DNA of 64,000 nt from positions 2,016,001-2,080,000 of the forward strand of contig OZ250173.1 of the NCBI GenBank assembly GCA_965238075.1, in the 5' to 3' direction. Shown in pieces: positions 1 to 64,000 of the stretch (its first letter is position 1; the number at the start of each line of letters is the position of its first letter). The translations under genes were made by a program, and so were the position numbers. Source of the stretch: Candidatus Entotheonellaceae bacterium (lineage in GTDB: Bacteria; Tectomicrobia; Entotheonellia; Entotheonellales; Entotheonellaceae). A model generated the notes under the pieces. That model did not search any database and had not been told where the DNA came from. It saw only the letters and a list, made by a program, of their open reading frames with translations.

Positions 1-2
1 TG

Positions 3-2231
3 CACTCCTTTTTCGATCCCACCGAACTGGAACGCGAAAAGGAAGTGGTGCTCGAGGAATTCCGCCGCAGCAAGGATAGCCCGGATCACGAAATTGCCGA
101 GCGCCTCTTCGACCTCACCTTCACGACGCATCCCTACCGCCGTCCGATCATCGGTTTCGAGGAAACCGTGCGGCCCATCCAGCGCGATGACATGCTGCGC
201 GTGTTCAACACTTGGTACGTGCCCAACAACATGATCTTCGTGGCCGTCGGTGATTTTGATTCCGACACCATGCTGCGCACCGTCGAGGACCGCTTCGGCG
301 CCGTGCCGGCCACGGCATTGCCCGTCAGGCCGCGTGCCGACGAGCCTGCTCAGGCGCAGCCGCGCGTGCTGGCGTTCCCCTTTCGGGCCGAGTTGGCGCG
401 CGTCGAAATCGCCCTGCCGTCGGTCGAGGCCACCGATCCGCAAGTGCCGGCGCTCGACCTGCTCAGCGACCTGCTGGGCTCGGGCTATAATTCCACCCTC
501 TACACCGCCCTCAAGCGCCGCCGCCAGTTGGCCCACGACGTGTATGCCTTCAACTACACGCCGTGCGACCGCGGCGTTTTCCTGCTTGGCGCCACCTGCA
601 TGACCGACGACGTGGCCGACGTGGTACAGGGGCTGATGCAGCCGGTGCGGCAACCCGCTTTGTCCATCTCCGAGCACGACTTGGCGGCGGCGAAAACGCG
701 CATCGTTAGCCATTTCGTGCACGCCCGCGAAACGTACCAGGGCATCGCCAGCCAACTGGGGAGTCACATGCTGGTGTACGGCGACCCGAACTACGGCGAG
801 CGCTACGTGGCTGCCATCGAATCGCTGAGCCACGACGACCTGCAGCAGGCGGCGACGACGTTTCTCGATCCGCAGCGCGCCAACCTCGCCCTGCTCATGC
901 CCTCGGACGCCGACCTGCCGAGCGAGGACACCATGCTCGCCTGGACCCGGCAGGACGAGACGTCGCAGGCGCCCGCGCTGCCGCGCAGCACGGACAACAC
1001 CTCCGTCGTGTCCCTGCCGGGCGGCAGCACGCTGATCGTGCAGACCGACCGCAAGGCCCCGCTCGTTACCATCCGCACCCTGCTCCCCGGCGGGCAGCGC
1101 AGCGCCCCGCAGGGCAAGGAAGGCATCGTCCGCCTCCTCAGCGCCACGTGGGACCGCGGCACCAGCATGCGAAGCGCCTCCGAGATCGAACGCGAGCTCG
1201 ACCGCCTCGGCGCTACCCTGGGCGCCTCAAGCGACCGCGATTCCGTCCAGCTCGCCGCCCGCTTTCTGCGCGACACCTTCGCCGACGGGCTGGAGCTTTA
1301 CCTTGAGCTGTTGACCGAGCCCAGCTTTCCGGACGCCGAAGTGGCGCGCGAGCAGACCGATCAATTGCGCGACCTCGACACCCTGAAGGAAAACCGCTTC
1401 CAGTACGCAATGCAGCAGTTTCTGCGCAAATTCTACGGCTTCCATCCATACAATCACCTGTCCATCGGCACGCCCGAGGGCCTGTCCACAGTCTCGCGTG
1501 ATGATCTGGCCGCGTTCCACCAAAGCCTACTGCGCCCACAGGGCGCGGTGTACGTCGTCGTGGGCGACATCACCGCCGAAACGGTGCTGTCGCGCTGGCA
1601 TCAATTGGCGCCGGCGTCGCTTTCCGAACCCGCCGCTGCCGTGACAACCACGGTGCCGGAGGTGCCCACGTGGAGCGAGGCGGCGACCGAGGTGATCGAC
1701 GTGGAAGGCCAGCAGACGCATATCATCTGGGGCTTTCCCACCGTTACGGGCCGCGACCCCGACCGCTACACGCTGCACGTGCTCGACACCATCCTCGGCG
1801 GCATGGGCGGGCGCCTGTTCGTGGAATTGCGGGACAAGCGGGGCCTGGCCTACGCGGTCACCAGCTTCGACGCCTATCCGGTCGATCCCGGCTACCTGGC
1901 CTTCTACATCGGCTGCACGCCCGAGAAGGAAGGCGAGGCGCTCAGCGAATTCGAGCGCGTGGTGCAGGAGATTCAGAACGATGGGGTTACGTCGGAGGAG
2001 TTGGAGCGCGCCAAGACCTACATCGGCGGCGCGCTCGACATCAGCCTGCAAAGCACCAGCCAGCGCACCAGCATCTTCGGCCTCGGCATGCTCCACCAGG
2101 GCCAGTGGAACGCCTACCAGACGTACCTGGAGGCGGTGCAGAAGGTCAGCTTGGCCAACATTCAGGAGGCGGCTCGAACCTACCTGCAGCCATCGCGCTC
2201 GCTGCGCACCATCCTGCGCGCGCAGCGCTGA
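3..2231 (+). CDS. M16 family (pitrilysin/PqqL-like) zinc peptidase, 5'-truncated by the window edge
   Basis: Frame is open from position 3 (HSFFDPTELEREKEVVLEE). Repeated M16 domain motifs (HPYRRPIIG, WYVPNNM, LFVELRDKRGLAY). The HXXEH motif would lie upstream of the window. Confidence 0.9.
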   Translation, partial: HSFFDPTELEREKEVVLEEFRRSKDSPDHEIAERLFDLTFTTHPYRRPIIGFEETVRPIQRDDMLRVFNTWYVPNNMIFVAVGDFDSDTMLRTVEDRFGAVPATALPVRPRADEPAQAQPRVLAFPFRAELARVEIALPSVEATDPQVPALDLLSDLLGSGYNSTLYTALKRRRQLAHDVYAFNYTPCDRGVFLLGATCMTDDVADVVQGLMQPVRQPALSISEHDLAAAKTRIVSHFVHARETYQGIASQLGSHMLVYGDPNYGERYVAAIESLSHDDLQQAATTFLDPQRANLALLMPSDADLPSEDTMLAWTRQDETSQAPALPRSTDNTSVVSLPGGSTLIVQTDRKAPLVTIRTLLPGGQRSAPQGKEGIVRLLSATWDRGTSMRSASEIERELDRLGATLGASSDRDSVQLAARFLRDTFADGLELYLELLTEPSFPDAEVAREQTDQLRDLDTLKENRFQYAMQQFLRKFYGFHPYNHLSIGTPEGLSTVSRDDLAAFHQSLLRPQGAVYVVVGDITAETVLSRWHQLAPASLSEPAAAVTTTVPEVPTWSEAATEVIDVEGQQTHIIWGFPTVTGRDPDRYTLHVLDTILGGMGGRLFVELRDKRGLAYAVTSFDAYPVDPGYLAFYIGCTPEKEGEALSEFERVVQEIQNDGVTSEELERAKTYIGGALDISLQSTSQRTSIFGLGMLHQGQWNAYQTYLEAVQKVSLANIQEAARTYLQPSRSLRTILRAQR

Positions 2232-2240
2232 GCATGGATC

Positions 2241-2447
2241 GTGAATGACAGGGAATTTCTCAGGTGAGCCCGGCGATACGCCCGCAGGCATGGATTGCAT
2301 TTCGATTTTGCCCCCAGCCGCGGGAAGGGCAGTCACGGAGAGATCCGGCTTGGACCCTACCGGACTACCGTGCCTCGTGGCGAGATTCCTGCGGGTACTC
2401 TGGTTTCGATGCTGAAGGACTTGCATGTCGACAGGAGAGAGCTATAG
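2241..2447 (+). pseudogene. hicA: HicA-family toxin with an in-frame TGA at 2265-2267
   Basis: Manual translation from GTG 2241 gives MNDREFLR*ARRYARRHGLHFDFAPSRGKGSHGEIRLGPYRTTVPRGEIPAGTLVSMLKDLHVDRREL*. It has the GKGSH motif and lies directly upstream of hicB. Not in the ORF track. Confidence 0.8.
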
Positions 2448-2450
2448 ATC

Positions 2451-2936
2451 ATGCGCTACGCCTATCCGTGCAACATCGTCCGCGACAAGGAAGAGGAACG
2501 GCTAGGTAGAAGAGAAGCCTATACGGCAACCTTTCCCGACGTGTATGGGGCCAACACAGGCGGATGGTCCTGGAAAGAGGCCGTGGAGATGGCCAAGGAT
2601 TGTCTGGGGGTCGCCCTGGGCATGCACGTTAAGGCCCGCGAAGACATACCCGCTCCCAGTCCCCTCAAAGAGGGCCAAGTGTTGATCTCCGTAGCGCCCA
2701 TTGTTGCAGCGAAGCTGGCTCTCTATACAGCGATGCGGGAACAGGGCGTCACCAACGTCGCCCTTGCCGAGCGGCTGGGCCTGCAAGAAAACGCAGTCCG
2801 TCGGCTTCTCGACCCTGGGCATCAATCTCCCATGACGGCGGTCGAAAAGGCCCTCGAAGTCGTTGGGCGCTCCCTGATGGTGGAAAATAGGGTCGCCGTC
2901 CAGTATTCCGAAGTCCCTGCCACTCTGGCCCCGTGA
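2451..2936 (+). CDS. hicB: HicB-family antitoxin with C-terminal HTH
   Basis: ATFPDVYGANTGG..EAVEMAKDCL..EDIPAPS HicB domain, then LYTAMREQGVTNVALAERLG HTH. Confidence 0.88.
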   Translation: MRYAYPCNIVRDKEEERLGRREAYTATFPDVYGANTGGWSWKEAVEMAKDCLGVALGMHVKAREDIPAPSPLKEGQVLISVAPIVAAKLALYTAMREQGVTNVALAERLGLQENAVRRLLDPGHQSPMTAVEKALEVVGRSLMVENRVAVQYSEVPATLAP

Positions 2937-2954
2937 GTTCATCACCCGTCCCTG

Positions 2955-4796
2955 TCATGCCTCGTCATCCAACCCCGCCACCAAGCTGGCGTACGTCATG
3001 TCGTACAGACGCGCGTAAGGCCCGTGGCGCCGGACCAGTTCTTCGTGCGTGCCGCTTTCCAGCAGCCGTCCGTTTTCCAGGACGATAATGCGGTCTGCCT
3101 GCTTCACGGTCGAGAGGCGGTGGGCGATGATGAACGTGGTGCGCCCGCGCAGCAGCGTCTTGAGGCCCGCCTGCACCAGCCGCTCGGCTTCGACGTCGAT
3201 GCTGGCGGTGGCCTCGTCGAGGATGAGGATACGCGGGTCGGCGAGCAGGGCGCGCACGAAGCTGACGAGTTGACGCTGGCCGTGGCTCAGCAGGCTGCCG
3301 CGCTCGCGCACCTCGGTATCGTAGCCGTGCTCAAGCCGCATGATGCTGTCGTGCACGCCGAGGGCGCGGGCCGCTGCCTCCACTGCGGCGTCGCTGGCGT
3401 CAGGGTTGGCGTAGCGCAGGTTGTCGCGCACCGTGCCGCTGAACAGAAAAGGCTCCTGCAGGACGATGGCGACCTGCCGCCGCAGGTCGGCCTGCGATAG
3501 CCGCCGCAAGTCGGTGCCATCGATGAGAATGGCGCCCTCGGTCACGTCGTAAAACCGCGTGAGCAGGTTGATCAGCGTCGTCTTGCCCGCCCCCGTATGC
3601 CCGACGATGGCCAGATTTTGCCCCGCCGGCACCGCCAGCGAGAAATCTTCCAGAACCGGCACGCCGGGCTGGTAGTGGAACGACACCCGCCGAAACTCTA
3701 CCTCACCCCGCATTCGCGGCAGCCGCACCGGCGGTGCGCCCTCAAGAACGTGCCGCGGCGTCTCCAGCACCTCGAAAATGCGCTCCCCCGAAGCCATGGC
3801 CATTTGCAGCGAGTTCCAGCGAAAGCTGAGGTCACGCAGCGGCTCGAAAAAGCGATACATGTAGAGCACGAAGGCGACCAGGGCGCCGGCGCTGAGATCG
3901 CCGTCCATCACCAGCGGCGCGCCGCAGACAACGACCACGGCAATGGCCAGGGTGGTCATCATTTCGATGGCCGGGAAAAACAGGGCGGACAGGTGCGCGG
4001 CCTTCAGCGTCGCGTCCAGATGGTCCGCGTTCAGGCGTTCGAAGCGCCGCAAGTTGATCGTCTCGCTGCACAGGCTCTGGATGACGCGCACGCTGGAGAT
4101 GTTTTCCTGCAGGCTGGCGTTGACGCGCGCCAGCGCCCGCCGCACCACCTGGAAGACGCGCCGCGAATGGGTGCGCCAGTATGCGGTGACGATCAGCACC
4201 AGCGGCACCACCGCGCTGGTCAGCAGCGCCAGGTAGGGGTGCATGGTGAACAGGACGATCAGGATGCCCACCAGGGTCAGCGCGTCGCTGAGGATACTGA
4301 GGATGCCGCTGGTGAAGAGGTCTTGCAGGGTGCCCACGTCGTTTTGCACGCGCGACATCAAGCGGCCCACGGATTGGCGGTCGTGAAACGCCACGTCGAG
4401 CCGCATGAGATGCCGGAACAGCGCCTGCCGCAGGTTCAGCAGGACGCGCTGCGCGGCGCGCATGAGCAGCAGCGTCTGTCCGTATTGCAGGCCCCAGCCG
4501 GCCAGCGTGTTGCCGAGGTAGAGCAGCACGATGACGGTGAGGGCGTGCAGGTCGCCTTGTGCGATGGGGCCGTCGAGGGCGAGCTTGATGAGGTAGGGGC
4601 CGAGCAGCTGGCTGGCGGCGACCCCGGCCATGCAGACCGCCGCGACGATCAGAACCGTTGTGTGCGGCACCGCGAACGGCCACAGGCGGCGCATGACGCG
4701 GGCGTCGTACACCCTGCCGAAGCGTTTTTCCTCCACGAGATCGCGGTGGCCGTTGCTCGGTGCCGCGTCCGGGTTGCGGGGGGTTGAGACCTTCAT
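2955..4796 (-). CDS. ABC exporter, fused TMD-NBD (heterodimer subunit B)
   Basis: TM domain, Walker A GHTGAGKT, signature LSHGQRQ, ILDEAT. Overlaps its partner by 4 nt. Confidence 0.92.
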   Translation of the reverse strand: MKVSTPRNPDAAPSNGHRDLVEEKRFGRVYDARVMRRLWPFAVPHTTVLIVAAVCMAGVAASQLLGPYLIKLALDGPIAQGDLHALTVIVLLYLGNTLAGWGLQYGQTLLLMRAAQRVLLNLRQALFRHLMRLDVAFHDRQSVGRLMSRVQNDVGTLQDLFTSGILSILSDALTLVGILIVLFTMHPYLALLTSAVVPLVLIVTAYWRTHSRRVFQVVRRALARVNASLQENISSVRVIQSLCSETINLRRFERLNADHLDATLKAAHLSALFFPAIEMMTTLAIAVVVVCGAPLVMDGDLSAGALVAFVLYMYRFFEPLRDLSFRWNSLQMAMASGERIFEVLETPRHVLEGAPPVRLPRMRGEVEFRRVSFHYQPGVPVLEDFSLAVPAGQNLAIVGHTGAGKTTLINLLTRFYDVTEGAILIDGTDLRRLSQADLRRQVAIVLQEPFLFSGTVRDNLRYANPDASDAAVEAAARALGVHDSIMRLEHGYDTEVRERGSLLSHGQRQLVSFVRALLADPRILILDEATASIDVEAERLVQAGLKTLLRGRTTFIIAHRLSTVKQADRIIVLENGRLLESGTHEELVRRHGPYARLYDMTYASLVAGLDDEA

Positions 4797-6571
4797 ACGT
4801 GCGACCGCTCGGCGGCAACGGGCGAAACCGGTGGCGCAACCCGTTCGTCCGGGTCGCGCGATTGTTGTTTGTGCACGGTCTGATACAGCCCCGGCTCGTC
4901 CAGCAGTTCGTCGTGCGTGCCGCGCTGCACGATGCGCCCGCCGGACAGCACCAGAATCAGGTCGGCGTGCCGCAGGGTGTACAGGCGATGGGCGATGACC
5001 ATGGTGGTTCGCCCCATCATCAGCGACCGCAGGGCGCGTTGGATGAGGAATTCCGTCTCCACGTCCACGCTCGACGTGGCGTCATCGAGGATCAGCAGCC
5101 GCGGGTCGCGCACGAAGGCGCGGGCGATGGCGATGCGCTGCCGCTGGCCGCCCGACAGCGTCACGCCGCGCTCGCCGACCCAGGTGTCGTAGCCGTGCGG
5201 GGATTTCATGATGAAGTCGTGGGCATGCGCCGCTTTGGCCGCCGCCACGATGGCCTCCAGGCCGATGTCGGGACGCCCGTAGGCGATGTTGTCGCGGATG
5301 GTGTTGGAGAACAGCCAAGTGTCTTGCATGACGATGCCGATGTGCCGCCGCAGAGCGTCCAATTGCAGGTCCCGGACATCGATGCCGTCCAGGCTGACGA
5401 CACCGCCGGTGGGGTCGTAAAAACGCGGGATCAGTTGCGCCAGGGTGCTTTTGCCGCTGCCGGTGCTGCCCAGCAGCGCCACCGTTTGCCCCGGCTCGGC
5501 GGTGAAGCTGATGTCGTGCAGAACCGGCAGATGGCGGTCATAGTGGAAGCTGACGTGCTCGAAACGCAGTGCCCCGCGCACCTGCGGCAGAGTCCGTGCG
5601 CGTGGGGATTCGCGCACCTCGGAAACGGCGTCCAGCACCTCGAACAGGCGCCGGCCGCCGGCCTGACAGCGCGACGCCATGCCGGCAAGCCAGCTCAGGC
5701 GCCGCAGCGGGTGGCCCAATTGCACCAGATAACTGGTGGCCGCCACCAGGGTGCCGAGGCTCATGCCGCCCAGGATGACCTCCCGGCCGCCGACGTACAG
5801 CGTCAGCCCCAGCCCCACCGCCAGCAGAAGCGTCAACAACGGCAGGCTCAGCGCCTGGGCGTGCGTCACCCGCATATGCGCCTTGTACAGGTCGCCGGCC
5901 ACCTCCGAAAAGGATTCCTCTTGCGACCGTTCGCGCCCGAACGCCTTGACCACCCGGATACCCGTCAGACTCTCCTGCCAAGCCACCGACAGGCGGGCCG
6001 TGTGCGCCTGCACGATCTCCTGCAGCGGCCGCAACCAGCGGCCCATGGCGACCGACACCGCCAGAATCACCGCAAAGCCGCCGACGGCCAGCACCGCCAG
6101 GCGCCAATCAAGCCAGACCAGCGCCGCCGTTGTTCCCAGGCCGGTCAACAGGACGCTGAAGACCATCGGCAAGCCGAAATGGAAGAAGTGGCGCACCGCC
6201 TCCACGTCCGCCGCGGCGCGCGACATCAGATCGCCGGTCTGCGCCCGGTCGTGGTAGGCGAAGCTCAGCCGCTGCAACTTGTCATACAGCAGGTTGCGCA
6301 GCCGGTAGGCGAGGCGCTGGGCCAGGAACGCCACCAGGTAGTTCTGCCCGTACACCGCGGCGCCGCGCAGCGCGGTGACGCCGACCAGCAAGGCGCCGGC
6401 CACGTACACGAAGCCGGGGTTGTCCGGGTCCAGCCCGTCATCGAGGACGCTCTTGAGGATCAGCGGGACGGCGAGGTGCAGCAGCACCGCCGCTACCGTG
6501 CAGGCCAGCGCCCCGGCGAGGCGAAGGCGGGAATCGGCGTAGAGCGCACAGAGACGGGTAAAGCCACGCAT
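4793..6571 (-). CDS. ABC exporter, fused TMD-NBD (heterodimer subunit A)
   Basis: GSTGSGKS, LSGGQRQR, degenerate Walker B ILDDAT typical of one half of a heterodimeric exporter. Confidence 0.92.
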   Translation of the reverse strand: MRGFTRLCALYADSRLRLAGALACTVAAVLLHLAVPLILKSVLDDGLDPDNPGFVYVAGALLVGVTALRGAAVYGQNYLVAFLAQRLAYRLRNLLYDKLQRLSFAYHDRAQTGDLMSRAAADVEAVRHFFHFGLPMVFSVLLTGLGTTAALVWLDWRLAVLAVGGFAVILAVSVAMGRWLRPLQEIVQAHTARLSVAWQESLTGIRVVKAFGRERSQEESFSEVAGDLYKAHMRVTHAQALSLPLLTLLLAVGLGLTLYVGGREVILGGMSLGTLVAATSYLVQLGHPLRRLSWLAGMASRCQAGGRRLFEVLDAVSEVRESPRARTLPQVRGALRFEHVSFHYDRHLPVLHDISFTAEPGQTVALLGSTGSGKSTLAQLIPRFYDPTGGVVSLDGIDVRDLQLDALRRHIGIVMQDTWLFSNTIRDNIAYGRPDIGLEAIVAAAKAAHAHDFIMKSPHGYDTWVGERGVTLSGGQRQRIAIARAFVRDPRLLILDDATSSVDVETEFLIQRALRSLMMGRTTMVIAHRLYTLRHADLILVLSGGRIVQRGTHDELLDEPGLYQTVHKQQSRDPDERVAPPVSPVAAERSHV

Positions 6572-6764
6572 CCTCTAGTCCTCGCAGAGGCGAAAGGTAG
6601 GTCAAGGTGGGCTGGGCTCGCAGGCTGCAAACAGGCATTCCGAACGAGGTTTTGAATCGACACTATAGAGGCTGAATCGTGTTAAAGTCCAGTTGTCAGC
6701 CATCCGCAGCCGCCGGGCTGCCAGCCGTTTGCGACGCATCGAACTTCACAAAGGGAGCACCAAG

Positions 6765-7862
6765 ATGAAAGCTGCTATCTTCCGCCGAGCCCACGAGCCG
6801 CTCCAGATCGAATCGGTTGCGGTCGACAAACCGCGCGACCGCGAAGTCCTGGTGCGCACCGCCGCCACCGGCGTCTGCCACAGCGATTTGCACTACGTTG
6901 ACGGCGACCTGCCGCCGCGCGACCACCCCATGGTCATGGGTCACGAGGGCTCCGGCGTGGTTGAGGCTGTCGGCAGCGCCGTCACGACCGTTAAACCCGG
7001 CGACCACGTGGTGGCCTGCCTGTCCGGCTTCTGCGGCGCCTGCCCGCAGTGCCTGAGTGGGCATCCCAACGTGTGCGCCACCGGCTACGTGAGCCGCTCG
7101 TCCGACACGCCGCCGCGCCTCAGCCTCGACGGCGAGCCCTTGATTCCCTTTGCCAGCGTCGGCAGCTACGCCGAGCAGATGCTGTTGCACGAGAACTCGC
7201 TAGTCAAAATCGACCGTGACATCCCCCTGGACCGCGCCGCGCTAGTCGGCTGCGGTGTGCTCACCGGCGTTGGCGCGGCGCTGCGCACCTCGGGCCTGCA
7301 GGCCGGCCAGACGGTTGCCGTGTTCGGCTGCGGCGGTGTCGGCCTGTCGATCATCCAGGGTGCCCGCATCGGCGGCGCCAGCCGCATCATCGGTATCGAC
7401 AAGTTTCCCGCCAAGCTGGAGCGGGCGCATAGCCTCGGCGCCACTGACGTGATTGATTCCAACAAGGGGGACGCCGTTGCCCAGCTGCGTGAGCTGACGG
7501 GCGGGCAGGGCGTCGATCACGCCTTCGAGGCCGTCGGCTTGCCCGTCCTGGTCCGGCAGGCGGTTGAATCCCTCGCCATACGCGGCACGGCGACCATCGT
7601 CGGGGTGCCGCCCGACGGTTCCGAGCTGTCGTTCCCCTTCAGCGCTATCCGGCCCGAGTGCAAGGTGCAGACCTCGCGCATGGGTTCCAACCAGTTCCGA
7701 ACCGACATCCCGCGCTACCTGGAGTTTTACCGCCAGGGGCGCCTCAATCTCGACGACATGGTGAGCAAACGGGGCCGTCTGGAGGACATCAACGAAGCCT
7801 TCCGGGCCATGAAGGCGGGCGAGGTGGCGCGCAGCGTGTTGACCTTCGACGGGGCGTGTTGA
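6765..7862 (+). CDS. Zn-dependent alcohol dehydrogenase (MDR family)
   Basis: CHSD, GHEGSG, CGACPQC..C structural Zn site, GCGGVG. ATG 6765 follows GGGAG. Confidence 0.92.
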   Translation: MKAAIFRRAHEPLQIESVAVDKPRDREVLVRTAATGVCHSDLHYVDGDLPPRDHPMVMGHEGSGVVEAVGSAVTTVKPGDHVVACLSGFCGACPQCLSGHPNVCATGYVSRSSDTPPRLSLDGEPLIPFASVGSYAEQMLLHENSLVKIDRDIPLDRAALVGCGVLTGVGAALRTSGLQAGQTVAVFGCGGVGLSIIQGARIGGASRIIGIDKFPAKLERAHSLGATDVIDSNKGDAVAQLRELTGGQGVDHAFEAVGLPVLVRQAVESLAIRGTATIVGVPPDGSELSFPFSAIRPECKVQTSRMGSNQFRTDIPRYLEFYRQGRLNLDDMVSKRGRLEDINEAFRAMKAGEVARSVLTFDGAC

Positions 7863-7954
7863 CATGCGGGGTCGTATGGTTTAGAACCACACCTTCATAC
7901 CCCCAATCCAACAATCCAACGCGGAAAAACACGCACCTACATGAGGAGTCTATC

Positions 7955-9163
7955 TTGGCGTACGAAGCACAAATCGAAGCCGGCAAGGCGCACTTCGGCC
8001 GGGTCATGGCTGAGCAACTCGAGCGGGTGGAACGCCTCAAGCAGCAGCCCGACTGGCTTGACTTCAACGCGATCAGCCCCATTGTCATCGGCATTCTGGG
8101 CGGTGACGGCATTGGTCCGACCATCGCGGAAGAGTCGAAAAAGGTCCTGGAATACCTGTTGCGCGGTCAAGTGGCGAGCGGCAAGGTGGTTTTCCGCATT
8201 ATCGACGGCCTGACTATCGAAAACCGCGCCGCGCACATGCAGTCCATCCCCGACGACGTGCTGGCTGAGATCAAGGACTGCCACGTGACGCTGAAAGGCC
8301 CGACCCACACCCCGGAGCAGGGCGACGGCTGGCCGAACCTCGAAAGCGCCAACGTCGGCATGCGCAAGGTCCTCGACCTGTTCGCCAACGTGCGCCCCGT
8401 GCGGGTGCCCGCCCAAGGTATTGACTGGATATTTTTCCGCGAGAACACCGAGGACATGTACGCCGTCGGCAGCCAGGGGGTGAACGTCACGGACGATCTG
8501 GCGATCGACTTCCGCGTCATCACCTCACAGGGCTCCGAGCGCATCATCGACGCTGCTTTCGCGCACGCCAAGCGCACCGGTAAGGATTCGGTGACCATCG
8601 TCACCAAGGCCAACATCGTCAAGACGACCGACGGCAAGTTCCTCGACATCGCCCGCAAGGTGGCGGAGAACTACCCGGGCATTTCGTGGGAGGGGTGGTA
8701 CATCGACATCATGACCGCGGCGCTCATCAACCCGGCGCGCCAGAAGCAGTTCCAGGTGCTCGCCCTGCCCAACCTGTACGGCGACATCCTGACGGACGAG
8801 GCGGCCCAGATTCAGGGCGGTGTCGGCACCGCCGGCAGCGCCAACCTGGGCAAGGTGTACGCCATGTTCGAGGCCATCCACGGCAGCGCCCCGCGCATGG
8901 TGCAGGAAGGCCGCGCGCAGTACGCCGATCCCAGCTCGATGGTGCGGGCCGGCGCCATGCTGATGGAGCACATCGGCTTCCAGGAATCCGGCGCCCGGCT
9001 GCACAAGGCCCTGGACATTTGCGGCCAGTACGAACGCACCGTGGCCATGACGGGCCGCAGCACCGGCGTCACCAGCGGCGAATATGGCCAGTACCTGATG
9101 GAAACCGTGGAGGATTCCGGCATGGAAGCCAAGTGGGAATCCTTCGTCAACGCCGCGGGCTAG
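7955..9163 (+). CDS. Isocitrate/isopropylmalate dehydrogenase family protein
   Basis: GDGIGP, LKGP, FRENTED, NLYGDILTDEAA, FEAIHGSAP. TTG start chosen after GAGGAG. Confidence 0.88.
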   Translation: MAYEAQIEAGKAHFGRVMAEQLERVERLKQQPDWLDFNAISPIVIGILGGDGIGPTIAEESKKVLEYLLRGQVASGKVVFRIIDGLTIENRAAHMQSIPDDVLAEIKDCHVTLKGPTHTPEQGDGWPNLESANVGMRKVLDLFANVRPVRVPAQGIDWIFFRENTEDMYAVGSQGVNVTDDLAIDFRVITSQGSERIIDAAFAHAKRTGKDSVTIVTKANIVKTTDGKFLDIARKVAENYPGISWEGWYIDIMTAALINPARQKQFQVLALPNLYGDILTDEAAQIQGGVGTAGSANLGKVYAMFEAIHGSAPRMVQEGRAQYADPSSMVRAGAMLMEHIGFQESGARLHKALDICGQYERTVAMTGRSTGVTSGEYGQYLMETVEDSGMEAKWESFVNAAG

Positions 9164-9193
9164 CAAGCTTTGTCCCGCCCACCCCGCCGGCGC

Positions 9194-9952
9194 ATGCGCT
9201 TCCGGCCTTGCATTGATTTGCACAACGGCGTCGTCAAGCAGATCGTCGGCGCCTCCTTGCAAGACGGCGCGGACCCGCAGACCAACTTCGCAACCGATCA
9301 ACCCGCCGCCTATTTCGCCGACCGCTACCGCCAGGACGGCCTGCACGGCGGTCACGTCATCATGCTCGGGCCGGGCAACGAAACCGCCGCTGCCGCCGCC
9401 GTGACCGCCTTTCCCGGCGGCCTGCAGGTGGGCGGCGGCATCAACCCGCAAGATGCCGCAGCGTGGCTACAACGCGGTGCCGCCGGTGTCATCGTCACCT
9501 CCTACGTGTTTCAAAACGGCAAGCTGCGCCGCGACCGGCTGCAGGACATGGTCGACGCCGTCGGCGCCTCCCGCCTCATCCTCGATCTCAGTTGCCGCAA
9601 GATAGACGGTCGCTACGTCGCCATGGCCGACCGCTGGCAGATCGCCACCGACCTGGAAATCAACGCTTCCACGCTGGCCGAATTGGCCCCAAGCTGCTAC
9701 GAGTTTCTCATCCACGCCACCGCCGTGGAGGGCCGCCAGGCCGGTATCGACGCCGAGCTTGTGGCGCTGCTCGGGCGCATCGCGCCGGTGCCGGTCACGT
9801 ATGCCGGGGGCATTCGCAGCATGGCGGACGTCGAGCAGATTCGGGAGTCCGGTCAGGACAAGCTGGATTTCACGGTGGGCAGCGCCCTCGACCTGTTCGG
9901 CGGCACCGGGCTGCGCTACGCGGACCTGGTGGCTCTCAATCAGGGAAGGTGA
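9194..9952 (+). CDS. hisA: ProFAR isomerase, His6 (eukaryote-like) type HisA
   Basis: FRPCIDLHNGVVKQIVG, GGHVIMLG, LILDLSCR, TYAGG, DFTVGSALDLFGG are His6-type motifs. Confidence 0.9.
   Translation: MRFRPCIDLHNGVVKQIVGASLQDGADPQTNFATDQPAAYFADRYRQDGLHGGHVIMLGPGNETAAAAAVTAFPGGLQVGGGINPQDAAAWLQRGAAGVIVTSYVFQNGKLRRDRLQDMVDAVGASRLILDLSCRKIDGRYVAMADRWQIATDLEINASTLAELAPSCYEFLIHATAVEGRQAGIDAELVALLGRIAPVPVTYAGGIRSMADVEQIRESGQDKLDFTVGSALDLFGGTGLRYADLVALNQGR
9734..9939 (+). repeat. Copy 1 of a 206-bp direct repeat (hisA 3' end); copy 2 is at 13711-13916
   Basis: Manual ungapped alignment shows 11 mismatches in 206 nt. Confidence 0.95.
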
Positions 9953-10238
9953 GCGACAACAGGGAAGAGCGTACGGTTCTGGTTAAACCGTTCTGTCCTT
10001 TCGCATCAGTTGGTAAAACGTGAGGTTGCAACTCACTTCTGTGCCCCCCTTCTTTCCATCCATCGTTTCCTGCATCAACCCTGGGCATTCACCGTCACCA
10101 GATAAACTGACGTAACCGCCTTGCACTCGTGGTTGAACTCCGCGCAGATGGCATGGCGATCTCCACATGGGTTCAGCAGTCAATAGAATTGACAATGTCA
10201 CATATTTTTTCAGAAAATTTGACACCAGGAGGTTCCAG

Positions 10239-10808
10239 ATGAATGATGGCCCACACAGAAGCTTGCCGATGTCCCGCAAATGGAAGCGGTTTGCAGAACG
10301 CATCTATAACGAAGCGTTTGGTCCTGAACAGGCATACGAGGCGCTCTTGACGGCGCGGTCAGAGGATTGGTGTCAACAAATTCCCAGAAGCCTGGTTAAC
10401 AGAGTTCAGAACGTCCTGTCCGACGGTCAAACTGAGCTCTTCTGCAACCAGATTATTGAGAAACTTGATTCACTTCGGCAAGAAGTGGCTGGATACCGAC
10501 TCGCTGGTGTGTTGCTGGACTACGTTTGCCAGACCCTAGGGAGAGGAGTCCCAGGCGAGAATGCATTGTTGGAGGCGGCTCGTCTGCTCCTTACAGACCG
10601 CTTGGCGCGACGTGCACGTCAAGTCGAAGAACATTACTACAGCGAAGCTACCTGCAATCGCGCCACCGATGTCAGGCGGCGAATCGAAGATGCAATTGGC
10701 GGCCTGAATCTTGCGGCGACGGCTCGTGACCTTCTTGGCATCGTCGAAAATGAGCCTCCCCGAGTTTTCGCGAAACAGACAGGCCTTGACGATGGGGTGC
10801 TCCTCTGA
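10239..10808 (+). CDS. Hypothetical protein, first gene of the cassette
   Basis: AGGAGG precedes ATG 10239 (MNDGPHRSLPM). TGATG overlap with the next gene. More AT-rich than the flanks. Confidence 0.75.
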   Translation: MNDGPHRSLPMSRKWKRFAERIYNEAFGPEQAYEALLTARSEDWCQQIPRSLVNRVQNVLSDGQTELFCNQIIEKLDSLRQEVAGYRLAGVLLDYVCQTLGRGVPGENALLEAARLLLTDRLARRARQVEEHYYSEATCNRATDVRRRIEDAIGGLNLAATARDLLGIVENEPPRVFAKQTGLDDGVLL

Positions 10809-11931
10809 TGGGGAATGCAGAAGCATCGAACTTAGCGTTGTCACAGTATTGCGTCGATGTCGTGGAATTTGGAACCCCCGCCCCTCGTCATTGGATTCGA
10901 TGCGAAATCGGCAAGGACCTCCTATTTGATACGGATAGGCTCCAAACCTATTGCCTCACGAAATGGGATGAACGGCTGTACGATCTGCTGGTCGTTGCCG
11001 CGTCCGTGCAGTTTTGCGACCGAACGAAGGCACGGCCTTCGACCGGGTGGGGCCGAAATTTTGTAGTACGGATTAAGGACCTATTGGGGATTCCTCGCTC
11101 CCCTTCGCTTCCGTCCCTTTTCAGGTTCGGTTTGAGAGTAAACGTTCTGTTGAAACCAGCGCACGGTCCCGAGGCTTCAAGTTTGCAGTGCTAAGTGGTA
11201 TCGCAGCTTATCTGTCAGGAGCCAAAATGGTCATTATGCCCGAGAGTGGGCAGGGCGCCTTGGGACCGAGTCTCGTGCCGGTTGGCCAAGCGTACGAGGA
11301 CTATCGGAATCACCCCTTATTCACTGATCGTATGACGGTCTTTCTCTCAGCCCTTCTCGGTCATGAGGTTTGCTTTACGTATCCTCGCCTTTGGCACACC
11401 AAAGCGGAGACGCTCGCTGAATTCGTGACCAAGTGCCCAGACGGCCCAAATTGGGCTCAAACTCGCTCTTGCTGGCAGAATCAAAGGCACGTTTCCGTAT
11501 CCGGCACGATGCGACAGTGCGGCATCTGCGCGGCGTGTATGCTCCGGCGTATGAGCGCCCACGCAGCAGGTCTCACGGAGTGCAGACAATCCTATGTCTG
11601 GGAGGATTTGACTGTGGCTCGATACGAAGACGGTGCCGCCGCTTCGTATGGAAACAGGGAGCCGAGGGGCGCAATGCATGAATACGCAATTGCCGGAACG
11701 CTTCATCTCGATCACTTGGCGAGCGTTCTGCAATCCTCGGCAAACCAAGCCGGTCTTTCTCGACAAGTTTTTCTGTTGAGCCGTTCCCGGGGACTCACTG
11801 AAGAGAAAGTTCGAGCAAAACTGCACCGGCTAATCAGGCAACACGCAAAGGAGTGGAGAGGTTTTGTCGACTCCCTGGGGCCTAAGTCGTTTGTAACCCA
11901 GTGGATTGGGAGGGGAGAGGGGCATGTCTGA
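10808..11931 (+). pseudogene. QueC/QatC-like PP-loop protein with an internal deletion and frameshift near 11075
   Basis: N-part (frame of 10808): YDLLVVAASVQFCDR..R..GWGRNFVVRI. C-part (another frame, open from 11077): PFASVPF..ETSARSRGFKF..TKAE..TRSCW..CGICAACMLRR. The central PP-loop (SxGxDS) region is absent. Confidence 0.72.
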
Positions 11932-13096
11932 GGAGGGGTTGAATCCCATTGAGATTGGTAGGCGTCTGCGGATTGCGCGTGAAACGGCCGACATGACGCA
12001 GGCACATGCAGCCGCCAGTATCAACGTGGCGCGCACGACGCTGGTGGCCATGGAGAAAGGACAGCGCGCCGTTCGCACCGCTGAACTTCTGCCGTTGGCC
12101 AAGTTGTACGAGACGTCGGTCAACGCGTTGCTGCGCCGTGAGTCCGTTTATGTTGACCTTGTGCCTCGTTTTCGGAAACTGCCCGCGTGCAAGGAAGAGT
12201 CATCCGACGAAGCAGCCAGAGTGCTGGAAGCCCTTGTGCAGGCCGAAGTGGAACTGGAAAACCTGCTCGGTGTCATTCGTCCCCGGAACTACCCTCCACA
12301 ACGACCTCTCATGCCGGGCGATGTGCGGACTCAGGCCGAAAATGACGCGACCGAACTCCGCCACAAGCTCGGCCTGGGCTTGGCGCCGGTGCATGACGTG
12401 ACGAGTCTCTTGGAACTCGACCTTGGCATTCGCGTTTATATCCGGCGGCTTGACGCCCGTGTATCGGGATTGTTCGCCTATGATGAGCAGGTTGGCGCGT
12501 GCATATTGCTGAATGCCAATCACCCACGCGAACGCCGAGCACAAAGCGCGGCGCATGAACTGGGGCATTTTGTTTCAAGCCGCCAAGCACCCGAAGTGCT
12601 GTATGGCGACGGCCGAGAAAACTCGCGCGAGGAACGGTACGCCATTGCGTTCGCACGAGCCTTTCTGACGCCGGCACGGACGGTTATGCAGAGATTCCGG
12701 GACGTAACGCAAGGGGCGTCCCACCTGACGCGGCGTCACGTCATTCTACTTGCGCACGCCTTTGGCGTATCGCGTGAAGCCATGGTCCGGCGGTTCGAAG
12801 AACTCAGTCTGACCAAATCGGGGACCTGGGATTGGTTTGAGGGGAATGGCGGCATCACGAACGAACAGGCGAAGCAGGTGCTCGGGGATACGGCGGTTGT
12901 GGACCCGATTGATGCGAAGAGTCCAACGACGCTTCGTCTAAGCCTGTTGGCTGCTGAGGCATGGCGACAAGAACTGCTCGGCGAGGGGCAGCTTGCCCGC
13001 CTGTTGCGTCTGGATCGAGTTCAGTTGCGCGAAATTCTGGATGGGGTGGAGGTAGAAGGAGGCGACACGGATGGAGCGCCAAAGCTGCCTCACTGA
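11924..13096 (+). CDS. XRE HTH fused to ImmA/IrrE (M78, COG2856) metallopeptidase
   Basis: IGRRLRIARE..MTQAHAA..RTTLVAMEKGQR HTH; AHELGH zinc motif; EERYA. Confidence 0.9.
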   Translation: MSEEGLNPIEIGRRLRIARETADMTQAHAAASINVARTTLVAMEKGQRAVRTAELLPLAKLYETSVNALLRRESVYVDLVPRFRKLPACKEESSDEAARVLEALVQAEVELENLLGVIRPRNYPPQRPLMPGDVRTQAENDATELRHKLGLGLAPVHDVTSLLELDLGIRVYIRRLDARVSGLFAYDEQVGACILLNANHPRERRAQSAAHELGHFVSSRQAPEVLYGDGRENSREERYAIAFARAFLTPARTVMQRFRDVTQGASHLTRRHVILLAHAFGVSREAMVRRFEELSLTKSGTWDWFEGNGGITNEQAKQVLGDTAVVDPIDAKSPTTLRLSLLAAEAWRQELLGEGQLARLLRLDRVQLREILDGVEVEGGDTDGAPKLPH

Positions 13097-13682
13097 TCGG
13101 ACGGTCCCCGTTGTCGCCGATACAAGCGTGTTGATCAATCTGAATGCCACGAAGTATGCCGAAACCATTCTGGATGCCTTGCCCAATCCATTCCTTGTTG
13201 TATCAGAGGTCATTCTGGAGCTCAAAAGCGGCGTGCAAGCCGGCCGGGACGACGCTGCCGCGGTCGACGCATGGCATGCGTCGGGACAAGTACAATTCGT
13301 GCAGCTTGGCGTCACTGGGATGAAGCATTTTGCCAGCCTCGTCTCCGGCTCCGTTGCTCAAACACTTGACGACGGGGAAGCCGCAACGATTGCCTATGCG
13401 CTTGAGCTGAAACCCCACGCCGTCCCCCTCTTGGACGAGCGCAAAGCGAACCGGATATGTGCGGCGCGTTTCGTCGGTCTCGTAACGGGAAGCACCGTTG
13501 ATCTTTTGGCTCACGACGATGTCTGGGCAGCCCTTGGGTGTGTCCCTCTTGCCGACGCGATTTTCAACGCGCTCCACGACGGCCGCATGCGAGTTCTGCC
13601 ACATCATTTGAAATGGGTCGTTGACCTGATAGGTCCGGAGCGCGCGAGGCAGTGCAGGTCTCTGCCGAGATCAGTCCGTTAG
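13071..13682 (+). CDS. PIN-domain protein (DUF3368-like)
   Basis: VADTSVLINL, LDDGEAATIAYA, LLDERKANR acidic PIN motifs. Overlaps the XRE-M78 gene. Confidence 0.75.
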   Translation: MERQSCLTDRTVPVVADTSVLINLNATKYAETILDALPNPFLVVSEVILELKSGVQAGRDDAAAVDAWHASGQVQFVQLGVTGMKHFASLVSGSVAQTLDDGEAATIAYALELKPHAVPLLDERKANRICAARFVGLVTGSTVDLLAHDDVWAALGCVPLADAIFNALHDGRMRVLPHHLKWVVDLIGPERARQCRSLPRSVR

Positions 13683-13710
13683 CGAAAGTGACCGCGACCA
13701 GGGGAGGGGA

Positions 13711-13929
13711 CGCCAGGCGGGCATCGACGCCGAGCTCGTGGCGCTGCCCGGGCGCATTGCGCCGCTGCCGGTCACGTACGCCGGGGGCATTCGCAGCATG
13801 GCGGACGTCGAGCAGATTCGGGAGTCCGGTCAGGACAAGCTGGATTTCACGGTGGGAAGCGCCCTCGACCTCTTCGGCGGCACCGGGCTGCGCTACGTGG
13901 ACTTGGTGGCTCTCAACCGGCGAAGCTGA
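13711..13929 (+). pseudogene. Displaced 3' fragment of hisA (repeat copy 2)
   Basis: Encodes RQAGIDAELVAL..TYAGGIRS..GSALDLFGG..ALNRRS* with no 5' part. Confidence 0.92.
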
Positions 13930-14057
13930 GCATCGGTTTGTCCTGGTTTCAGACACTTGCACGCCCTGCAGAAACGCGCTTCAATGCGCGCCGATTTGTG
14001 CGAGGCGGATCATGGAGCGGCAAGACCCGGGCACCGGAACGGGTCAGGGAGAATTCC

Positions 14058-15602
14058 ATGACGAGACGAAGATTGCCCATTGGCCTGCAGACCTTTCGCA
14101 CGCTGCGCGAGGAGGACTACTACTACGTTGACAAGACCGCCTATATGGGGCGATTGGTGGACGAGGGCACGCACTACTTTCTGTCGCGCCCGCGGCGCTT
14201 CGGCAAAAGCCTGTTGCTGGACACGCTGAAGGAACTGTTCGAAGGCAGCGAGACGCTGTTCGCAGGGTTGGATATCCACCGTCGCTGGGATTGGTCGGTG
14301 CGTCACCCGGTGGTACGCCTCGACTTCAGCGGCGGCGATTACCAGGACCCGGACGGGTTGCGCCGGAACGTGATGGCGCAACTGGACGGCGTCGAGCGTT
14401 GGGCGCAGGTGACGGCGGAGGGTTCGGGTCCCGAGCGGTTTGGTTTCCTGTTGGAAGCGCTGCACCGCAAGACGAGTCGGCGGGTGGTGGTGCTGATCGA
14501 CGAGTACGACAAGCCGATCCTGGATGCACTGGGGTCGCCGGAACTGGCGCGGGCCAACCGCGACTATCTGCGCAGCCTGTACGCGAACATCAAGTTTGCG
14601 GACGCGCACGTCCGCTTCACCTTCCTCACGGGCGTCAGCAAGTTCTCCAAGGTCAACCTGTTCTCCGGCCTCAACAACCTCAAGGACATCACCCTGGACC
14701 GGCGCTACTCGGCGGTCTGCGGCTACACGGAAGCGGATTTGGACACCGTGTTCGCGCCCGAACTCCCCGGCCTGGACCGGGAGCGGATCCGCGACTGGTA
14801 CAACGGCTACTGCTGGCGCGGCGCGGAGAAGGTGTACAACCCCTACGACGTCTTGTTGTTGTTCGACAGCCGCGAGTTCGCCGCCCACTGGTTCGAGACC
14901 GCGACGCCAACGTTCCTGGTGGAGACCCTGTTCCAGCGCCGGGTCACCACGGTGTCGCTCGGCGAGACGGTGAGCACCGCAGAGTTGCTGTCGGCCTTCG
15001 ACGTGGACCACATCGGCACCGAGGCGCTGCTGTTCCAGACCGGCTACCTGACTATCGTGTCGGAAGAAAATGTGGGCGGCAGGGCGCTGTATCGGCTCGG
15101 CTATCCGAACCGTGAGGTGCGTCAGAGCCTGAATGAACATCTGCTGCACCATCTGGTGCAGGATACGGCGCGGCAGACCGCCAACAGCGTCCGCTTGTAC
15201 CGCCTGCTGGAGGCGAACGACTTCGCGGCGATGCAGGCGTTGTTTCAGGCGTTTTTTGCGAGCATTCCGTACGAGTGGTATACGAACAACGACATCGCGC
15301 ATTACGAGGGCTACTACGCGAGCGTGTTCTATTCGTACTTTGCGGCGCTGGGGTTCGAGATCGTGGTGGAAGACAGCAGCAACCACGGTCGTCTGGACAT
15401 GGCGGTGCGAACGGGCGGTCACGTCTATCTGTTCGAGTTCAAGGTGGTGGAGTTGGCGCCTGAGGGAGCGGCGCTGGCGCAGCTCAAGGAGCGGGGCTAC
15501 GCGGAGAAGTATCGCGGTCGGGGAGAACCGGTCCATCTGATCGGGGTGGAGTTCAGCCGTGAGACTCGCACCGTGACGGCGTTCGAGGTGGCGGATGGCT
15601 GA
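14058..15602 (+). CDS. AAA-like ATPase with C-terminal PD-(D/E)XK nuclease-like domain (DUF1703/PDDEXK_9 type)
   Basis: LPIGLQTF..YYVDKT, SRPRRFGKS, LIDEYDKP, GRLD..YLFEFK..ALAQLKERGYAEKY. Confidence 0.9.
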   Translation: MTRRRLPIGLQTFRTLREEDYYYVDKTAYMGRLVDEGTHYFLSRPRRFGKSLLLDTLKELFEGSETLFAGLDIHRRWDWSVRHPVVRLDFSGGDYQDPDGLRRNVMAQLDGVERWAQVTAEGSGPERFGFLLEALHRKTSRRVVVLIDEYDKPILDALGSPELARANRDYLRSLYANIKFADAHVRFTFLTGVSKFSKVNLFSGLNNLKDITLDRRYSAVCGYTEADLDTVFAPELPGLDRERIRDWYNGYCWRGAEKVYNPYDVLLLFDSREFAAHWFETATPTFLVETLFQRRVTTVSLGETVSTAELLSAFDVDHIGTEALLFQTGYLTIVSEENVGGRALYRLGYPNREVRQSLNEHLLHHLVQDTARQTANSVRLYRLLEANDFAAMQALFQAFFASIPYEWYTNNDIAHYEGYYASVFYSYFAALGFEIVVEDSSNHGRLDMAVRTGGHVYLFEFKVVELAPEGAALAQLKERGYAEKYRGRGEPVHLIGVEFSRETRTVTAFEVADG

Positions 15603-15814
15603 CGGCGCTGCGCGTCATGCGGTGCTTGGGTGGCTTCGATACCCGCGAGACCGGAGATTCGTCGGGCAAGACGATAACGGGCCTGGAGTTGACCGACACC
15701 GAGACGCCGGGGACAGCGTGAGCCACCCGTTCATGCTGTTGGCGCCGGGTGGGAAGTGACGGAGCGCTGTGCAAAAGTCGATTGGAGATGTGGACTACGC
15801 CAGAAATCTCTACC

Positions 15815-16402
15815 TTACGGCCATGCGCGCATCGCCTTTTTCACCATAGCGACCAAGACATCGCGCTGCACGCCATTGCGCGCCAGAACCGAGAGCAAGA
15901 TGACCTGCCCTTGTAGGAACCGAGCTAACAAATCGGTATCCTCATCTGGCCCCAATTGGCCTTCGACCCTGGCGCGTTGTAACCGTCCCTGGACGGCCCC
16001 CAGGATACGCAAATATAGTTGCCTGACTCGTTCTCCGACCTTGGAGCTGAGTACAGCGCTTTCCTGCACGGTATTCATTAACATGCAGCTGTGCGCGTCG
16101 TCCGGTTTCGTGACGCTATCTGCCATCCTGAGCAAGTGAGCCTCAACGGCGCGACGTGCGTCCGGTTCATCTTCTAACATTTCCGCACAGTCTGTGTAGG
16201 CGAGTGCCATGTAACGATCCAGCGCCAGCAAAAAAAGCGATTCCTTGTCGCCGAACGCAGCATAGAGCCCCGTTCGACCAACCCCGGTTGCTGCGGTCAA
16301 ATCGGTAATCGAAGTCGCCTGGAAACCGCGCTCCCAAAACACTCGGAGTGCCTTGGCTAGCGCCTCTTCCGTATCGAATTCGCGCGGTCGGCCTCTCACC
16401 AT
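15815..16402 (-). CDS. TetR/AcrR-family regulator (NemR/ComR-like)
   Basis: RGRPREFD..ALRVFWERGF..TSITDL..GLYAAFGDKESLF. Confidence 0.92.
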   Translation of the reverse strand: MVRGRPREFDTEEALAKALRVFWERGFQATSITDLTAATGVGRTGLYAAFGDKESLFLLALDRYMALAYTDCAEMLEDEPDARRAVEAHLLRMADSVTKPDDAHSCMLMNTVQESAVLSSKVGERVRQLYLRILGAVQGRLQRARVEGQLGPDEDTDLLARFLQGQVILLSVLARNGVQRDVLVAMVKKAMRAWP

Positions 16403-16450
16403 CACCACCAACCCAATCTGGATACGTTGAGAAATTAGGACGATTAATCC

Positions 16451-16499
16451 TTGACTTTAGATCGCCAGGCACTAATTATGTACTGATCGGTACGTAATT
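16451..16499. promoter_or_regulatory. Candidate promoter with an imperfect palindromic TetR operator
   Basis: TTGACT at 16451. AATTATGTACTGATCGGTACGTAATT (16474-16499) is a 26-bp near-palindrome lying between the divergent tetR and hydrolase genes. Confidence 0.7.
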
Positions 16500-16632
16500 G
16501 CTGAGGTAACGGCCGCGGCATGGCTGAAAGCAAGAAAATTGATCGTCGCGCCGCGAACTGCCAGTGACCGCTTAGAGAGCAAAACGATGCGGACCGCAGG
16601 CCGCTCCATAAGCCCATACAGGAGGTACAAAC

Positions 16633-17646
16633 ATGAAGCACCGCTTCCTGCCGTTGCCGAACCAAGATTTAGCGGCAGCGGCGAAGGTTTTTTCCCGCAC
16701 ATTATTGGGCCAAATAATCGCGAAAGTCATTAGTCGCAGAGTCGGGCATGCCCGGGTTATGTCACGGATGACAAGTATCCTGGCCATTGTCAGCACGATT
16801 TTTTGTATCACGCAGAGTGCATCCGCCGAAGGACTGGAAACTCGGATTTTCAATGCGACGGCGGAGGAATGGAATACCACCTCAGTGCTCATCATGGGCG
16901 ACACAGAAATGATCGTCGTCTGCGGGCAGAGCATGAAATCGTCCGCTGAACGGTTGGCAAGAGAGATCCGGGCCACTGGTCTCAAGTTGAAGGCGGTGTT
17001 CTTAACCCATGCACATCTCGACCATTCACAAGGTGCTTCGGTTATTTTGAAGCATTTCCCGGAAGCAAAGTTCATCGCAACGCCCGACGTGGCCGCGCGG
17101 CAACGCGCGCGCATACCCACAGACGACGCGTTTTCACGCCTGATTCTCGGTCCCAGGGCCGCCGTGCCGTCTGTCCCTGCGGAGGATTATGAAGGGTCTA
17201 CACTTGAGATTGACGGTGAGATCGTTGAACTCTGGACCGGATTGTATGGAGACGCCGCCACCGCTCCCCCTGACGAACCCCATACGGCCCTTTATATTCC
17301 GTCCCTCCATACGCTGATCCCAAGCGATATCGTCTACAACAACGCGCACGTCAGCATGGGCGGCACGACACCGGAAAGCCGCGCGAAATGGGTGGCGCAA
17401 TTCGAAGATTGGCTGGAACGGGACTTCAATCTCGTCGTCCCGGGACACCAGCCTGCCGGATCGGAGCTGACTGCAAGGGGGGCGTTGACACATACGCGCG
17501 CCTACGTGATCGCTTACGGTGAGGAAGTTGAGCGCGCTGCCACCGCCGATGAACTTGTCGCTGCGATGATCCGCAGGTTTCCTCACATCAAGCATGAGAT
17601 AGCTCTCCGTCTTTCCGCACGCATCGATTTCAGAGGAGGTCAATGA
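16633..17646 (+). CDS. MBL-fold metallo-hydrolase, probably exported
   Basis: THAHLDH, SD.VYN..H, VVPGH. Hydrophobic stretch ending ASA. ATG 16633 has AGGAGG; alternative start near 16768. Confidence 0.82.
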   Translation: MKHRFLPLPNQDLAAAAKVFSRTLLGQIIAKVISRRVGHARVMSRMTSILAIVSTIFCITQSASAEGLETRIFNATAEEWNTTSVLIMGDTEMIVVCGQSMKSSAERLAREIRATGLKLKAVFLTHAHLDHSQGASVILKHFPEAKFIATPDVAARQRARIPTDDAFSRLILGPRAAVPSVPAEDYEGSTLEIDGEIVELWTGLYGDAATAPPDEPHTALYIPSLHTLIPSDIVYNNAHVSMGGTTPESRAKWVAQFEDWLERDFNLVVPGHQPAGSELTARGALTHTRAYVIAYGEEVERAATADELVAAMIRRFPHIKHEIALRLSARIDFRGGQ

Positions 17647-18500
17647 TGGGCCATAAACAACGTCCAAGTTTAGCAGAAGCGCGTCCAGCGCAGAACCCTC
17701 AAGAACGTGAGGGATGTGAACCCAAGCAGCGCTGTGATCACCCCGCCCAAGACCGATCCGAGGGAAAGCGGCTTGATCGCCGTCGATTCATGCGTTCAGT
17801 GGTCGGCGTCTCGGGTGCCGCCCTTGCGGCAGGCGCCCTGACGACACGCGGCGGCCCGCTAGGGGCCTCCGAGGCTCATGCGGCGTCCGACGGCTCGCTA
17901 AGGCAGCGAACGGCCGTCGTGATCATCGATCCCTACAATGATTTCCTCTCTCACAATGGCGCAGCGTGGCCAGTCGTCGGCGCAGTGGTGCGGGCCGTCG
18001 GGGTCGTGGATAACCTGAAAAAGCTTCTGGTCGGTGCCCGCTCCACGGGAACCCAGGTCGTGTATGCGCCGCACCGAAGATACCGGAAAGGTGACTACGC
18101 CAATTGGAAATTCCGCAATTGGTCGCACAAGGGAATCATGAATTACAAGATGTTTGCCCATGGCACGCCGCGCGGCGAATTTCTGGACGGGTTGAAGGCT
18201 GAACCCGGTGACATGGTCGCGTTGGAGCACTGGAGCGCGAGTGGATTCGCCAACACCGATCTCAATCAGATCCTGCGGCAACACGGGATTGACCACGTCG
18301 CGTTGGCTGGCATGTTGACCAATACATGCGTGGAGGCCACCGGCCGTGAGGCTGTTGAGCTGGGCTACCATGTAACGATGATAAAGGATGCCGTCGGCTG
18401 CATGTCGCAGAAGGAGCAAACCGCAGCCGTCGAACTTAGCTATCCGCGGTTTGCCCACGCAATCCTTTCGACCGACGAGTTCCTTGCGACCTTGGGTTGA
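17643..18500 (+). CDS. Isochorismatase-family cysteine hydrolase with a Tat-like signal
   Basis: DRRRFMR + hydrophobic segment + AHA; IIDPYNDF, SGFANTDL, GMLTNTCVEATGR. Confidence 0.85.
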   Translation: MMGHKQRPSLAEARPAQNPQEREGCEPKQRCDHPAQDRSEGKRLDRRRFMRSVVGVSGAALAAGALTTRGGPLGASEAHAASDGSLRQRTAVVIIDPYNDFLSHNGAAWPVVGAVVRAVGVVDNLKKLLVGARSTGTQVVYAPHRRYRKGDYANWKFRNWSHKGIMNYKMFAHGTPRGEFLDGLKAEPGDMVALEHWSASGFANTDLNQILRQHGIDHVALAGMLTNTCVEATGREAVELGYHVTMIKDAVGCMSQKEQTAAVELSYPRFAHAILSTDEFLATLG

Positions 18501-18584
18501 GGCAATTCTCGTGCTCGGCTTCCCGCAATCGGGGGAATACACCTTAACGCCCTGGTCGATTTTCCGGCGCCACCTCACTGAGCG

Positions 18585-19391
18585 TCAACGACCGGGGTTA
18601 CTCGTCAACTGCACACACAGGTCATCCAGTACCCGTTGCGCCATGGGTGGCGTGTCTGCGGTCAGATGGGCGAGAAATTCACGGTTTCCCTTGGGACCCG
18701 ACAGGGGAGAAGGGATGGCGGCGCGCAGCGCCAGCTTGCACGCTTGCGCCGCTGTCAAAACCGCCTGCAAAACCTGCCGGTGCTGACCCGCATCGCGCAC
18801 CACGCCGCCTTTTCCGACCTCGCCTTTTCCGACTTCGAATTGCGGTTTGATGAGCAGTATCGCTTCGGCTTGTGGGGTCAGCAGGGGAACGAGGGCGGGG
18901 AGCAGCAGGCGCAGCGAAATGAACGAGGCGTCCACCGTCAGGAAGCTCATGCGTTCCGGGAAGTCATGGGGCGTCAGGTAGCGGGCGTTGGTGCGCTCGC
19001 GCACGACGACGCGCGGGTCGTTGCGCAGCCGCCAGTGCAACTGGCCGTAGCCGACGTCCACGGCGTAGACACACCGGGCGCCGGCTTGCAGGAGGCAGTC
19101 GGTAAAGCCGCCCGTGGAGGCGCCGACGTCGAGGGCGATGGCATCCTGCACCCGGCAATCAAACGCCTCAAGACCTGCCGCCAATTTCTCGCCGCCGCGG
19201 CTGACGTACGGACTCGGATCTCCTAGTAACTTCACGTCCGCCTGGGCGGCCACCCGCGCCCCGCATTGCGTCAGGCACTGGCCGTCCACGGCGATTTTGC
19301 CCGCCAGGATCAGCGCCTGGGCCTGGGCGCGGCTGGGCGCCAACTGTCGTTGCCAGACCAGGATGTCGAGTCGTTCCCGTTCGGCGGCCAT
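18585..19391 (-). CDS. tlyA: TlyA-family rRNA methyltransferase
   Basis: S4 domain, YVSRGGEKL, DVGASTGGFTDCLLQ, DASFISL, KPQFE, GPKGNREF. Confidence 0.95.
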   Translation of the reverse strand: MAAERERLDILVWQRQLAPSRAQAQALILAGKIAVDGQCLTQCGARVAAQADVKLLGDPSPYVSRGGEKLAAGLEAFDCRVQDAIALDVGASTGGFTDCLLQAGARCVYAVDVGYGQLHWRLRNDPRVVVRERTNARYLTPHDFPERMSFLTVDASFISLRLLLPALVPLLTPQAEAILLIKPQFEVGKGEVGKGGVVRDAGQHRQVLQAVLTAAQACKLALRAAIPSPLSGPKGNREFLAHLTADTPPMAQRVLDDLCVQLTSNPGR

Positions 19392-19402
19392 GCGCTCTCT
19401 GC

Positions 19403-20296
19403 TCAAGCCTTTCGGGTTACGATGAAACGGGCCAGTTGCCGTAGCCGCTCGGCGCTGGCGTCAAACTCGCTGAGCGCCGTGAGCGCCTCGTCCAGCAACG
19501 CCGCGGCATACTGGCGCGAGGCTTCTACCCCGAGCAGCGCCGGGTAGGTCGCCTTGCCGTGCTTGTCGTCCTGCCCGGCCTGCTTGCCCAGCGCGGCGCT
19601 GTCGCCTTCTACGTCCAGGACGTCGTCGGCGATCTGGAACGCCAGTCCGATGGCCTGTCCGTAGCGTTTTAGCGCCTCCAATTGCGTCGTCGAACCGCCG
19701 CCGAGCAAGCCGCCGATGGTGACGGCCGCGCCGATCAGGGCAGCGGTCTTGCGGCGGTGGATGTATTCGAGCACGTCGAGCGGCACCTCCCGACCTTCCG
19801 AGGCCATGTCCACCACTTGCCCCCCCACCATGCCGGACCAGCCTGCCGCGCGCGCCAGGCAGTGCGTGGCTTCCAGCAACACGGCGGGCGCAAATCGGCT
19901 CGTCAGGTCGGGTCCGGCCATGACTTCGAACGCGTAGGTCAGCAGGGCGTCGCCGGCGAGGATGGCCACCGCTTCGCCGAAAACTTTGTGGCTGGTGAGC
20001 TGGCCGCGCCGGTAATTATCGTCGTCCATGGCGGGCAGGTCGTCGTGGATGAGCGAATAGGTGTGCACGAATTCCAGGGCGCAGGCGGCGGGGAGCACCG
20101 CCTCGCCGTCGCCGCCGACCGCCTCGGTGGCTGCCAGCAGCAGGACGGGGCGCACACGCTTGCCACCGGCGAACACGCTGTAGCGCATCGCCTCGGACAG
20201 CACCGGCGGGTCGGCGTCAGGGGCGGGGAGATGGTGATCGAGAGCGGCCTCAAGACGTTGTTGCTGCGCTTGCAGATACGCCTCCAGGGGTTGCAT
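19403..20296 (-). CDS. ispA: Farnesyl/geranylgeranyl diphosphate synthase
   Basis: GGKRVRP, LIHDDLPAMDDD..RRG, FQIADDVLD, KATYP. Confidence 0.95.
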   Translation of the reverse strand: MQPLEAYLQAQQQRLEAALDHHLPAPDADPPVLSEAMRYSVFAGGKRVRPVLLLAATEAVGGDGEAVLPAACALEFVHTYSLIHDDLPAMDDDNYRRGQLTSHKVFGEAVAILAGDALLTYAFEVMAGPDLTSRFAPAVLLEATHCLARAAGWSGMVGGQVVDMASEGREVPLDVLEYIHRRKTAALIGAAVTIGGLLGGGSTTQLEALKRYGQAIGLAFQIADDVLDVEGDSAALGKQAGQDDKHGKATYPALLGVEASRQYAAALLDEALTALSEFDASAERLRQLARFIVTRKA

Positions 20297-20306
20297 CAAG
20301 CCTCCG

Positions 20307-20573
20307 TTAAAAGGGAATTTCCTCCTGACCGTTGCTACCCCCGCTCTCTTCTTGAATCGCGAAGGGTTCTGGGGTCAGGGTGCCGTCGTCGTTGGCCTGC
20401 AGGATGTCGATGCGCTTTTCAGCCCGCTGCAACTGCTGCGTGCAGTGGCGGTACATCGACACCCCTTCCTCGTAAAACTGCACGGATTTCTCTAGATCGA
20501 GATCGTCAGTTTCCAGCGCCTCGACGATTTCCTCAAGGCGCTTCAGTGCCTGCTCGAAGGTCAGATCGGCCAA
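20307..20573 (-). CDS. xseB: Exodeoxyribonuclease VII small subunit
   Basis: FEQALKRLEEIVEALE..LEKSVQFYEEG; synteny with xseA and ispA. Confidence 0.95.
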   Translation of the reverse strand: MADLTFEQALKRLEEIVEALETDDLDLEKSVQFYEEGVSMYRHCTQQLQRAEKRIDILQANDDGTLTPEPFAIQEESGGSNGQEEIPF

Positions 20574-20578
20574 TTTCG

Positions 20579-21979
20579 TTACCCTTCCCCAACCCCTTCC
20601 TCTAGCGGAGGGGCTTCTTTTTCTCGGACATCGTCAACCGTGCAGGCGAGTTGTCCGTCGTGCAGAACAAGTTCCACGTGCTGCCCTGGTTGCACGGGCG
20701 CGGCACGGGTGATGAGCTGTTGCGTGGCGGCGTCGCGGCAAATGCCGTAACCGCGCGCCAGAATGGCCAGGGGGCTGAGGGAATGCAGCTTGCCGCCGAG
20801 GCCGCGCAGCGTTTGATCGCGCAGGTTGAGGCGGGATCGGGTGGCCGTCTCGAGGCGGCGGCGTTGGATGTCCAGATACGCGTGCTGCCGCTGCCAGCGC
20901 CAGCGCGGGTTCGACCTGCCCAGGGCTTTGGCGGCGGTTTCCAGGCGCCGGGTGCGGTCCTGCATGTCGTTCAGCCAGGCTTTGTCGAGTTGCAGCATCA
21001 GGTCGTCGACCTGCTGCTGCCGCGCTTGCACGAAGCGGTGCGGGGCGCGGAACGGGCGCGTCGATGACAGGTGCTCCAGGGCGGTGGCCGAGCGCATGAG
21101 GGTATGCTGCACAACGGTGTGCATGCGCGCCAGCAGCGCCCCGGCTTGCTGGCTCAGTTCTTCGGCGCTCTTGACCACCAGCTCGGCCGCTGCCGAGGGC
21201 GTGGAGGCGCGCAGGTCGGCAACGAAATCGGCGATGGTGGTATCGGTCTCGTGCCCGACCGCCGAGATGATCGGAATTTCCGAGCCGGCTATCGCCCAGG
21301 CCACGGCTTCTTCGTTGAACGCCCACAGGTCTTCCAAAGAGCCGCCGCCGCGGCCCACGATCAGCACGTCGAGGGGCGGTTCGAAGGCGTTCAGCGCCGC
21401 AATGGCCCGCACGATTTCCCCGGCGGCTTCCTTGCCTTGCACCCGTACCGGATAGAGAAACAGGTGAACGTTCGCGGACCGTCGGTGCGCGACCTGGATG
21501 ACGTCGCGGATGGCGGCGCCGGTAGGCGAGGTGACGATGCCGATGCGCTGCGGCATTACGGGCAGGGGCAGCTTGCGGTCTTCGTCGAACAGCCCTTCCT
21601 GGAACAGCCGCTCCTTGAGTTGCTCGAAGGCGATCTGCAGCGCGCCGATGCCCTTCGGCTCGATCCCTTCGGCGATTAACTGGTAGTCGCCACGCGGCTC
21701 GTAGACGCTCAGGCGCCCGCGTGCGATCACCTGCATGCCCGCCTCCGGCGTGAATGGCAACTGCCGCACCGACGAGCGAAACATGACCGTGCGCAGTTGG
21801 CTTTTGGCGTCTTTGAGCGTGAAATAGGCGTGGCCGCTTTGCACCAGGCGCAGGTTGGATATCTCGCCCTCGATCCACACCAAGGGGTAGGAATCCTCCA
21901 GAATCTCTTTGATTTCCTGGGTGATCTGGCTGACCGTCAAGACGCGGCCAAAGGGGGATTCAAACGGCGGCGACTGCAA
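20579..21979 (-). CDS. xseA: Exodeoxyribonuclease VII large subunit
   Basis: SGHAYFTLKD, TSPTGAAIRD, GRGGGSLEDLWAFNEE, SAVGHETD. Start uncertain; TTG 21979 chosen. Confidence 0.95.
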   Translation of the reverse strand: MQSPPFESPFGRVLTVSQITQEIKEILEDSYPLVWIEGEISNLRLVQSGHAYFTLKDAKSQLRTVMFRSSVRQLPFTPEAGMQVIARGRLSVYEPRGDYQLIAEGIEPKGIGALQIAFEQLKERLFQEGLFDEDRKLPLPVMPQRIGIVTSPTGAAIRDVIQVAHRRSANVHLFLYPVRVQGKEAAGEIVRAIAALNAFEPPLDVLIVGRGGGSLEDLWAFNEEAVAWAIAGSEIPIISAVGHETDTTIADFVADLRASTPSAAAELVVKSAEELSQQAGALLARMHTVVQHTLMRSATALEHLSSTRPFRAPHRFVQARQQQVDDLMLQLDKAWLNDMQDRTRRLETAAKALGRSNPRWRWQRQHAYLDIQRRRLETATRSRLNLRDQTLRGLGGKLHSLSPLAILARGYGICRDAATQQLITRAAPVQPGQHVELVLHDGQLACTVDDVREKEAPPLEEGVGEG

Positions 21980-22234
21980 GGCCAAACCTCGCTTTTTCTG
22001 GGTATGTTGAGCGTTTTGGGAGGCAGCATTGTACAACAAAAGGCGGTCATTGCAACGCGCCCAGCGGGGCTCTGAAAGATGCGACGCCTCTGAATGGCTG
22101 CCTTGCTTTCACCAAGGGGCTCCAGCAAGATAGGTCCAGCAAAGCAGGCTCGGAGGGCCGAGTCTCGCAGTACACGATATGGCACGCGGCCGACCCGTGC
22201 CGCCGCATGATTTCCACCACATCCTCAGTCTGCC

Positions 22235-23389
22235 ATGCCTATGACCGCCCCATTCCACCCCGCATCCGGGGACGTCCTGTACCGCAGCGCCTTGTTCGAG
22301 GCGCGCCGCTTCGGCCGTTACCTGGCGGTCGAGTTGCTGGCGCCGCATCGCGTGATAAGCACCTCCGCGGTTGGCGGCGGGCAACGGGACGACGTCCGCT
22401 TCCTAGTGAACCACCAGAGTTGCGAAGGGCAGGGCGATCAGGAGCGCTACGACCTGGTCGCGCGCATGGGACTGGACGCCTATCACCATACCGTGTGCGG
22501 GGAGATCGGGATCGACCCCGACCGCACCGCCCTGATGGGCACCGCCGCGAACATGGCCTACGCCGTCCACCGGTCGGCGGCGTTCGAGGACCTGCGAGTC
22601 GACGCTTTCACGACCGCCGGCGTCTCGGGCAACGCCGCACGGGCGGGCGATCCCGCTGCCTGGGTGGAAACCGACGACGGTTGGCGCAAGGTGTCGCCCT
22701 ACGCCGGGACGATCAACACGATCCTGCTGCTCGCCTGCTCGCTCACGCCGTCCGCCCACGCCCGCGCCAGCATCACGATGACCGAGGCGAAATCGGCCGC
22801 GCTGGCGGAACTGGCCGTTCCCAGCCGGTACTCGCCGGTCATTGCCACTGGAACCGGTACGGACCAGTTCTGCCTCGCCGCGCCGCTTGATCCGTCACGC
22901 AAGCCGAAGGATTCGACCAGTCCGCACGTCAAGCTGGGGGAGATCATCGGGGTCGCGGTCAAGGAGTCTGTCAAGGAAGCACTGTGCTGGCAGAACGGGC
23001 TGGAACCTTCCCGGACGCGCGATCTGTTTCACGCGCTGGGCCGCTTCGGCCTCACCCCGGCGCGGGCGGCCGAGCGTCTGGCGGCGTTGTTGCCCGAACG
23101 GCGCTACGGCCTGCTGGAGAAGAACTGGAACGCCGTCTTCCACGATCCGGGCAGCGCGGCGGCGGCCCATGCTTTTGCCGCGGTGCTCGATCGCGTGGCG
23201 TTCGGCACGCTCCCGCCGGGTCTGGCAAATGAGGTGCTGCGTCAGCAGGCGGCCTGCCTGGCCTGCTCGCTTGCGGCCAAGCCGGAATCCTGGCCGGCGT
23301 TCCGGGCTGAACTCGCCTTGGCATCCGACGATCCGGTCGAGTTGGTTCTGCGGGCGATCGCCCTCGGCTGGAACGCCAAGTGGTCCTGA
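22235..23389 (+). CDS. cbiZ: Adenosylcobinamide amidohydrolase
   Basis: GTAANM, TAGVSGNA..AGD, GTINTILL, TEAKSAAL, ATGTGTDQ; adjacent to cbiB. Confidence 0.88.
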   Translation: MPMTAPFHPASGDVLYRSALFEARRFGRYLAVELLAPHRVISTSAVGGGQRDDVRFLVNHQSCEGQGDQERYDLVARMGLDAYHHTVCGEIGIDPDRTALMGTAANMAYAVHRSAAFEDLRVDAFTTAGVSGNAARAGDPAAWVETDDGWRKVSPYAGTINTILLLACSLTPSAHARASITMTEAKSAALAELAVPSRYSPVIATGTGTDQFCLAAPLDPSRKPKDSTSPHVKLGEIIGVAVKESVKEALCWQNGLEPSRTRDLFHALGRFGLTPARAAERLAALLPERRYGLLEKNWNAVFHDPGSAAAAHAFAAVLDRVAFGTLPPGLANEVLRQQAACLACSLAAKPESWPAFRAELALASDDPVELVLRAIALGWNAKWS

Positions 23390-24348
23390 GCAGCCTGGCG
23401 CCGCGCGCCGACCTGTTGGCGGTGGCGGTCGTGCTGGACCTGCTGCTGGGCGATCCGGTCTACCGCTGGCACCCGGTTCGGCTGATCGGCGGCTCGCTGA
23501 GGTGGATTGAAGTGCGCCTGCGCGCGGCGGGCGCCGATGGGTTCCTTGGTGGTTGCGTTCTGTTCATCGTTTTGGCGCTCGTCTGGGGTGGGAGCACAGT
23601 GGCCTTGCTCGCCGGCGTGGCCCGGCTGCACCCCGTGGCGGGTTCGGTGGTGCATCTCTTCCTGCTCTACAGCCTGCTGGCGCTCCGTGACTTGCTGAAG
23701 CACGTGGGAGCCATCGATGCCGCCGCGGCAACCGGCGATCTTGCCGCCGCCCGGAAGGCAGCCGGCCGGCTCGTTGGCCGCGACACCGATCGCATGGACG
23801 CCGCCGCTTGCCGGCGGAGCGGCATTGAAAGCCTGGCCGAGAATCTGGTTGACGGGTTCGTCTCGCCGATCTTCTGGTATTGCCTGGCCGGCATGCCCGG
23901 GATCGTGGTGTTCAAGACGGTCAGCACGATGGATTCGATGGTCGGCTACAAGACCGCGCGCTATCTCGCGTTCGGCTGGTGCGGTGCGCGTCTCGACGAC
24001 CTGATGAACCTGATTCCGGCACGACTCACGTGGTTGCTGATTGCGTGCGCCGCGGTGTTGACGCCCGGCAGTTCCGGCCGCGGGGCACTCCATATCGGGT
24101 GGCGGCAGCACGCCATTGTGCCGGGGCCGAACGCCGGCTGGAGCGAGGCGGCGCTCGCCGGTGCGATCCGTCGCCGGCTGGCAGGGCCAATCTGGCTGGG
24201 CGGCCGGCGGGTAACCGACGTTTGGATCGGTGATCCGGCCGCTGCCGCTGCCGGAACGAGTGCGGACTGTCGGCAGGCGCGACGGACGGTGCTGGTGACC
24301 GTCGCCTTGGTCGTTGGCGCGGCAATCGTCTTGCTGGCTGCGGCGTAG
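23380..24348 (+). CDS. cbiB: Adenosylcobinamide-phosphate synthase
   Basis: GDP..HPVRLIG, VGRDT, ESLAEN..DGFVSP, TMDSMVGY, RLDD..NLIPARL, PNAGW.EAA. Confidence 0.93.
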   Translation: MVLSSLAPRADLLAVAVVLDLLLGDPVYRWHPVRLIGGSLRWIEVRLRAAGADGFLGGCVLFIVLALVWGGSTVALLAGVARLHPVAGSVVHLFLLYSLLALRDLLKHVGAIDAAAATGDLAAARKAAGRLVGRDTDRMDAAACRRSGIESLAENLVDGFVSPIFWYCLAGMPGIVVFKTVSTMDSMVGYKTARYLAFGWCGARLDDLMNLIPARLTWLLIACAAVLTPGSSGRGALHIGWRQHAIVPGPNAGWSEAALAGAIRRRLAGPIWLGGRRVTDVWIGDPAAAAAGTSADCRQARRTVLVTVALVVGAAIVLLAAA

Positions 24349-24389
24349 CGGCCTGGGGGGTTATCTGCATTGGCAAACAGGGAGGAAAC

Positions 24390-25013
24390 ATGACTGGAGC
24401 CAACGGCGGCACACATGAGGAGCGCGCCCACAAGGAACGCATGAAGGTGATGCAGGCAGAGCAACGTAGGAAGCGCGCCGCGGCCACGAATCCCGGGCAC
24501 GGGCTCGTGCTGGTGTACACCGGCGACGGCAAGGGCAAGTCGAGTTCGGCCTTCGGCGTGATGGCGCGGGCGCTCGGCTGGGGACAGACGATCGGCGTCG
24601 TGCAGTTCATCAAGGGCAATTGGGTGACCGGCGAGCGCCAGTTTTTCGAGCGTTTCCCGGATCAGGTGGCTTGGCACACCATGGGCGAAGGCTTTACCTG
24701 GGATACTCAGGACCGCACCCGTGACACCGCCGTTGCCGAGGCTGCATTCGCCAAGGCATGCGAGATGCTGGCGGGAGGCGAATACGACCTCGTCGTTCTC
24801 GACGAGATCAACGTGGTGCTGCATTATGACTACTTGTCTTCCAGCGCCGTGCTCGACGGGCTGCAAGCCCGCGCGCCGCGCACCAGCGTCATCCTCACCG
24901 GCCGCGACGCCAAGTCCGAGATCGCCGACTACGCCGACCTCGTGAGCGAGATGCGCGAGGTGAAGCACCCGTTTGCATCCGGCATCAAGGCGCAGCGCGG
25001 CCTCGACTTCTGA
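24390..25013 (+). CDS. cobO: Cob(I)alamin adenosyltransferase (CobO/BtuR)
   Basis: YTGDGKGKSS, VQFIKG, VLDEIN, TGR, KHPF..GIKAQRGLDF. Confidence 0.95.
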   Translation: MTGANGGTHEERAHKERMKVMQAEQRRKRAAATNPGHGLVLVYTGDGKGKSSSAFGVMARALGWGQTIGVVQFIKGNWVTGERQFFERFPDQVAWHTMGEGFTWDTQDRTRDTAVAEAAFAKACEMLAGGEYDLVVLDEINVVLHYDYLSSSAVLDGLQARAPRTSVILTGRDAKSEIADYADLVSEMREVKHPFASGIKAQRGLDF

Positions 25014-25104
25014 TCTTGCCGGTGGATCTTGAATGCCCGTCGCGGCACCGAGACGGCCCGCATTGACACACACACCGACCTGCCGTTAACATACCGCCAC
25101 ACTG

Positions 25105-25275
25105 AGAAAGCCGGGTCGTATCGCAGCGCCCGCTGCGATCAGGGAAGATGGTGCGAAGCCATCGCTGTCCCGCAACTGTAAGCGGAACGAAATCTGCAAC
25201 AGCCACTGAGGCAGCCGCCTCGGGAAGGCGCAGAGAGTAGGTTGCAAGCCGCAAGCCAGGAAACCTGCCCGGACT
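25105..25275 (+). ncRNA. Cobalamin (AdoCbl) riboswitch
   Basis: AGGGAA..GGTGCGAAGCC, CCCGCAACTGT, GCCACTG..GGGAAGG and the B12 box AGCCAGGAAACCTGCC, upstream of btuB. A C/T-rich tract near 25402-25414 could pair with the btuB RBS. Confidence 0.93.
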
Positions 25276-25478
25276 TTTTCACTGGAGAAACCTTTCGAGG
25301 GAGAGGGTGCCAGTGAAGGTAGTACGTCCCAACCGTCCAGGTTGTTCTTCTCACACCTTCCACGTGTCAGCGACCTGTTTTCGTTTGCCACGCGCTCGGC
25401 ATCTCCTTTCCTCCCGACGCGAGCCGGCGGTTTGCCCCGCCCGGTGCGCCACCTGACAAGTTATGGAGGAGGGGATCA

Positions 25479-27374
25479 ATGCACCGCAACATTTCAAGCT
25501 TCATCGCTGTTTGCCTATTCGTGGTCCTGGGACTGCGAGCGTCCGCCGCCTGGGCGCAGCAGGACGAGGACCCTTTCCGGCTCGATCCGCTGATTATTAC
25601 CGCTACCCGCTCGGCGGAGCGGCTGAGCCGGACGACGCGCTCGGTGACCGTGATCAGCGCCGAGGACATCGCCGCGCAGGGCGCCGAGACGGTCGCGGAC
25701 GTGCTGCGCAGCGTTCCCGGTCTGGAGGTGGTGCGCCAAGGTTCGTTAGGCGGCGTAACGAGTATCTTTGCGCGCGGCGCCGAGTCCGACCATACCGTGA
25801 CGCTCATCGATGGGGTCAAGGTGAACCTCGGCGGCGGGCAGTTTGATATGGCCGACTTGTCGGTGGACAACATCGAACGCATCGAGGTGGTGCGCGGGCC
25901 AACCAGCACGCTGTATGGCAGCGGCGCCATCGGCGGGGTCATTCACATCATCACCAGGCGCGGCCGCGGACCTCTGAGCGCCAGCGTGAGCGCCTCGGTG
26001 GGCAGTTTCAACACCCACACGCAACGGGCCGCCGTGAGCGTAGGAGAATCTTGGGGTGGCCTGTCGCTTTCGGCCAGCCGCCTCAACTCCGAAGGGCATC
26101 TGGCCTTCAACAACGACTATGATAACGCCAACCTGGCCCTGCGCGCTGACCTGTATCCGAACGAGCGCACCGACGTGAGCCTCATGCTGCGGCATACCGA
26201 CAGCGAGTTCCACTTTCCCACGGACAGCGAGGGGCGCGTGCGTTTTCACAATCAATTCAGCACCACACACGAAACCGCCCTGGGCTTGCGGGGCACGCGC
26301 GCTTTGCTTCCCTGGTGGACCACCAGTGTGCAAGTTGGCTTCCATAACCGAAATTACCGCCTGCAAGACGAGTCGGGCACCGCTTACCCCTATGCCGAGG
26401 AACGCCTGGCCCTGGATTGGCATTCCGTGCTGATGCTCGGCCTGGGAGAGCTGACCTTGGGCGCCGCGTACGACGACGAGGACGATACCGAAAACAACTA
26501 CGGTCGGCACAACGCCGCGGGCTACGCCCAGTTACGCATGAAGTCTATGGAACCCATGGTGTTGATTGGCGGTTTGCGTGTCGAGGGTCATAGCGAGTTT
26601 GGCACCGAGTTGACCTATCAGTTTTCCGCGGCTTACTTCCTGCCCGGCGGCACCAAGCTGCGGGCGGCGCTCGGCAGCGGTTTCAAGGCGCCCACTCTGT
26701 TCGAGAACCTCTCGACCCTTCCCGGCGCCCTTGGCAACCCGAACCTCGACCCGGAGCGTAGCACGACGTGGGAATTGGGCGTCGAACACAAACTGTGGGC
26801 TGACCGGCTGCGGTTCGAGGGCACTTTTTTTTCCAGCCGCTTCAAGGATTTGATCGACTGGGGCCCGGCGCCGCAGGGGCAACCCAACTACTTCAACATC
26901 CAGGAAGCCGAGGCGCACGGGTTGGAACTTTCCGCGACCGTCACACCGCTGCCGGCCTGGACTTTCGGCGCCGCCTATACATGGTTGCGCAGCGAGGTCA
27001 CCGATGCCGGCTTCAGCACGAGTGCCACCGTCGCCTTTGTCGAAGGGGAAAGCCTGTTGCGCCGGCCCGAGCATAAGGTGCACGCGTTTGGCAGCTACGC
27101 GCAGGGGCGCTTCAATGGCCGGCTGGACCTGCACCACATCGGGGTGCGTAACGACCGCCACTATCCCGGTTGGCCGCAGCCGACGAGAGCCGTCGACAAC
27201 CGGTCGTACACCAAGGTGAACGTGGTTCTGGGCTACAAGCTTATCGCAGGGGAGCGACGCACGCTGGAGCTGTTCGGGCGTGTGGAAAATCTCTTTGACG
27301 AGGATTACTACGAGGTGTACGGCTTTGCAACGCCCGGCTTTGCGGCGTTCGGCGGTATCAGGATGACGCTATAG
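25479..27374 (+). CDS. btuB: TonB-dependent cobalamin receptor
   Basis: Signal peptide, IITATR TonB box, IERIEVVRGP.STLYG..AIGGVI plug, NLDPE; follows the riboswitch. Confidence 0.9.
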   Translation: MHRNISSFIAVCLFVVLGLRASAAWAQQDEDPFRLDPLIITATRSAERLSRTTRSVTVISAEDIAAQGAETVADVLRSVPGLEVVRQGSLGGVTSIFARGAESDHTVTLIDGVKVNLGGGQFDMADLSVDNIERIEVVRGPTSTLYGSGAIGGVIHIITRRGRGPLSASVSASVGSFNTHTQRAAVSVGESWGGLSLSASRLNSEGHLAFNNDYDNANLALRADLYPNERTDVSLMLRHTDSEFHFPTDSEGRVRFHNQFSTTHETALGLRGTRALLPWWTTSVQVGFHNRNYRLQDESGTAYPYAEERLALDWHSVLMLGLGELTLGAAYDDEDDTENNYGRHNAAGYAQLRMKSMEPMVLIGGLRVEGHSEFGTELTYQFSAAYFLPGGTKLRAALGSGFKAPTLFENLSTLPGALGNPNLDPERSTTWELGVEHKLWADRLRFEGTFFSSRFKDLIDWGPAPQGQPNYFNIQEAEAHGLELSATVTPLPAWTFGAAYTWLRSEVTDAGFSTSATVAFVEGESLLRRPEHKVHAFGSYAQGRFNGRLDLHHIGVRNDRHYPGWPQPTRAVDNRSYTKVNVVLGYKLIAGERRTLELFGRVENLFDEDYYEVYGFATPGFAAFGGIRMTL

Positions 27375-27399
27375 GGCGTAACCCCAAGGAGGGCGAAGG

Positions 27400-28395
27400 A
27401 TGGCCAGGCGAATCGCCGGACGCGCAGCAGCAGCGGTTGTGCCAGCGATGTTGATCGCGCTTGGTGTCGTTGCGTTCGTGGCGACCGGCGGCGCGACACG
27501 TTTGTCGCTGCTAGGCGCGCGGCCCTTTCATGCCACGCAGGTTGTCGGTCAGGACTTCCCCAAGCGGCTGATTGACCCGTCCGGAACGCCGCAGATGCTT
27601 GCCGGGCCGCCGCGCCGCATCCTGTCAGCGGTGCTGGCCAGCGATGAGATCCTCACCGCCCTGGTGCCGCCCGAGCGTCTGGCTGGGGTGACGTATCTGG
27701 TCGACGAGCCGGGCGTGTCCGACGTCGCTAAGCTGTTGCCGCCGGGTTTGCCGCGCATCCATGCCGAGGCTGAAACGATACTGGCCCTGCGGCCCGACCT
27801 GGTGGTGCTGGCCAGTTACACGCGGGCCACCGCGGTGCGCCTGCTGGTGGCGGCGGGCGTTCCGGTGATGCGCTTTCAATGGTACCGCTCGTTTGTCGAC
27901 ATTATGAACTCAATCCGCATGCTGGCTGCCGCGGTGGGGGCGGACGACAACGGCGCGCGGCTCGTCGACGACATGCGGCAGCGCATCGCCGAGGTGGAAG
28001 GACGGACGCAGGGCTTGGCGCGGCCGCGCGTGCTGTATTACGGCGGCGGCGGCTACTCGGCCGGTGAGGACACCCTCATCGACGCCATGATCACCCTGTC
28101 CGGCGGGCACAACGTGGCGCGGGACGTGGGTCTTCAGGGCCAGGGGCGGTTGCCCCTGGAGATTGTCGTCAGCCTGCAGCCGGAGGTGATCCTGGTTTCG
28201 GAGCGGGAGCCGGGGGCGGGTGGCGACCGCGCCGCGGCGTTTCTGCACCACCCGGTCTGGGCTGACGTGCCGGCCGTCCAGGACGGGCGCGTCCATGGCA
28301 TCAAGGGCGCTTGGCTCAGTTCGGTATCCCACTATTCGGTAAAGGCGCTCGAAGCCATCGCGCGGGTGCTGCATCCCGAGGCGTTTTCTCTGTGA
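27400..28395 (+). CDS. btuF: Cobalamin ABC transporter substrate-binding protein
   Basis: PRRILS..SDEIL, ETILALRPDLV, WADVPAVQDGRV; operon context. Confidence 0.85.
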   Translation: MARRIAGRAAAAVVPAMLIALGVVAFVATGGATRLSLLGARPFHATQVVGQDFPKRLIDPSGTPQMLAGPPRRILSAVLASDEILTALVPPERLAGVTYLVDEPGVSDVAKLLPPGLPRIHAEAETILALRPDLVVLASYTRATAVRLLVAAGVPVMRFQWYRSFVDIMNSIRMLAAAVGADDNGARLVDDMRQRIAEVEGRTQGLARPRVLYYGGGGYSAGEDTLIDAMITLSGGHNVARDVGLQGQGRLPLEIVVSLQPEVILVSEREPGAGGDRAAAFLHHPVWADVPAVQDGRVHGIKGAWLSSVSHYSVKALEAIARVLHPEAFSL

Positions 28396-29426
28396 GAAGA
28401 CGGCAGCGAGTCCTGGCGTGCACGCTTGCCGGGCTGGGGCTTGTCGCCGCCGTGGCGGCGGGAACGACGTACGGCGCGGTGTCGATTCCCTGGCGTCACC
28501 TTGTCGGCATCCTGGCGCACGCCGCCGGGGTGCCGGTGACGTCGGACTGGCCGATGTGGGAGACCACCGTGCTGCTGCACCTTCGCCTGCCGCGCGTGCT
28601 GGTGGGCCTGTGCGTGGGTGGCGGCCTGGCCCTGTGTGGCGCCGCCTTGCAAGCCCTGTTCCGCAACCCCCTGGCGGATCCCGGGGTGTTGGGGGTGTCG
28701 TCCGGGGCCGCCTTGGGCGCGGTCATCGCCCTTTATCTCGGCCTGGCCGCCCACTCCGTCTGGCCCCTGCCCATCCTGGCGTGCAGCTCGGCCGGCCTCA
28801 CCGCCTTCGTCGTCTACGGCATCGCTACCCGGCGCGGTCAAACCCCGATTGGCACCCTGTTGCTGGCGGGCGTCGCGGTCGGCAGTCTGAACGTCGCCTT
28901 GACGTCGTTTGTGCTGTCGCTGTCCCTGGCCAACTACGACATCGGCCGCCAACTCATCCTGTGGCTGCTGGGCGGCCTGGACGGGCGTACCTGGGAGCAC
29001 GTCAAGCTCGTGGCCCCCGTCACCCTGCTCGCCGCTGGCGTGATCATCGCCTATGCCCGCGACTTGGACGTGCTCTTGCTGGGCGACGTGCACGCCGCCT
29101 CAGTTGGCGTGGACGTGGTGCAGGTGCGCCGGGTGCTGATTATCGCCACCTCACTGGTCACCGGCGTTGCGGTTGCCGTTTCCGGCGTCATCGGCTTTGT
29201 CGGTCTGATCATTCCCCACATCCTACGCCGCCTGATCGGGCCGCACCATCAATGGCTGCTGCCCCTCGCCCTGGTTGTCGGCGCCGCCTTCCTGGTATTC
29301 GCCGATTGCCTGGCGCGCGCCCTGATTGCCCCCGAAGAACTGCGGCTCGGCGTTCTCACCGCCCTCATCGGTGCGCCGTTCTTTCTCTTCCTGCTGCTGC
29401 GGCACCGCCGCGAAGGTCTGCTGTAA
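28392..29426 (+). CDS. btuC: Cobalamin ABC transporter permease (FecCD family)
   Basis: LRLPRVL, QALFRNPLADPGVLGVSSGA, IGFVGLIIPH; GTGA overlap with btuF. Confidence 0.9.
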   Translation: MRRRQRVLACTLAGLGLVAAVAAGTTYGAVSIPWRHLVGILAHAAGVPVTSDWPMWETTVLLHLRLPRVLVGLCVGGGLALCGAALQALFRNPLADPGVLGVSSGAALGAVIALYLGLAAHSVWPLPILACSSAGLTAFVVYGIATRRGQTPIGTLLLAGVAVGSLNVALTSFVLSLSLANYDIGRQLILWLLGGLDGRTWEHVKLVAPVTLLAAGVIIAYARDLDVLLLGDVHAASVGVDVVQVRRVLIIATSLVTGVAVAVSGVIGFVGLIIPHILRRLIGPHHQWLLPLALVVGAAFLVFADCLARALIAPEELRLGVLTALIGAPFFLFLLLRHRREGLL

Positions 29427-30235
29427 TGTCGGCGCTGCTTGAGGTGCGTGACCTGACCTTCGCATACCAGGACCGCGCGGTGCTCTCTAACGTGACCTTT
29501 TCCGTCGGCGCCGGGGAGGTGGTCGGCCTCGTCGGCCCGAACGGCAGCGGCAAGTCGACCCTGTTGCGTCTGGCCCTGGGCCTGCTGACGTCGGATCAGG
29601 GTGAGTTACGCGTCGTCGGCACTCCCATCGCGGCGTTGTCGAGAAAGGCCCTGGCGCGCCACGCGGCGTTTGTACCGCAGGACACAGTGATGGAGATTGC
29701 CTTCTCGGTCCGGGACGTTGTGGCCATGGGGCGGCACCCGCATCTGGGGCGTTTCCAGCCCGAGACGCCGGCGGATGGGGCGGCGATCCAATGGGCGCTC
29801 GAGGCCACGTCAACCCAGGCGCTGGCCGAACGCACCCTGCAGGAACTCTCCGGCGGTGAACGCCAGCGGGTGATTCTGGCGCGAGCGCTGGCCCAGCAAG
29901 CCACCATCCTGCTGCTGGACGAGCCGACGGCAAACCTGGACGTGGCGCACCAGTTGGAAATGCTTATGCTGGTACGCGCCGTGGTTCAGGAAAGGCGGTG
30001 CGCCCTGATTGCAATTCACGACCTCGCCCTGGCGGCGCGCTTCTGCGACCGCATCGTCATGCTGTCGGAGGGGGCCGTGGTGGCACTGGGCACGCCGCGG
30101 GAGGTCATCACCGAGGCTCATTTGGCGCGCTATTTCCGCATCCAGGCCAAGGTACGCTGGGAGCCGGAACTGGGCGGCCTGCTGGTGCTACCGCGCGCGC
30201 CGTTGCCGGAGCGGGGAGTCCCGCAACAGTCGTGA
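29426..30235 (+). CDS. btuD: Cobalamin ABC transporter ATPase
   Basis: GPNGSGKS, LSGGERQR, LLDEPT; TAATG overlap. Confidence 0.9.
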   Translation: MSALLEVRDLTFAYQDRAVLSNVTFSVGAGEVVGLVGPNGSGKSTLLRLALGLLTSDQGELRVVGTPIAALSRKALARHAAFVPQDTVMEIAFSVRDVVAMGRHPHLGRFQPETPADGAAIQWALEATSTQALAERTLQELSGGERQRVILARALAQQATILLLDEPTANLDVAHQLEMLMLVRAVVQERRCALIAIHDLALAARFCDRIVMLSEGAVVALGTPREVITEAHLARYFRIQAKVRWEPELGGLLVLPRAPLPERGVPQQS

Positions 30236-30270
30236 TACAATCCCCCGAATCCTATGGCTGTGGGGGGCCT

Positions 30271-30729
30271 ATGCGGAAGATATGGACCTGGATCAGAGAC
30301 AACGCAGGACCCATCATGGTAACCGTCGCCATCCTCGGCGGATTCGCCGGAATCATGCAATTCAGCGTCGTCAGACCCATCCACCAACGCTTCGACGCCC
30401 AGGACAAGTACATCAACCAGCGCTTTGATGCTCAGGACAAACGCATCGATGACCTCAGAGCGGACATGAACCAGCGCTTCGACGACCAGAATAAGTACTT
30501 CAACCAACGCATCGACGACCAAAACAGGTACATCAACCAACGCTTCGATGCAATAGACCAGCGTTTCGACGCCGTGGACCAGCGCTTTGACGCTCAAGAC
30601 AGGCGCATCGAGGAACTCGCCAAAGATATCTCCGAACTCCGCAAGCTCAGCGACCGCGTCTCCCGAAACGAAACACGAATCGACGCCCTCACGGAGCAGT
30701 TGCAGACCGCCGACGCGCCCTCGCCCTAA
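30271..30729 (+). CDS. Membrane-anchored coiled-coil protein with tandem NQRFD repeats
   Basis: N-terminal TM segment, then 11- and 7-residue repeats (NQRFDAQDKRI etc.). Confidence 0.75.
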   Translation: MRKIWTWIRDNAGPIMVTVAILGGFAGIMQFSVVRPIHQRFDAQDKYINQRFDAQDKRIDDLRADMNQRFDDQNKYFNQRIDDQNRYINQRFDAIDQRFDAVDQRFDAQDRRIEELAKDISELRKLSDRVSRNETRIDALTEQLQTADAPSP

Positions 30730-30768
30730 GCTGGACACAAGCCCACCTGACGCCGACCGATCCTGACG

Positions 30769-30987
30769 GAGTATCTGCGTACGAAGAAGCCCAGGCGATG
30801 GCAGCCTTCTCCGTGCCACCCTGAACGATATCCCACGGGCGCAGAACATGGGTCTGTTGCCGAGTGATATCGGCATGCCCCGCGAGGGGCTTTACAAGGG
30901 CGCTGCCTAAAAACGGCAACCCCATCTTCGCCACGGTCATGCGGACCACACGGGCGTTGGGCATGCAGTTATGGATTCACGGTGTAG
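30769..30987 (+). pseudogene. Degenerate addiction-module antidote, paralog of 40763-41050
   Basis: Reads EYLRTK..PGDGSLLRATLNDIPRAQNM..DIGMPREGLYK..NGNPIFATVMR..RALGMQL with a deletion and frameshifts. Confidence 0.85.
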
Positions 30988-31203
30988 AGATTTTCGTAGG
31001 AGGCGGTATCTGCTCAAGTATGGCGCCATTATCTGGATGACCTGCGACCGTTCCTGGGACCCTTTTGCAAAGACTGGAAAACTGGGAGCGGACTCGGCAC
31101 GGAAGGCAGGGCTGATCCATCAGCGAGGCTAGCGATCCATGGCACTTATGGCGGAACAGCGGCTCCCATTCAAGGCGATTCTGAGCCATCTTAGAGGTAG
31201 TAG

Positions 31204-32456
31204 ATGCCATTTTTCAGCAAAGACATCACCGATCTCTCACGACCGACGATCTCTCAGAGCTTCTCACGGATGGCGCGGTTGAGAACGTGCGCCCGGAGTT
31301 CAAAAGTCAACCTCCCGGTCCGGACGAAACGCTGAAGAAACTCAGCGGGTTTGCAAATACCTTCGGCGGTTATCTCATTGTGGGCGCTTCAGCATCCAGC
31401 TCCGATGCCCGTCTGACGGGCTATCCAGGTGTAGACCCGCAGCGGAATTACCGTCAAACCATCATCCAACGATGTCATGAGGGTATCTGGCCGCCGATTG
31501 AGGTGTTCGTATCCGATGGCATCTCGGCCCCAAGTGACACCAACAAAGCCTGCTACGTCGTCTATGTTTCGGAGAGTTGGGAGGCGCCTCATTTCCTTAC
31601 AAAGCGAAAGGGCGCCTGGATTCGTACTGACGAGTTCAGTCAGCGCTTCGAGACTCGACTTGTAACGTTCGAGGAGATTCAGCATCTTACAAATCGACGC
31701 AGGCTCGCCGTCGAACGTTATGAGCGCCTGTACAGCCGGGCAGTAGGCCGATTTGAATCCTTGGCAGCGCGTGAATACTCGGACCATCAAAGGACAACAG
31801 GTTCAATGGGGGCAACACTGTGTCTCAGCCTTTGTCCCCAGTTCCCAACACGCCCATTGATTGGGGAACACCAACTCTTGGAAATCATACGATCGGAAAG
31901 GATCCCTTGGCGGAACACCACCTTCCCTTTGGGTACGGAAATCATCACTCAACAGGAGAGCGTTCTTGTTCCGCAGCCAACAATGGATTTCTCCTTGGTG
32001 GAGGCGAACGTGTGGGGCCAGTTCACGTACTCCTGCGAGATTGAGTATCTGATCGGTGGAGAAGGGCTAGATAATGCCGGCATTCACCTGAACGCTTTTC
32101 TCGGTCACATACTTGTTTTCCTGGAGCACGCTCGAACGATCTATCACAAGATCGGCTATAACGGATCATTGCTTCTCCGCACGCTTCTAAAGCGAGTCCA
32201 AGGAAAGCATTTCCTACATTTTCCTTATGGTAACTCTCCAGTGCCTGGTCCTGCCTCTCGAATTGACGATGTGATCTCGTTCGACATTTCCAGTTCTGCT
32301 GTGAGATTGAATGAACAAAGGGATGAGGTGGCTGGCGACCTGCTGAAAACGCTATTTTTCTCCTTAAACTGGCCGGAGAAAGGTGCCGACTCCTCCGCTA
32401 ACACGGAGTTGCTGGATGCCGCCGCGGACTACAATTTATGGCGCCAAAGGTCGTGA
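31204..32456 (+). pseudogene. Schlafen/AlbA_2-domain protein with an early frameshift
   Basis: GAGG precedes ATG 31204 (MPFFSKDITDL). The frame shifts in GATCTCTC (31231-31238) to TTDDLSELL..ENVRPEFK..LSGFANTFGGYLIVG. Confidence 0.7.
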
Positions 32457-32525
32457 GCCTTGGCGACTGTGCCACCAATGGGGCAAAGCACCCCTTCCCC
32501 CCAGCTAAGCGGCGCATAGGGGAAT

Positions 32526-32555
32526 GTCGGATTACGCTGCGCTAATCCGACCTAC
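32526..32555 (-). repeat. GTAG-type REP palindrome
   Basis: Minus strand reads GTAG-GTCGGATTAGCGCAGCGTAATCCGAC; overlaps the stop codon of the 32552-33304 gene. Confidence 0.75.
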
Positions 32556-33304
32556 AGGGCAACGATGTCGGCGTAGGTGACGTAGGTCGGAGAGGAACTT
32601 TTCGAGTGAATGCCGTCGTCGTCCCTGACGGGGGCGACCTCTCGCTGGACGACTTGCCCCGGCTGGGCCTGGATGGGCGAGGTGAACATGGGGCCGTCGA
32701 TGACGCAGGTGTGGAACTCGCCGTTTTCGCCCAGGGGGTCGATGCCGTCGGGCAGGTCGGCGAGGAACTGGCGGTCGAACCATCGGCCCACCATGCCGCT
32801 CGGCAGCCGTGAGTCGCCGGCAGTAATGATGGCGCGCAGGCCGGTGGCGATCATCGTCTTCGCGAGCTGGGCGGTGCCGTTTCCCCAGACCGGGAACAAC
32901 GGGGTGAAGCCGGTGCCGCTGAGCTTGTCTTCCCGGTAGCGCCGGATGTCTTCCAGGAACAAGTCGCCGAAGGCGAGATGCGACGCCGTCTGGTGTTCCG
33001 GCAACGCCTGGACCCGGTCCAGAAACGCTTGCATGGCGGCTTCATACTGCGCGTTGGTGCACGGCGACGGGATCGGTATCTCGTAGAGCGGCAGGCCGAG
33101 CCGTTCGGACTGCAGCTTCAGGACCCACCGGGGCGTGGAGTGGATGGAGATGCGGTCAAAGGTCGTGGTGACGGTGGTGAAGATGCCGCGCACGTCGTAG
33201 CGCTCGGGCTGCTGCCGGAGCGTATGCAGCGCCCAGGCGGAGTCTTTGCCGGAAGACCAGGAGACCATGACGGGTACGGGGGTGGTTGGGTTGGCCGTGT
33301 TCAT
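32552..33304 (-). CDS. Dph6/DUF71-like PP-loop ATP pyrophosphatase
   Basis: SWSSGKDS, FGDLFLEDIRRYRE, DPLGENGEFHT. Confidence 0.9.
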   Translation of the reverse strand: MNTANPTTPVPVMVSWSSGKDSAWALHTLRQQPERYDVRGIFTTVTTTFDRISIHSTPRWVLKLQSERLGLPLYEIPIPSPCTNAQYEAAMQAFLDRVQALPEHQTASHLAFGDLFLEDIRRYREDKLSGTGFTPLFPVWGNGTAQLAKTMIATGLRAIITAGDSRLPSGMVGRWFDRQFLADLPDGIDPLGENGEFHTCVIDGPMFTSPIQAQPGQVVQREVAPVRDDDGIHSKSSSPTYVTYADIVAL

Positions 33305-33909
33305 TTCGTCCCTTCGGATTGACCCGTCACCGCGGCGATCAGGTCCAGAAGGTTGGTGATCTGATAGTTGGGGATGGTGACGACCTCGTCGTGCCCGGCG
33401 GCCTGGACGTAGCGGCTGAAGGTGTCCGGCGCGACGTCGCCGATGGTGTACTGGGCAAGCGGCTGCTCGCTCTTTGATCCGTACACCAGGATGATCATGT
33501 CCGGGCTGGCAATGCCGTAGGCTTCGGCGTCTCTGCCCAGCACGAAATCGCGCTCGATGCGGGTGCGGCCGAAGGCGGCCAGGGCGAGGTCAATGCGTTG
33601 CGTGAAGGCGGCGTCGGCTTGATGCTCGTGGTTTTCTGCGGGTTCGGGGCCTTGGTTGTGGCTGTGATAAAACCAGGCGCCGTTGGCGTCGCGTTCAAAG
33701 CGGTGCAGGGTGCCGGCGTGGCCGATCTCGACAGCCGCCAACTGCGCCAGCAGCGCAGGCAGCAGCATGCGTATCTCGTGTGCTTCTTGCCCTTGGCGTT
33801 CGTCCTCGGGAGCCATCAGATCGGTGCGCTCAATGAGGATGACCGCCCCCACCAGCACCACAAACACCAGCCAAACAACGATCAGGCGGGAACGCCTGCC
33901 AGCGTTCAT
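33301..33909 (-). CDS. Membrane-anchored accessory protein (DUF4340-like)
   Basis: N-terminal TM segment, YGIASP, IGDVAPD..RYV; ATGA overlaps at both ends; follows the GldG-like gene. Confidence 0.6.
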   Translation of the reverse strand: MNAGRRSRLIVVWLVFVVLVGAVILIERTDLMAPEDERQGQEAHEIRMLLPALLAQLAAVEIGHAGTLHRFERDANGAWFYHSHNQGPEPAENHEHQADAAFTQRIDLALAAFGRTRIERDFVLGRDAEAYGIASPDMIILVYGSKSEQPLAQYTIGDVAPDTFSRYVQAAGHDEVVTIPNYQITNLLDLIAAVTGQSEGTK

Positions 33910-35549
33910 CGCTGCTTCCACCAGACCGCGATACCGACCACGGCCAGGATGCCGGGGATGAGCACGATAGTCAGGAAGAGGGTGCCCTTCATCTGCCGAT
34001 TGGTGAGGTTGACGCGCGGCAGGTCAAACGTGCGGGGTTCGATGCCGATGAGGTTCTCCTGGGCCGCCAGGTAGCTCACCGTGTTAACGAACAGGGTACC
34101 GTTGCCCAGGATGTGGAAAAAGGAATTGGTAGCAAAGTCCGAGTCGCCCACGACCGCGATGCGCGACCGTCCGGTGGATGCGGGCGCCGTCTCCTCGTCC
34201 TCAGGCGGCAGGGCCGGTATGGGCGGCATGTCGTCCTGCGGCCCGAGTCGAATGGCCTGGGCGCTGCCGGGAGTGACCGGCCGCCGGCTGACGATGGCCA
34301 TGAGCGTATTCGGCCCCGCCTGATCGCCTTCGTCCAGCCCGACACGGTCGGGCGTCGTCTCGCCGTAGCTGTTGGTGGACGAGTTGACGATCGGCGTTAT
34401 GCTGGTGCCCGGCATCCGCTCGGGGGTTGGCGACAACGAACGCGCGCCGGGATAAAACGTCAGCGGCAATTCGCGGGTTACCTGGTGATGGTTGTAACTG
34501 GTGACCGCGGGCGACGACACGTCGGCCCAGAAATGCCTGGCCTCGTCGATGACGATGTTGTCGTCCAGCATCACGCCAAGCTCGCGCAGCACCGGCTCCA
34601 GACCGCTTTGCACGAAGGGGTCGAGCATGAAAAAGGCGTTGCCGTTGGCGGTCAGAAAATCTCCTATCGTCGTCACCTCGGTTTCCAGCAACGGCACCTT
34701 TGGCCCTGACACGACCAGCACTGCACAGTCGGCGAGCGCCCCGGTGCCGCGCAACAGGGACACCTTCTCCACCTTGTAATTCAGGGCTTCCAGGGCATGC
34801 CGCGCCTTGGCCATGCCGTGGCGTTCATGCACCATGGTTCTGCCGCCCAAACCGTGCGCGTGCCCGGCGTCGCCTTCCATATGATCGTGCGATTCGGTGC
34901 TGAAGGGGTCTGCCTCGCCATGGCCGTCGAGGAAACAGACGCGCTGATTGGCGCCTTGCGAGATGCGCAGGATGCCGTTGGCGATGTCCACCTCCTCGCC
35001 GCCGTGCACCTGCATGATGCGGTCGTCGCTTTCCAGGACAGCGGTGCCGGCGAATTGCACGCTCCGCATTCGGGCCTGTGCCGGGTTGATCATCGGGTCG
35101 TAGAAGTCCACCGTCACCAGCGGCGTTTGCGCGGCGATCAGTTCGTACAACTCGACCGTTGCGCGCAGCAGGGGGTCGTGGAAGAATACGATGTGCACCG
35201 GCTTTTCGAGCCGCTTCAGCATGGCTACGGTCTGCTTGGACAGCGAGTGTAGACCCGCGTCGGTGAGATCGAAACGCAGGGGATAGAGGACGGAAAGGTA
35301 CGCCACAACCAGCAGCACGCCCACCATGCCCAGGGCGTACAGCGCAATCTCCGTACGGCGGCGGTGCAGCAGGGCGCCGATGTCGCGGCGTAGCGCCACC
35401 AGGCCCCACACCATCAGCACGGCGCCGACGATGGCGGGCACCGTGGTCCACACCGACGGCTCCAGCAGAATCGCGTGAACCGCCAGCGCAGCCGCCAGCA
35501 GCGCGATCCCCAGCAACAGAATCAGGCCCGAAATGAAGGAACGTTCCAT
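33906..35549 (-). CDS. GldG-like ABC auxiliary protein
   Basis: RFDLT..HSLS, GHGE, VVGDSDF, C-terminal TM segment ending WWKQR. Confidence 0.88.
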   Translation of the reverse strand: MERSFISGLILLLGIALLAAALAVHAILLEPSVWTTVPAIVGAVLMVWGLVALRRDIGALLHRRRTEIALYALGMVGVLLVVAYLSVLYPLRFDLTDAGLHSLSKQTVAMLKRLEKPVHIVFFHDPLLRATVELYELIAAQTPLVTVDFYDPMINPAQARMRSVQFAGTAVLESDDRIMQVHGGEEVDIANGILRISQGANQRVCFLDGHGEADPFSTESHDHMEGDAGHAHGLGGRTMVHERHGMAKARHALEALNYKVEKVSLLRGTGALADCAVLVVSGPKVPLLETEVTTIGDFLTANGNAFFMLDPFVQSGLEPVLRELGVMLDDNIVIDEARHFWADVSSPAVTSYNHHQVTRELPLTFYPGARSLSPTPERMPGTSITPIVNSSTNSYGETTPDRVGLDEGDQAGPNTLMAIVSRRPVTPGSAQAIRLGPQDDMPPIPALPPEDEETAPASTGRSRIAVVGDSDFATNSFFHILGNGTLFVNTVSYLAAQENLIGIEPRTFDLPRVNLTNRQMKGTLFLTIVLIPGILAVVGIAVWWKQR

Positions 35550-35550
35550 G

Positions 35551-36258
35551 TCAACGCTGCCACTGCAGATAACTGGCGTTGAGGATCAGGGCGATGACGC
35601 AAACGACCAGGTAGAAGATCACCGACTCGGTGCGCACCAAGCCCTGCACGAATTCCTCGAAATGACGTGAAAACGAGAGGTAGCCCAAGAGACCTCGCCA
35701 CGCATAGGACGTCTGGAAGCGCTGGGCGTTGCCGATGAACCAGAAGGCCAGCAGCACCGCTACGGTGACGAGGGCCGCCACGATCTGGTTTTGCGTCAGG
35801 GCGGAGAACAGTTGGCCGATCGCCAGGCAGGTCATGCCCAGCAGCATGAAACCGATGTAGCCGGACAGGATCGTCATGCCCTCGGGGTTGCCGAACAGGT
35901 ACAGCGGCACCACATCAACCAGCGTGCCGGCCGTCATGAGCAGCAGGATGGTGACGGCGCCCGCGAACTTGCCCAGCACGATCTGCGAAGGCCGCAGCGG
36001 CAGGGTGGTCAGCAGTTCCATGGTGCCGGCGTTGTACTCACTGGCGAACAGCCGCATGGAGACGACGGGAAGGACCAGGAGCAGCAGGATAGCCATATTC
36101 TGGAAGGTCTCGGTCATCCTGGCATTGCCGGTGAGGAAGATGCTGTAGGTGAAGAAGTAGCCGGTGCCGACCAGGAACACCGCCATCACGAAGTAGGCAA
36201 TCGGCGAACGGAAATAGATCCGCAGTTCCTTTTGATACACGGCCAGGGCGCCGTTCAT
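35551..36258 (-). CDS. GldF-like ABC-2 permease
   Basis: KELRIYFRSPIAY, MRLFASE..GTMELLTTLP, SALTQNQIVA. Confidence 0.9.
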   Translation of the reverse strand: MNGALAVYQKELRIYFRSPIAYFVMAVFLVGTGYFFTYSIFLTGNARMTETFQNMAILLLLVLPVVSMRLFASEYNAGTMELLTTLPLRPSQIVLGKFAGAVTILLLMTAGTLVDVVPLYLFGNPEGMTILSGYIGFMLLGMTCLAIGQLFSALTQNQIVAALVTVAVLLAFWFIGNAQRFQTSYAWRGLLGYLSFSRHFEEFVQGLVRTESVIFYLVVCVIALILNASYLQWQR

Positions 36259-36294
36259 GCCGTCATCCCTCGCTGACGCTCGTGCTGATTCATC

Positions 36295-37269
36295 TTATAC
36301 GCTCGAGTCGCTGTCGCTCGCTCGCTGTGGCGACGGCGTCTCGCTCACATACTGCAGGAAGATGTTTTCCAGCGTCGGCTCCTGCCGCCCGAGGCCGTGC
36401 AACGGCCAGCGCGGCACAACAGCACGAGCAATCGCCGCCTCTACGCCATCGCGCGCCTCGATCTGGCATTCGACCCGCAGTCTGTCACCGGTGTCGCCAA
36501 TGGTCTCCACCTGCACGGTTCGCACGCCGTCTACGGACAACAATTCCTGCCGCACCTCGTCGGCCGGCGCCGTCACCTCCAGGCTCACGCGGTTCGTCTG
36601 CTCGAGTGCTCGCTGCAGACTGCTTGGCGAGTCGATGGCCAGCAGCCGCCCGTTATTGATGATGGCCACGCGCCTGCAGATCATGGTGACTTCCGAGAGG
36701 ATATGGGTGCTGAACAGCACCGCGTGCTCGGCGCCAAAGGAACGAATGATGTCGCGCGCTTCGTGCAACTGGCCCGGATCCAGGCCGATGGTCGGCTCGT
36801 CCAGCAGCAGCACCTGCGGTTTGCCGAGCAGGGCCTGTGCGAGCCCCACGCGCTGCCGGTAGCCCTTGGACAGCTTGTAGATTTCGCGCCGCGCCACGTC
36901 TCCCAGGTGACAGGCGGTGACGACGCGGTCGAACTCCGCAGCCACCTCCGAACGTGCCACGCCCTTGGCTTTGGCGACAAAGCGCAAATAGGCGGTCACG
37001 TCCAGGGTGTCGTAAAGCGGCGGGTGTTCCGGCAGGTAGCCGATAAGGGAGGCGGCCGCGTCGTTCTGGGTGGCCATGTCGTAGCCGGCCACGCTGACGC
37101 GCCCGGAGCTGGCCGTGATGAAACCGGCGATCATGCGCAGGGTGGTGGTTTTGCCCGAACCGTTAGGACCGAGGAATCCGACAATCTCGCCCTTTTCCAC
37201 CGAGAACGACAGGTCGTGGATGACGGTTTGGGAACCGTAGCGTTTGGAGACGGATTCGAGGGTAATCAT
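36295..37269 (-). CDS. GldA-like ABC ATPase
   Basis: GPNGSGKTT, LSKGYRQRVGLAQA, LLDEPT, STHILSEV. Confidence 0.92.
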   Translation of the reverse strand: MITLESVSKRYGSQTVIHDLSFSVEKGEIVGFLGPNGSGKTTTLRMIAGFITASSGRVSVAGYDMATQNDAAASLIGYLPEHPPLYDTLDVTAYLRFVAKAKGVARSEVAAEFDRVVTACHLGDVARREIYKLSKGYRQRVGLAQALLGKPQVLLLDEPTIGLDPGQLHEARDIIRSFGAEHAVLFSTHILSEVTMICRRVAIINNGRLLAIDSPSSLQRALEQTNRVSLEVTAPADEVRQELLSVDGVRTVQVETIGDTGDRLRVECQIEARDGVEAAIARAVVPRWPLHGLGRQEPTLENIFLQYVSETPSPQRASDSDSSV

Positions 37270-37302
37270 ACCGCCCGGCGTTCATGTTAGAGGTCAATCG
37301 AA

Positions 37303-37331
37303 GAAGGCCCCTTCCGCGCGGAGGGGCCTTC
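37303..37331 (-). terminator. GC-rich stem-loop between the lactonase-like gene and the gldA-like gene
   Basis: GAAGGCCCCT..AGGGGCCTTC inverted repeat with only a short T tail. Confidence 0.5.
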
Positions 37332-37342
37332 CGGTCACAGGG

Positions 37343-38215
37343 CTATTGATACCACTTTTCGCCCATCACCTCGTACTGTTCCATGCTGTGGCCCAACCAG
37401 AGCTGGGCGTTCTCGATGTCACGAATCATCTTGATGCGGTTCACCGAATTCGTGTAGTCGAGGATGCTGTAATTGAGCCCGGCGGGGTGCCCCTCCAGGT
37501 TCTCCTTCACCCACACGGCGTCCTGGGTCAGGAGGACCGTGCCGGTGTCGGCCAGTTGCACCTTGACCGACTGGTGGCCGAGGGTGTGCCCCGGAGTGCT
37601 GATGACGACCATGCTGCCGTCGCCGAACAGGTCATAATCGCCGTCCAGCTCGAAGTAGTTGAAATCACGCGCGTCGTCATAGTCCGCTACGACGTGCGCC
37701 CCACCGCGCTGGAATTTCTCCGGCCACCACGCCTGATACAGTTCCTTCTTCTGGATCACGTGGATGGCATCCGGGAACATCTCGATGTTGCCGATGTGGT
37801 CCAGGTGCGAGTGCGAGGTGATGACGATCTTGACGTCGCTGGTCTTGAAGCCGACCTTTTCGAGTTGCTTGTCCATGACCTCCGCGCGCGTCTGGGACGG
37901 TTTCAGGAGATCGCAAAAGCCGGTGTTCCAGTGGCTACTGCAATTGCCGTCGGAGATGGCCACGTTGTTGCCGGTGTCAAACAGCACCAGGCCCCTCGGG
38001 TGATCGATAATCCACATGTTGATGGGGATCATGATATCCCGGTCCTGGTCTTTCGGATAGGTGGGCAGCAAAACGCTAATGGGCAGGGGGCCGAACAGGC
38101 CGCTGGAGGTCCAGAATATCTTGGTCGGGGCGTGCCCGTGACTCATGGCGGCGACCGAGGAGGCGCCGACACACACCATGACGAGTATTGCCACAGCGAC
38201 TCCGAGCTTCTTCAT
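37343..38215 (-). CDS. Secreted AHL-lactonase-family (AiiA/AttM-like) metallo-hydrolase, copy B
   Basis: Sec signal peptide, LFDTG, HSHLDHIG, DLFGDG, TPGHTLGHQS, LGH. Confidence 0.85.
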   Translation of the reverse strand: MKKLGVAVAILVMVCVGASSVAAMSHGHAPTKIFWTSSGLFGPLPISVLLPTYPKDQDRDIMIPINMWIIDHPRGLVLFDTGNNVAISDGNCSSHWNTGFCDLLKPSQTRAEVMDKQLEKVGFKTSDVKIVITSHSHLDHIGNIEMFPDAIHVIQKKELYQAWWPEKFQRGGAHVVADYDDARDFNYFELDGDYDLFGDGSMVVISTPGHTLGHQSVKVQLADTGTVLLTQDAVWVKENLEGHPAGLNYSILDYTNSVNRIKMIRDIENAQLWLGHSMEQYEVMGEKWYQ

Positions 38216-38295
38216 ACGTCATCTCCTCCGATTGAGGGAAGGTCTGAACAAGTATCACAGCGGGAACGTTGCGTGCTGGAAGCCAGGCTTTGTTG

Positions 38296-38373
38296 GTCAT
38301 TCCCGCGAGAGCGGGAATCCACCGACTTTGGCCACCAACGAGCCTTCTGGACTCCCGCTTGCGCGGGAGTGAT
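38296..38373. repeat. Inverted pair of GTCATTCCCGC-type REP palindromes
   Basis: GTCATTCCCGCGAGAGCGGGAATCCA ... TGGACTCCCGCTTGCGCGGGAGTGAT. Confidence 0.8.
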
Positions 38374-38504
38374 CGGGAGTTGCATTGCAAACCGTCAGAA
38401 TCTGCAAGCTTGAGCAGATTTTCCAAGGGGGTGAGAACCGGCAGCGGCCCCGCCCCCTTTCATGCGAGCCTTCCCCGACATCAGAAAGGCTCACGCGGCG
38501 CGGG

Positions 38505-39374
38505 CTACTGGTACCACTTCTCGCCCATCGCCTCGTACTGATTGATGCTGTGTCCCAGCCACAACTGCGCGTTCTCGATGTCGCGCATCATCTTCAGCCG
38601 GTTCACGGACTTGGTGTAGTCCAGGATGCTGTAGTTCAGGCCGGCGGGATAGCCTTCCAGGTTCTCTTCCATCCACACCGCATCCTGCGTCAGGATGACC
38701 GTGCCGGTGTCGGCCAGCTGCACCTTCACCGATTGATGGCCAAGGGTGTGGCCCGGGGTGCTGATGATGACCATGCTGCCATCGCCGAACAGGTCATAAT
38801 CGCCGTCCAGCGCGAAGTAGTTGAAATCACGCGCGTCATCATAGTCCGCCATGACGTGCGCCCCACCGCGCTGGAATTTCTCCGGCCACCACGCTTGATA
38901 CAGTTCCTTCTTCTGGATCACGTGGATGGCGTTCGGGAACATCTCGATGTTGCCGATGTGGTCCAGGTGCGAGTGGGAGGTGATGACGATCTTCACGTCT
39001 TCGACTTTGAAGCCGAGCTTTTCGAGCTGCTTGTCGATCACGTCCCCGCGCATCTGGGAGGGCTTCAGGAAATCGCAGAGCCCCTCGATCCAATGGCTCG
39101 TGCAGGAGCCGTCGGAAATGGCGATGTTGTTGCCGGTGTCATAGACGACCAGACCCTTCGGGTGGTCGATGACCCACATGTTGATAGGGATCAAGATGTC
39201 ACGGGCATCGGGGTAGGTCGGGATCAGACCCTGGATGTTGAAGGGACCGAACAGGCCGCTGGCCGTCCAGTAGACCTTGGGGCCGGAAGCGCCATGGCTC
39301 ATGGCGGCGGCCGTGGAGGCGCCGATCACACAGACCATGGCGAACAGCGCCATGGCGATCACAAACTTACGCAT
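38505..39374 (-). CDS. Secreted AHL-lactonase-family metallo-hydrolase, copy A
   Basis: Same motifs as copy B; C-terminal two-thirds nearly identical to it. Confidence 0.85.
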   Translation of the reverse strand: MRKFVIAMALFAMVCVIGASTAAAMSHGASGPKVYWTASGLFGPFNIQGLIPTYPDARDILIPINMWVIDHPKGLVVYDTGNNIAISDGSCTSHWIEGLCDFLKPSQMRGDVIDKQLEKLGFKVEDVKIVITSHSHLDHIGNIEMFPNAIHVIQKKELYQAWWPEKFQRGGAHVMADYDDARDFNYFALDGDYDLFGDGSMVIISTPGHTLGHQSVKVQLADTGTVILTQDAVWMEENLEGYPAGLNYSILDYTKSVNRLKMMRDIENAQLWLGHSINQYEAMGEKWYQ

Positions 39375-39530
39375 ACCAAATCTCCTTATAATGGAAAAAG
39401 CGACCCGGGGCGCAGATAGACTCCCGGACCGGAAATCCGCAGACGTTACAGCCTCATTTCACGCGGCGGCGTAACATAGCACGGGGGTTTCCGGCGTGTC
39501 AAACGCCAAAAAAGTGGCGTCAAATAAGGC

Positions 39531-40283
39531 TTACAATGCTGTTACGCCCCCGTCGATGACCATCTCGCTGCCGGTCATGAACGACGACTCGTCGGAGGCC
39601 AGAAACAGCACCCCGTAGGCGATTTCATCGGGGTCGGCGTATCTGCCGAGCGGGGTGCGGCGCTGCATGGCTTGCAGCCACTCCGGGTCGGACCAACCGC
39701 GTTCGGTCATCGGCGTTTTCACCGGGCCGGGATGGATGGAGTTGCAGCGGATGCCCTCGGCGGCGTGCTGCACCGCGGTGGACTTGGTGAGAATGCGCAC
39801 CGCGCCCTTGGAGGCGTTGTAGCCGGGGTGGATGTTGGTCTGCCCCACCATGCCGGATATCGACGAGATGTTGATGATGGAACCGCCGCCCGCCGCGCGC
39901 ATCGCCGGGATGACCGCCTTGGTGCCCAGAAACACCCCTTTGGCGTTGACCTCCATGATGCGGTCCCAATCCTCCACGGTGGCGTCGTCCCCGGCGTCCC
40001 AACTGGCGATGCCGGCGTTGTTGACCAGAATGTCCACCTTGCCGAAGCGCGACACCGCGGTGCCGACCGCCTCGCGCCAGGCGTCCTCGTCGGTCACGTC
40101 CAGCCGCACGTAAACAGCCTCGCCGCCCGCTGCCGCAATCTCAGCTTCAACCTGCCGGCCGTCGTCGTCCAGGATGTCGCCAAACACGACCTTGGCGCCT
40201 TCCCGCGTAAACATCCTCGCCTCTGCCGCCCCCTGCCCGCGAGCGCCCCCGGTAATAATCGCGACCTTGCCCTGTAAGCGCAT
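39531..40283 (-). CDS. SDR-family oxidoreductase
   Basis: TGGARGQG, NNAG, YNASK, IHPG. Confidence 0.93.
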   Translation of the reverse strand: MRLQGKVAIITGGARGQGAAEARMFTREGAKVVFGDILDDDGRQVEAEIAAAGGEAVYVRLDVTDEDAWREAVGTAVSRFGKVDILVNNAGIASWDAGDDATVEDWDRIMEVNAKGVFLGTKAVIPAMRAAGGGSIINISSISGMVGQTNIHPGYNASKGAVRILTKSTAVQHAAEGIRCNSIHPGPVKTPMTERGWSDPEWLQAMQRRTPLGRYADPDEIAYGVLFLASDESSFMTGSEMVIDGGVTAL

Positions 40284-40434
40284 TCGTCTGTCTCCTTGAA
40301 TCATAAAGTGGTGAGTGATCAGCGGTTCATCGCGGGGCGTAGTATCCCCGTTTGACAGGGCAATGCGCAACCGGCTCGTATCCTATGGCGCTGCGTACAG
40401 ATGGAACAGTACGTACTGCCGATCTGTAATGCGC

Positions 40435-40463
40435 TTGACTGAATGTCAACTGTGGTTTACAAA
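40435..40463 (+). promoter_or_regulatory. Candidate TA promoter with operator
   Basis: TTGACT-17 nt-TACAAA, ending 6 nt before ATG 40470; overlaps the near-palindrome TGTCAACTGTGGTTTACA (40444-40461). Confidence 0.6.
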
Positions 40464-40469
40464 TGACGC

Positions 40470-40760
40470 ATGATCGAAGTGATCGAAAGCGCCACCTTCA
40501 ACCGGTGGATTCGCGACCTGCGCGATCGGGCCGCGGTGGCCCGCATCAATGCCCGCCTGCGAAACGTCTCGCTAGGGAACTTCGGCGACGTCAGGACAAT
40601 AGGCGGCGGCATATCCGAACTGCGTGTTCACCACGGGCCGGGGTATCGCCTCTATTTCATGCGAGAGGGCGAGACGGTCGTTCTGCTTTGCGGGGGCGAC
40701 AAGGACAGCCAGCAACGCGACATCGAACGCGCTAGGCGTGTGGCGACGGACTGGAGGTAG
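40470..40760 (+). CDS. Addiction-module toxin (RelE/HigB-like, HI1419 type)
   Basis: GNFGD..GGGISELRVHHGPGYRLYF..LLCGGDK.SQ.RDI. Confidence 0.92.
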   Translation: MIEVIESATFNRWIRDLRDRAAVARINARLRNVSLGNFGDVRTIGGGISELRVHHGPGYRLYFMREGETVVLLCGGDKDSQQRDIERARRVATDWR

Positions 40761-40762
40761 TT

Positions 40763-41050
40763 ATGCCTGAAACATTCACAAGATGGGACGCCGCGGAACA
40801 TCTGCGCACGAAGGAAGATGTGCGCCTTTACCTCGAAGCCTGTGCGAAGGAAGACCCGGGCGACGGGAGCCTGATCCGCGCTGCCCTGAACGACATCGCA
40901 CGGGCACAGAACATGACTCTGCTGGCCCGTGACATCGGGATGAGCCGGGAAGGACTTTATAAGGCGCTCTCCGAAAACGGCAACCCCAGCTTCGCCACGA
41001 TCATGCGGATCATGCGGGCGTTGGGCATGCAGCTGCGTATTACGGTGTAG
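40763..41050 (+). CDS. Addiction-module antidote (HI1420-type HTH)
   Basis: WDAAEHL..YLEA..ALNDIARA..MSREGLYKALS..GNPSFAT. Confidence 0.92.
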   Translation: MPETFTRWDAAEHLRTKEDVRLYLEACAKEDPGDGSLIRAALNDIARAQNMTLLARDIGMSREGLYKALSENGNPSFATIMRIMRALGMQLRITV

Positions 41051-41064
41051 GCGAGCACAAACAC

Positions 41065-41373
41065 ATGAGCGAAGAGAAAATCACGCGTATGTCGTTGGCG
41101 GAGGCGAATCGCCATAAGGGCAAAGGGCAAACCGACTGGGACCGGCTGCAGCGGGAGCAAGCCGATGGCGTGGAGCCGGAAGCGGACCCGGAGGAAGGCG
41201 AGGTCGACTGGTCGCAGGCCAGGGTCGTGATGCCGCCGTCCAAGTAGGCCCTCCCGGTGCGTATTGACAGGGATGTGCTTGAGTTCTTCAAGTCCCAGGG
41301 GCGCGGCTATCAGACGCGCATCAATGCGGTCCTGCGCAGCTATATGGAAACAGAGCGGGGGCGGACGGTGTAA
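41065..41373 (+). pseudogene. brnA: BrnA-family antitoxin with an in-frame TAG at 41245-41247; no brnT present
   Basis: ..TDWDRL..PPSK*ALPVRIDRDVLEFFKSQGRGYQTRINAVLRSYME. Confidence 0.85.
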
Positions 41374-41447
41374 AGGCAGATCACGGTGTGCCGAGGAACT
41401 CCTGGCGGAAGGCAGGGCGGATCGACTTCCAGATATGAGGAGATGGC

Positions 41448-42305
41448 GTGATGCTTCGTGAACGTGCACCTCGTTTCAGACTGGCGCTACTTTCAGCCTT
41501 GGTGAGTTCGGCTGTTTTCCTGCTCGCCGGCTGTGAGCAAGCGAAGGAGCCTCTGCCGAGCAGCTTCGATACCGCTGATGTCGACACCTACTGCAGGGAC
41601 TGGGCCAAATTACGGAATGCCGGCTTCGTGTACGAGAACAACGTCTGGAACCAAGGAACTATCAAAAGAGAACATCGTGCCCAATGCCTGTTGAAGCGTG
41701 TTGTGGATGGAAAAGTGCAGTACGGCTGGCGCTGGCAATGGCCGCGCGGAAGCGAGAACGTAAAGGCATATCCGGAAGTCATCTATGGACATAAACCATG
41801 GTTCACGTCTTCGACGACGGCGAACCTGCCGCGTCGAATATCCGCTATCGACGAGCTATCCGTTGCTTATGACATCGAGATGCGGGTGCGGGGGCGCTAC
41901 AACTTGGCCTTCGACATATGGGTGACAAACAGCGGGAGGCCGACACCGTCGGCCATCACGCATGAAATCATGATCTGGGTGGGCGAACGGACGCGGGCGT
42001 GGGAACCTTCTGCGGGGTATCTGGCCAAAAGGGTCACGATTGGCGACGTGACGTATGACCTCACCATCAGGCCGCACGCCGAGTGGCTCAAGGAGCACGG
42101 CGCCCCGAAGGTCGCCTACATCGCCTTCAACGCCCGCACGGCCCAGCTAAGCGGCAGAATCGACGTCAAGGAATTTCTCGATTACCTGACGGATCACGGC
42201 CACCTTTCTGCCGATGGTTACGTGGCCTCGGTGGAGTTGGGAAACGAGATCATGAACGGCACCGGCGAGCTATGGCTCAAGAGCTATCGAATCAGCGTCA
42301 ACTAA
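41448..42305 (+). CDS. Glycoside hydrolase family 12-like lipoprotein
   Basis: LAGC lipobox; NNVWN, AYP..IYG.KPW, AFDIW, EIMIW, ELGNE. Confidence 0.82.
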   Translation: MMLRERAPRFRLALLSALVSSAVFLLAGCEQAKEPLPSSFDTADVDTYCRDWAKLRNAGFVYENNVWNQGTIKREHRAQCLLKRVVDGKVQYGWRWQWPRGSENVKAYPEVIYGHKPWFTSSTTANLPRRISAIDELSVAYDIEMRVRGRYNLAFDIWVTNSGRPTPSAITHEIMIWVGERTRAWEPSAGYLAKRVTIGDVTYDLTIRPHAEWLKEHGAPKVAYIAFNARTAQLSGRIDVKEFLDYLTDHGHLSADGYVASVELGNEIMNGTGELWLKSYRISVN

Positions 42306-42352
42306 GAGCTCGGAAATTGTCCAGAATACCTATCGAAACATAAGAAGGTCCG

Positions 42353-42838
42353 ATGGCTGTCGAACCCCCTTTACTGATCATGCTCGTCGGCCTGCCGGGA
42401 AGTGGCAAGAGTGCTGCCGCCGAACGCTTGGCTTCTGTAACCAGGAGCCAGGGACGACCGTGCGAAATTATTGGGACCGACGTCTACCTGGAGGCCGAGG
42501 CTGCCCGCCGAGGTCTGCCATATACAACCATTTTCGCGGAGCAGCGCGACTTAGCGGACGCCATCATGTGGAGGCAGGCCAAGGAGGTCATCCGCAGACG
42601 AATTTCCGTAATTTGGGATCAGACGAACCTCACGGTGAACGGTCGCCGCCGGCGCCTGTGTCTATTCCCCAGGGATTACTTGTGTATCGCGGCCGTCATG
42701 CCCACGGCCAACGACAAAGCCCGGGAACGCAACCTTGCGCGCGGCCCGGATCGCGCGGTGCCAGAGGACGCCTTTAATCGCATGCGGGCCGAATTCCGCC
42801 GTCCAACCGAGGAAGAGGACTTCCAGATGTTCCTCTGA
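42353..42838 (+). CDS. AAA_33/polynucleotide-kinase-like P-loop kinase
   Basis: GLPGSGKS, IWDQTN..RR, RN..R..VPE..RM...F..PT.EE.F. Confidence 0.8.
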   Translation: MAVEPPLLIMLVGLPGSGKSAAAERLASVTRSQGRPCEIIGTDVYLEAEAARRGLPYTTIFAEQRDLADAIMWRQAKEVIRRRISVIWDQTNLTVNGRRRRLCLFPRDYLCIAAVMPTANDKARERNLARGPDRAVPEDAFNRMRAEFRRPTEEEDFQMFL

Positions 42839-42949
42839 TGCGTCGTAAAGAAAGACCCGTCGAGACGAAAGGTGGTACCTGGCGGAGAGTGGGGACGGTT
42901 TGCGGAGTCGACAAAGCGGTCGATGCAGTCGGGCCCCCACTTTTTTGGG

Positions 42950-43092
42950 GGACTGCCATCTGGTTGCCGGCGATAGGGCAGCTTCGGCATGCCGGAGGTG
43001 AGCAGCCAGCGTGCGACCGGCGGCACTTCAGTCGCGTCGCTGTAGCTGCCGATATGCGCGGCAACCCCAACGTTGTGAACGATATTGTGCAT
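42950..43092 (-). pseudogene. Possible 5' remnant of a RidA/YjgF-family gene
   Basis: GGAGG, then MHNIVHNVGVAAHIGSYSDATEVPPVARWLLTSG; the resemblance fades after about 45 codons. Confidence 0.45.
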
Positions 43093-43268
43093 CAAGCGCC
43101 TCCTTCCTCGTGTCTGATCTCCCCTGCAGATTGCGTCGGCACTTCTGTGCATTTCAGCAGATTCCGACAGAGAATACCCGTGTTTCCAAATGGACAACGC
43201 CGAGGGGGCGGGGTAGGTTAGAACCTTCCCAAAGTGGATACATTGACAAAAACGGGGACGGACTGAAG

Positions 43269-43838
43269 ATGAACAAACAGGATGGGGGCCGGCGCGACCG
43301 CAGCGGCGCTCGCGGCGTGGCGATCGGCATCGTCGCCATGGCGGTGGTGGTGACGGCCTCGAACATTCTGGTGCAATATCCGATCAACGACTGGTTGAGG
43401 TAGGGCGCGCTGTCGTACCCGTTCGCGTTTCTGGTCACCGATCTGACGAATCGGCGCTTGGGGCCGGGCAGCGCGCGGCGCGTGGTGTGGGCAGGCTTTG
43501 CGTTTGCGGTCGTGCTGTCCGCGTGGCTGGCAACGCCGCGCATTGCCGGGGCGTCGGGGAGCGCCTTTCTGGTCAGCCAGCTCACCGACGTGTGGGTGTT
43601 TGACCGGCTGCGGCATCTCAAGTGGTGGCAAGCGCCGCTGGTGTCGTCGTCGTTGGGGTCGATCCTGGATACGGCGCTGTTCTTCTCCCTGGCCTTTGCC
43701 GGAACCGGCCTGCCGTGGACCACGTGGGCAGTGGGCGACCTGGCGGTGAAAGCGGTGTTTGCGGCGCTGTTGTTGATCCCGTTCCGACTGTTGCTGGGCG
43801 TGATCCGGCCAGTTGGGCAAACGGCCGTAGAAGCGTGA
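43269..43838 (+). pseudogene. Queuosine-precursor transporter (VUT/YhhQ family) with an in-frame TAG at 43401-43403
   Basis: ASNILVQYPINDWLR*GALSYPFAFLVTDLTNR..GPGSARRVV..AFLVSQLTD..SILDTALFF, all in one frame. Confidence 0.85.
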
Positions 43839-43873
43839 GCTGGGGGCCTTGGATCATCTGAGGAGGTAGCGCT

Positions 43874-44635
43874 TTGGGTGACGTGACGGGCACCGATCTG
43901 ACGCAATTCCGCGATTATATTGAAGACGCCAGCCGCATCGTGTTTTTCACCGGCGCCGGCGTCAGCACCGAATCGGGCATTCCCGATTTTCGCAGTCCGG
44001 GCGGCATCTGGACCCGGTTTCGGCCCATCGACTTCGCGGAGTTCATGGCGTCGCGGGAGGCTCGGCGGGAAGCCTGGCGGCGCAAGTTCGAGACCGACAA
44101 GACGCTCAGCATCGCCAAGCCCAACGACGGGCACGCCGCCATCGCCCGGCTGGTGCGGCGGGGCAGCGCGTCGTGCGTCATCACCCAGAACATCGATGGG
44201 CTGCACCAGGCGTCCGGGGTGCCGGATGAGCAGGTCATCGAACTGCACGGCAACACGACGTACGCCCATTGTCTCGGCTGCCGCGAGCGCTATGAGCTTG
44301 AACCCATCCGGGAGCGGTTCGAGCGGGATGGCGAGCCGCCGGATTGCCACTGCGGGGGTTACATCAAGACCGCTACGATCTCGTTCGGCCAGGCGATGCC
44401 GGAGGCGGAGATGGCGCGCGCCGAGGCGGAAACGAACGCCTGCGACCTGTTCGTGGCCGTCGGCTCATCCCTGGTCGTCTACCCCGCCGCCGGTTTTCCC
44501 GCCCTCGCCAAGCGGCGCGGCGCCCGCCTGGTGATTCTCAACCGCGAGCCGACTGACCTCGACCCCGTCGCCGACCTGGTGCTGCACCGCGAAATCGGCC
44601 CGACTCTGGCAAGCGTGTCCGGGGCTGGGTCCTGA
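43874..44635 (+). CDS. cobB: NAD-dependent deacylase (Sir2/CobB)
   Basis: GAGVSTESGIPDFR, TQNIDGLH, ELHG, C..C/C.C, GSSL.V.PAA. Confidence 0.92.
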   Translation: MGDVTGTDLTQFRDYIEDASRIVFFTGAGVSTESGIPDFRSPGGIWTRFRPIDFAEFMASREARREAWRRKFETDKTLSIAKPNDGHAAIARLVRRGSASCVITQNIDGLHQASGVPDEQVIELHGNTTYAHCLGCRERYELEPIRERFERDGEPPDCHCGGYIKTATISFGQAMPEAEMARAEAETNACDLFVAVGSSLVVYPAAGFPALAKRRGARLVILNREPTDLDPVADLVLHREIGPTLASVSGAGS

Positions 44636-44664
44636 TCCGCCGCACTTTTCCTGAACGGAAGACC

Positions 44665-45594
44665 ATGCCCCACACCTTTGAGATCATCCCGCGAGCCCCG
44701 TATTCATTCGACCTGACCGCCGCGCGTCTCGGGCGGTTTGACAGCGAGATCGTCGATCTGCTCGACGGCAAGCAGTACCGCCGCCTGCTCACCGCTGGTC
44801 GCCAGCTCGCCCTGGCCACAGTGACGGACGTTGGCACGGTCGGCAAGCCGCGTCTCGCGGTGGAATTGCGGAGTCCGTCCAAGGCGCCCCTGCAACGGGA
44901 GGCCTTCGAGGTGCAGGTGCGGCACATCCTGTGCACCGATCTCGATCTCAGACCGTTCTACCGCCTGGCGCGCGGCAACGACCTGCTGGCGCCGCTGGTC
45001 ACCCGCTTCCGCGGTCTGCGCCTGGCGGCCAGCCCGACGCTCTTCGAGGCGCTGGTCGGCGCGGTGCTGTCGCAGCAGGTCAACCTCACGTTTGCGTATT
45101 CCATCAAGCGGGAACTGGTTGAAAGCTTCGGGCGCAAATGGCGTGTCGGGGGCCGCACCTATTGGGCATTCCCGGAGCCGCGCCGCTTTGCCGAGCGCAG
45201 CGTGGAGGACCTGCGCGCCTTCCGCCTGAGCAACGCCAAGGCCGGCGCCCTCATCCGCCTTGGCGACGCCTTTGCTTCATCCACCCCTTTCCCCGCTCCG
45301 GCCGCCGAGCTGGCCTCGCTGTCCGACGACGACCTCATCGAGCGCCTGACTGCCCTCAAGGGCATCGGCCGCTGGACCGCCGAAACCGCTCTGGTGCGCG
45401 GCCTCATCCGTCCCGACGTCTTTCCCGCCGGTGATCTTGCGGTCGTCAAATACCTCGCCCAAAGCCTGTTGGGCAAAACGGAAAAAGCCTCCGAAGCCGA
45501 GATGCGCGCCTTTGCCGAAGGCTGGCGCCCCTACCGCGGCCTCGCCCTCGTTTATTGCTACGCCGAAATGGGTCGGCGGCGCAGCGAGGGCTGA
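44665..45594 (+). CDS. alkA: DNA-3-methyladenine glycosylase II
   Basis: FEALVGAVLSQQV, FP.P, LKGIGRWTA, FPAGD, WRPYR. Confidence 0.9.
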   Translation: MPHTFEIIPRAPYSFDLTAARLGRFDSEIVDLLDGKQYRRLLTAGRQLALATVTDVGTVGKPRLAVELRSPSKAPLQREAFEVQVRHILCTDLDLRPFYRLARGNDLLAPLVTRFRGLRLAASPTLFEALVGAVLSQQVNLTFAYSIKRELVESFGRKWRVGGRTYWAFPEPRRFAERSVEDLRAFRLSNAKAGALIRLGDAFASSTPFPAPAAELASLSDDDLIERLTALKGIGRWTAETALVRGLIRPDVFPAGDLAVVKYLAQSLLGKTEKASEAEMRAFAEGWRPYRGLALVYCYAEMGRRRSEG

Positions 45595-45733
45595 GGGCAG
45601 CCTGGTTGACACTTTCGTCGGGACTGGTGTCTAATTTCGGCGGGCAGAATAACGGCTTTGACAGCGATCAGGACCACGCCGGGGCGCCGATTCCGTCGGT
45701 GCTCACCGACCATGGGTTGAGAGGGATCACGTC

Positions 45734-46828
45734 ATGAAATTCGGTTTCTTCACCATCATTCCGTTCCACGAGAGCGACACGGAGCCGCGGCTGTTTCACG
45801 AAACGCTGGAGCGCATCGAGCTGGTCGATCAGCTGGGGTTCGACGAGGTGTGGATCGGGGAGCATCACTTCTCGCGGCACGGGCTGGTCTCGGGGGTCAA
45901 CACGTGGATGGGCGCGATCGCGGCGCGGACCAAGCGGGTGCGCATCGGCACGGCGATCACTATTCTGCCCTTCCACAATCCGATCATGGCGGCGGAAGAA
46001 GCGGCGACGCTGGACATCCTCAGCAACGGGCGGCTCAATTTCGGTATCGGCAGCGGCTACCAGCGGCAGGAGTTCGACGGCCTCGGCGTGCCGATCAACG
46101 AGGCGCGCGAGCGGTTTCGCGAATCGCTTGAGGTCATCACGCGCGCCTGGACGGAGGAGCGGCTCACCTTTCACGGCAAATACACGCAGGTGGACGACCT
46201 CTGGGTGCTGCCCAAGCCGGTGCAAAAGCCGCACCCGCCGCTGTACATCGCCGTCAGCACCAGCCCGACCAGCGTCGAGTTTGCCGCCAGCCGCCGCATT
46301 CCGATCATTGTCGGCGGCCCCACCGACGTGATGGGGCAGGCGCCACAGGTGGTCAAGCTGTGGCACGACAAAATGGAAGCGTTCGGCCACGAGCACGCCC
46401 ACATCGACCTGCCGGTGGCCAGCCGAGTGTACGTCGCGCCGACGATGGACGAGGCGCAGGGCGACATCCGGGGGCTTGAGGATTTCCACGGCCGCGTAAT
46501 GAGCAGCATCGGCACCACCGGGGCGCCCGTCGGCATGCCGACCGACCGGGACGGCAACCTGCCGCCGGGCTACGAGTTCTGGGCCAACCGGCAGCGTGAT
46601 CGCGACCGTTCGGCGGAACCCGGCCAGACCGTCATGCCGCCGCTCATCGGCACGCCGGAGGTGGTCAGCGAGCGCCTGGCGCTGATCGAGCAGCGCGGCA
46701 TTCGTCGCGTGTTCGCCCAATTCGGCTTTCCCGGCGTGCCGCACGCTAAGGTCATGCGCGCCCTCGAATTGTTCGGCACCCAGGTGATGCCGCATTTTCG
46801 CGCCCAAACGGCCGGCGTGGCCGGGTAG
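45734..46828 (+). CDS. LLM-class flavin-dependent oxidoreductase
   Basis: GFDEVWIGEHHF, AEEAATLDILSNGR, PKPVQKPHPP. Confidence 0.92.
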   Translation: MKFGFFTIIPFHESDTEPRLFHETLERIELVDQLGFDEVWIGEHHFSRHGLVSGVNTWMGAIAARTKRVRIGTAITILPFHNPIMAAEEAATLDILSNGRLNFGIGSGYQRQEFDGLGVPINEARERFRESLEVITRAWTEERLTFHGKYTQVDDLWVLPKPVQKPHPPLYIAVSTSPTSVEFAASRRIPIIVGGPTDVMGQAPQVVKLWHDKMEAFGHEHAHIDLPVASRVYVAPTMDEAQGDIRGLEDFHGRVMSSIGTTGAPVGMPTDRDGNLPPGYEFWANRQRDRDRSAEPGQTVMPPLIGTPEVVSERLALIEQRGIRRVFAQFGFPGVPHAKVMRALELFGTQVMPHFRAQTAGVAG

Positions 46829-46839
46829 CGGGGCGCCGT

Positions 46840-47694
46840 ATGCAGGTTGTTGCGGACATCGCTGCCGTCCGCCGCGCGTGCCGTGCCGACCCTTCGGCCA
46901 CCTGGGGGCTCGTGCCCACCATGGGTTTCCTGCACGAGGGGCACCTCAGCCTGGTGCGCCAAGCCCGCCGCGATAACGCCCGCGTCGGCGTCAGCATCTT
47001 CGTCAACCCCGCCCAGTTCCATAATCCCGACGATCTGGCAACCTACCCGCGCGACCCCGAACGCGACCTCGCCTTGCTGAAGCAGGAGGGGGTTGATCTG
47101 GTCTGGACGCCGTCGCCGGATCTGGTGTATCCCGCCGGCTACCAGACGTATATCCACGTGGAAGAAGCGTCCCGTCCGCTGGAGGGCGCCGCGCGGCCCG
47201 GCCATTTTCGCGGCGTGGCTACCGTCGTCGCCAAGCTGCTGAACGTCTTTCAGCCCCAGCGCGTCTACTTCGGAGAGAAGGACGCCCAGCAGGTGGCGGT
47301 CATCAAGCGCATGGTGGAGGACCTCAACTTCCCGCTGACGGTGGTCAGTTGTCCCACCGTGCGGGAGCCGGACGGCCTCGCCATGAGCTCGCGCAACGTC
47401 CTGCTATCCCCGCAAGCGCGTCCGCACGCCACCTGCCTGTTTCGCGCTTTGCAGGCCGGCAGTGACGCCTTCGCACAGGGCCAGCGCCAGGCGAAGTCGT
47501 TGTGTGATGCCATGCGGACGGTGATTGATGCCACGCCGATGGCGCGTATCGATTACGTCAGTGTCGCGCACCCGCAAACGTTGGTGGAATTGGAGGCCGT
47601 GGAGGGCGCCGCCCTGCTGTCGCTGGCGGTCTTTGTCGATGAGGTACGGCTGATCGACAACATCACGGTGGGTGAGTTGGGCTGCGCCAATTAG
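46840..47694 (+). CDS. panC: Pantoate-beta-alanine ligase
   Basis: VPTMGFLHEGHLSL, SIFVNP, RPGHFRGV, FGEKDAQQ, DGLAMSSRN, RLIDN. Confidence 0.96.
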   Translation: MQVVADIAAVRRACRADPSATWGLVPTMGFLHEGHLSLVRQARRDNARVGVSIFVNPAQFHNPDDLATYPRDPERDLALLKQEGVDLVWTPSPDLVYPAGYQTYIHVEEASRPLEGAARPGHFRGVATVVAKLLNVFQPQRVYFGEKDAQQVAVIKRMVEDLNFPLTVVSCPTVREPDGLAMSSRNVLLSPQARPHATCLFRALQAGSDAFAQGQRQAKSLCDAMRTVIDATPMARIDYVSVAHPQTLVELEAVEGAALLSLAVFVDEVRLIDNITVGELGCAN

Positions 47695-47698
47695 CGAG

Positions 47699-48328
47699 TC
47701 ACGATGTCATCGGGCGGCGGGACAGATCGAGGGGAGCCGCGTCGCGGGCTTGAGCGAGCTCGAAGCCGGGTCTGGAGGGCTCCATAAAGGTGATGGCGTC
47801 GTAAAAGTCGTCCAGGGGCACGAACACGCCGTTGCTCTCGGCCCAGCGGCGCATACGCTGATTGCAGGCGTGCACCCAGGACAGAATCTCGATACGCCAA
47901 CCGCGCCGGTGCATGCGCTCGAGGGTGCTGTGAAAACCGGCCCCTTCCAGATAACCGGCGCCGTCGCCGGTGAGCAGGACCACAATGCCGGGATCTCCGT
48001 TGTAGTCCAGGGCGTCTTCGAGCATCCGCAATTGCAAGAGGCGGTCGGGCATTTCCTGTTCACCCCGTTCCCGGCTGCCGCGGTCGAATAATCTGACTTC
48101 AATTCCGTTGCTTTCCATCCGGTTCCAGAGTTGCCGCATCTCCGAAGGCACCGAGCCCACCGCCAAGGCTCGCTCAATGGGCCGGTCCGCGTGCGCCAGC
48201 CGCAGCATGTTGTCAAAGTGCACCCGAATGCGATACCGCGCATTGGGGTCTTCCGAGCGCTCCTCGGCCAAGCGCTGCGCCTCGTGGAAGATGTTCGAGT
48301 TGTCCCAGTACACGAAGATGTGGTCCAT
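47699..48328 (-). CDS. NYN-domain (PIN-like) protein
   Basis: YWDNSN, EQ..D, LLTGDG..F, GWRIE; GAGG RBS in the 24-nt gap after the previous gene. Confidence 0.8.
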   Translation of the reverse strand: MDHIFVYWDNSNIFHEAQRLAEERSEDPNARYRIRVHFDNMLRLAHADRPIERALAVGSVPSEMRQLWNRMESNGIEVRLFDRGSRERGEQEMPDRLLQLRMLEDALDYNGDPGIVVLLTGDGAGYLEGAGFHSTLERMHRRGWRIEILSWVHACNQRMRRWAESNGVFVPLDDFYDAITFMEPSRPGFELAQARDAAPLDLSRRPMTS

Positions 48329-48352
48329 GCCGCCTCACCCTTTGATAAGACG

Positions 48353-51073
48353 CTACCATCTCGTCCGGCGAGCCGCTGTTTCGAGGCGGCGATATGCTGG
48401 AACCTGAACAAGATGCGGCGCAACCTTACGCACCTGAGCAAGTGCATCTCCCAAGTCATAGGGAATGATCGCGTTTTCTGCCTTCTCGACCGTCCGATCA
48501 AGGAGGCGCAATAACGCATTGGCTTTGGCCTCGTCGTCAACTATTGCCAGTTTTGGCACGCCATTCTCGTTCCCATACAACTCATAATCGGACATTGACC
48601 AACAAGCAAACGGCTTGAGAAACCGGTCCACGGTGTCCACAGCTTCGGCGAAGCCACCGCCGGCGATTGCCGGGAGTTTCGCCAATGCATGACTGAGCCC
48701 CGGCGATGTCAGTGAGCGTTCTTGCGGCCAGACGTTTTGCAGGAAAGGCTTGGCCACTGACCGGAATAGTTCCTCCCGCGACGGCAGGTTCGGTTCCTGA
48801 TTGCTCGGTGATGATATCTCACTTACGAAGCGCGTGGTTGCTTCTGCACAGGACGTACGTACCTCTTCGTCGTCCAGTGACCGTATCATTTGCTGGATAC
48901 GGCTGTGCTCGATAGCCGGTTCTCGTTGTTCCCACAGAGCATGAAGGGATTCAACGACCAAGCTGAATGCCAATGAACAACGAGCATCACGATCAAGCTG
49001 GCGGTCCTTGGTCCGCGCTGCCATGTCATCACCAATAATTCCCAGTACGTCCTTGAATTGCGTGCGACAACTGACAGCACGCCAAAGGGCCAGTGCATCC
49101 TCGTTATTCGCACGAAGCGGGCGAATAAGGTGCTCTTGGGTCCATTCTTTGTCAGTGTGTAGGAAGTATCCCAGAAGCTCGATCAGCCGATGCTTGGCAA
49201 TCAATCCAGATCGACCCGAAGCGTTGATGACATGATCTCTCACCATTCGTAAATCGCTGGGATTATCAAATGGCCGAGGATTCTGGGTTAAGTCTGGGCG
49301 GGCAGCCAGGAACACACCAACGAGCTTCCCCGCGGGTGGGTTCAGGGTATCCAGGTCTTGAGGCTCGTCGGCATTGGGCCACACGTTAACATTAAGGTTA
49401 GGTTCTTCATTCGGTGGCTGCCTTGCATTCGTCGTCTCGACAGCCGATGGCCAAGCGCGGAGCCAGACTACGGACCAATTTGGCTGGGCGACAACGTACT
49501 TTTGCCAAGAACTAAGCCAGTGGGTAATGCCTTCGATGGCTTTGGATAGAGTGTCACCGGACAACGTCTCAAGGAGATTAAGCATCCGACGGACGGCTTC
49601 CTTGCCAATTTCCCTTTCTTGATCCGCCGCAGGTGAATGTATCCAACCCAAGCATTCCCAGACCTGCGGGAACTCCGCTCCGCCATTGAGGCTTGATTCC
49701 ATGTCCTTCAAAACCTGCAGAGGGTTATCTTCTTCGCTCAGCCAAGCTCTTGCCCGGCTGGCTGGATCATCATCCAATCCGTGGGACGGGCGTGAGAGTG
49801 CTTGTTCCAACGCTCTCAGCCGATCAGTGCCCGCAAGGAAATCCAGGGAGCGGTCAGGATTTGGGAAGCTGTAACCCACTTTCGGGGCGTTCAAGAACCC
49901 CTCGTCGATTCGATCCATTTCAGCTAAATCGGAGAACCGGCCGATGTTTGATCCCAACCAGGTTTTGTCGCCCCGCGGGAGAGTAGCCCCGGCCACCTCA
50001 ATGCGTCTCAGCTCCCGGACAATCCAGTAGAGGCGAGCCTTCTCAATGTGGTGCACTTCGGCATTCTTAGGCCATGAGTTGCGAGACCGCCCCTTGCGTA
50101 TTCTTTTAGTAATGGCCTTTTGTGCGGCGTTGTCTAATTCGTAGAAACGTCGAGCACGCAGTTCGGCAATTTCCGGGTGGTGATAAACATCCCAGAAGGT
50201 TCCATGGTCTAATTGGAGAAGAAACTCACTTACCTCGGTGGCGGGCGCAATCCGGGAATCACGACAAATTGCCGCCCAGAGTCGCAGATGGATAGGAGAG
50301 ACCGTTTGTTTCCAGCGGCTGACAAAAGCAAGCGCAGCGGAAAAATCGACGTCAGCGAGACGTGAAACGACTGCATGAAGGAGCTTTACCGAGGGGGCAA
50401 TGCCTCGGCCAAATGCATCGGGTTCGTGCTTGTCTTCGTCGGACTTACACTCTGATGCGTAGTACACGCGGCGCAGTAAGAGATGCTCTCGTCCCCTCCA
50501 CCCGATGCGCCTTGCAATATCCAATCCGTGCGCAACCGCGGCATCCAACGCACTGGCCCAAGAAACGAGGAATTCCCCTTCGGTCAGTTGCTCCAAGCCC
50601 AGAAAGGTCGGATTGATCACTTTTCCACTTGTCAGGCTCGCACAAAACATATCGCGGAAGGTTTTGGGACTTTTGGGAAAATTCTGGTATTGGCGAGCGC
50701 GAGACAAGTAGGGTCCAACAACTAACCTTGGTGCGACGAGATCAACAATGACTGAAACAAGGCTGCCGGATCGGTCCCCGCAATGGAATCGTTCTCTGAT
50801 TGTCTTCTGATTCCAACTATCGTCCCTACCAATTGGCTCCTCCCAGCTTTCTTCAATTAAACGCCAAGCGGAACGCCACGGTTCCCTGAGATTTATTCCA
50901 TCCTCTCGATCAAGCCAGTTCAGGATTGCCTGTCGTTTGACGATTTCACTCGGACCGAGACCCACAGCCCATTCGATGGTTTCTTTGTCTTCGAGACGAC
51001 CCTTGAGAAACGCGACTGCACAACGCATTATCTCTTGGTCTCTTACACTCCAAGTCTGCGGAAAGGATCTCAT
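48353..51073 (-). CDS. Large (about 906 aa) Trp-rich protein resembling the non-catalytic region of Dsr1-type defence sirtuins
   Basis: ATG 51073 overlaps the TGA of the SIR2 gene (TGATG). Motifs LNPPAGKL, D.EWT..HL, PFLQNVWP..R. More AT-rich than the backbone. The family link is from memory and unverified. Confidence 0.6.
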   Translation of the reverse strand: MRSFPQTWSVRDQEIMRCAVAFLKGRLEDKETIEWAVGLGPSEIVKRQAILNWLDREDGINLREPWRSAWRLIEESWEEPIGRDDSWNQKTIRERFHCGDRSGSLVSVIVDLVAPRLVVGPYLSRARQYQNFPKSPKTFRDMFCASLTSGKVINPTFLGLEQLTEGEFLVSWASALDAAVAHGLDIARRIGWRGREHLLLRRVYYASECKSDEDKHEPDAFGRGIAPSVKLLHAVVSRLADVDFSAALAFVSRWKQTVSPIHLRLWAAICRDSRIAPATEVSEFLLQLDHGTFWDVYHHPEIAELRARRFYELDNAAQKAITKRIRKGRSRNSWPKNAEVHHIEKARLYWIVRELRRIEVAGATLPRGDKTWLGSNIGRFSDLAEMDRIDEGFLNAPKVGYSFPNPDRSLDFLAGTDRLRALEQALSRPSHGLDDDPASRARAWLSEEDNPLQVLKDMESSLNGGAEFPQVWECLGWIHSPAADQEREIGKEAVRRMLNLLETLSGDTLSKAIEGITHWLSSWQKYVVAQPNWSVVWLRAWPSAVETTNARQPPNEEPNLNVNVWPNADEPQDLDTLNPPAGKLVGVFLAARPDLTQNPRPFDNPSDLRMVRDHVINASGRSGLIAKHRLIELLGYFLHTDKEWTQEHLIRPLRANNEDALALWRAVSCRTQFKDVLGIIGDDMAARTKDRQLDRDARCSLAFSLVVESLHALWEQREPAIEHSRIQQMIRSLDDEEVRTSCAEATTRFVSEISSPSNQEPNLPSREELFRSVAKPFLQNVWPQERSLTSPGLSHALAKLPAIAGGGFAEAVDTVDRFLKPFACWSMSDYELYGNENGVPKLAIVDDEAKANALLRLLDRTVEKAENAIIPYDLGDALAQVRKVAPHLVQVPAYRRLETAARRTRW

Positions 51074-52269
51074 CAGCGAGCCCTTTGGCCTACCTGCGAC
51101 GACGCTTCCACGATAGCGTCGAGCCAACCCAGGTCCGCGTTGTGTTTGGAAACCAGAGATGACAAGCGAAGGCGTTCGCTTGGCTCGCTTCGACGGATGA
51201 TATGGTCGAATAAATCACGCTCTTCGTCGTTGGCCCCCGTCCTTCTTGCCCTTACGATATTCTTCATTTCTCGGTCGATACGGCTTCTCTTTCCATTGAT
51301 GGCCGAGAATTCAGCCCATTGGACCAGTGTACGTGTCAACTGAGAATGGTCATTACTTGGGCTTTCGTACCGTATCGGCGTGATGCCACGATCCCTCCAA
51401 TCCTCCAATGTTACGGGATCGTCCTCATCCATTCCCACGAATACGAATCGTTCCTTGAGGTCAGGAAAGCGGGCCACATCCGCAGCCACGGCGTTAAGCA
51501 GATATCTCATTGGTGGATCGTTTGCGCTGTAGCCTACAAAGACCAAGTTATACAGGCGGGTGGCGTCGTAGATCAGATCGGGAACGATTCGCCGGCGGAA
51601 ATAGTATTCGCCGAAGTCCTGATCGGAAATAATCAAATCGGCACTTCGCTTAGGATTTCGGTCCAAGGCGCCATGGATGTGCAGTACGCCTTTGAATTCT
51701 GGCCTGCGGGTTGGCCTAGGTATTCCCCCAAGTGCGTATGTCTCGACCGATTGCCTCATAGCCCGCGCGGCGCTTTCAAGGAGGAGATCGAAATTCGTCG
51801 TGATGATCGCCGATGCCCCACCGCGGTCGGCAAGGCGCATCAATGCTCGATGAATTGAAGCCGGTTTAGCCCCGGCACGGAGGATCGTTCCAATTTTCTC
51901 CCTAACCGGACTCCCTCCAGTGTTTCCTTCAACTCCCTGCTCAAGCCTCCGCTCAAGCATTCCCAAAACGACATCGTATTCGTCTTGTTGGAAACGCTTA
52001 ATCTCCGCTTTTTGTCCATCATTCAAGTTAGATAAGTCAGTGTTGTGTCCATTATGCGAAATAACGGAATACACTCCCAAATCCAGCGCTTCGTACACTT
52101 TTACGACGAGTTCACGGAAGTTGGGCAACCCTGCGGACATTGAAACGCCAGCGCCTGCGACGAAGAGAACCTCGCCTCGTGCATGGGCGAGGAGCAGACG
52201 CTCTGGAATCCGTGCGGCTGATTGCCCCAGCATAATAGCTCTGCTGTCGATGTCTGGAGGTTGGTTCAT
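51073..52269 (-). CDS. SIR2_2 family (defence-type NADase-like) protein
   Basis: IPERLL.AH..G.V.F.AGAGVS..AGLP.F, ITTNFD.LLE, HIHG, DFGEYY, FVGYSANDP. Confidence 0.88.
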   Translation of the reverse strand: MNQPPDIDSRAIMLGQSAARIPERLLLAHARGEVLFVAGAGVSMSAGLPNFRELVVKVYEALDLGVYSVISHNGHNTDLSNLNDGQKAEIKRFQQDEYDVVLGMLERRLEQGVEGNTGGSPVREKIGTILRAGAKPASIHRALMRLADRGGASAIITTNFDLLLESAARAMRQSVETYALGGIPRPTRRPEFKGVLHIHGALDRNPKRSADLIISDQDFGEYYFRRRIVPDLIYDATRLYNLVFVGYSANDPPMRYLLNAVAADVARFPDLKERFVFVGMDEDDPVTLEDWRDRGITPIRYESPSNDHSQLTRTLVQWAEFSAINGKRSRIDREMKNIVRARRTGANDEERDLFDHIIRRSEPSERLRLSSLVSKHNADLGWLDAIVEASSQVGQRAR

Positions 52270-52346
52270 GGACGTGCCCGCGCCTGCGGTGGAGCAAAAA
52301 CACCGGCCCGCTTGAGTTTATCGCTTCTGCATTTTGGCGATTGTCA

Positions 52347-52367
52347 GATCTGTATTGTCAACAGATC
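52347..52367. promoter_or_regulatory. Inverted repeat upstream of the SIR2 operon
   Basis: GATCTGT-N7-ACAGATC, overlapping a minus-strand TTGACA. Confidence 0.45.
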
Positions 52368-52404
52368 AAGGAGTTGAAAGGTATAAATTTTCGGATCAGG
52401 ACGC

Positions 52405-53265
52405 TTATCGCGTCCAGGGATGCGGCAGGCCGGGTATTTTGCTGCGCAGGGTGTAGACGGAGGTTCGTGCCGTGAAGAACATCGTCTGCCGGTCGGGGCC
52501 GCCGAACAGCAGATTCGCCGGGATCTCCGGGGTGCGAATGATGCCCAGCCGGGTGCCGTCGGGAGCGAAGACCCAGGTGCCGCCCGGACCGGTGCAGTAG
52601 ACGTTGCCTTCCACGTCCACCTTCATGCCGTCCGGCACGCCATCGGACTCCACGGACGACATGTCGGCGAAAATCTGCCGACGCACCATGAGACCATCTG
52701 CCCCGATTTCGATGGCGTGAATGTAGGCTCCCCAGCGCGTATTGGAGACGTATAGGGTTTTCTCGTCGGGCGAAAAGGCCAGACCGTTCGGATACTCACA
52801 GTCCGCCACCAGGGTCATGGCGCCGTCGGGCGCGATCCGGTAAACCCCCGAATAGGGGCATTCGCGCTCTGCGAAGGGGACGCGCAAGCCGGGGTCGGTG
52901 AAATAGATGCTGCCGTCCGAGGCGCACACCACGTCATTGGGCCGGTTCAGGCGCCGACCCTCATAGCGCTCGGCAACCGTCTCGACTTGGCTATCGGCTG
53001 TCATGCGGGTGACCCGGCGGTTACCGCCTTCGCACATGAGCAGGCGGCCTTGCAGGTCGAACGTCGTGCCGTTGCCTTCGCCGGTGTTCTCACGCACCGT
53101 TTCCGGTGGCTGTCCCGGGACCAGGCGGTGCAGCCGGTTGTTGGGCAGGTCCACGAAATAGTAAAAGCCGTCGGGATGCCAGGTCGGCCCTTCCGTAAAG
53201 GCAAATCCCGTGGCCAACTGCTCGGCTTCCGTCGTTGCCAGAATCCTGCTGAGCGGATCACCCAT
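52405..53265 (-). CDS. SMP-30/gluconolactonase-family protein
   Basis: FTEGP.W, NRPND, FTDP, PNGLAFSPD, PDGMKVD. Confidence 0.93.
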   Translation of the reverse strand: MGDPLSRILATTEAEQLATGFAFTEGPTWHPDGFYYFVDLPNNRLHRLVPGQPPETVRENTGEGNGTTFDLQGRLLMCEGGNRRVTRMTADSQVETVAERYEGRRLNRPNDVVCASDGSIYFTDPGLRVPFAERECPYSGVYRIAPDGAMTLVADCEYPNGLAFSPDEKTLYVSNTRWGAYIHAIEIGADGLMVRRQIFADMSSVESDGVPDGMKVDVEGNVYCTGPGGTWVFAPDGTRLGIIRTPEIPANLLFGGPDRQTMFFTARTSVYTLRSKIPGLPHPWTR

Positions 53266-53289
53266 GACAAGTCCTCCTTTCATCTCGCT

Positions 53290-53826
53290 TTATCCGTCCA
53301 TTGGCCAGACGGTGCGAATGGGGTCGGTGCCGTCCCAGTCGCGCGCGGCTTCGGCAATGCGCCGAAACATCCGCCCCTTGGGACCGCTGATGTCCGAGAG
53401 CTCGACCACCGTGCCGGGATGCCCTTCGGTTTGGAAGTAGACGAAGCGTCCCGGATCCCCGACGCGTCCTGACTGGCCAATGGCGTAGCCGGCATCGAGG
53501 GCGCGGGCGAGGTCGGCCTCGAACGTGGTTGTCCAATACGCAACGTGCTGCAGACCCTCGTGCCCTGCCTGCAGGAAATCGTGGTACATCGACGGCCCGT
53601 CGTTGCGCTGCTGGATGAGTTCGATTTGCAGCGTGCCCGAGTTCGCCAGGGCAATCGAGACTTCGGCAGGCGAGGGCGTCCCCTTATAGGAAAAATCCAC
53701 GATGGGCGCGCGCTCGACGTAGTACCACGGCCCAACGTCCAACACCTCGATCCAGTGCCGCATGGCGGCCTGGATGTCACGCACAACGTAGCCATTCTGG
53801 GTAACGGCTCCAAAGAATCGGCTCAT
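53290..53826 (-). CDS. VOC-family (glyoxalase-like) protein
   Basis: QNGYVVRD, QIELIQ, GLQHVA, VVEL. Confidence 0.88.
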   Translation of the reverse strand: MSRFFGAVTQNGYVVRDIQAAMRHWIEVLDVGPWYYVERAPIVDFSYKGTPSPAEVSIALANSGTLQIELIQQRNDGPSMYHDFLQAGHEGLQHVAYWTTTFEADLARALDAGYAIGQSGRVGDPGRFVYFQTEGHPGTVVELSDISGPKGRMFRRIAEAARDWDGTDPIRTVWPMDG

Positions 53827-54014
53827 CTGTCTTCTCCTCTACTGTGACGCCGTGGGGCAGAACCCGCCTACGCGTCGTCGTTGGCATGATGACGGTTTGA
53901 CCTCCCCGCGGGCAAGCGATAGACTGACAGCCCTCCCAAGCGTGCCTGCTGGCCGCGGCGTAACGCAACCCGTTGGCTGCACAAACCGACCCTCGAATGT
54001 GACGGAGCTACCGC

Positions 54015-54653
54015 ATGGACAGTGGTATCCATTGGTTCGACTTGGCGACGATTGTGGTCTTGATCCTGAGCGGTATCTGGAGCCTGTTTCGGGGTTTCTT
54101 GCGGGAAATGCTGTCGTTGCTGGGCTTTGTCGTGGTGGTGACGCTGGCGGTGTACGCCTATCCCCACGTGTTCGTTGCCCTGGAGGGGGTCGTCAGTGAA
54201 ACCTGGGTGCGGCAGGTTGTCGGCATGGCGCTGGTCTTCATCGCCGCCGTGGTGCTCTTCGTCGGCTTCGTCAAATTGGGCGCGGTGTTGACCCATGCGA
54301 TGGGGCTTTCCATTCTCGACCGGCTGCTGGGCTTTTGCTTTGGCCTGCTGAAGGTCGTTGTCTTCGTTTCCCTGCTGTTCCTGGTGGGCAACAGATTCCT
54401 GCCTGATCTGACGATCCTGTTGACCCATACGTCCATTCTGGGCCCGACGTTCGGCTACACTGCCGGCCTGCTGGAAAGGACGATCCTGGAGCAAGGTGTT
54501 GGCATCCTTGAGGAGCCGCTCATTACGCCGGAACAACTGCCCGCCCTCCCGGAGCTGGGGCTGCCGGAGGTCGTCGAGCCGTACGTGCCAGAGCCGTTCG
54601 CCCCGGATGATTCCGCCCCCGACAATGGCGTCCCGGCGCCCGAGCCGCAATAG
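54015..54653 (+). CDS. cvpA: CvpA-family membrane protein
   Basis: RGFLREMLSL, LDRLLGFCFGLLK. Confidence 0.88.
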   Translation: MDSGIHWFDLATIVVLILSGIWSLFRGFLREMLSLLGFVVVVTLAVYAYPHVFVALEGVVSETWVRQVVGMALVFIAAVVLFVGFVKLGAVLTHAMGLSILDRLLGFCFGLLKVVVFVSLLFLVGNRFLPDLTILLTHTSILGPTFGYTAGLLERTILEQGVGILEEPLITPEQLPALPELGLPEVVEPYVPEPFAPDDSAPDNGVPAPEPQ

Positions 54654-54669
54654 AGCCGGCGTTTCCGGC

Positions 54670-55278
54670 TTATTCCTCGGCCTTGGCCGCATCGGTTTTG
54701 CTGAAGGTCTGCCGTACCTCCTGATTGGCCTCGATAAGGCGCTGCATGCGCTCCGTTGCCTCCTGCCGCATGAACTCCTCTACGCACGATAGCACCACGC
54801 GACCGGCCAGGGTATTGACGTTGGGAATCTCCGGCAGCGGATGGGCCTCCGGGTCCTTCTGCACGGCGGCGATGCGCTCGGCGATCGTGTCGTTGTCGTA
54901 CATTTCCTCGAAGCCATAGCGATAGTGCAACCGAACGTAATCCCGCTCCTTGGTCGAGTCGCCGTTCGCCTCCTGTTGCACGATGTTTTCCATGTCCATG
55001 TCTTCCGGGCGCTTGGCGTCGCTGGCGAGGAATTCCCCAATGGCCGAGAAATAGTTGGTGAACTCTTCCCGGTCCAGATCGTCCTGCGGAATTTTGGAGC
55101 TGATTTCCAGCTCAATGGCGTCCCCGTTGATGGCCGGCGTGCCGATTTCATACGTGATGCCGTCAAGGTGAAAGCGGTTCTCCCGCTTGGCCTGGTACTG
55201 CGTCTTGAACGACTCGATACAGTCCGTCACCCCGTTGGCAACGAACTGGTGGAATAGCTGCTGCCTGAAATCTGACAT
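54670..55278 (-). CDS. Hypothetical acidic protein
   Basis: AGGAG RBS; host-like codon usage; no recognisable motif. Confidence 0.75.
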   Translation of the reverse strand: MSDFRQQLFHQFVANGVTDCIESFKTQYQAKRENRFHLDGITYEIGTPAINGDAIELEISSKIPQDDLDREEFTNYFSAIGEFLASDAKRPEDMDMENIVQQEANGDSTKERDYVRLHYRYGFEEMYDNDTIAERIAAVQKDPEAHPLPEIPNVNTLAGRVVLSCVEEFMRQEATERMQRLIEANQEVRQTFSKTDAAKAEE

Positions 55279-55317
55279 CCCTTGTACTCCTTTTGAAAAT
55301 GCCGGCTCATGCTCCCC

Positions 55318-55358
55318 CCTCCCTCCCTCTCATTGGGGAGAGGGTTGGGGTGAGGGGG
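55318..55358 (-). repeat. CCCTCACCC-type REP-like palindrome
   Basis: Minus strand reads CCCCTCACCCCAACCCTCTCCCCAATGAGAGGGAGG. Confidence 0.6.
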
Positions 55359-55565
55359 AAATCCAAATGAGATATGATCCAAAGGCCGCTCCCGCCAACG
55401 GTCTGGCGGCACCGAATCTGCCCTCGCGGCATCCAATCAATAGATACGGTTGAACATGGATGGAGTGACGCCAGTATAGACACGCCCCCCGCCCGGCGCA
55501 ACGCCGAAGCGTGTGTTGGCACCGTTCTTGACGCTGCTCGCCGGTGTCAATTAGACTGACTACCC

Positions 55566-57443
55566 ATGACTCTTCTGCGTGTAAGCAATATCACCAAGAC
55601 CTTCGCCGGGGTGCCGGTTCTGCAAGATGTTTCCTGGCAGATCGAAGCCGGGCGCAAGATCGGCCTGGTGGGCGCCAACGGCAGCGGCAAAAGCACCCTC
55701 CTCAATCTCCTCAGCGGTGTGATGAGCGCCGATCGCGGCGCCATCGAAACGGCGCGTCAGGTGCGCCTCGGCTACCTCACTCAGGAAATGGCGGCTGAGG
55801 GCGACCGGACGCTGTACGACGAGGTGTGCGAGGCGTTCCGCCCGCTGCTGGACATGCAGGCGGAAATGACTCGCCTGGAAACGCGCATGGCGCAGCAGCA
55901 GGCCAGCGACGCCGACATGCAACGCTATGGGGCGCTGATGGAGGCGTTCAACGCTCGGCAGGGCTATGCCATCCGCGCGCGCGTCGAGGCCACCTTGTCT
56001 GGGCTGGGGTTCCGTCCCGAGGCGCTGCAAACGTCGGTTCGACACCTCAGCGGCGGTCAGAAGAATATCGCGGCCCTGGCCCGCGTGCTCCTGCAAGAGC
56101 CGGACTTGCTGCTGCTGGACGAGCCCTCGAACCACCTCGACGTGCAGGCGACGGAATGGCTGGAAGGCGTCCTGCGGGATTATGCGGGCGCCGTCGTGGC
56201 TGTTTCGCACGATCGCTATTTTCTCGACCGCACCGTCGATGAAATCGTCGAGTTGGAGCAGCACGGCCTGCAGCGCTATCCTGGTAATTATTCCGCCTAC
56301 GTGACCGCCAAGGCGCTGCGCCGCGAGCAGCAGGGAAAGGCGTACGACCAGCAGCAGGCCGAGATCGAGCGGCACGAGGAATTCATCCGTCGCAACATGG
56401 CGGGGCAGAAGACCAAGCAGGCGCAGAGCCGCCAGAAGATGCTGGCGCGCATCGATCGGCTTGAAAGACCGGGCGGCGACGGGCGCCGCATGAACGTGCA
56501 ATTTACCGCCAACCGGCGTGAGAACCACGAGGTGCTGGTGTGCCGCAATCTGCAAAAGCGCTACGGCGACCGCGAGGTGCTGCGGCGCCTGTCGTTTACC
56601 GTCTACAGGGGCGAGAAGGTCGGCCTGACGGGGCCCAACGGCGCCGGCAAGAGCACCCTGCTGCGCCTGCTGATGGGCCAGGAAGCGCCCGACGGCGGCA
56701 CCTTGCAAGTCGGCAGCAACATTGCCGTGGCGTATTACGATCAGGAACTGGGCAGTCTGCAAGCACGGAACACCGTGCTCGACGAGGTGTGGCAGATGAC
56801 GCCGGATTGGACGCAGGGCGAGATGCGGAGTCACCTGGGCCGCTTCCTGTTCTCGGGCGATGAGGTGTTGCAGACTATCGGCAGTCTGAGTGGCGGCCAG
56901 AAGAGCCGCGTGGCGCTCGCCAAGCTGATGCTGACCAAGGCCAACCTGCTGGTGCTTGACGAGCCGACCAACCATCTGGACATCCCTGCCTGCGAGATGC
57001 TCGAGCAGGCCCTGGCGGGCTACCCCGGCACCCTGCTGATCGTGTCGCACGACCGCTATTTTCTGGACCGCGTCATCGACCGGCTGCTGATTCTGCACGA
57101 CGGCATGTGCACGTCGCACGCGGGCAATTATTCCGATTACCAAGCGTCCCTGGCGGCCCCGGCACCCGCCGCCCCGTCGGTGAAGGCCCGCAAGAAAGCG
57201 CCTCCTCCCCTCCGGCGGCGCGGCGTCAAACGGCGCACGCCAGGCTCCATCGAGCGTGAGATCGCCCAGGTTGAGGCGGAAATCGCCGCCCTGCAGGCCG
57301 AATTGGAGACCCGGCATGACCCCAGCGATTGGCAACAGCTTGCCGACATCAGCAGCCGACAAGGGGACGCCTCGGAACGGCTGCAACAGCTTCTGAAGGA
57401 GTGGGAAAACAGCATGGCCATCGAAGAAGGGAGCGTGAGTTGA
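55566..57443 (+). CDS. ABC-F family ATPase
   Basis: Two NBDs (GANGSGKS, GPNGAGKS), LDEP.NHLD, SHDRYFLD, no TM domain, C-terminal coiled coil. Confidence 0.94.
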   Translation: MTLLRVSNITKTFAGVPVLQDVSWQIEAGRKIGLVGANGSGKSTLLNLLSGVMSADRGAIETARQVRLGYLTQEMAAEGDRTLYDEVCEAFRPLLDMQAEMTRLETRMAQQQASDADMQRYGALMEAFNARQGYAIRARVEATLSGLGFRPEALQTSVRHLSGGQKNIAALARVLLQEPDLLLLDEPSNHLDVQATEWLEGVLRDYAGAVVAVSHDRYFLDRTVDEIVELEQHGLQRYPGNYSAYVTAKALRREQQGKAYDQQQAEIERHEEFIRRNMAGQKTKQAQSRQKMLARIDRLERPGGDGRRMNVQFTANRRENHEVLVCRNLQKRYGDREVLRRLSFTVYRGEKVGLTGPNGAGKSTLLRLLMGQEAPDGGTLQVGSNIAVAYYDQELGSLQARNTVLDEVWQMTPDWTQGEMRSHLGRFLFSGDEVLQTIGSLSGGQKSRVALAKLMLTKANLLVLDEPTNHLDIPACEMLEQALAGYPGTLLIVSHDRYFLDRVIDRLLILHDGMCTSHAGNYSDYQASLAAPAPAAPSVKARKKAPPPLRRRGVKRRTPGSIEREIAQVEAEIAALQAELETRHDPSDWQQLADISSRQGDASERLQQLLKEWENSMAIEEGSVS

Positions 57444-57817
57444 GTACCTCAGATCTGATCATCCTGACCGACGCCGATTACCGGCGCTTACGGCGTGACC
57501 TCAAGGAAACGGGACTCGATCTGTGCTACATGGCGCAGGCGGACCGACCCGTGCGCCTCAAGTGGTCCCCGGACCTCTTCCGACGAGTGGATTTTCTGCA
57601 AAACCTGGCGCAGCGCCGGCCAAGCGATCCCAGTTACCGCGTGGCGTCGGTGTCCCTCCTCAAGAAAGCCACCTGGTTTCAGCCCGATCAGTTCGCCATC
57701 ACTTTCCATGCCGTCGGCGACTTGCACGATGCGGACCTGGACAAGTATCTGGCCGAGCACAACGTGCAGAGCAGTGTCGAGACGTCGCGCGACATGCTGG
57801 CCGCCCGCACGGCTTAG
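57440..57817 (+). CDS. Hypothetical protein
   Basis: TTGA overlap with the ABC-F stop; host-like codons. Confidence 0.55.
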   Translation: MSTSDLIILTDADYRRLRRDLKETGLDLCYMAQADRPVRLKWSPDLFRRVDFLQNLAQRRPSDPSYRVASVSLLKKATWFQPDQFAITFHAVGDLHDADLDKYLAEHNVQSSVETSRDMLAARTA

Positions 57818-57890
57818 CGGCACTCGCATCTTAACGCCCTGTCTCGCTAACGCTCGCAGGGCTGTGGACAGGCGGCGGAGGCCGCCCCTT

Positions 57891-59234
57891 ATGACCAGCG
57901 TCTTTCTCGCTGATTGGATTTCCGGCCTGAGCTTCGAAGCCCTGCCGCGCCGCGTCCGCAGCCGCGCCAAGCTGGCCGTGTTCGATGCTTGCGGCACCGC
58001 GCTGGCCGGCACGCACCACCCGGCAACGCAGCACGTGCGGCGCCTGATCGCGGACATGGATTCGGCGCCGCAGGTTCGCGTCATCGGCGACCCGTCGCTG
58101 CGCGTGAGTCAGCTCGACGCCGCCTGGCTGCTGGGCACCATGACGGACGCCTATCTCTACAGCGACGTTCATGTTCCCAGCGGCGGGCATTTCACCTCGG
58201 TTCTGCTGCCGGTTCTGCTGGCTGTGAGCGAGGTCCGAGAGGTCAGTGGGCCGGAAGCGCTGACGGCGTACGTCGCCGGCTACGAGGTTGCGGCGCGGCT
58301 GGCGGCGGCTGTGGATTCCGACCGGCAGCGTGGGCACATGACCGCCGTTGCCGGAACGATGGGCGCGGCGGCAGCCGCGGGACGGTTGCTGGGCCTGTCG
58401 CCCGAGCAGTTGCGTCATGCCTTTGTGATGACCGCGGCTGAGACGACCGGCGGCGATGACTCGGAGATGCAGAGCGGCCAGGCGGCGCGCAGCGGGCTGC
58501 TCTGCGCCTTGCAGGCGGGTCAGGACTTCAACAGCGGCGACGTGAAGGCCGGCGGGGAACTCGCAGCTTGGCTGGCGCTTTTTGAGGATGGGTCATTTCA
58601 GACCGACAGGGTGCTGAAAAGCTGGGGCGACGATTTCGCGCTGGACCGCGCCGAGTTGCACTTCAAGCTGTACCCGACTGACATCGCTGCGCATGGCTTC
58701 ATCGACGCCGCGCTGGCGCTGCATCAACAGGGCATCGAGCCCGATCAGGTGCGGCGTCTCGTTTGCCGGGTGAATCCGTCCGCGGTGCCGGCCCTGTCCT
58801 TTGCGCCCGCCAATCTGCAGCAGGCGCAGCGCAGCCTGCCGTATGCCGTCGCGGTGGCCTTGTGCGACGGCCGGGTGGGCTTGCCGCAGTTCAACCCCTC
58901 CCGCGTGTCGGCTGACGAGGTGCAAGCCCTGATGGGGCGCGTCGAGGTGGAGCAGGACGCATCTTTGGAGATGCCGGACGGTTCCGATTCCCCTGCCGTT
59001 TTGCGAGCCGACCTCAACGACGGTCGCAGCCTGATCGAGACCGTCGAACACGCCCGCGGCAGCCCGCAGCGACCCCCGACGCGTCCCGAGTTCGAGGCCA
59101 AGTTTCGCCAGTGCGCCGCTGCCGTGCTGTCAACCGAGCGGACGCTGCTCGCGGCGCGCTGCCTGTATCATCTCGACACCCTGCCGGACCTGCGCAGCCT
59201 GGTGGACATCCTCAGTACGGTGCCGCGCTCCTGA
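57891..59234 (+). CDS. MmgE/PrpD-family protein (divergent)
   Basis: D.CG.ALAG, AYVAGYEV, FKLYP, SLPY.VA.AL.DG, RGSP..P...EAKFR. Confidence 0.8.
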   Translation: MTSVFLADWISGLSFEALPRRVRSRAKLAVFDACGTALAGTHHPATQHVRRLIADMDSAPQVRVIGDPSLRVSQLDAAWLLGTMTDAYLYSDVHVPSGGHFTSVLLPVLLAVSEVREVSGPEALTAYVAGYEVAARLAAAVDSDRQRGHMTAVAGTMGAAAAAGRLLGLSPEQLRHAFVMTAAETTGGDDSEMQSGQAARSGLLCALQAGQDFNSGDVKAGGELAAWLALFEDGSFQTDRVLKSWGDDFALDRAELHFKLYPTDIAAHGFIDAALALHQQGIEPDQVRRLVCRVNPSAVPALSFAPANLQQAQRSLPYAVAVALCDGRVGLPQFNPSRVSADEVQALMGRVEVEQDASLEMPDGSDSPAVLRADLNDGRSLIETVEHARGSPQRPPTRPEFEAKFRQCAAAVLSTERTLLAARCLYHLDTLPDLRSLVDILSTVPRS

Positions 59235-59263
59235 GTCCCTATCCCCTTGAACTGGAGGTTAAG

Positions 59264-59713
59264 ATGGCAATCGACATTCCCTTTGGGCAGCCCGTTTCCG
59301 TGTTGTCCGACGATCCTGGAGACAGCGCCGAACGCGCCGTGCAGGCGTGGGCGGCCTTGGAGGCGGGTGAAATCGAGCCGGCGGCCTGCCGCGAACGGCT
59401 GAGCGCGATTGCGTCGGCGTATCCCGCCTCGTTGAGCGCCTGGGCGTCGCTTGGCGAGTTGGCGCTGTCCAATGACGTGGTCGCGGCGTACGCCTTTTTC
59501 CGCGTCGGTTATCACCGCGGTCTCGACCGCGCCCGTGCCAGCGGCTGGAACGGCACCCAGCAACTGCGCTGGCAGGACGAGCCCAACCGGCCGTTCCTGC
59601 GTTGCCTGAACGGCCTGCGGCAGGCCGCCGAGGCCATCGGCGAGACCGCGGAGGTGACGCGAATCAGTCATTTCCTGCGCGACCTCGACCCCGATCACCC
59701 GTTGGACTCGTAA
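59264..59713 (+). CDS. DUF3151-like protein
   Basis: AYAFFRVGYHRGLD..R.SGW.G..W..EPNRPFLR..AIGE..E..R. Confidence 0.8.
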   Translation: MAIDIPFGQPVSVLSDDPGDSAERAVQAWAALEAGEIEPAACRERLSAIASAYPASLSAWASLGELALSNDVVAAYAFFRVGYHRGLDRARASGWNGTQQLRWQDEPNRPFLRCLNGLRQAAEAIGETAEVTRISHFLRDLDPDHPLDS

Positions 59714-59750
59714 CGCACTGGCCCGCGCGCGAACGCCGAGGCGAGGCTTT

Positions 59751-60632
59751 ATGACGACCCTAGAGGATGTCATTCTGGCGCAGGACAGGCGGGGCGTTGC
59801 AGCCCTGCGTCCGTATCTTCCGACCGGCTTCTGTGAGGCGGCGGCGCGGTTTCTGCTGGCGCACACGGGAACGGTGCTGATTGCCACCGGCTTCTACGTG
59901 CAACGCGCCGACGCACCCGAAACCGATGGCCCACCGGGGGCGCTGGCTCTGGGGCGGGCCTTGGAAGCCTTGGGCAACCGGGTGGCGTACGTCAGCGACG
60001 CTTACACCGCACCTCTGCTGGCCGATTTGGCCCCCGACGACACGGAAACGGTGGATTTCCCCATCGCCGATGACGCCACGAGCCGTGAGGCTGCCCGCGA
60101 CCTGCTCGACCGCATTGCACCCACCGTTTTGATCGCCATCGAACGCTGCGGTCTCACCCGCAGCGGAACCTACCTGAACATGCGCGGCCAGGACATCTCC
60201 CCGCACACCGCCCGACTCGACCACCTTTTTCGGCAACATCCGCACAGCGTCGGCATCGGCGACGGCGGCAATGAAATCGGCATGGGAAACCTGGCAAGTC
60301 ACATTCCCGAGGTGGCCACCCTGCCTGACGAACCCACAGTCACCTGCGCGACCCACCTGGTCATCGCCAGCGTCGCCAACTGGGGGGCGTATGGCGTGGT
60401 GGCCGCGTTATCTCGCCTGGCAGGCCGCAATCTGCTGCCGCAGCCTGCCGACGAGTCGGCCTGCATCCGTCGATTGGTCTCATTGGGGGCGGTGGACGGC
60501 GTGACCGGCGTCGCCGACTGCACGGTGGACAGTTTCACCCTGTCCGAAAATACGGATGTTCTTGAGCGCCTTAACGGCATGTTGGAGGCGGAGGGGATAT
60601 GTCGGGAAGGGGAAGCGGGCCAGGGGCTGTAG
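59751..60632 (+). CDS. DUF4392 / D-glutamate-cyclase-like protein
   Basis: ETDGPPGA, IER.G, GIGDGGNEIGMG, SVANWG. Confidence 0.85.
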   Translation: MTTLEDVILAQDRRGVAALRPYLPTGFCEAAARFLLAHTGTVLIATGFYVQRADAPETDGPPGALALGRALEALGNRVAYVSDAYTAPLLADLAPDDTETVDFPIADDATSREAARDLLDRIAPTVLIAIERCGLTRSGTYLNMRGQDISPHTARLDHLFRQHPHSVGIGDGGNEIGMGNLASHIPEVATLPDEPTVTCATHLVIASVANWGAYGVVAALSRLAGRNLLPQPADESACIRRLVSLGAVDGVTGVADCTVDSFTLSENTDVLERLNGMLEAEGICREGEAGQGL

Positions 60633-60738
60633 CGGGGGGTAACTCTGGTTCTTTACTTTGTGAAGCATTGCTCGGCGTCCGGCGGATCAAGTCAGGTGGT
60701 CAAAGCAACCAGCGCATCCCAAGCAGACACGGCGTCTA

Positions 60739-60766
60739 ACTTCGGATAAGGGCGGTTATGTCGCTT
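60739..60766 (+). other. Xer/dif-like recombination site 1
   Basis: ACTTCGGATAA-GGGCGG-TTATGTCGCTT (11-6-11 layout). Confidence 0.6.
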
Positions 60767-61235
60767 TTGGCATACTTCCTGGGTATGCTGGAAGGGTGGC
60801 CTAAGCTGCTACTCTCTCGATTTCATATGTGGATAACGATCGTTGGGTGAAAAAAATCTTTGGTGGTGGATCAGGGTATTGGGCAATCAATTTGCGGACC
60901 TGTGACTTTATCTTGCTCTGTTTGGGGCAACGAAACCCGATCAATATCTCACGGAGTTCGCATTGCTCAAGTTCAGCAAAATACAGTTTTCCATCTAAAT
61001 TTTCCTTTCGAGACCATGCGCGCCATTCTTCTTCGTATTCCCAGTTATATGATTTAGTATGCATAAGGTCGAGAAGTTGATTACGAGCCTTTTTAAATGA
61101 ATTATTATTGAATCTTTCTATAAAACGTCTTGACTCTACATCATTTCTTAACAGTCTAATCAGATCAGTAAAATTTTCCATAGTAAATCTTTTTTGTTGG
61201 TATGAAACTTTCCTAAACTTATCTGTTCTAGTGAA

Positions 61236-62516
61236 GGGCGCCTCGAAAAATGACTCACTGGCGGGCAAAACTGGCGTGAGTGACTTTGCCGCGCCATGGC
61301 GACAGAGAATAAACGGCGGTTTGCGTGGTGATGTCGCTCCTCAACAGGAGCCATGGCGCCTTCAAAGAGGGCATCCGGCACCCCCCTGCGCCCTTTAGCG
61401 TGAATCCACCATCGCCAGACGTTGCAAGTGAACCAGGCGCCGCATGTTGTAGGCAAGGTTCTTAAGACCTATGCGCGCCCTCGCCCGTACAAGCCCCATG
61501 CTGCGAACCAGAGTCCCGCCCATGTCGTTGTGCTGCGCGCCGAAGACATGCTCTATCCGAGCCCGAAATCGGGAACGACTCTGGTTGCCCGCTTTCTCCC
61601 AATCGCGCAACGGGCGGTTGCGAGAAGCCTTGCGATGAATCCGACTCGTCAAGCCCCTGGCTTTCACCTTCGCTTCAGTGTCTTTCGACCGGTAGGCGCT
61701 GTCCGCCCAGACACCGCTTGCCGTGTTGTCCGACGCCAACAACTCCTCAAGCACTTGGCTGTCATGCACCGCTGCGTCCGTCACCCGGTAACGCCGTATC
61801 AGCTTGTGCCGACGGTCGATGTTGACGTGATTCTTGTAGCCATAGTGGCTCTTGCCGTGCTTCTTGGTCCAGCGCGCATCCCTGTCTTTTTGCCGACGCT
61901 TGGCCGGCTTGTCGGCCCAGGCCTCGGGTAGCTCACCGCGCTTGATCTGCTCATTGTCGTCACGACGATTGCGCTGGATGGGAACCGCGACAATCGAAGC
62001 ATCTATGATCTGACCACCCATTGCCTGGTAGCCCTGGTTTTTCAGGTAGCCGTCGAAATCCTCAAACAAGGCATCGATGAGGCCAGCCTGTGACAACTGC
62101 TCGCGGTAGAGCCACACGGTTTTGGCGTCCGGCACCTTGTCTTCAAGTGCCAGTCCCAAGAAGCGCACGAAGGACAGGCGGTCGTGATACTCGACTTGAT
62201 CATCCGACAGATTGTAGAGGGCGCACAAAATGATGGCTTTGAACATGACGATGGCATCCCACGGCTTGCACCCCGAATTGGACTTGCGCTTGTCGGCTGG
62301 CTTGCGCCAGACGTTCTCCAGGCGGCTGCGGAATGCTTCCCAAGGAACGACGGCATTGATTTTCACCAAGGGATCGTTCTTGGCATCCAGAGCGGCGTAG
62401 CGATTCTCGACATCGAAAAAGCCCATCTGAGACATGTTCAACTCCTCCGGCCTTGCTGGTTGACGTGTTTCAGTAATTCTAAACCATGTGGGAGATGGGT
62501 ATTATTAGAGATGCCC
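61236..62516 (-). mobile_element. IS5-family insertion sequence, 1281 bp
   Basis: Imperfect IRs GGGCGCCTCGAAAAAT / GGGCATCTCTAATAAT (12/16); 4-bp TGAA duplication at 61232-61235 and 62517-62520. Confidence 0.92.
61395..62435 (-). CDS. IS5-family DDE transposase
   Basis: DRLSF.RFLGL, IIDASIV, SHYGYK.H, WADSAY, RARIEHVF, NLAYN. Confidence 0.93.
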   Translation of the reverse strand: MSQMGFFDVENRYAALDAKNDPLVKINAVVPWEAFRSRLENVWRKPADKRKSNSGCKPWDAIVMFKAIILCALYNLSDDQVEYHDRLSFVRFLGLALEDKVPDAKTVWLYREQLSQAGLIDALFEDFDGYLKNQGYQAMGGQIIDASIVAVPIQRNRRDDNEQIKRGELPEAWADKPAKRRQKDRDARWTKKHGKSHYGYKNHVNIDRRHKLIRRYRVTDAAVHDSQVLEELLASDNTASGVWADSAYRSKDTEAKVKARGLTSRIHRKASRNRPLRDWEKAGNQSRSRFRARIEHVFGAQHNDMGGTLVRSMGLVRARARIGLKNLAYNMRRLVHLQRLAMVDSR

Positions 62517-62847
62517 TGAATTCATAACCGAGACACATGCCCATAAATTTGTCAGCATAATGTCCCCATAATGCAGGATTTTTATATGTCTCGCTAAAAC
62601 AGATCACGCCATAATCTGTCGCTAGACCCTTCTGGAATTTTAACACTCCCTTTTCAAACTCGCGATCGGGGAAGGCGATTGCTAAGAATTCGTAGGGATC
62701 GTTTGTCTTGTCCAGGTCGGAAATTTTCAGTCGGCTCCTTTCTATAGCCTGCAAGGCATGCTCTGTGCGCAGAAAATGATATAACCATTGTGTCTTCGGC
62801 ATCTACGTTCCTTCCCCTCCCGTGGAAATTTACGACTGGCCCTCCCA

Positions 62848-62876
62848 ACTTCCGATAAGACTATTATATGTAAACT
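62848..62876 (+). other. Xer/dif-like recombination site 2
   Basis: ACTTCCGATAA-GACTATT-ATATGTAAACT, one base longer than the canonical 28 bp. Confidence 0.65.
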
Positions 62877-63174
62877 TTCGCATGCGCTGAAACTCGTATA
62901 GATGCTGGCTTTGCGCGTTTCGGCGGATGCGCCGAGGCGACTTCCCCACCGGAAAGGGCGATTTTGGCCGTTTCCGGTGAAAGCGGTGGGGCGGCCATGA
63001 ACCTGAAGGGCTTTCCTGCACCCCTCAGTGGGGTATTCGTGGGAGTTTCGCGGCGTCGCGCTTCAAGACCGGACGCGGGTCGCAGACCCCAGCAGCAGCC
63101 CGGAAACGGCAGGGATTTCCCACTCCAGGGGTACAACGCCGCCGTCACGACAAGTAAGCGCACAGAGATGCCGC

Positions 63175-64000
63175 TCACGCCCAGGGCAGGAACACGGTGG
63201 CGCCTGTGGTCTCTCGCGCTTCGAGCGCCCGGTGTGCCTCGGCGGCCTCCGCGAGCGGATAGACGTGGTTCACGGCGGGCCGCACGACCCCCTGCGCGAG
63301 AACCTCGAATAGTTCTTCCCCGCTGCGCTCCAGGGCGTCGCGCGTCCCGAGGTAGTGCATGATCGCGGGACGGGTGAGAAAGAGCGATCCGCGCGCGCCG
63401 AGCTCGATGACGTCGACGGGATCGGGCGGGCCGGAGGCGTGGCCGTAGCTCGCCATCATGCCGAGCGGGCGCAGGCAATCGAGTGACCGGCGGAACGTGT
63501 CCTTGCCGATTGATTCGTAGACGACGGCGCAGCCTTCGCCGTTCGTCACTTCGCGGACGGTGGCGACGAAATCCCCCGCGCTGTGGATGACGACATGCTC
63601 CGCACCCGACGCACGCGCCTCCTCTGCTTTCGCCGCCGAGCTTACGGTGCCGATGACGGTCGCCCCGAGATGCCTCGCCCACTGGCAGAGGAGCAGACCC
63701 GTGGCACCCGCCGCGGCGTGGACGAGCACGACGTCGCCCCGCTCTACGCGGTACGTCCGCCGCACGAGGTATTGCACGGTCAGGCCCTTGAGCATCGAGG
63801 CGGCGAGGATGCGGTCGTCGAGATGGTCGAGGGAAGCCGGCACCTTGAGGAGATTCGCGGCGGGGTAGTTGCGTACTTGGCTGTAGGCCCCGTGGGGCGG
63901 TAGGGCATAGGCGACCCGGTCTCCCACCGCAAACCCGGTGACACCGGTTCCGGCTTCCTCGACGCGGCCGGCGCCTTCGAAGCCGAGCACGACCGGCAGC
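63175..64000 (-). CDS. qor: NADPH:quinone oxidoreductase (zeta-crystallin-like), 5'-truncated
   Basis: G.EGAG.V, LKGLT..YL, HAAAGATG, GHASG, SLFLTRP, EAH..LE.R.TTG. Confidence 0.9.
   Translation of the reverse strand, partial: LPVVLGFEGAGRVEEAGTGVTGFAVGDRVAYALPPHGAYSQVRNYPAANLLKVPASLDHLDDRILAASMLKGLTVQYLVRRTYRVERGDVVLVHAAAGATGLLLCQWARHLGATVIGTVSSAAKAEEARASGAEHVVIHSAGDFVATVREVTNGEGCAVVYESIGKDTFRRSLDCLRPLGMMASYGHASGPPDPVDVIELGARGSLFLTRPAIMHYLGTRDALERSGEELFEVLAQGVVRPAVNHVYPLAEAAEAHRALEARETTGATVFLPWA

Follow-up and report, generated by a model that had tools for sequence, protein, structure and literature searches.

What kind of unit is an AT-rich gene that lies between two dif-like sites in the chromosome of a Tectimicrobiota bacterium, and has it become a locked relic there? 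The question was raised by an initial annotation of a 64-kb stretch of DNA (hereafter the window, positions 2,016,001-2,080,000 of genome G000, which is a single contig of 3.35 Mb with 62% GC). The annotation described a Xer/dif-like module of about 0.85 kb without its insertion sequence, carrying a DUF2971-like, putative defence gene, and suggested that the differing spacers and a defect in each site may have locked it in.

The two co-oriented sites were borne out (Table 1). Site 1 (60739-60766) has an 11-6-11 layout and site 2 (62848-62876) an 11-7-11 layout in the same orientation, and 10+7 and 10+10 of their 11+11 arm bases (17/22 and 20/22) are identical to those of the genome's own dif. 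No other such match occurs within the 64-kb window, and locally shuffled windows (n = 200) gave a mean of 0.02 matches, none of them containing two. Both sites scored far above background with a dif profile; generic repeat finding did not pick them up. The DNA between them is AT-rich as described, with a GC content of 0.37 and 0.44 compared with 0.66 to 0.70 in the flanks. The DUF4392 gene on the left is syntenic in 5/5 genus relatives and hence conserved in the genus, and the qor gene on the right is present in 5/5 as well.

Table 1. Features of the DUF2971 locus, in window positions.
Feature	Position	Strand	Remarks
D-glutamate cyclase-like (DUF4392) gene, left chromosomal flank	59751..60632	+	PF14336, E 7.5e-70
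Site 1, XerC-type arm, part of left flank	60739..60749	+	10/11 identical to dif arm
Site 1, 6-nt spacer GGGCGG and XerD-type arm (outer half degenerate), cassette start	60750..60766	+	
Cassette unit (spacer, XerD arm, gene, XerC arm)	60750..62858	.	2,109 bp; 824 bp without IS
DUF2971 / PADLOC PDC-S31 gene, 3' part	60801..61235	-	
IS5-family element, 1,281 bp	61236..62516	-	boundaries from IS-free twin; transposase 61395-62441
DUF2971 gene, 5' part	62517..62802	-	start 45 bp from site 2
Site 2, XerC-type arm, cassette end	62848..62858	+	twin homology stops after arm and first spacer base
Site 2, 7-nt spacer GACTATT and dif-like XerD-type arm, part of platform	62859..62876	+	
Platform accessory element, non-coding	62889..63036	+	boxes at 62889, 62944 (CCCCACC), 62985 (GGTGGGG), 63027
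Quinone oxidoreductase (qor) gene, right chromosomal flank	63175..64000	-	PF00107; continues past window end

The DUF2971 copy in the G000 assembly is inactivated by an IS5-family element, whose transposase matches NF033581 at 267.7 bits (cut-off 140) and which is flanked by a TGAA duplication (61232-61235 and 62517-62520). Without the element, the span including both sites is 853 bp, in agreement with the size first proposed. An intact twin cassette of 821 bp, with 86-89% DNA identity, was found on contig C53 of the related genome G003, where it sits between other cassettes in a four-site array and encodes 238 amino acids. On the left, the two cassettes have the spacer GGGCGG and a nearly identical XerD arm in common but not the DNA upstream; on the right, the homology runs through the XerC arm plus one base. 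These breakpoints fix the extent of the unit and indicate, by alignment, that a cassette consists of spacer, XerD-type arm, cargo and XerC-type arm.

The family assignment held. The 3' piece of the gene matches PF11185 weakly (E 0.0016), whereas the intact twin reaches E 4e-6 (28.5 bits, cut-off 22) and matches PDC-S31 at E 7.5e-26. The WxHYA and ExEWR columns of the DUF2971 alignment are invariant, the ExE motif being so in 20 aligned homologues. The predicted structure (model pLDDT 85) best matches Tpt1 (Z 7.3, rmsd 2.9, 106 aligned) and also matches four DarT entries (Z 5.7-6.4), and the best Foldseek match was DarT at E 0.16. These matches are consistent with an ADP-ribosyltransferase fold, but they are middling in strength. 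In lactococci, a DUF2971 gene named Aristaios has been validated as an anti-phage system (PMC11381338), and the family is described as DarT-like (PMC12522546). Together with the fold matches, this makes a defence role of the cassette gene likely by analogy, in support of the initial annotation; for the intact protein we predict an abortive-infection factor that has the ADP-ribosyltransferase fold and uses NAD, and the DUF2971 cargo is a candidate defence gene. Aristaios likewise consists of one gene, whose DUF2971 product has this fold (PMC11381338, PMC12522546), but it has 316 amino acids (PMC11381338) compared with 238 here; the likeness is one of family and fold, and the window copy is split by IS5. 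G000 has four clear DUF2971 paralogues, of which three lie between dif-like sites and the fourth has none; in G003, both paralogues lie between such sites. No site was found at distant DUF2971 loci from metagenomes of other habitats (29-38% identity, best 80 of 560).

We then located the true dif. GC skew, as proposed initially, was too flat to mark the terminus, but conservation and KOPS polarity placed dif at position 3,139,063 of G000, on the minus strand and 1.06 Mb from the window locus. Its sequence is identical in 6/6 genus genomes, in all of which xerD is about 20 kb away, and KOPS-like octamers change strand there. No second site was found in the 18 kb around it (9 kb on each side). 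A genome scan for the motif, using a profile built from G000's own matches, yielded 28 sites, namely dif and 27 extra sites at 13 loci, compared with 0-1 in shuffled sequences; a non-circular scan with dif alone yielded 26 compared with 0-2. The initial annotation had not recognized that the locus belongs to a set of arrays distributed over the genome, with a platform dedicated to the array end.

A single dif pattern gave 21, 32, 10, 39, 1 and 12 matches in genomes G000 to G005 of the genus, 6 in G009 and 1-2 in each of the other 10 genomes of the phylum. G004 has dif alone, though its Xer genes are the same as those of its relatives. The regions around most of the pattern matches provided 147 sites for scoring. 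About a dozen cassette rows are present in G000, and the sites are co-oriented in every cluster (14/14 adjacent pairs; 74/79 over five genomes). The bodies of the 69 inter-site units range from 22 to 4,237 bp, with a mean GC of 0.54 for those longer than 300 bp. Among their cargo, matches were obtained to Zorya II, a pair of type IIG RM enzymes, ThsB, a TIR effector, NYN/HEC-09, FRG-TPR, TacAT, HigB, Sel1, ankyrin and P450 genes, so that toxin-antitoxin genes are represented; of the 80 cargo ORFs submitted to Pfam, 55 remained without a match. At three loci of relatives, homologues of two cargo genes are not accompanied by sites. Anchoring at tRNA genes was rejected, as besides dif only the array at 1.32 Mb and a site at 374 kb lie within 6 kb of a tRNA or tmRNA gene.

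On their XerD side, most arrays terminate in a platform site, behind which lies a phased element of about 150 bp. This element follows 28/38 last sites and 16/39 single sites but only 1/69 first or inner sites, and is thus missing at 10/38 and 23/39 of the former two. Its four boxes are conserved and the DNA between them is variable. Three distances between element and core occur (24-26, 35-36 and 46 nt), and indels between the boxes measure 11-12 nt, which amounts to helical phasing. A platform model, trained on the sequences of 41 copies, scored the window copy, itself in the training set, at 77.8 bits; it had 14, 19, 12, 17, 1 and 11 hits in G000 to G005. Of the further genomes searched, G010 had a single weak hit and 14 had none. 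Among near-full-length hits outside the training set, 12/20 have a whole site 31-53 nt upstream and the others a truncated, decayed or displaced one, while five partial hits have no site. An RNA structure was rejected as an explanation of the element, with no Rfam match in 60600-63200 and a consensus of 5 pairs with covariation of 0.05; the DNA of site 2 plus platform showed no significant folding (z -0.62). No promoter was found by a scan of 60600-63200 that covers the sigma-70 type. A small coiled-coil gene that stands behind many platforms was rejected as an activator because it also occurs away from sites, and a platform pattern search for a phage vehicle gave 0 hits.

Seen against these arrays, the supposed defects of the two sites are ordinary. 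Spacers of 7 nt occur at 51/146 sites overall, about a third, and at 24/45 platform sites; 19/26 strict-score platform sites have an XerD arm that starts with ATAT; and cassette sites ordinarily show degeneracy in the outer XerD arm. The outer arm has, of 5 bases, 0.6 mismatches at platform sites compared with 2.1 at inner sites, and its bases vary, whereas the fifth G of the XerD arm is kept at 145/146 sites.

Cargo between the DUF4392 and qor genes differs in G001 and G002, and the synteny breakpoints in relatives fall in the sites. G001 has kept the spacer and XerD arm of site 2 and about 550 bp beyond (92%), preceded by three other, unrelated cassettes, and in G002 the left flank is common through the XerC arm of site 1 and then leads to other cargo. 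G004 has no site at this locus and G005 has a platform remnant. At a second locus (3.29-3.30 Mb), flanks were likewise kept and cargo swapped in four relatives. Pairs with only the C-side flank in common have kept the variable bases of the C arm (0.89 and 1.0, compared with 0.56 and 0.58 for random pairs). The spacer, in contrast, was kept in 0/19 such pairs and in 4/68 pairs with only the D-side flank in common, these pairs not being independent of one another. One C flank precedes four different spacers and cassettes, and one mini-cassette of 0.2 kb stands behind several different flanks. Flanking spacers are identical in 0/69 cassettes, so that unequal spacers are the rule and do not mark a locked cassette; their first base agrees in 29/69 cassettes, compared with an expected 0.43, and there is no above-chance homology at either end. 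As breakpoints fall in the spacer and spacers are rarely kept, these comparisons show that exchange occurs inside the spacer, with no conserved homology in the overlap. A rule by which spacer and XerD side always move together is true for the DUF2971 cassette and fails across all pairs.

The same data bear on the view that the extra sites serve chromosome housekeeping, through XerD loading or SMC unloading, and that foreign genes merely accumulate beside them. Extra XerD sites for SMC unloading are reported in Bacillus and Staphylococcus, by way of a citation in the accessible text of bioRxiv 2021.09.09.459576. Here, however, the sites have full XerC-type arms, their positions are not conserved between sister species, they are absent from G004, and they coincide with homology breakpoints; breakpoints inside the spacer largely refute this view, which we judge to be extremely improbable.

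Among the public sequencing runs that contain DNA of the locus, those with an uncoded label are sponge metagenomes. In two runs of one study, X1 and X2, which may be the source samples, a left-flank contig without differences ends at 60752, the third base of the site 1 spacer, and continues as two contigs, one with the DUF2971 cassette and one with another. This alternative cassette differs in three letters before 60762 and is unlike thereafter; its start was not found in 5 genus genomes. Contig depth in X1 is 61.2 for the left flank and 31.2 and 30 for the two continuations, with a less neat sum on the right side (53.3 + 33.6), and the depths in X2 are 167, 112.7 and 38; depth is not a share of cells. 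Run X7, from another study, has four continuations after site 1 and contains the IS-free cassette on a single contig of 880 nt, which includes 7 and 20 nt of the locus flanks; X3 has at least two continuations. Coexisting strains thus carry different cargo at one junction. Since different cassettes join inside the spacer of site 1 within one sample, the suggestion of a locked cassette was not upheld, and sites 1 and 2 are not a locked, defective relic. The contig branches show strain variation, not recombination in progress, and neither excised circles nor empty junctions were seen among the contig joints listed. A joint of 60769 to 62845 was rejected as an empty site, both sites being kept with other DNA between them, which most likely belongs to the paralogous cassette at 1.32 Mb. 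The branch lies at the site farthest from the platform, and the insertion point is therefore not revealed by the reads. Strain differences could also come by homologous recombination of whole blocks.

Such recombination, or horizontal transfer, is what would make strains differ if the arrays were stacked relics of IMEX- or pdif-like elements from plasmids, fixed by spacer mismatch. Serial IMEX integration leaves direct repeats, as stated in the available part of bioRxiv 2026.06.12.731946, some of the longer units hold resolvase, ParA and toxin-antitoxin genes, decay or insertion sequences have affected many of the cargo genes and sites, and the lack of circles among the listed contig joints would fit as well. 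We nevertheless find this account quite unlikely. It sits badly with arrays at 13 loci far from dif, with the C flank that carries four spacers and cassettes and the mini-cassette behind several flanks, and with a branch inside the spacer next to a left flank without differences in X1 and X2; it also leaves the polar position of the platform unexplained.

Which recombinase might act on these sites was addressed by searching for candidates. XerC and XerD of G000 are intact and above their family cut-offs, and FtsK-gamma is present. No other full-length tyrosine recombinase was found in G000, and none of three genomes (G000, G001 and G003) has an IntI above the TIGR02249 cut-off; a truncated intI-like relic lies at 873 kb in G000, far from any site. 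The cassette ORFs scanned include no recombinase, and G000 has no match to DUF3653, the domain of XafT-type Xer activators. The window cassette itself has no replication genes, folded single-stranded DNA attP or Xer activator gene.

The reading that we favor, and consider rather likely to be right, is that the DUF2971 gene is a cassette of chromosomal integron-like arrays on dif mimics, likely joined by the host XerC and XerD. For the enzyme, the activator, the circles and the direction of exchange, we infer the following course. Host XerC and XerD would cut and join the junctions, and cassettes would excise as one-site circles that insert mainly at the platform site. The phased element would be bound by a protein that bends the DNA or activates the recombinases, taking the place of FtsK at a distance from the terminus, in parallel with the accessory DNA at cer and psi; three proteins of the HU/IHF family are candidates for this role. 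Strand exchange would tolerate unmatched spacers, and a mismatched overlap would be fixed by replication or repair, which could explain the scrambled spacers. The finding that 12/101 non-platform spacers are identical to one found at a platform (compared with 0.38 when letters are shuffled, a null that ignores shared ancestry) fits spacers left behind at insertion, although shared ancestry weakens this test. The degenerate outer XerD arm at inner sites may make excision rare. For Vibrio, the accessible text of bioRxiv 2021.09.09.459576 describes the fifth G of the XerD arm as the key base and outer-arm degeneracy as preventing excision. Known XerCD reactions on pdif sites, as far as they are covered in the available part of PMC13141974, would not accept spacers without homology.

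Tolerance of this kind can also be read differently. Integrases of the Tn916 and CTnDOT type typically tolerate unmatched overlaps, and the phased direct and inverted boxes beside the core resemble integrase arm sites and sites of bending proteins. The platform could accordingly be the att arm region of integrative elements whose own tyrosine integrase, specific for a dif-like core, acts in trans from a helper that is absent or has been lost in these genomes, with host XerC and XerD as bystanders or half of the pair. A hybrid dif-like site served by an element-encoded XerC-like protein and host XerD is known (PMC11014353, in the part available), and a short recombinase of 199 amino acids lies near sites in G001, with a broken copy in G000. 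Against this, both arms of platform sites differ from the host dif by no more than about 1.5 mismatches, and a comparison of 42 platform flanks revealed, among the matches listed, no recurrent recombinase gene downstream. XerC and XerD are the only intact candidates in G000, yet populations vary at the junction, and of 80 viral loci with a site, out of at least 120 matching, none has two sites and none has a platform. We therefore regard a trans-acting integrase as unlikely and retain host XerC and XerD as the favored pair.

The layout of the system is integron-like and its enzymology resembles that of dif modules and IMEXs, but the system departs from each class in a defining feature. Integrons have an IntI integrase, a platform site attI, attC hairpins and arrays of cassettes. 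They resemble the present arrays in having a platform fixed at one end, polar rows of mostly single genes, defence-rich cargo and several arrays without an adjacent integrase. They differ in that here no intact IntI is present in G000, G001 and G003, the junctions are dif-like 11-6/7-11 sites of 28-29 bp instead of attC hairpins, and the sigma-70 scan finds no cassette promoter in the platform; the platform at the end of a polar array (28/38 vs 1/69) is a likeness of architecture only. The accessory DNA of cer and psi is bound by PepA together with ArgR or ArcA and lies on the XerC side, whereas the platform element lies on the XerD side. As described in the excerpts of PMC5357621, cer and psi likewise combine a Xer core, a longer central region, about 180 bp of accessory DNA and FtsK-independent recombination, but they resolve plasmid multimers between identical sites, whereas the present element is chromosomal and multi-copy and accompanies one site per array.

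The initial annotation was right in seeing a dif-like single-gene cassette, probably mobilized by Xer recombinases, although it is neither a pdif module nor an IMEX at dif. The dif (pdif) modules of Acinetobacter, as portrayed in the accessible parts of PMC13141974 and PMC12907356, are also recombinase-free single-gene modules in rows between 28-bp host-Xer sites, with toxin-antitoxin and undefined cargo and insertion sequences nearby, and one strain has 22 chromosomal sites in such islands. The 11-bp arms of XerC and XerD type are found here as well (17/22 and 20/22). In Acinetobacter, however, C and D modules alternate and sites are inverted (PMC13141974, PMC12907356), whereas 74/79 neighbours here are direct; spacers there have 6 bp and are identical or nearly so for exchange (PMC13141974), whereas here 51/146 have 7 nt and 0/69 match; and the present arrays end in an accessory platform. 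IMEXs (the CTX, VGJ and TLC phages and GGI) similarly use host XerCD without FtsK and show overlap mismatches (VGJ), degenerate XerD arms (TLC, GGI) and a conserved fifth XerD-arm G (available parts of PMC5357621 and bioRxiv 2021.09.09.459576), and their arrays arise by serial insertion as direct repeats (bioRxiv 2026.06.12.731946, likewise in part). According to the same text of PMC5357621, they are phages or islands with replication or activator genes of their own that integrate at dif, whereas the cassettes here measure 0.05-4 kb, have neither and occupy 13 non-dif loci, the window locus being 1.06 Mb away.

Our best reading is thus a system of integron-like cassette arrays in one Tectimicrobiota genus, whose host-Xer enzymology we infer, and the DUF2971 cassette belongs to an array system of host-Xer type that is apparently undescribed. 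The literature searched, mainly that outside subscription journals, contained no account of cassette arrays that combine direct dif-like sites with a platform, and no report of such sites in this phylum. Similar sites form co-oriented arrays without this platform at 3 loci of "Ca. Versatilivorator" and 2 loci of Planococcus, a hint from Acidobacteriota and Planococcus that the principle is widespread. Tentatively, the arrays may be a second, independently evolved kind of integron without a recombinase of its own, in which a helically phased element would recruit housekeeping XerCD anywhere on the chromosome and cassettes would be joined without overlap homology, an idea that we hold as possible rather than probable.

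Xer recombination is thought to require FtsK or an element-encoded activator as well as matching spacers, and several dif sites per chromosome are expected to be dangerous. The presence of 10-40 extra sites, distant from the terminus and exchanged without spacer identity, points to an unrecognized way of activating or directing XerCD, for which the site and the 150-bp element provide a short, testable substrate. The arrays, all of which integron finders would overlook, also mark cargo for discovery, as known defence systems lie beside many unannotated single-gene cassettes. If the idea of a second kind of integron is true, sponge symbionts would shuffle defence genes and genes with eukaryote-like repeats by this route, at a rate high enough to make strains within one host differ.

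The cassettes between dif-like sites include a complete Zorya II operon as well as units of 51 to 81 bp without ORFs (Table). Several of the latter carry a hairpin together with an A-run, resembling a terminator on the opposite strand, and these mini-cassettes may insulate or silence their neighbours. A unit with the spacer CCTTGGC, present at both L045:4582 and L024:12713, is oriented against its neighbours in the genus relative G001, where it contributes two of the five inverted site pairs, and against the locus of the window cassette in the relative G005.

Features within and outside the site arrays
Feature	Location	Strand	Remarks
Mini-cassettes	L031:10428-10509; L026:4393-4472; L030:99-150; L069:5199-5256		
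Zorya II operon, complete	L038:3449-6467 (G001)		single 3.1-kb cassette
SIR2_2-domain gene	window 51073-52269	-	domain match, E 1.8e-20
Fourth DUF2971 paralogue	L351:1400-2103 (G000 2.187 Mb)		frameshifted
Small coiled-coil-like gene, examples	L008:8325-8627; L013:4171-4524; L013:13694-13915; and relatives		
Integron-integrase-like relic	G000:C1:872945-873309	-	truncated and broken
Group II intron reverse transcriptase	L003:6651-8252 (G000 446.6-448.3 kb)	 	split; within array

At one platform site of G001, the XerD arm directly borders the end of an IS5, which has removed the XerC arm (L130:5790-6009). The split group II intron reverse transcriptase adjoins a site whose XerC arm has been replaced. 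IS5 also directly follows DUF4392 in the relative G003 (L020). The IS5 copy of the window lacks 6 nt at position 62184 that are present in all overlapping contigs of the sponge-metagenome run X1 and in nearly all of those of X2, indicating either an in-frame deletion specific to this copy or an assembly error.

The SIR2_2 gene located 8.5 kb to the left of the cassette is a candidate defence gene; a search for a dif-like site near it found none. No sites were detectable around the fourth DUF2971 paralogue, whose neighbours are a Sel1 gene and the remains of toxin-antitoxin genes. The integron-integrase-like relic, next to which lie two small, lower-GC genes in divergent orientation, is distant from every dif-like site. 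Of 42 platform flanks, 13 contain a small gene that faces the platform and whose product has a hydrophobic stretch at its N terminus as well as a coiled-coil-like repeat; homologues of this gene also occur remote from sites.

Co-oriented arrays of two to five similar sites each were found in other phyla, namely in Ca. Versatilivorator (L077, L085, L101) and Planococcus (L086, L095), where they lack a platform of the genus type. A site with a platform (67.8 bits) is present on an 8-kb contig labelled Dehalococcoidia (L083), which may be misbinned. Within the genus, G004 has intact Xer genes and harbours only dif and one partial platform. It thus represents a natural negative control in the search for the proposed activator.
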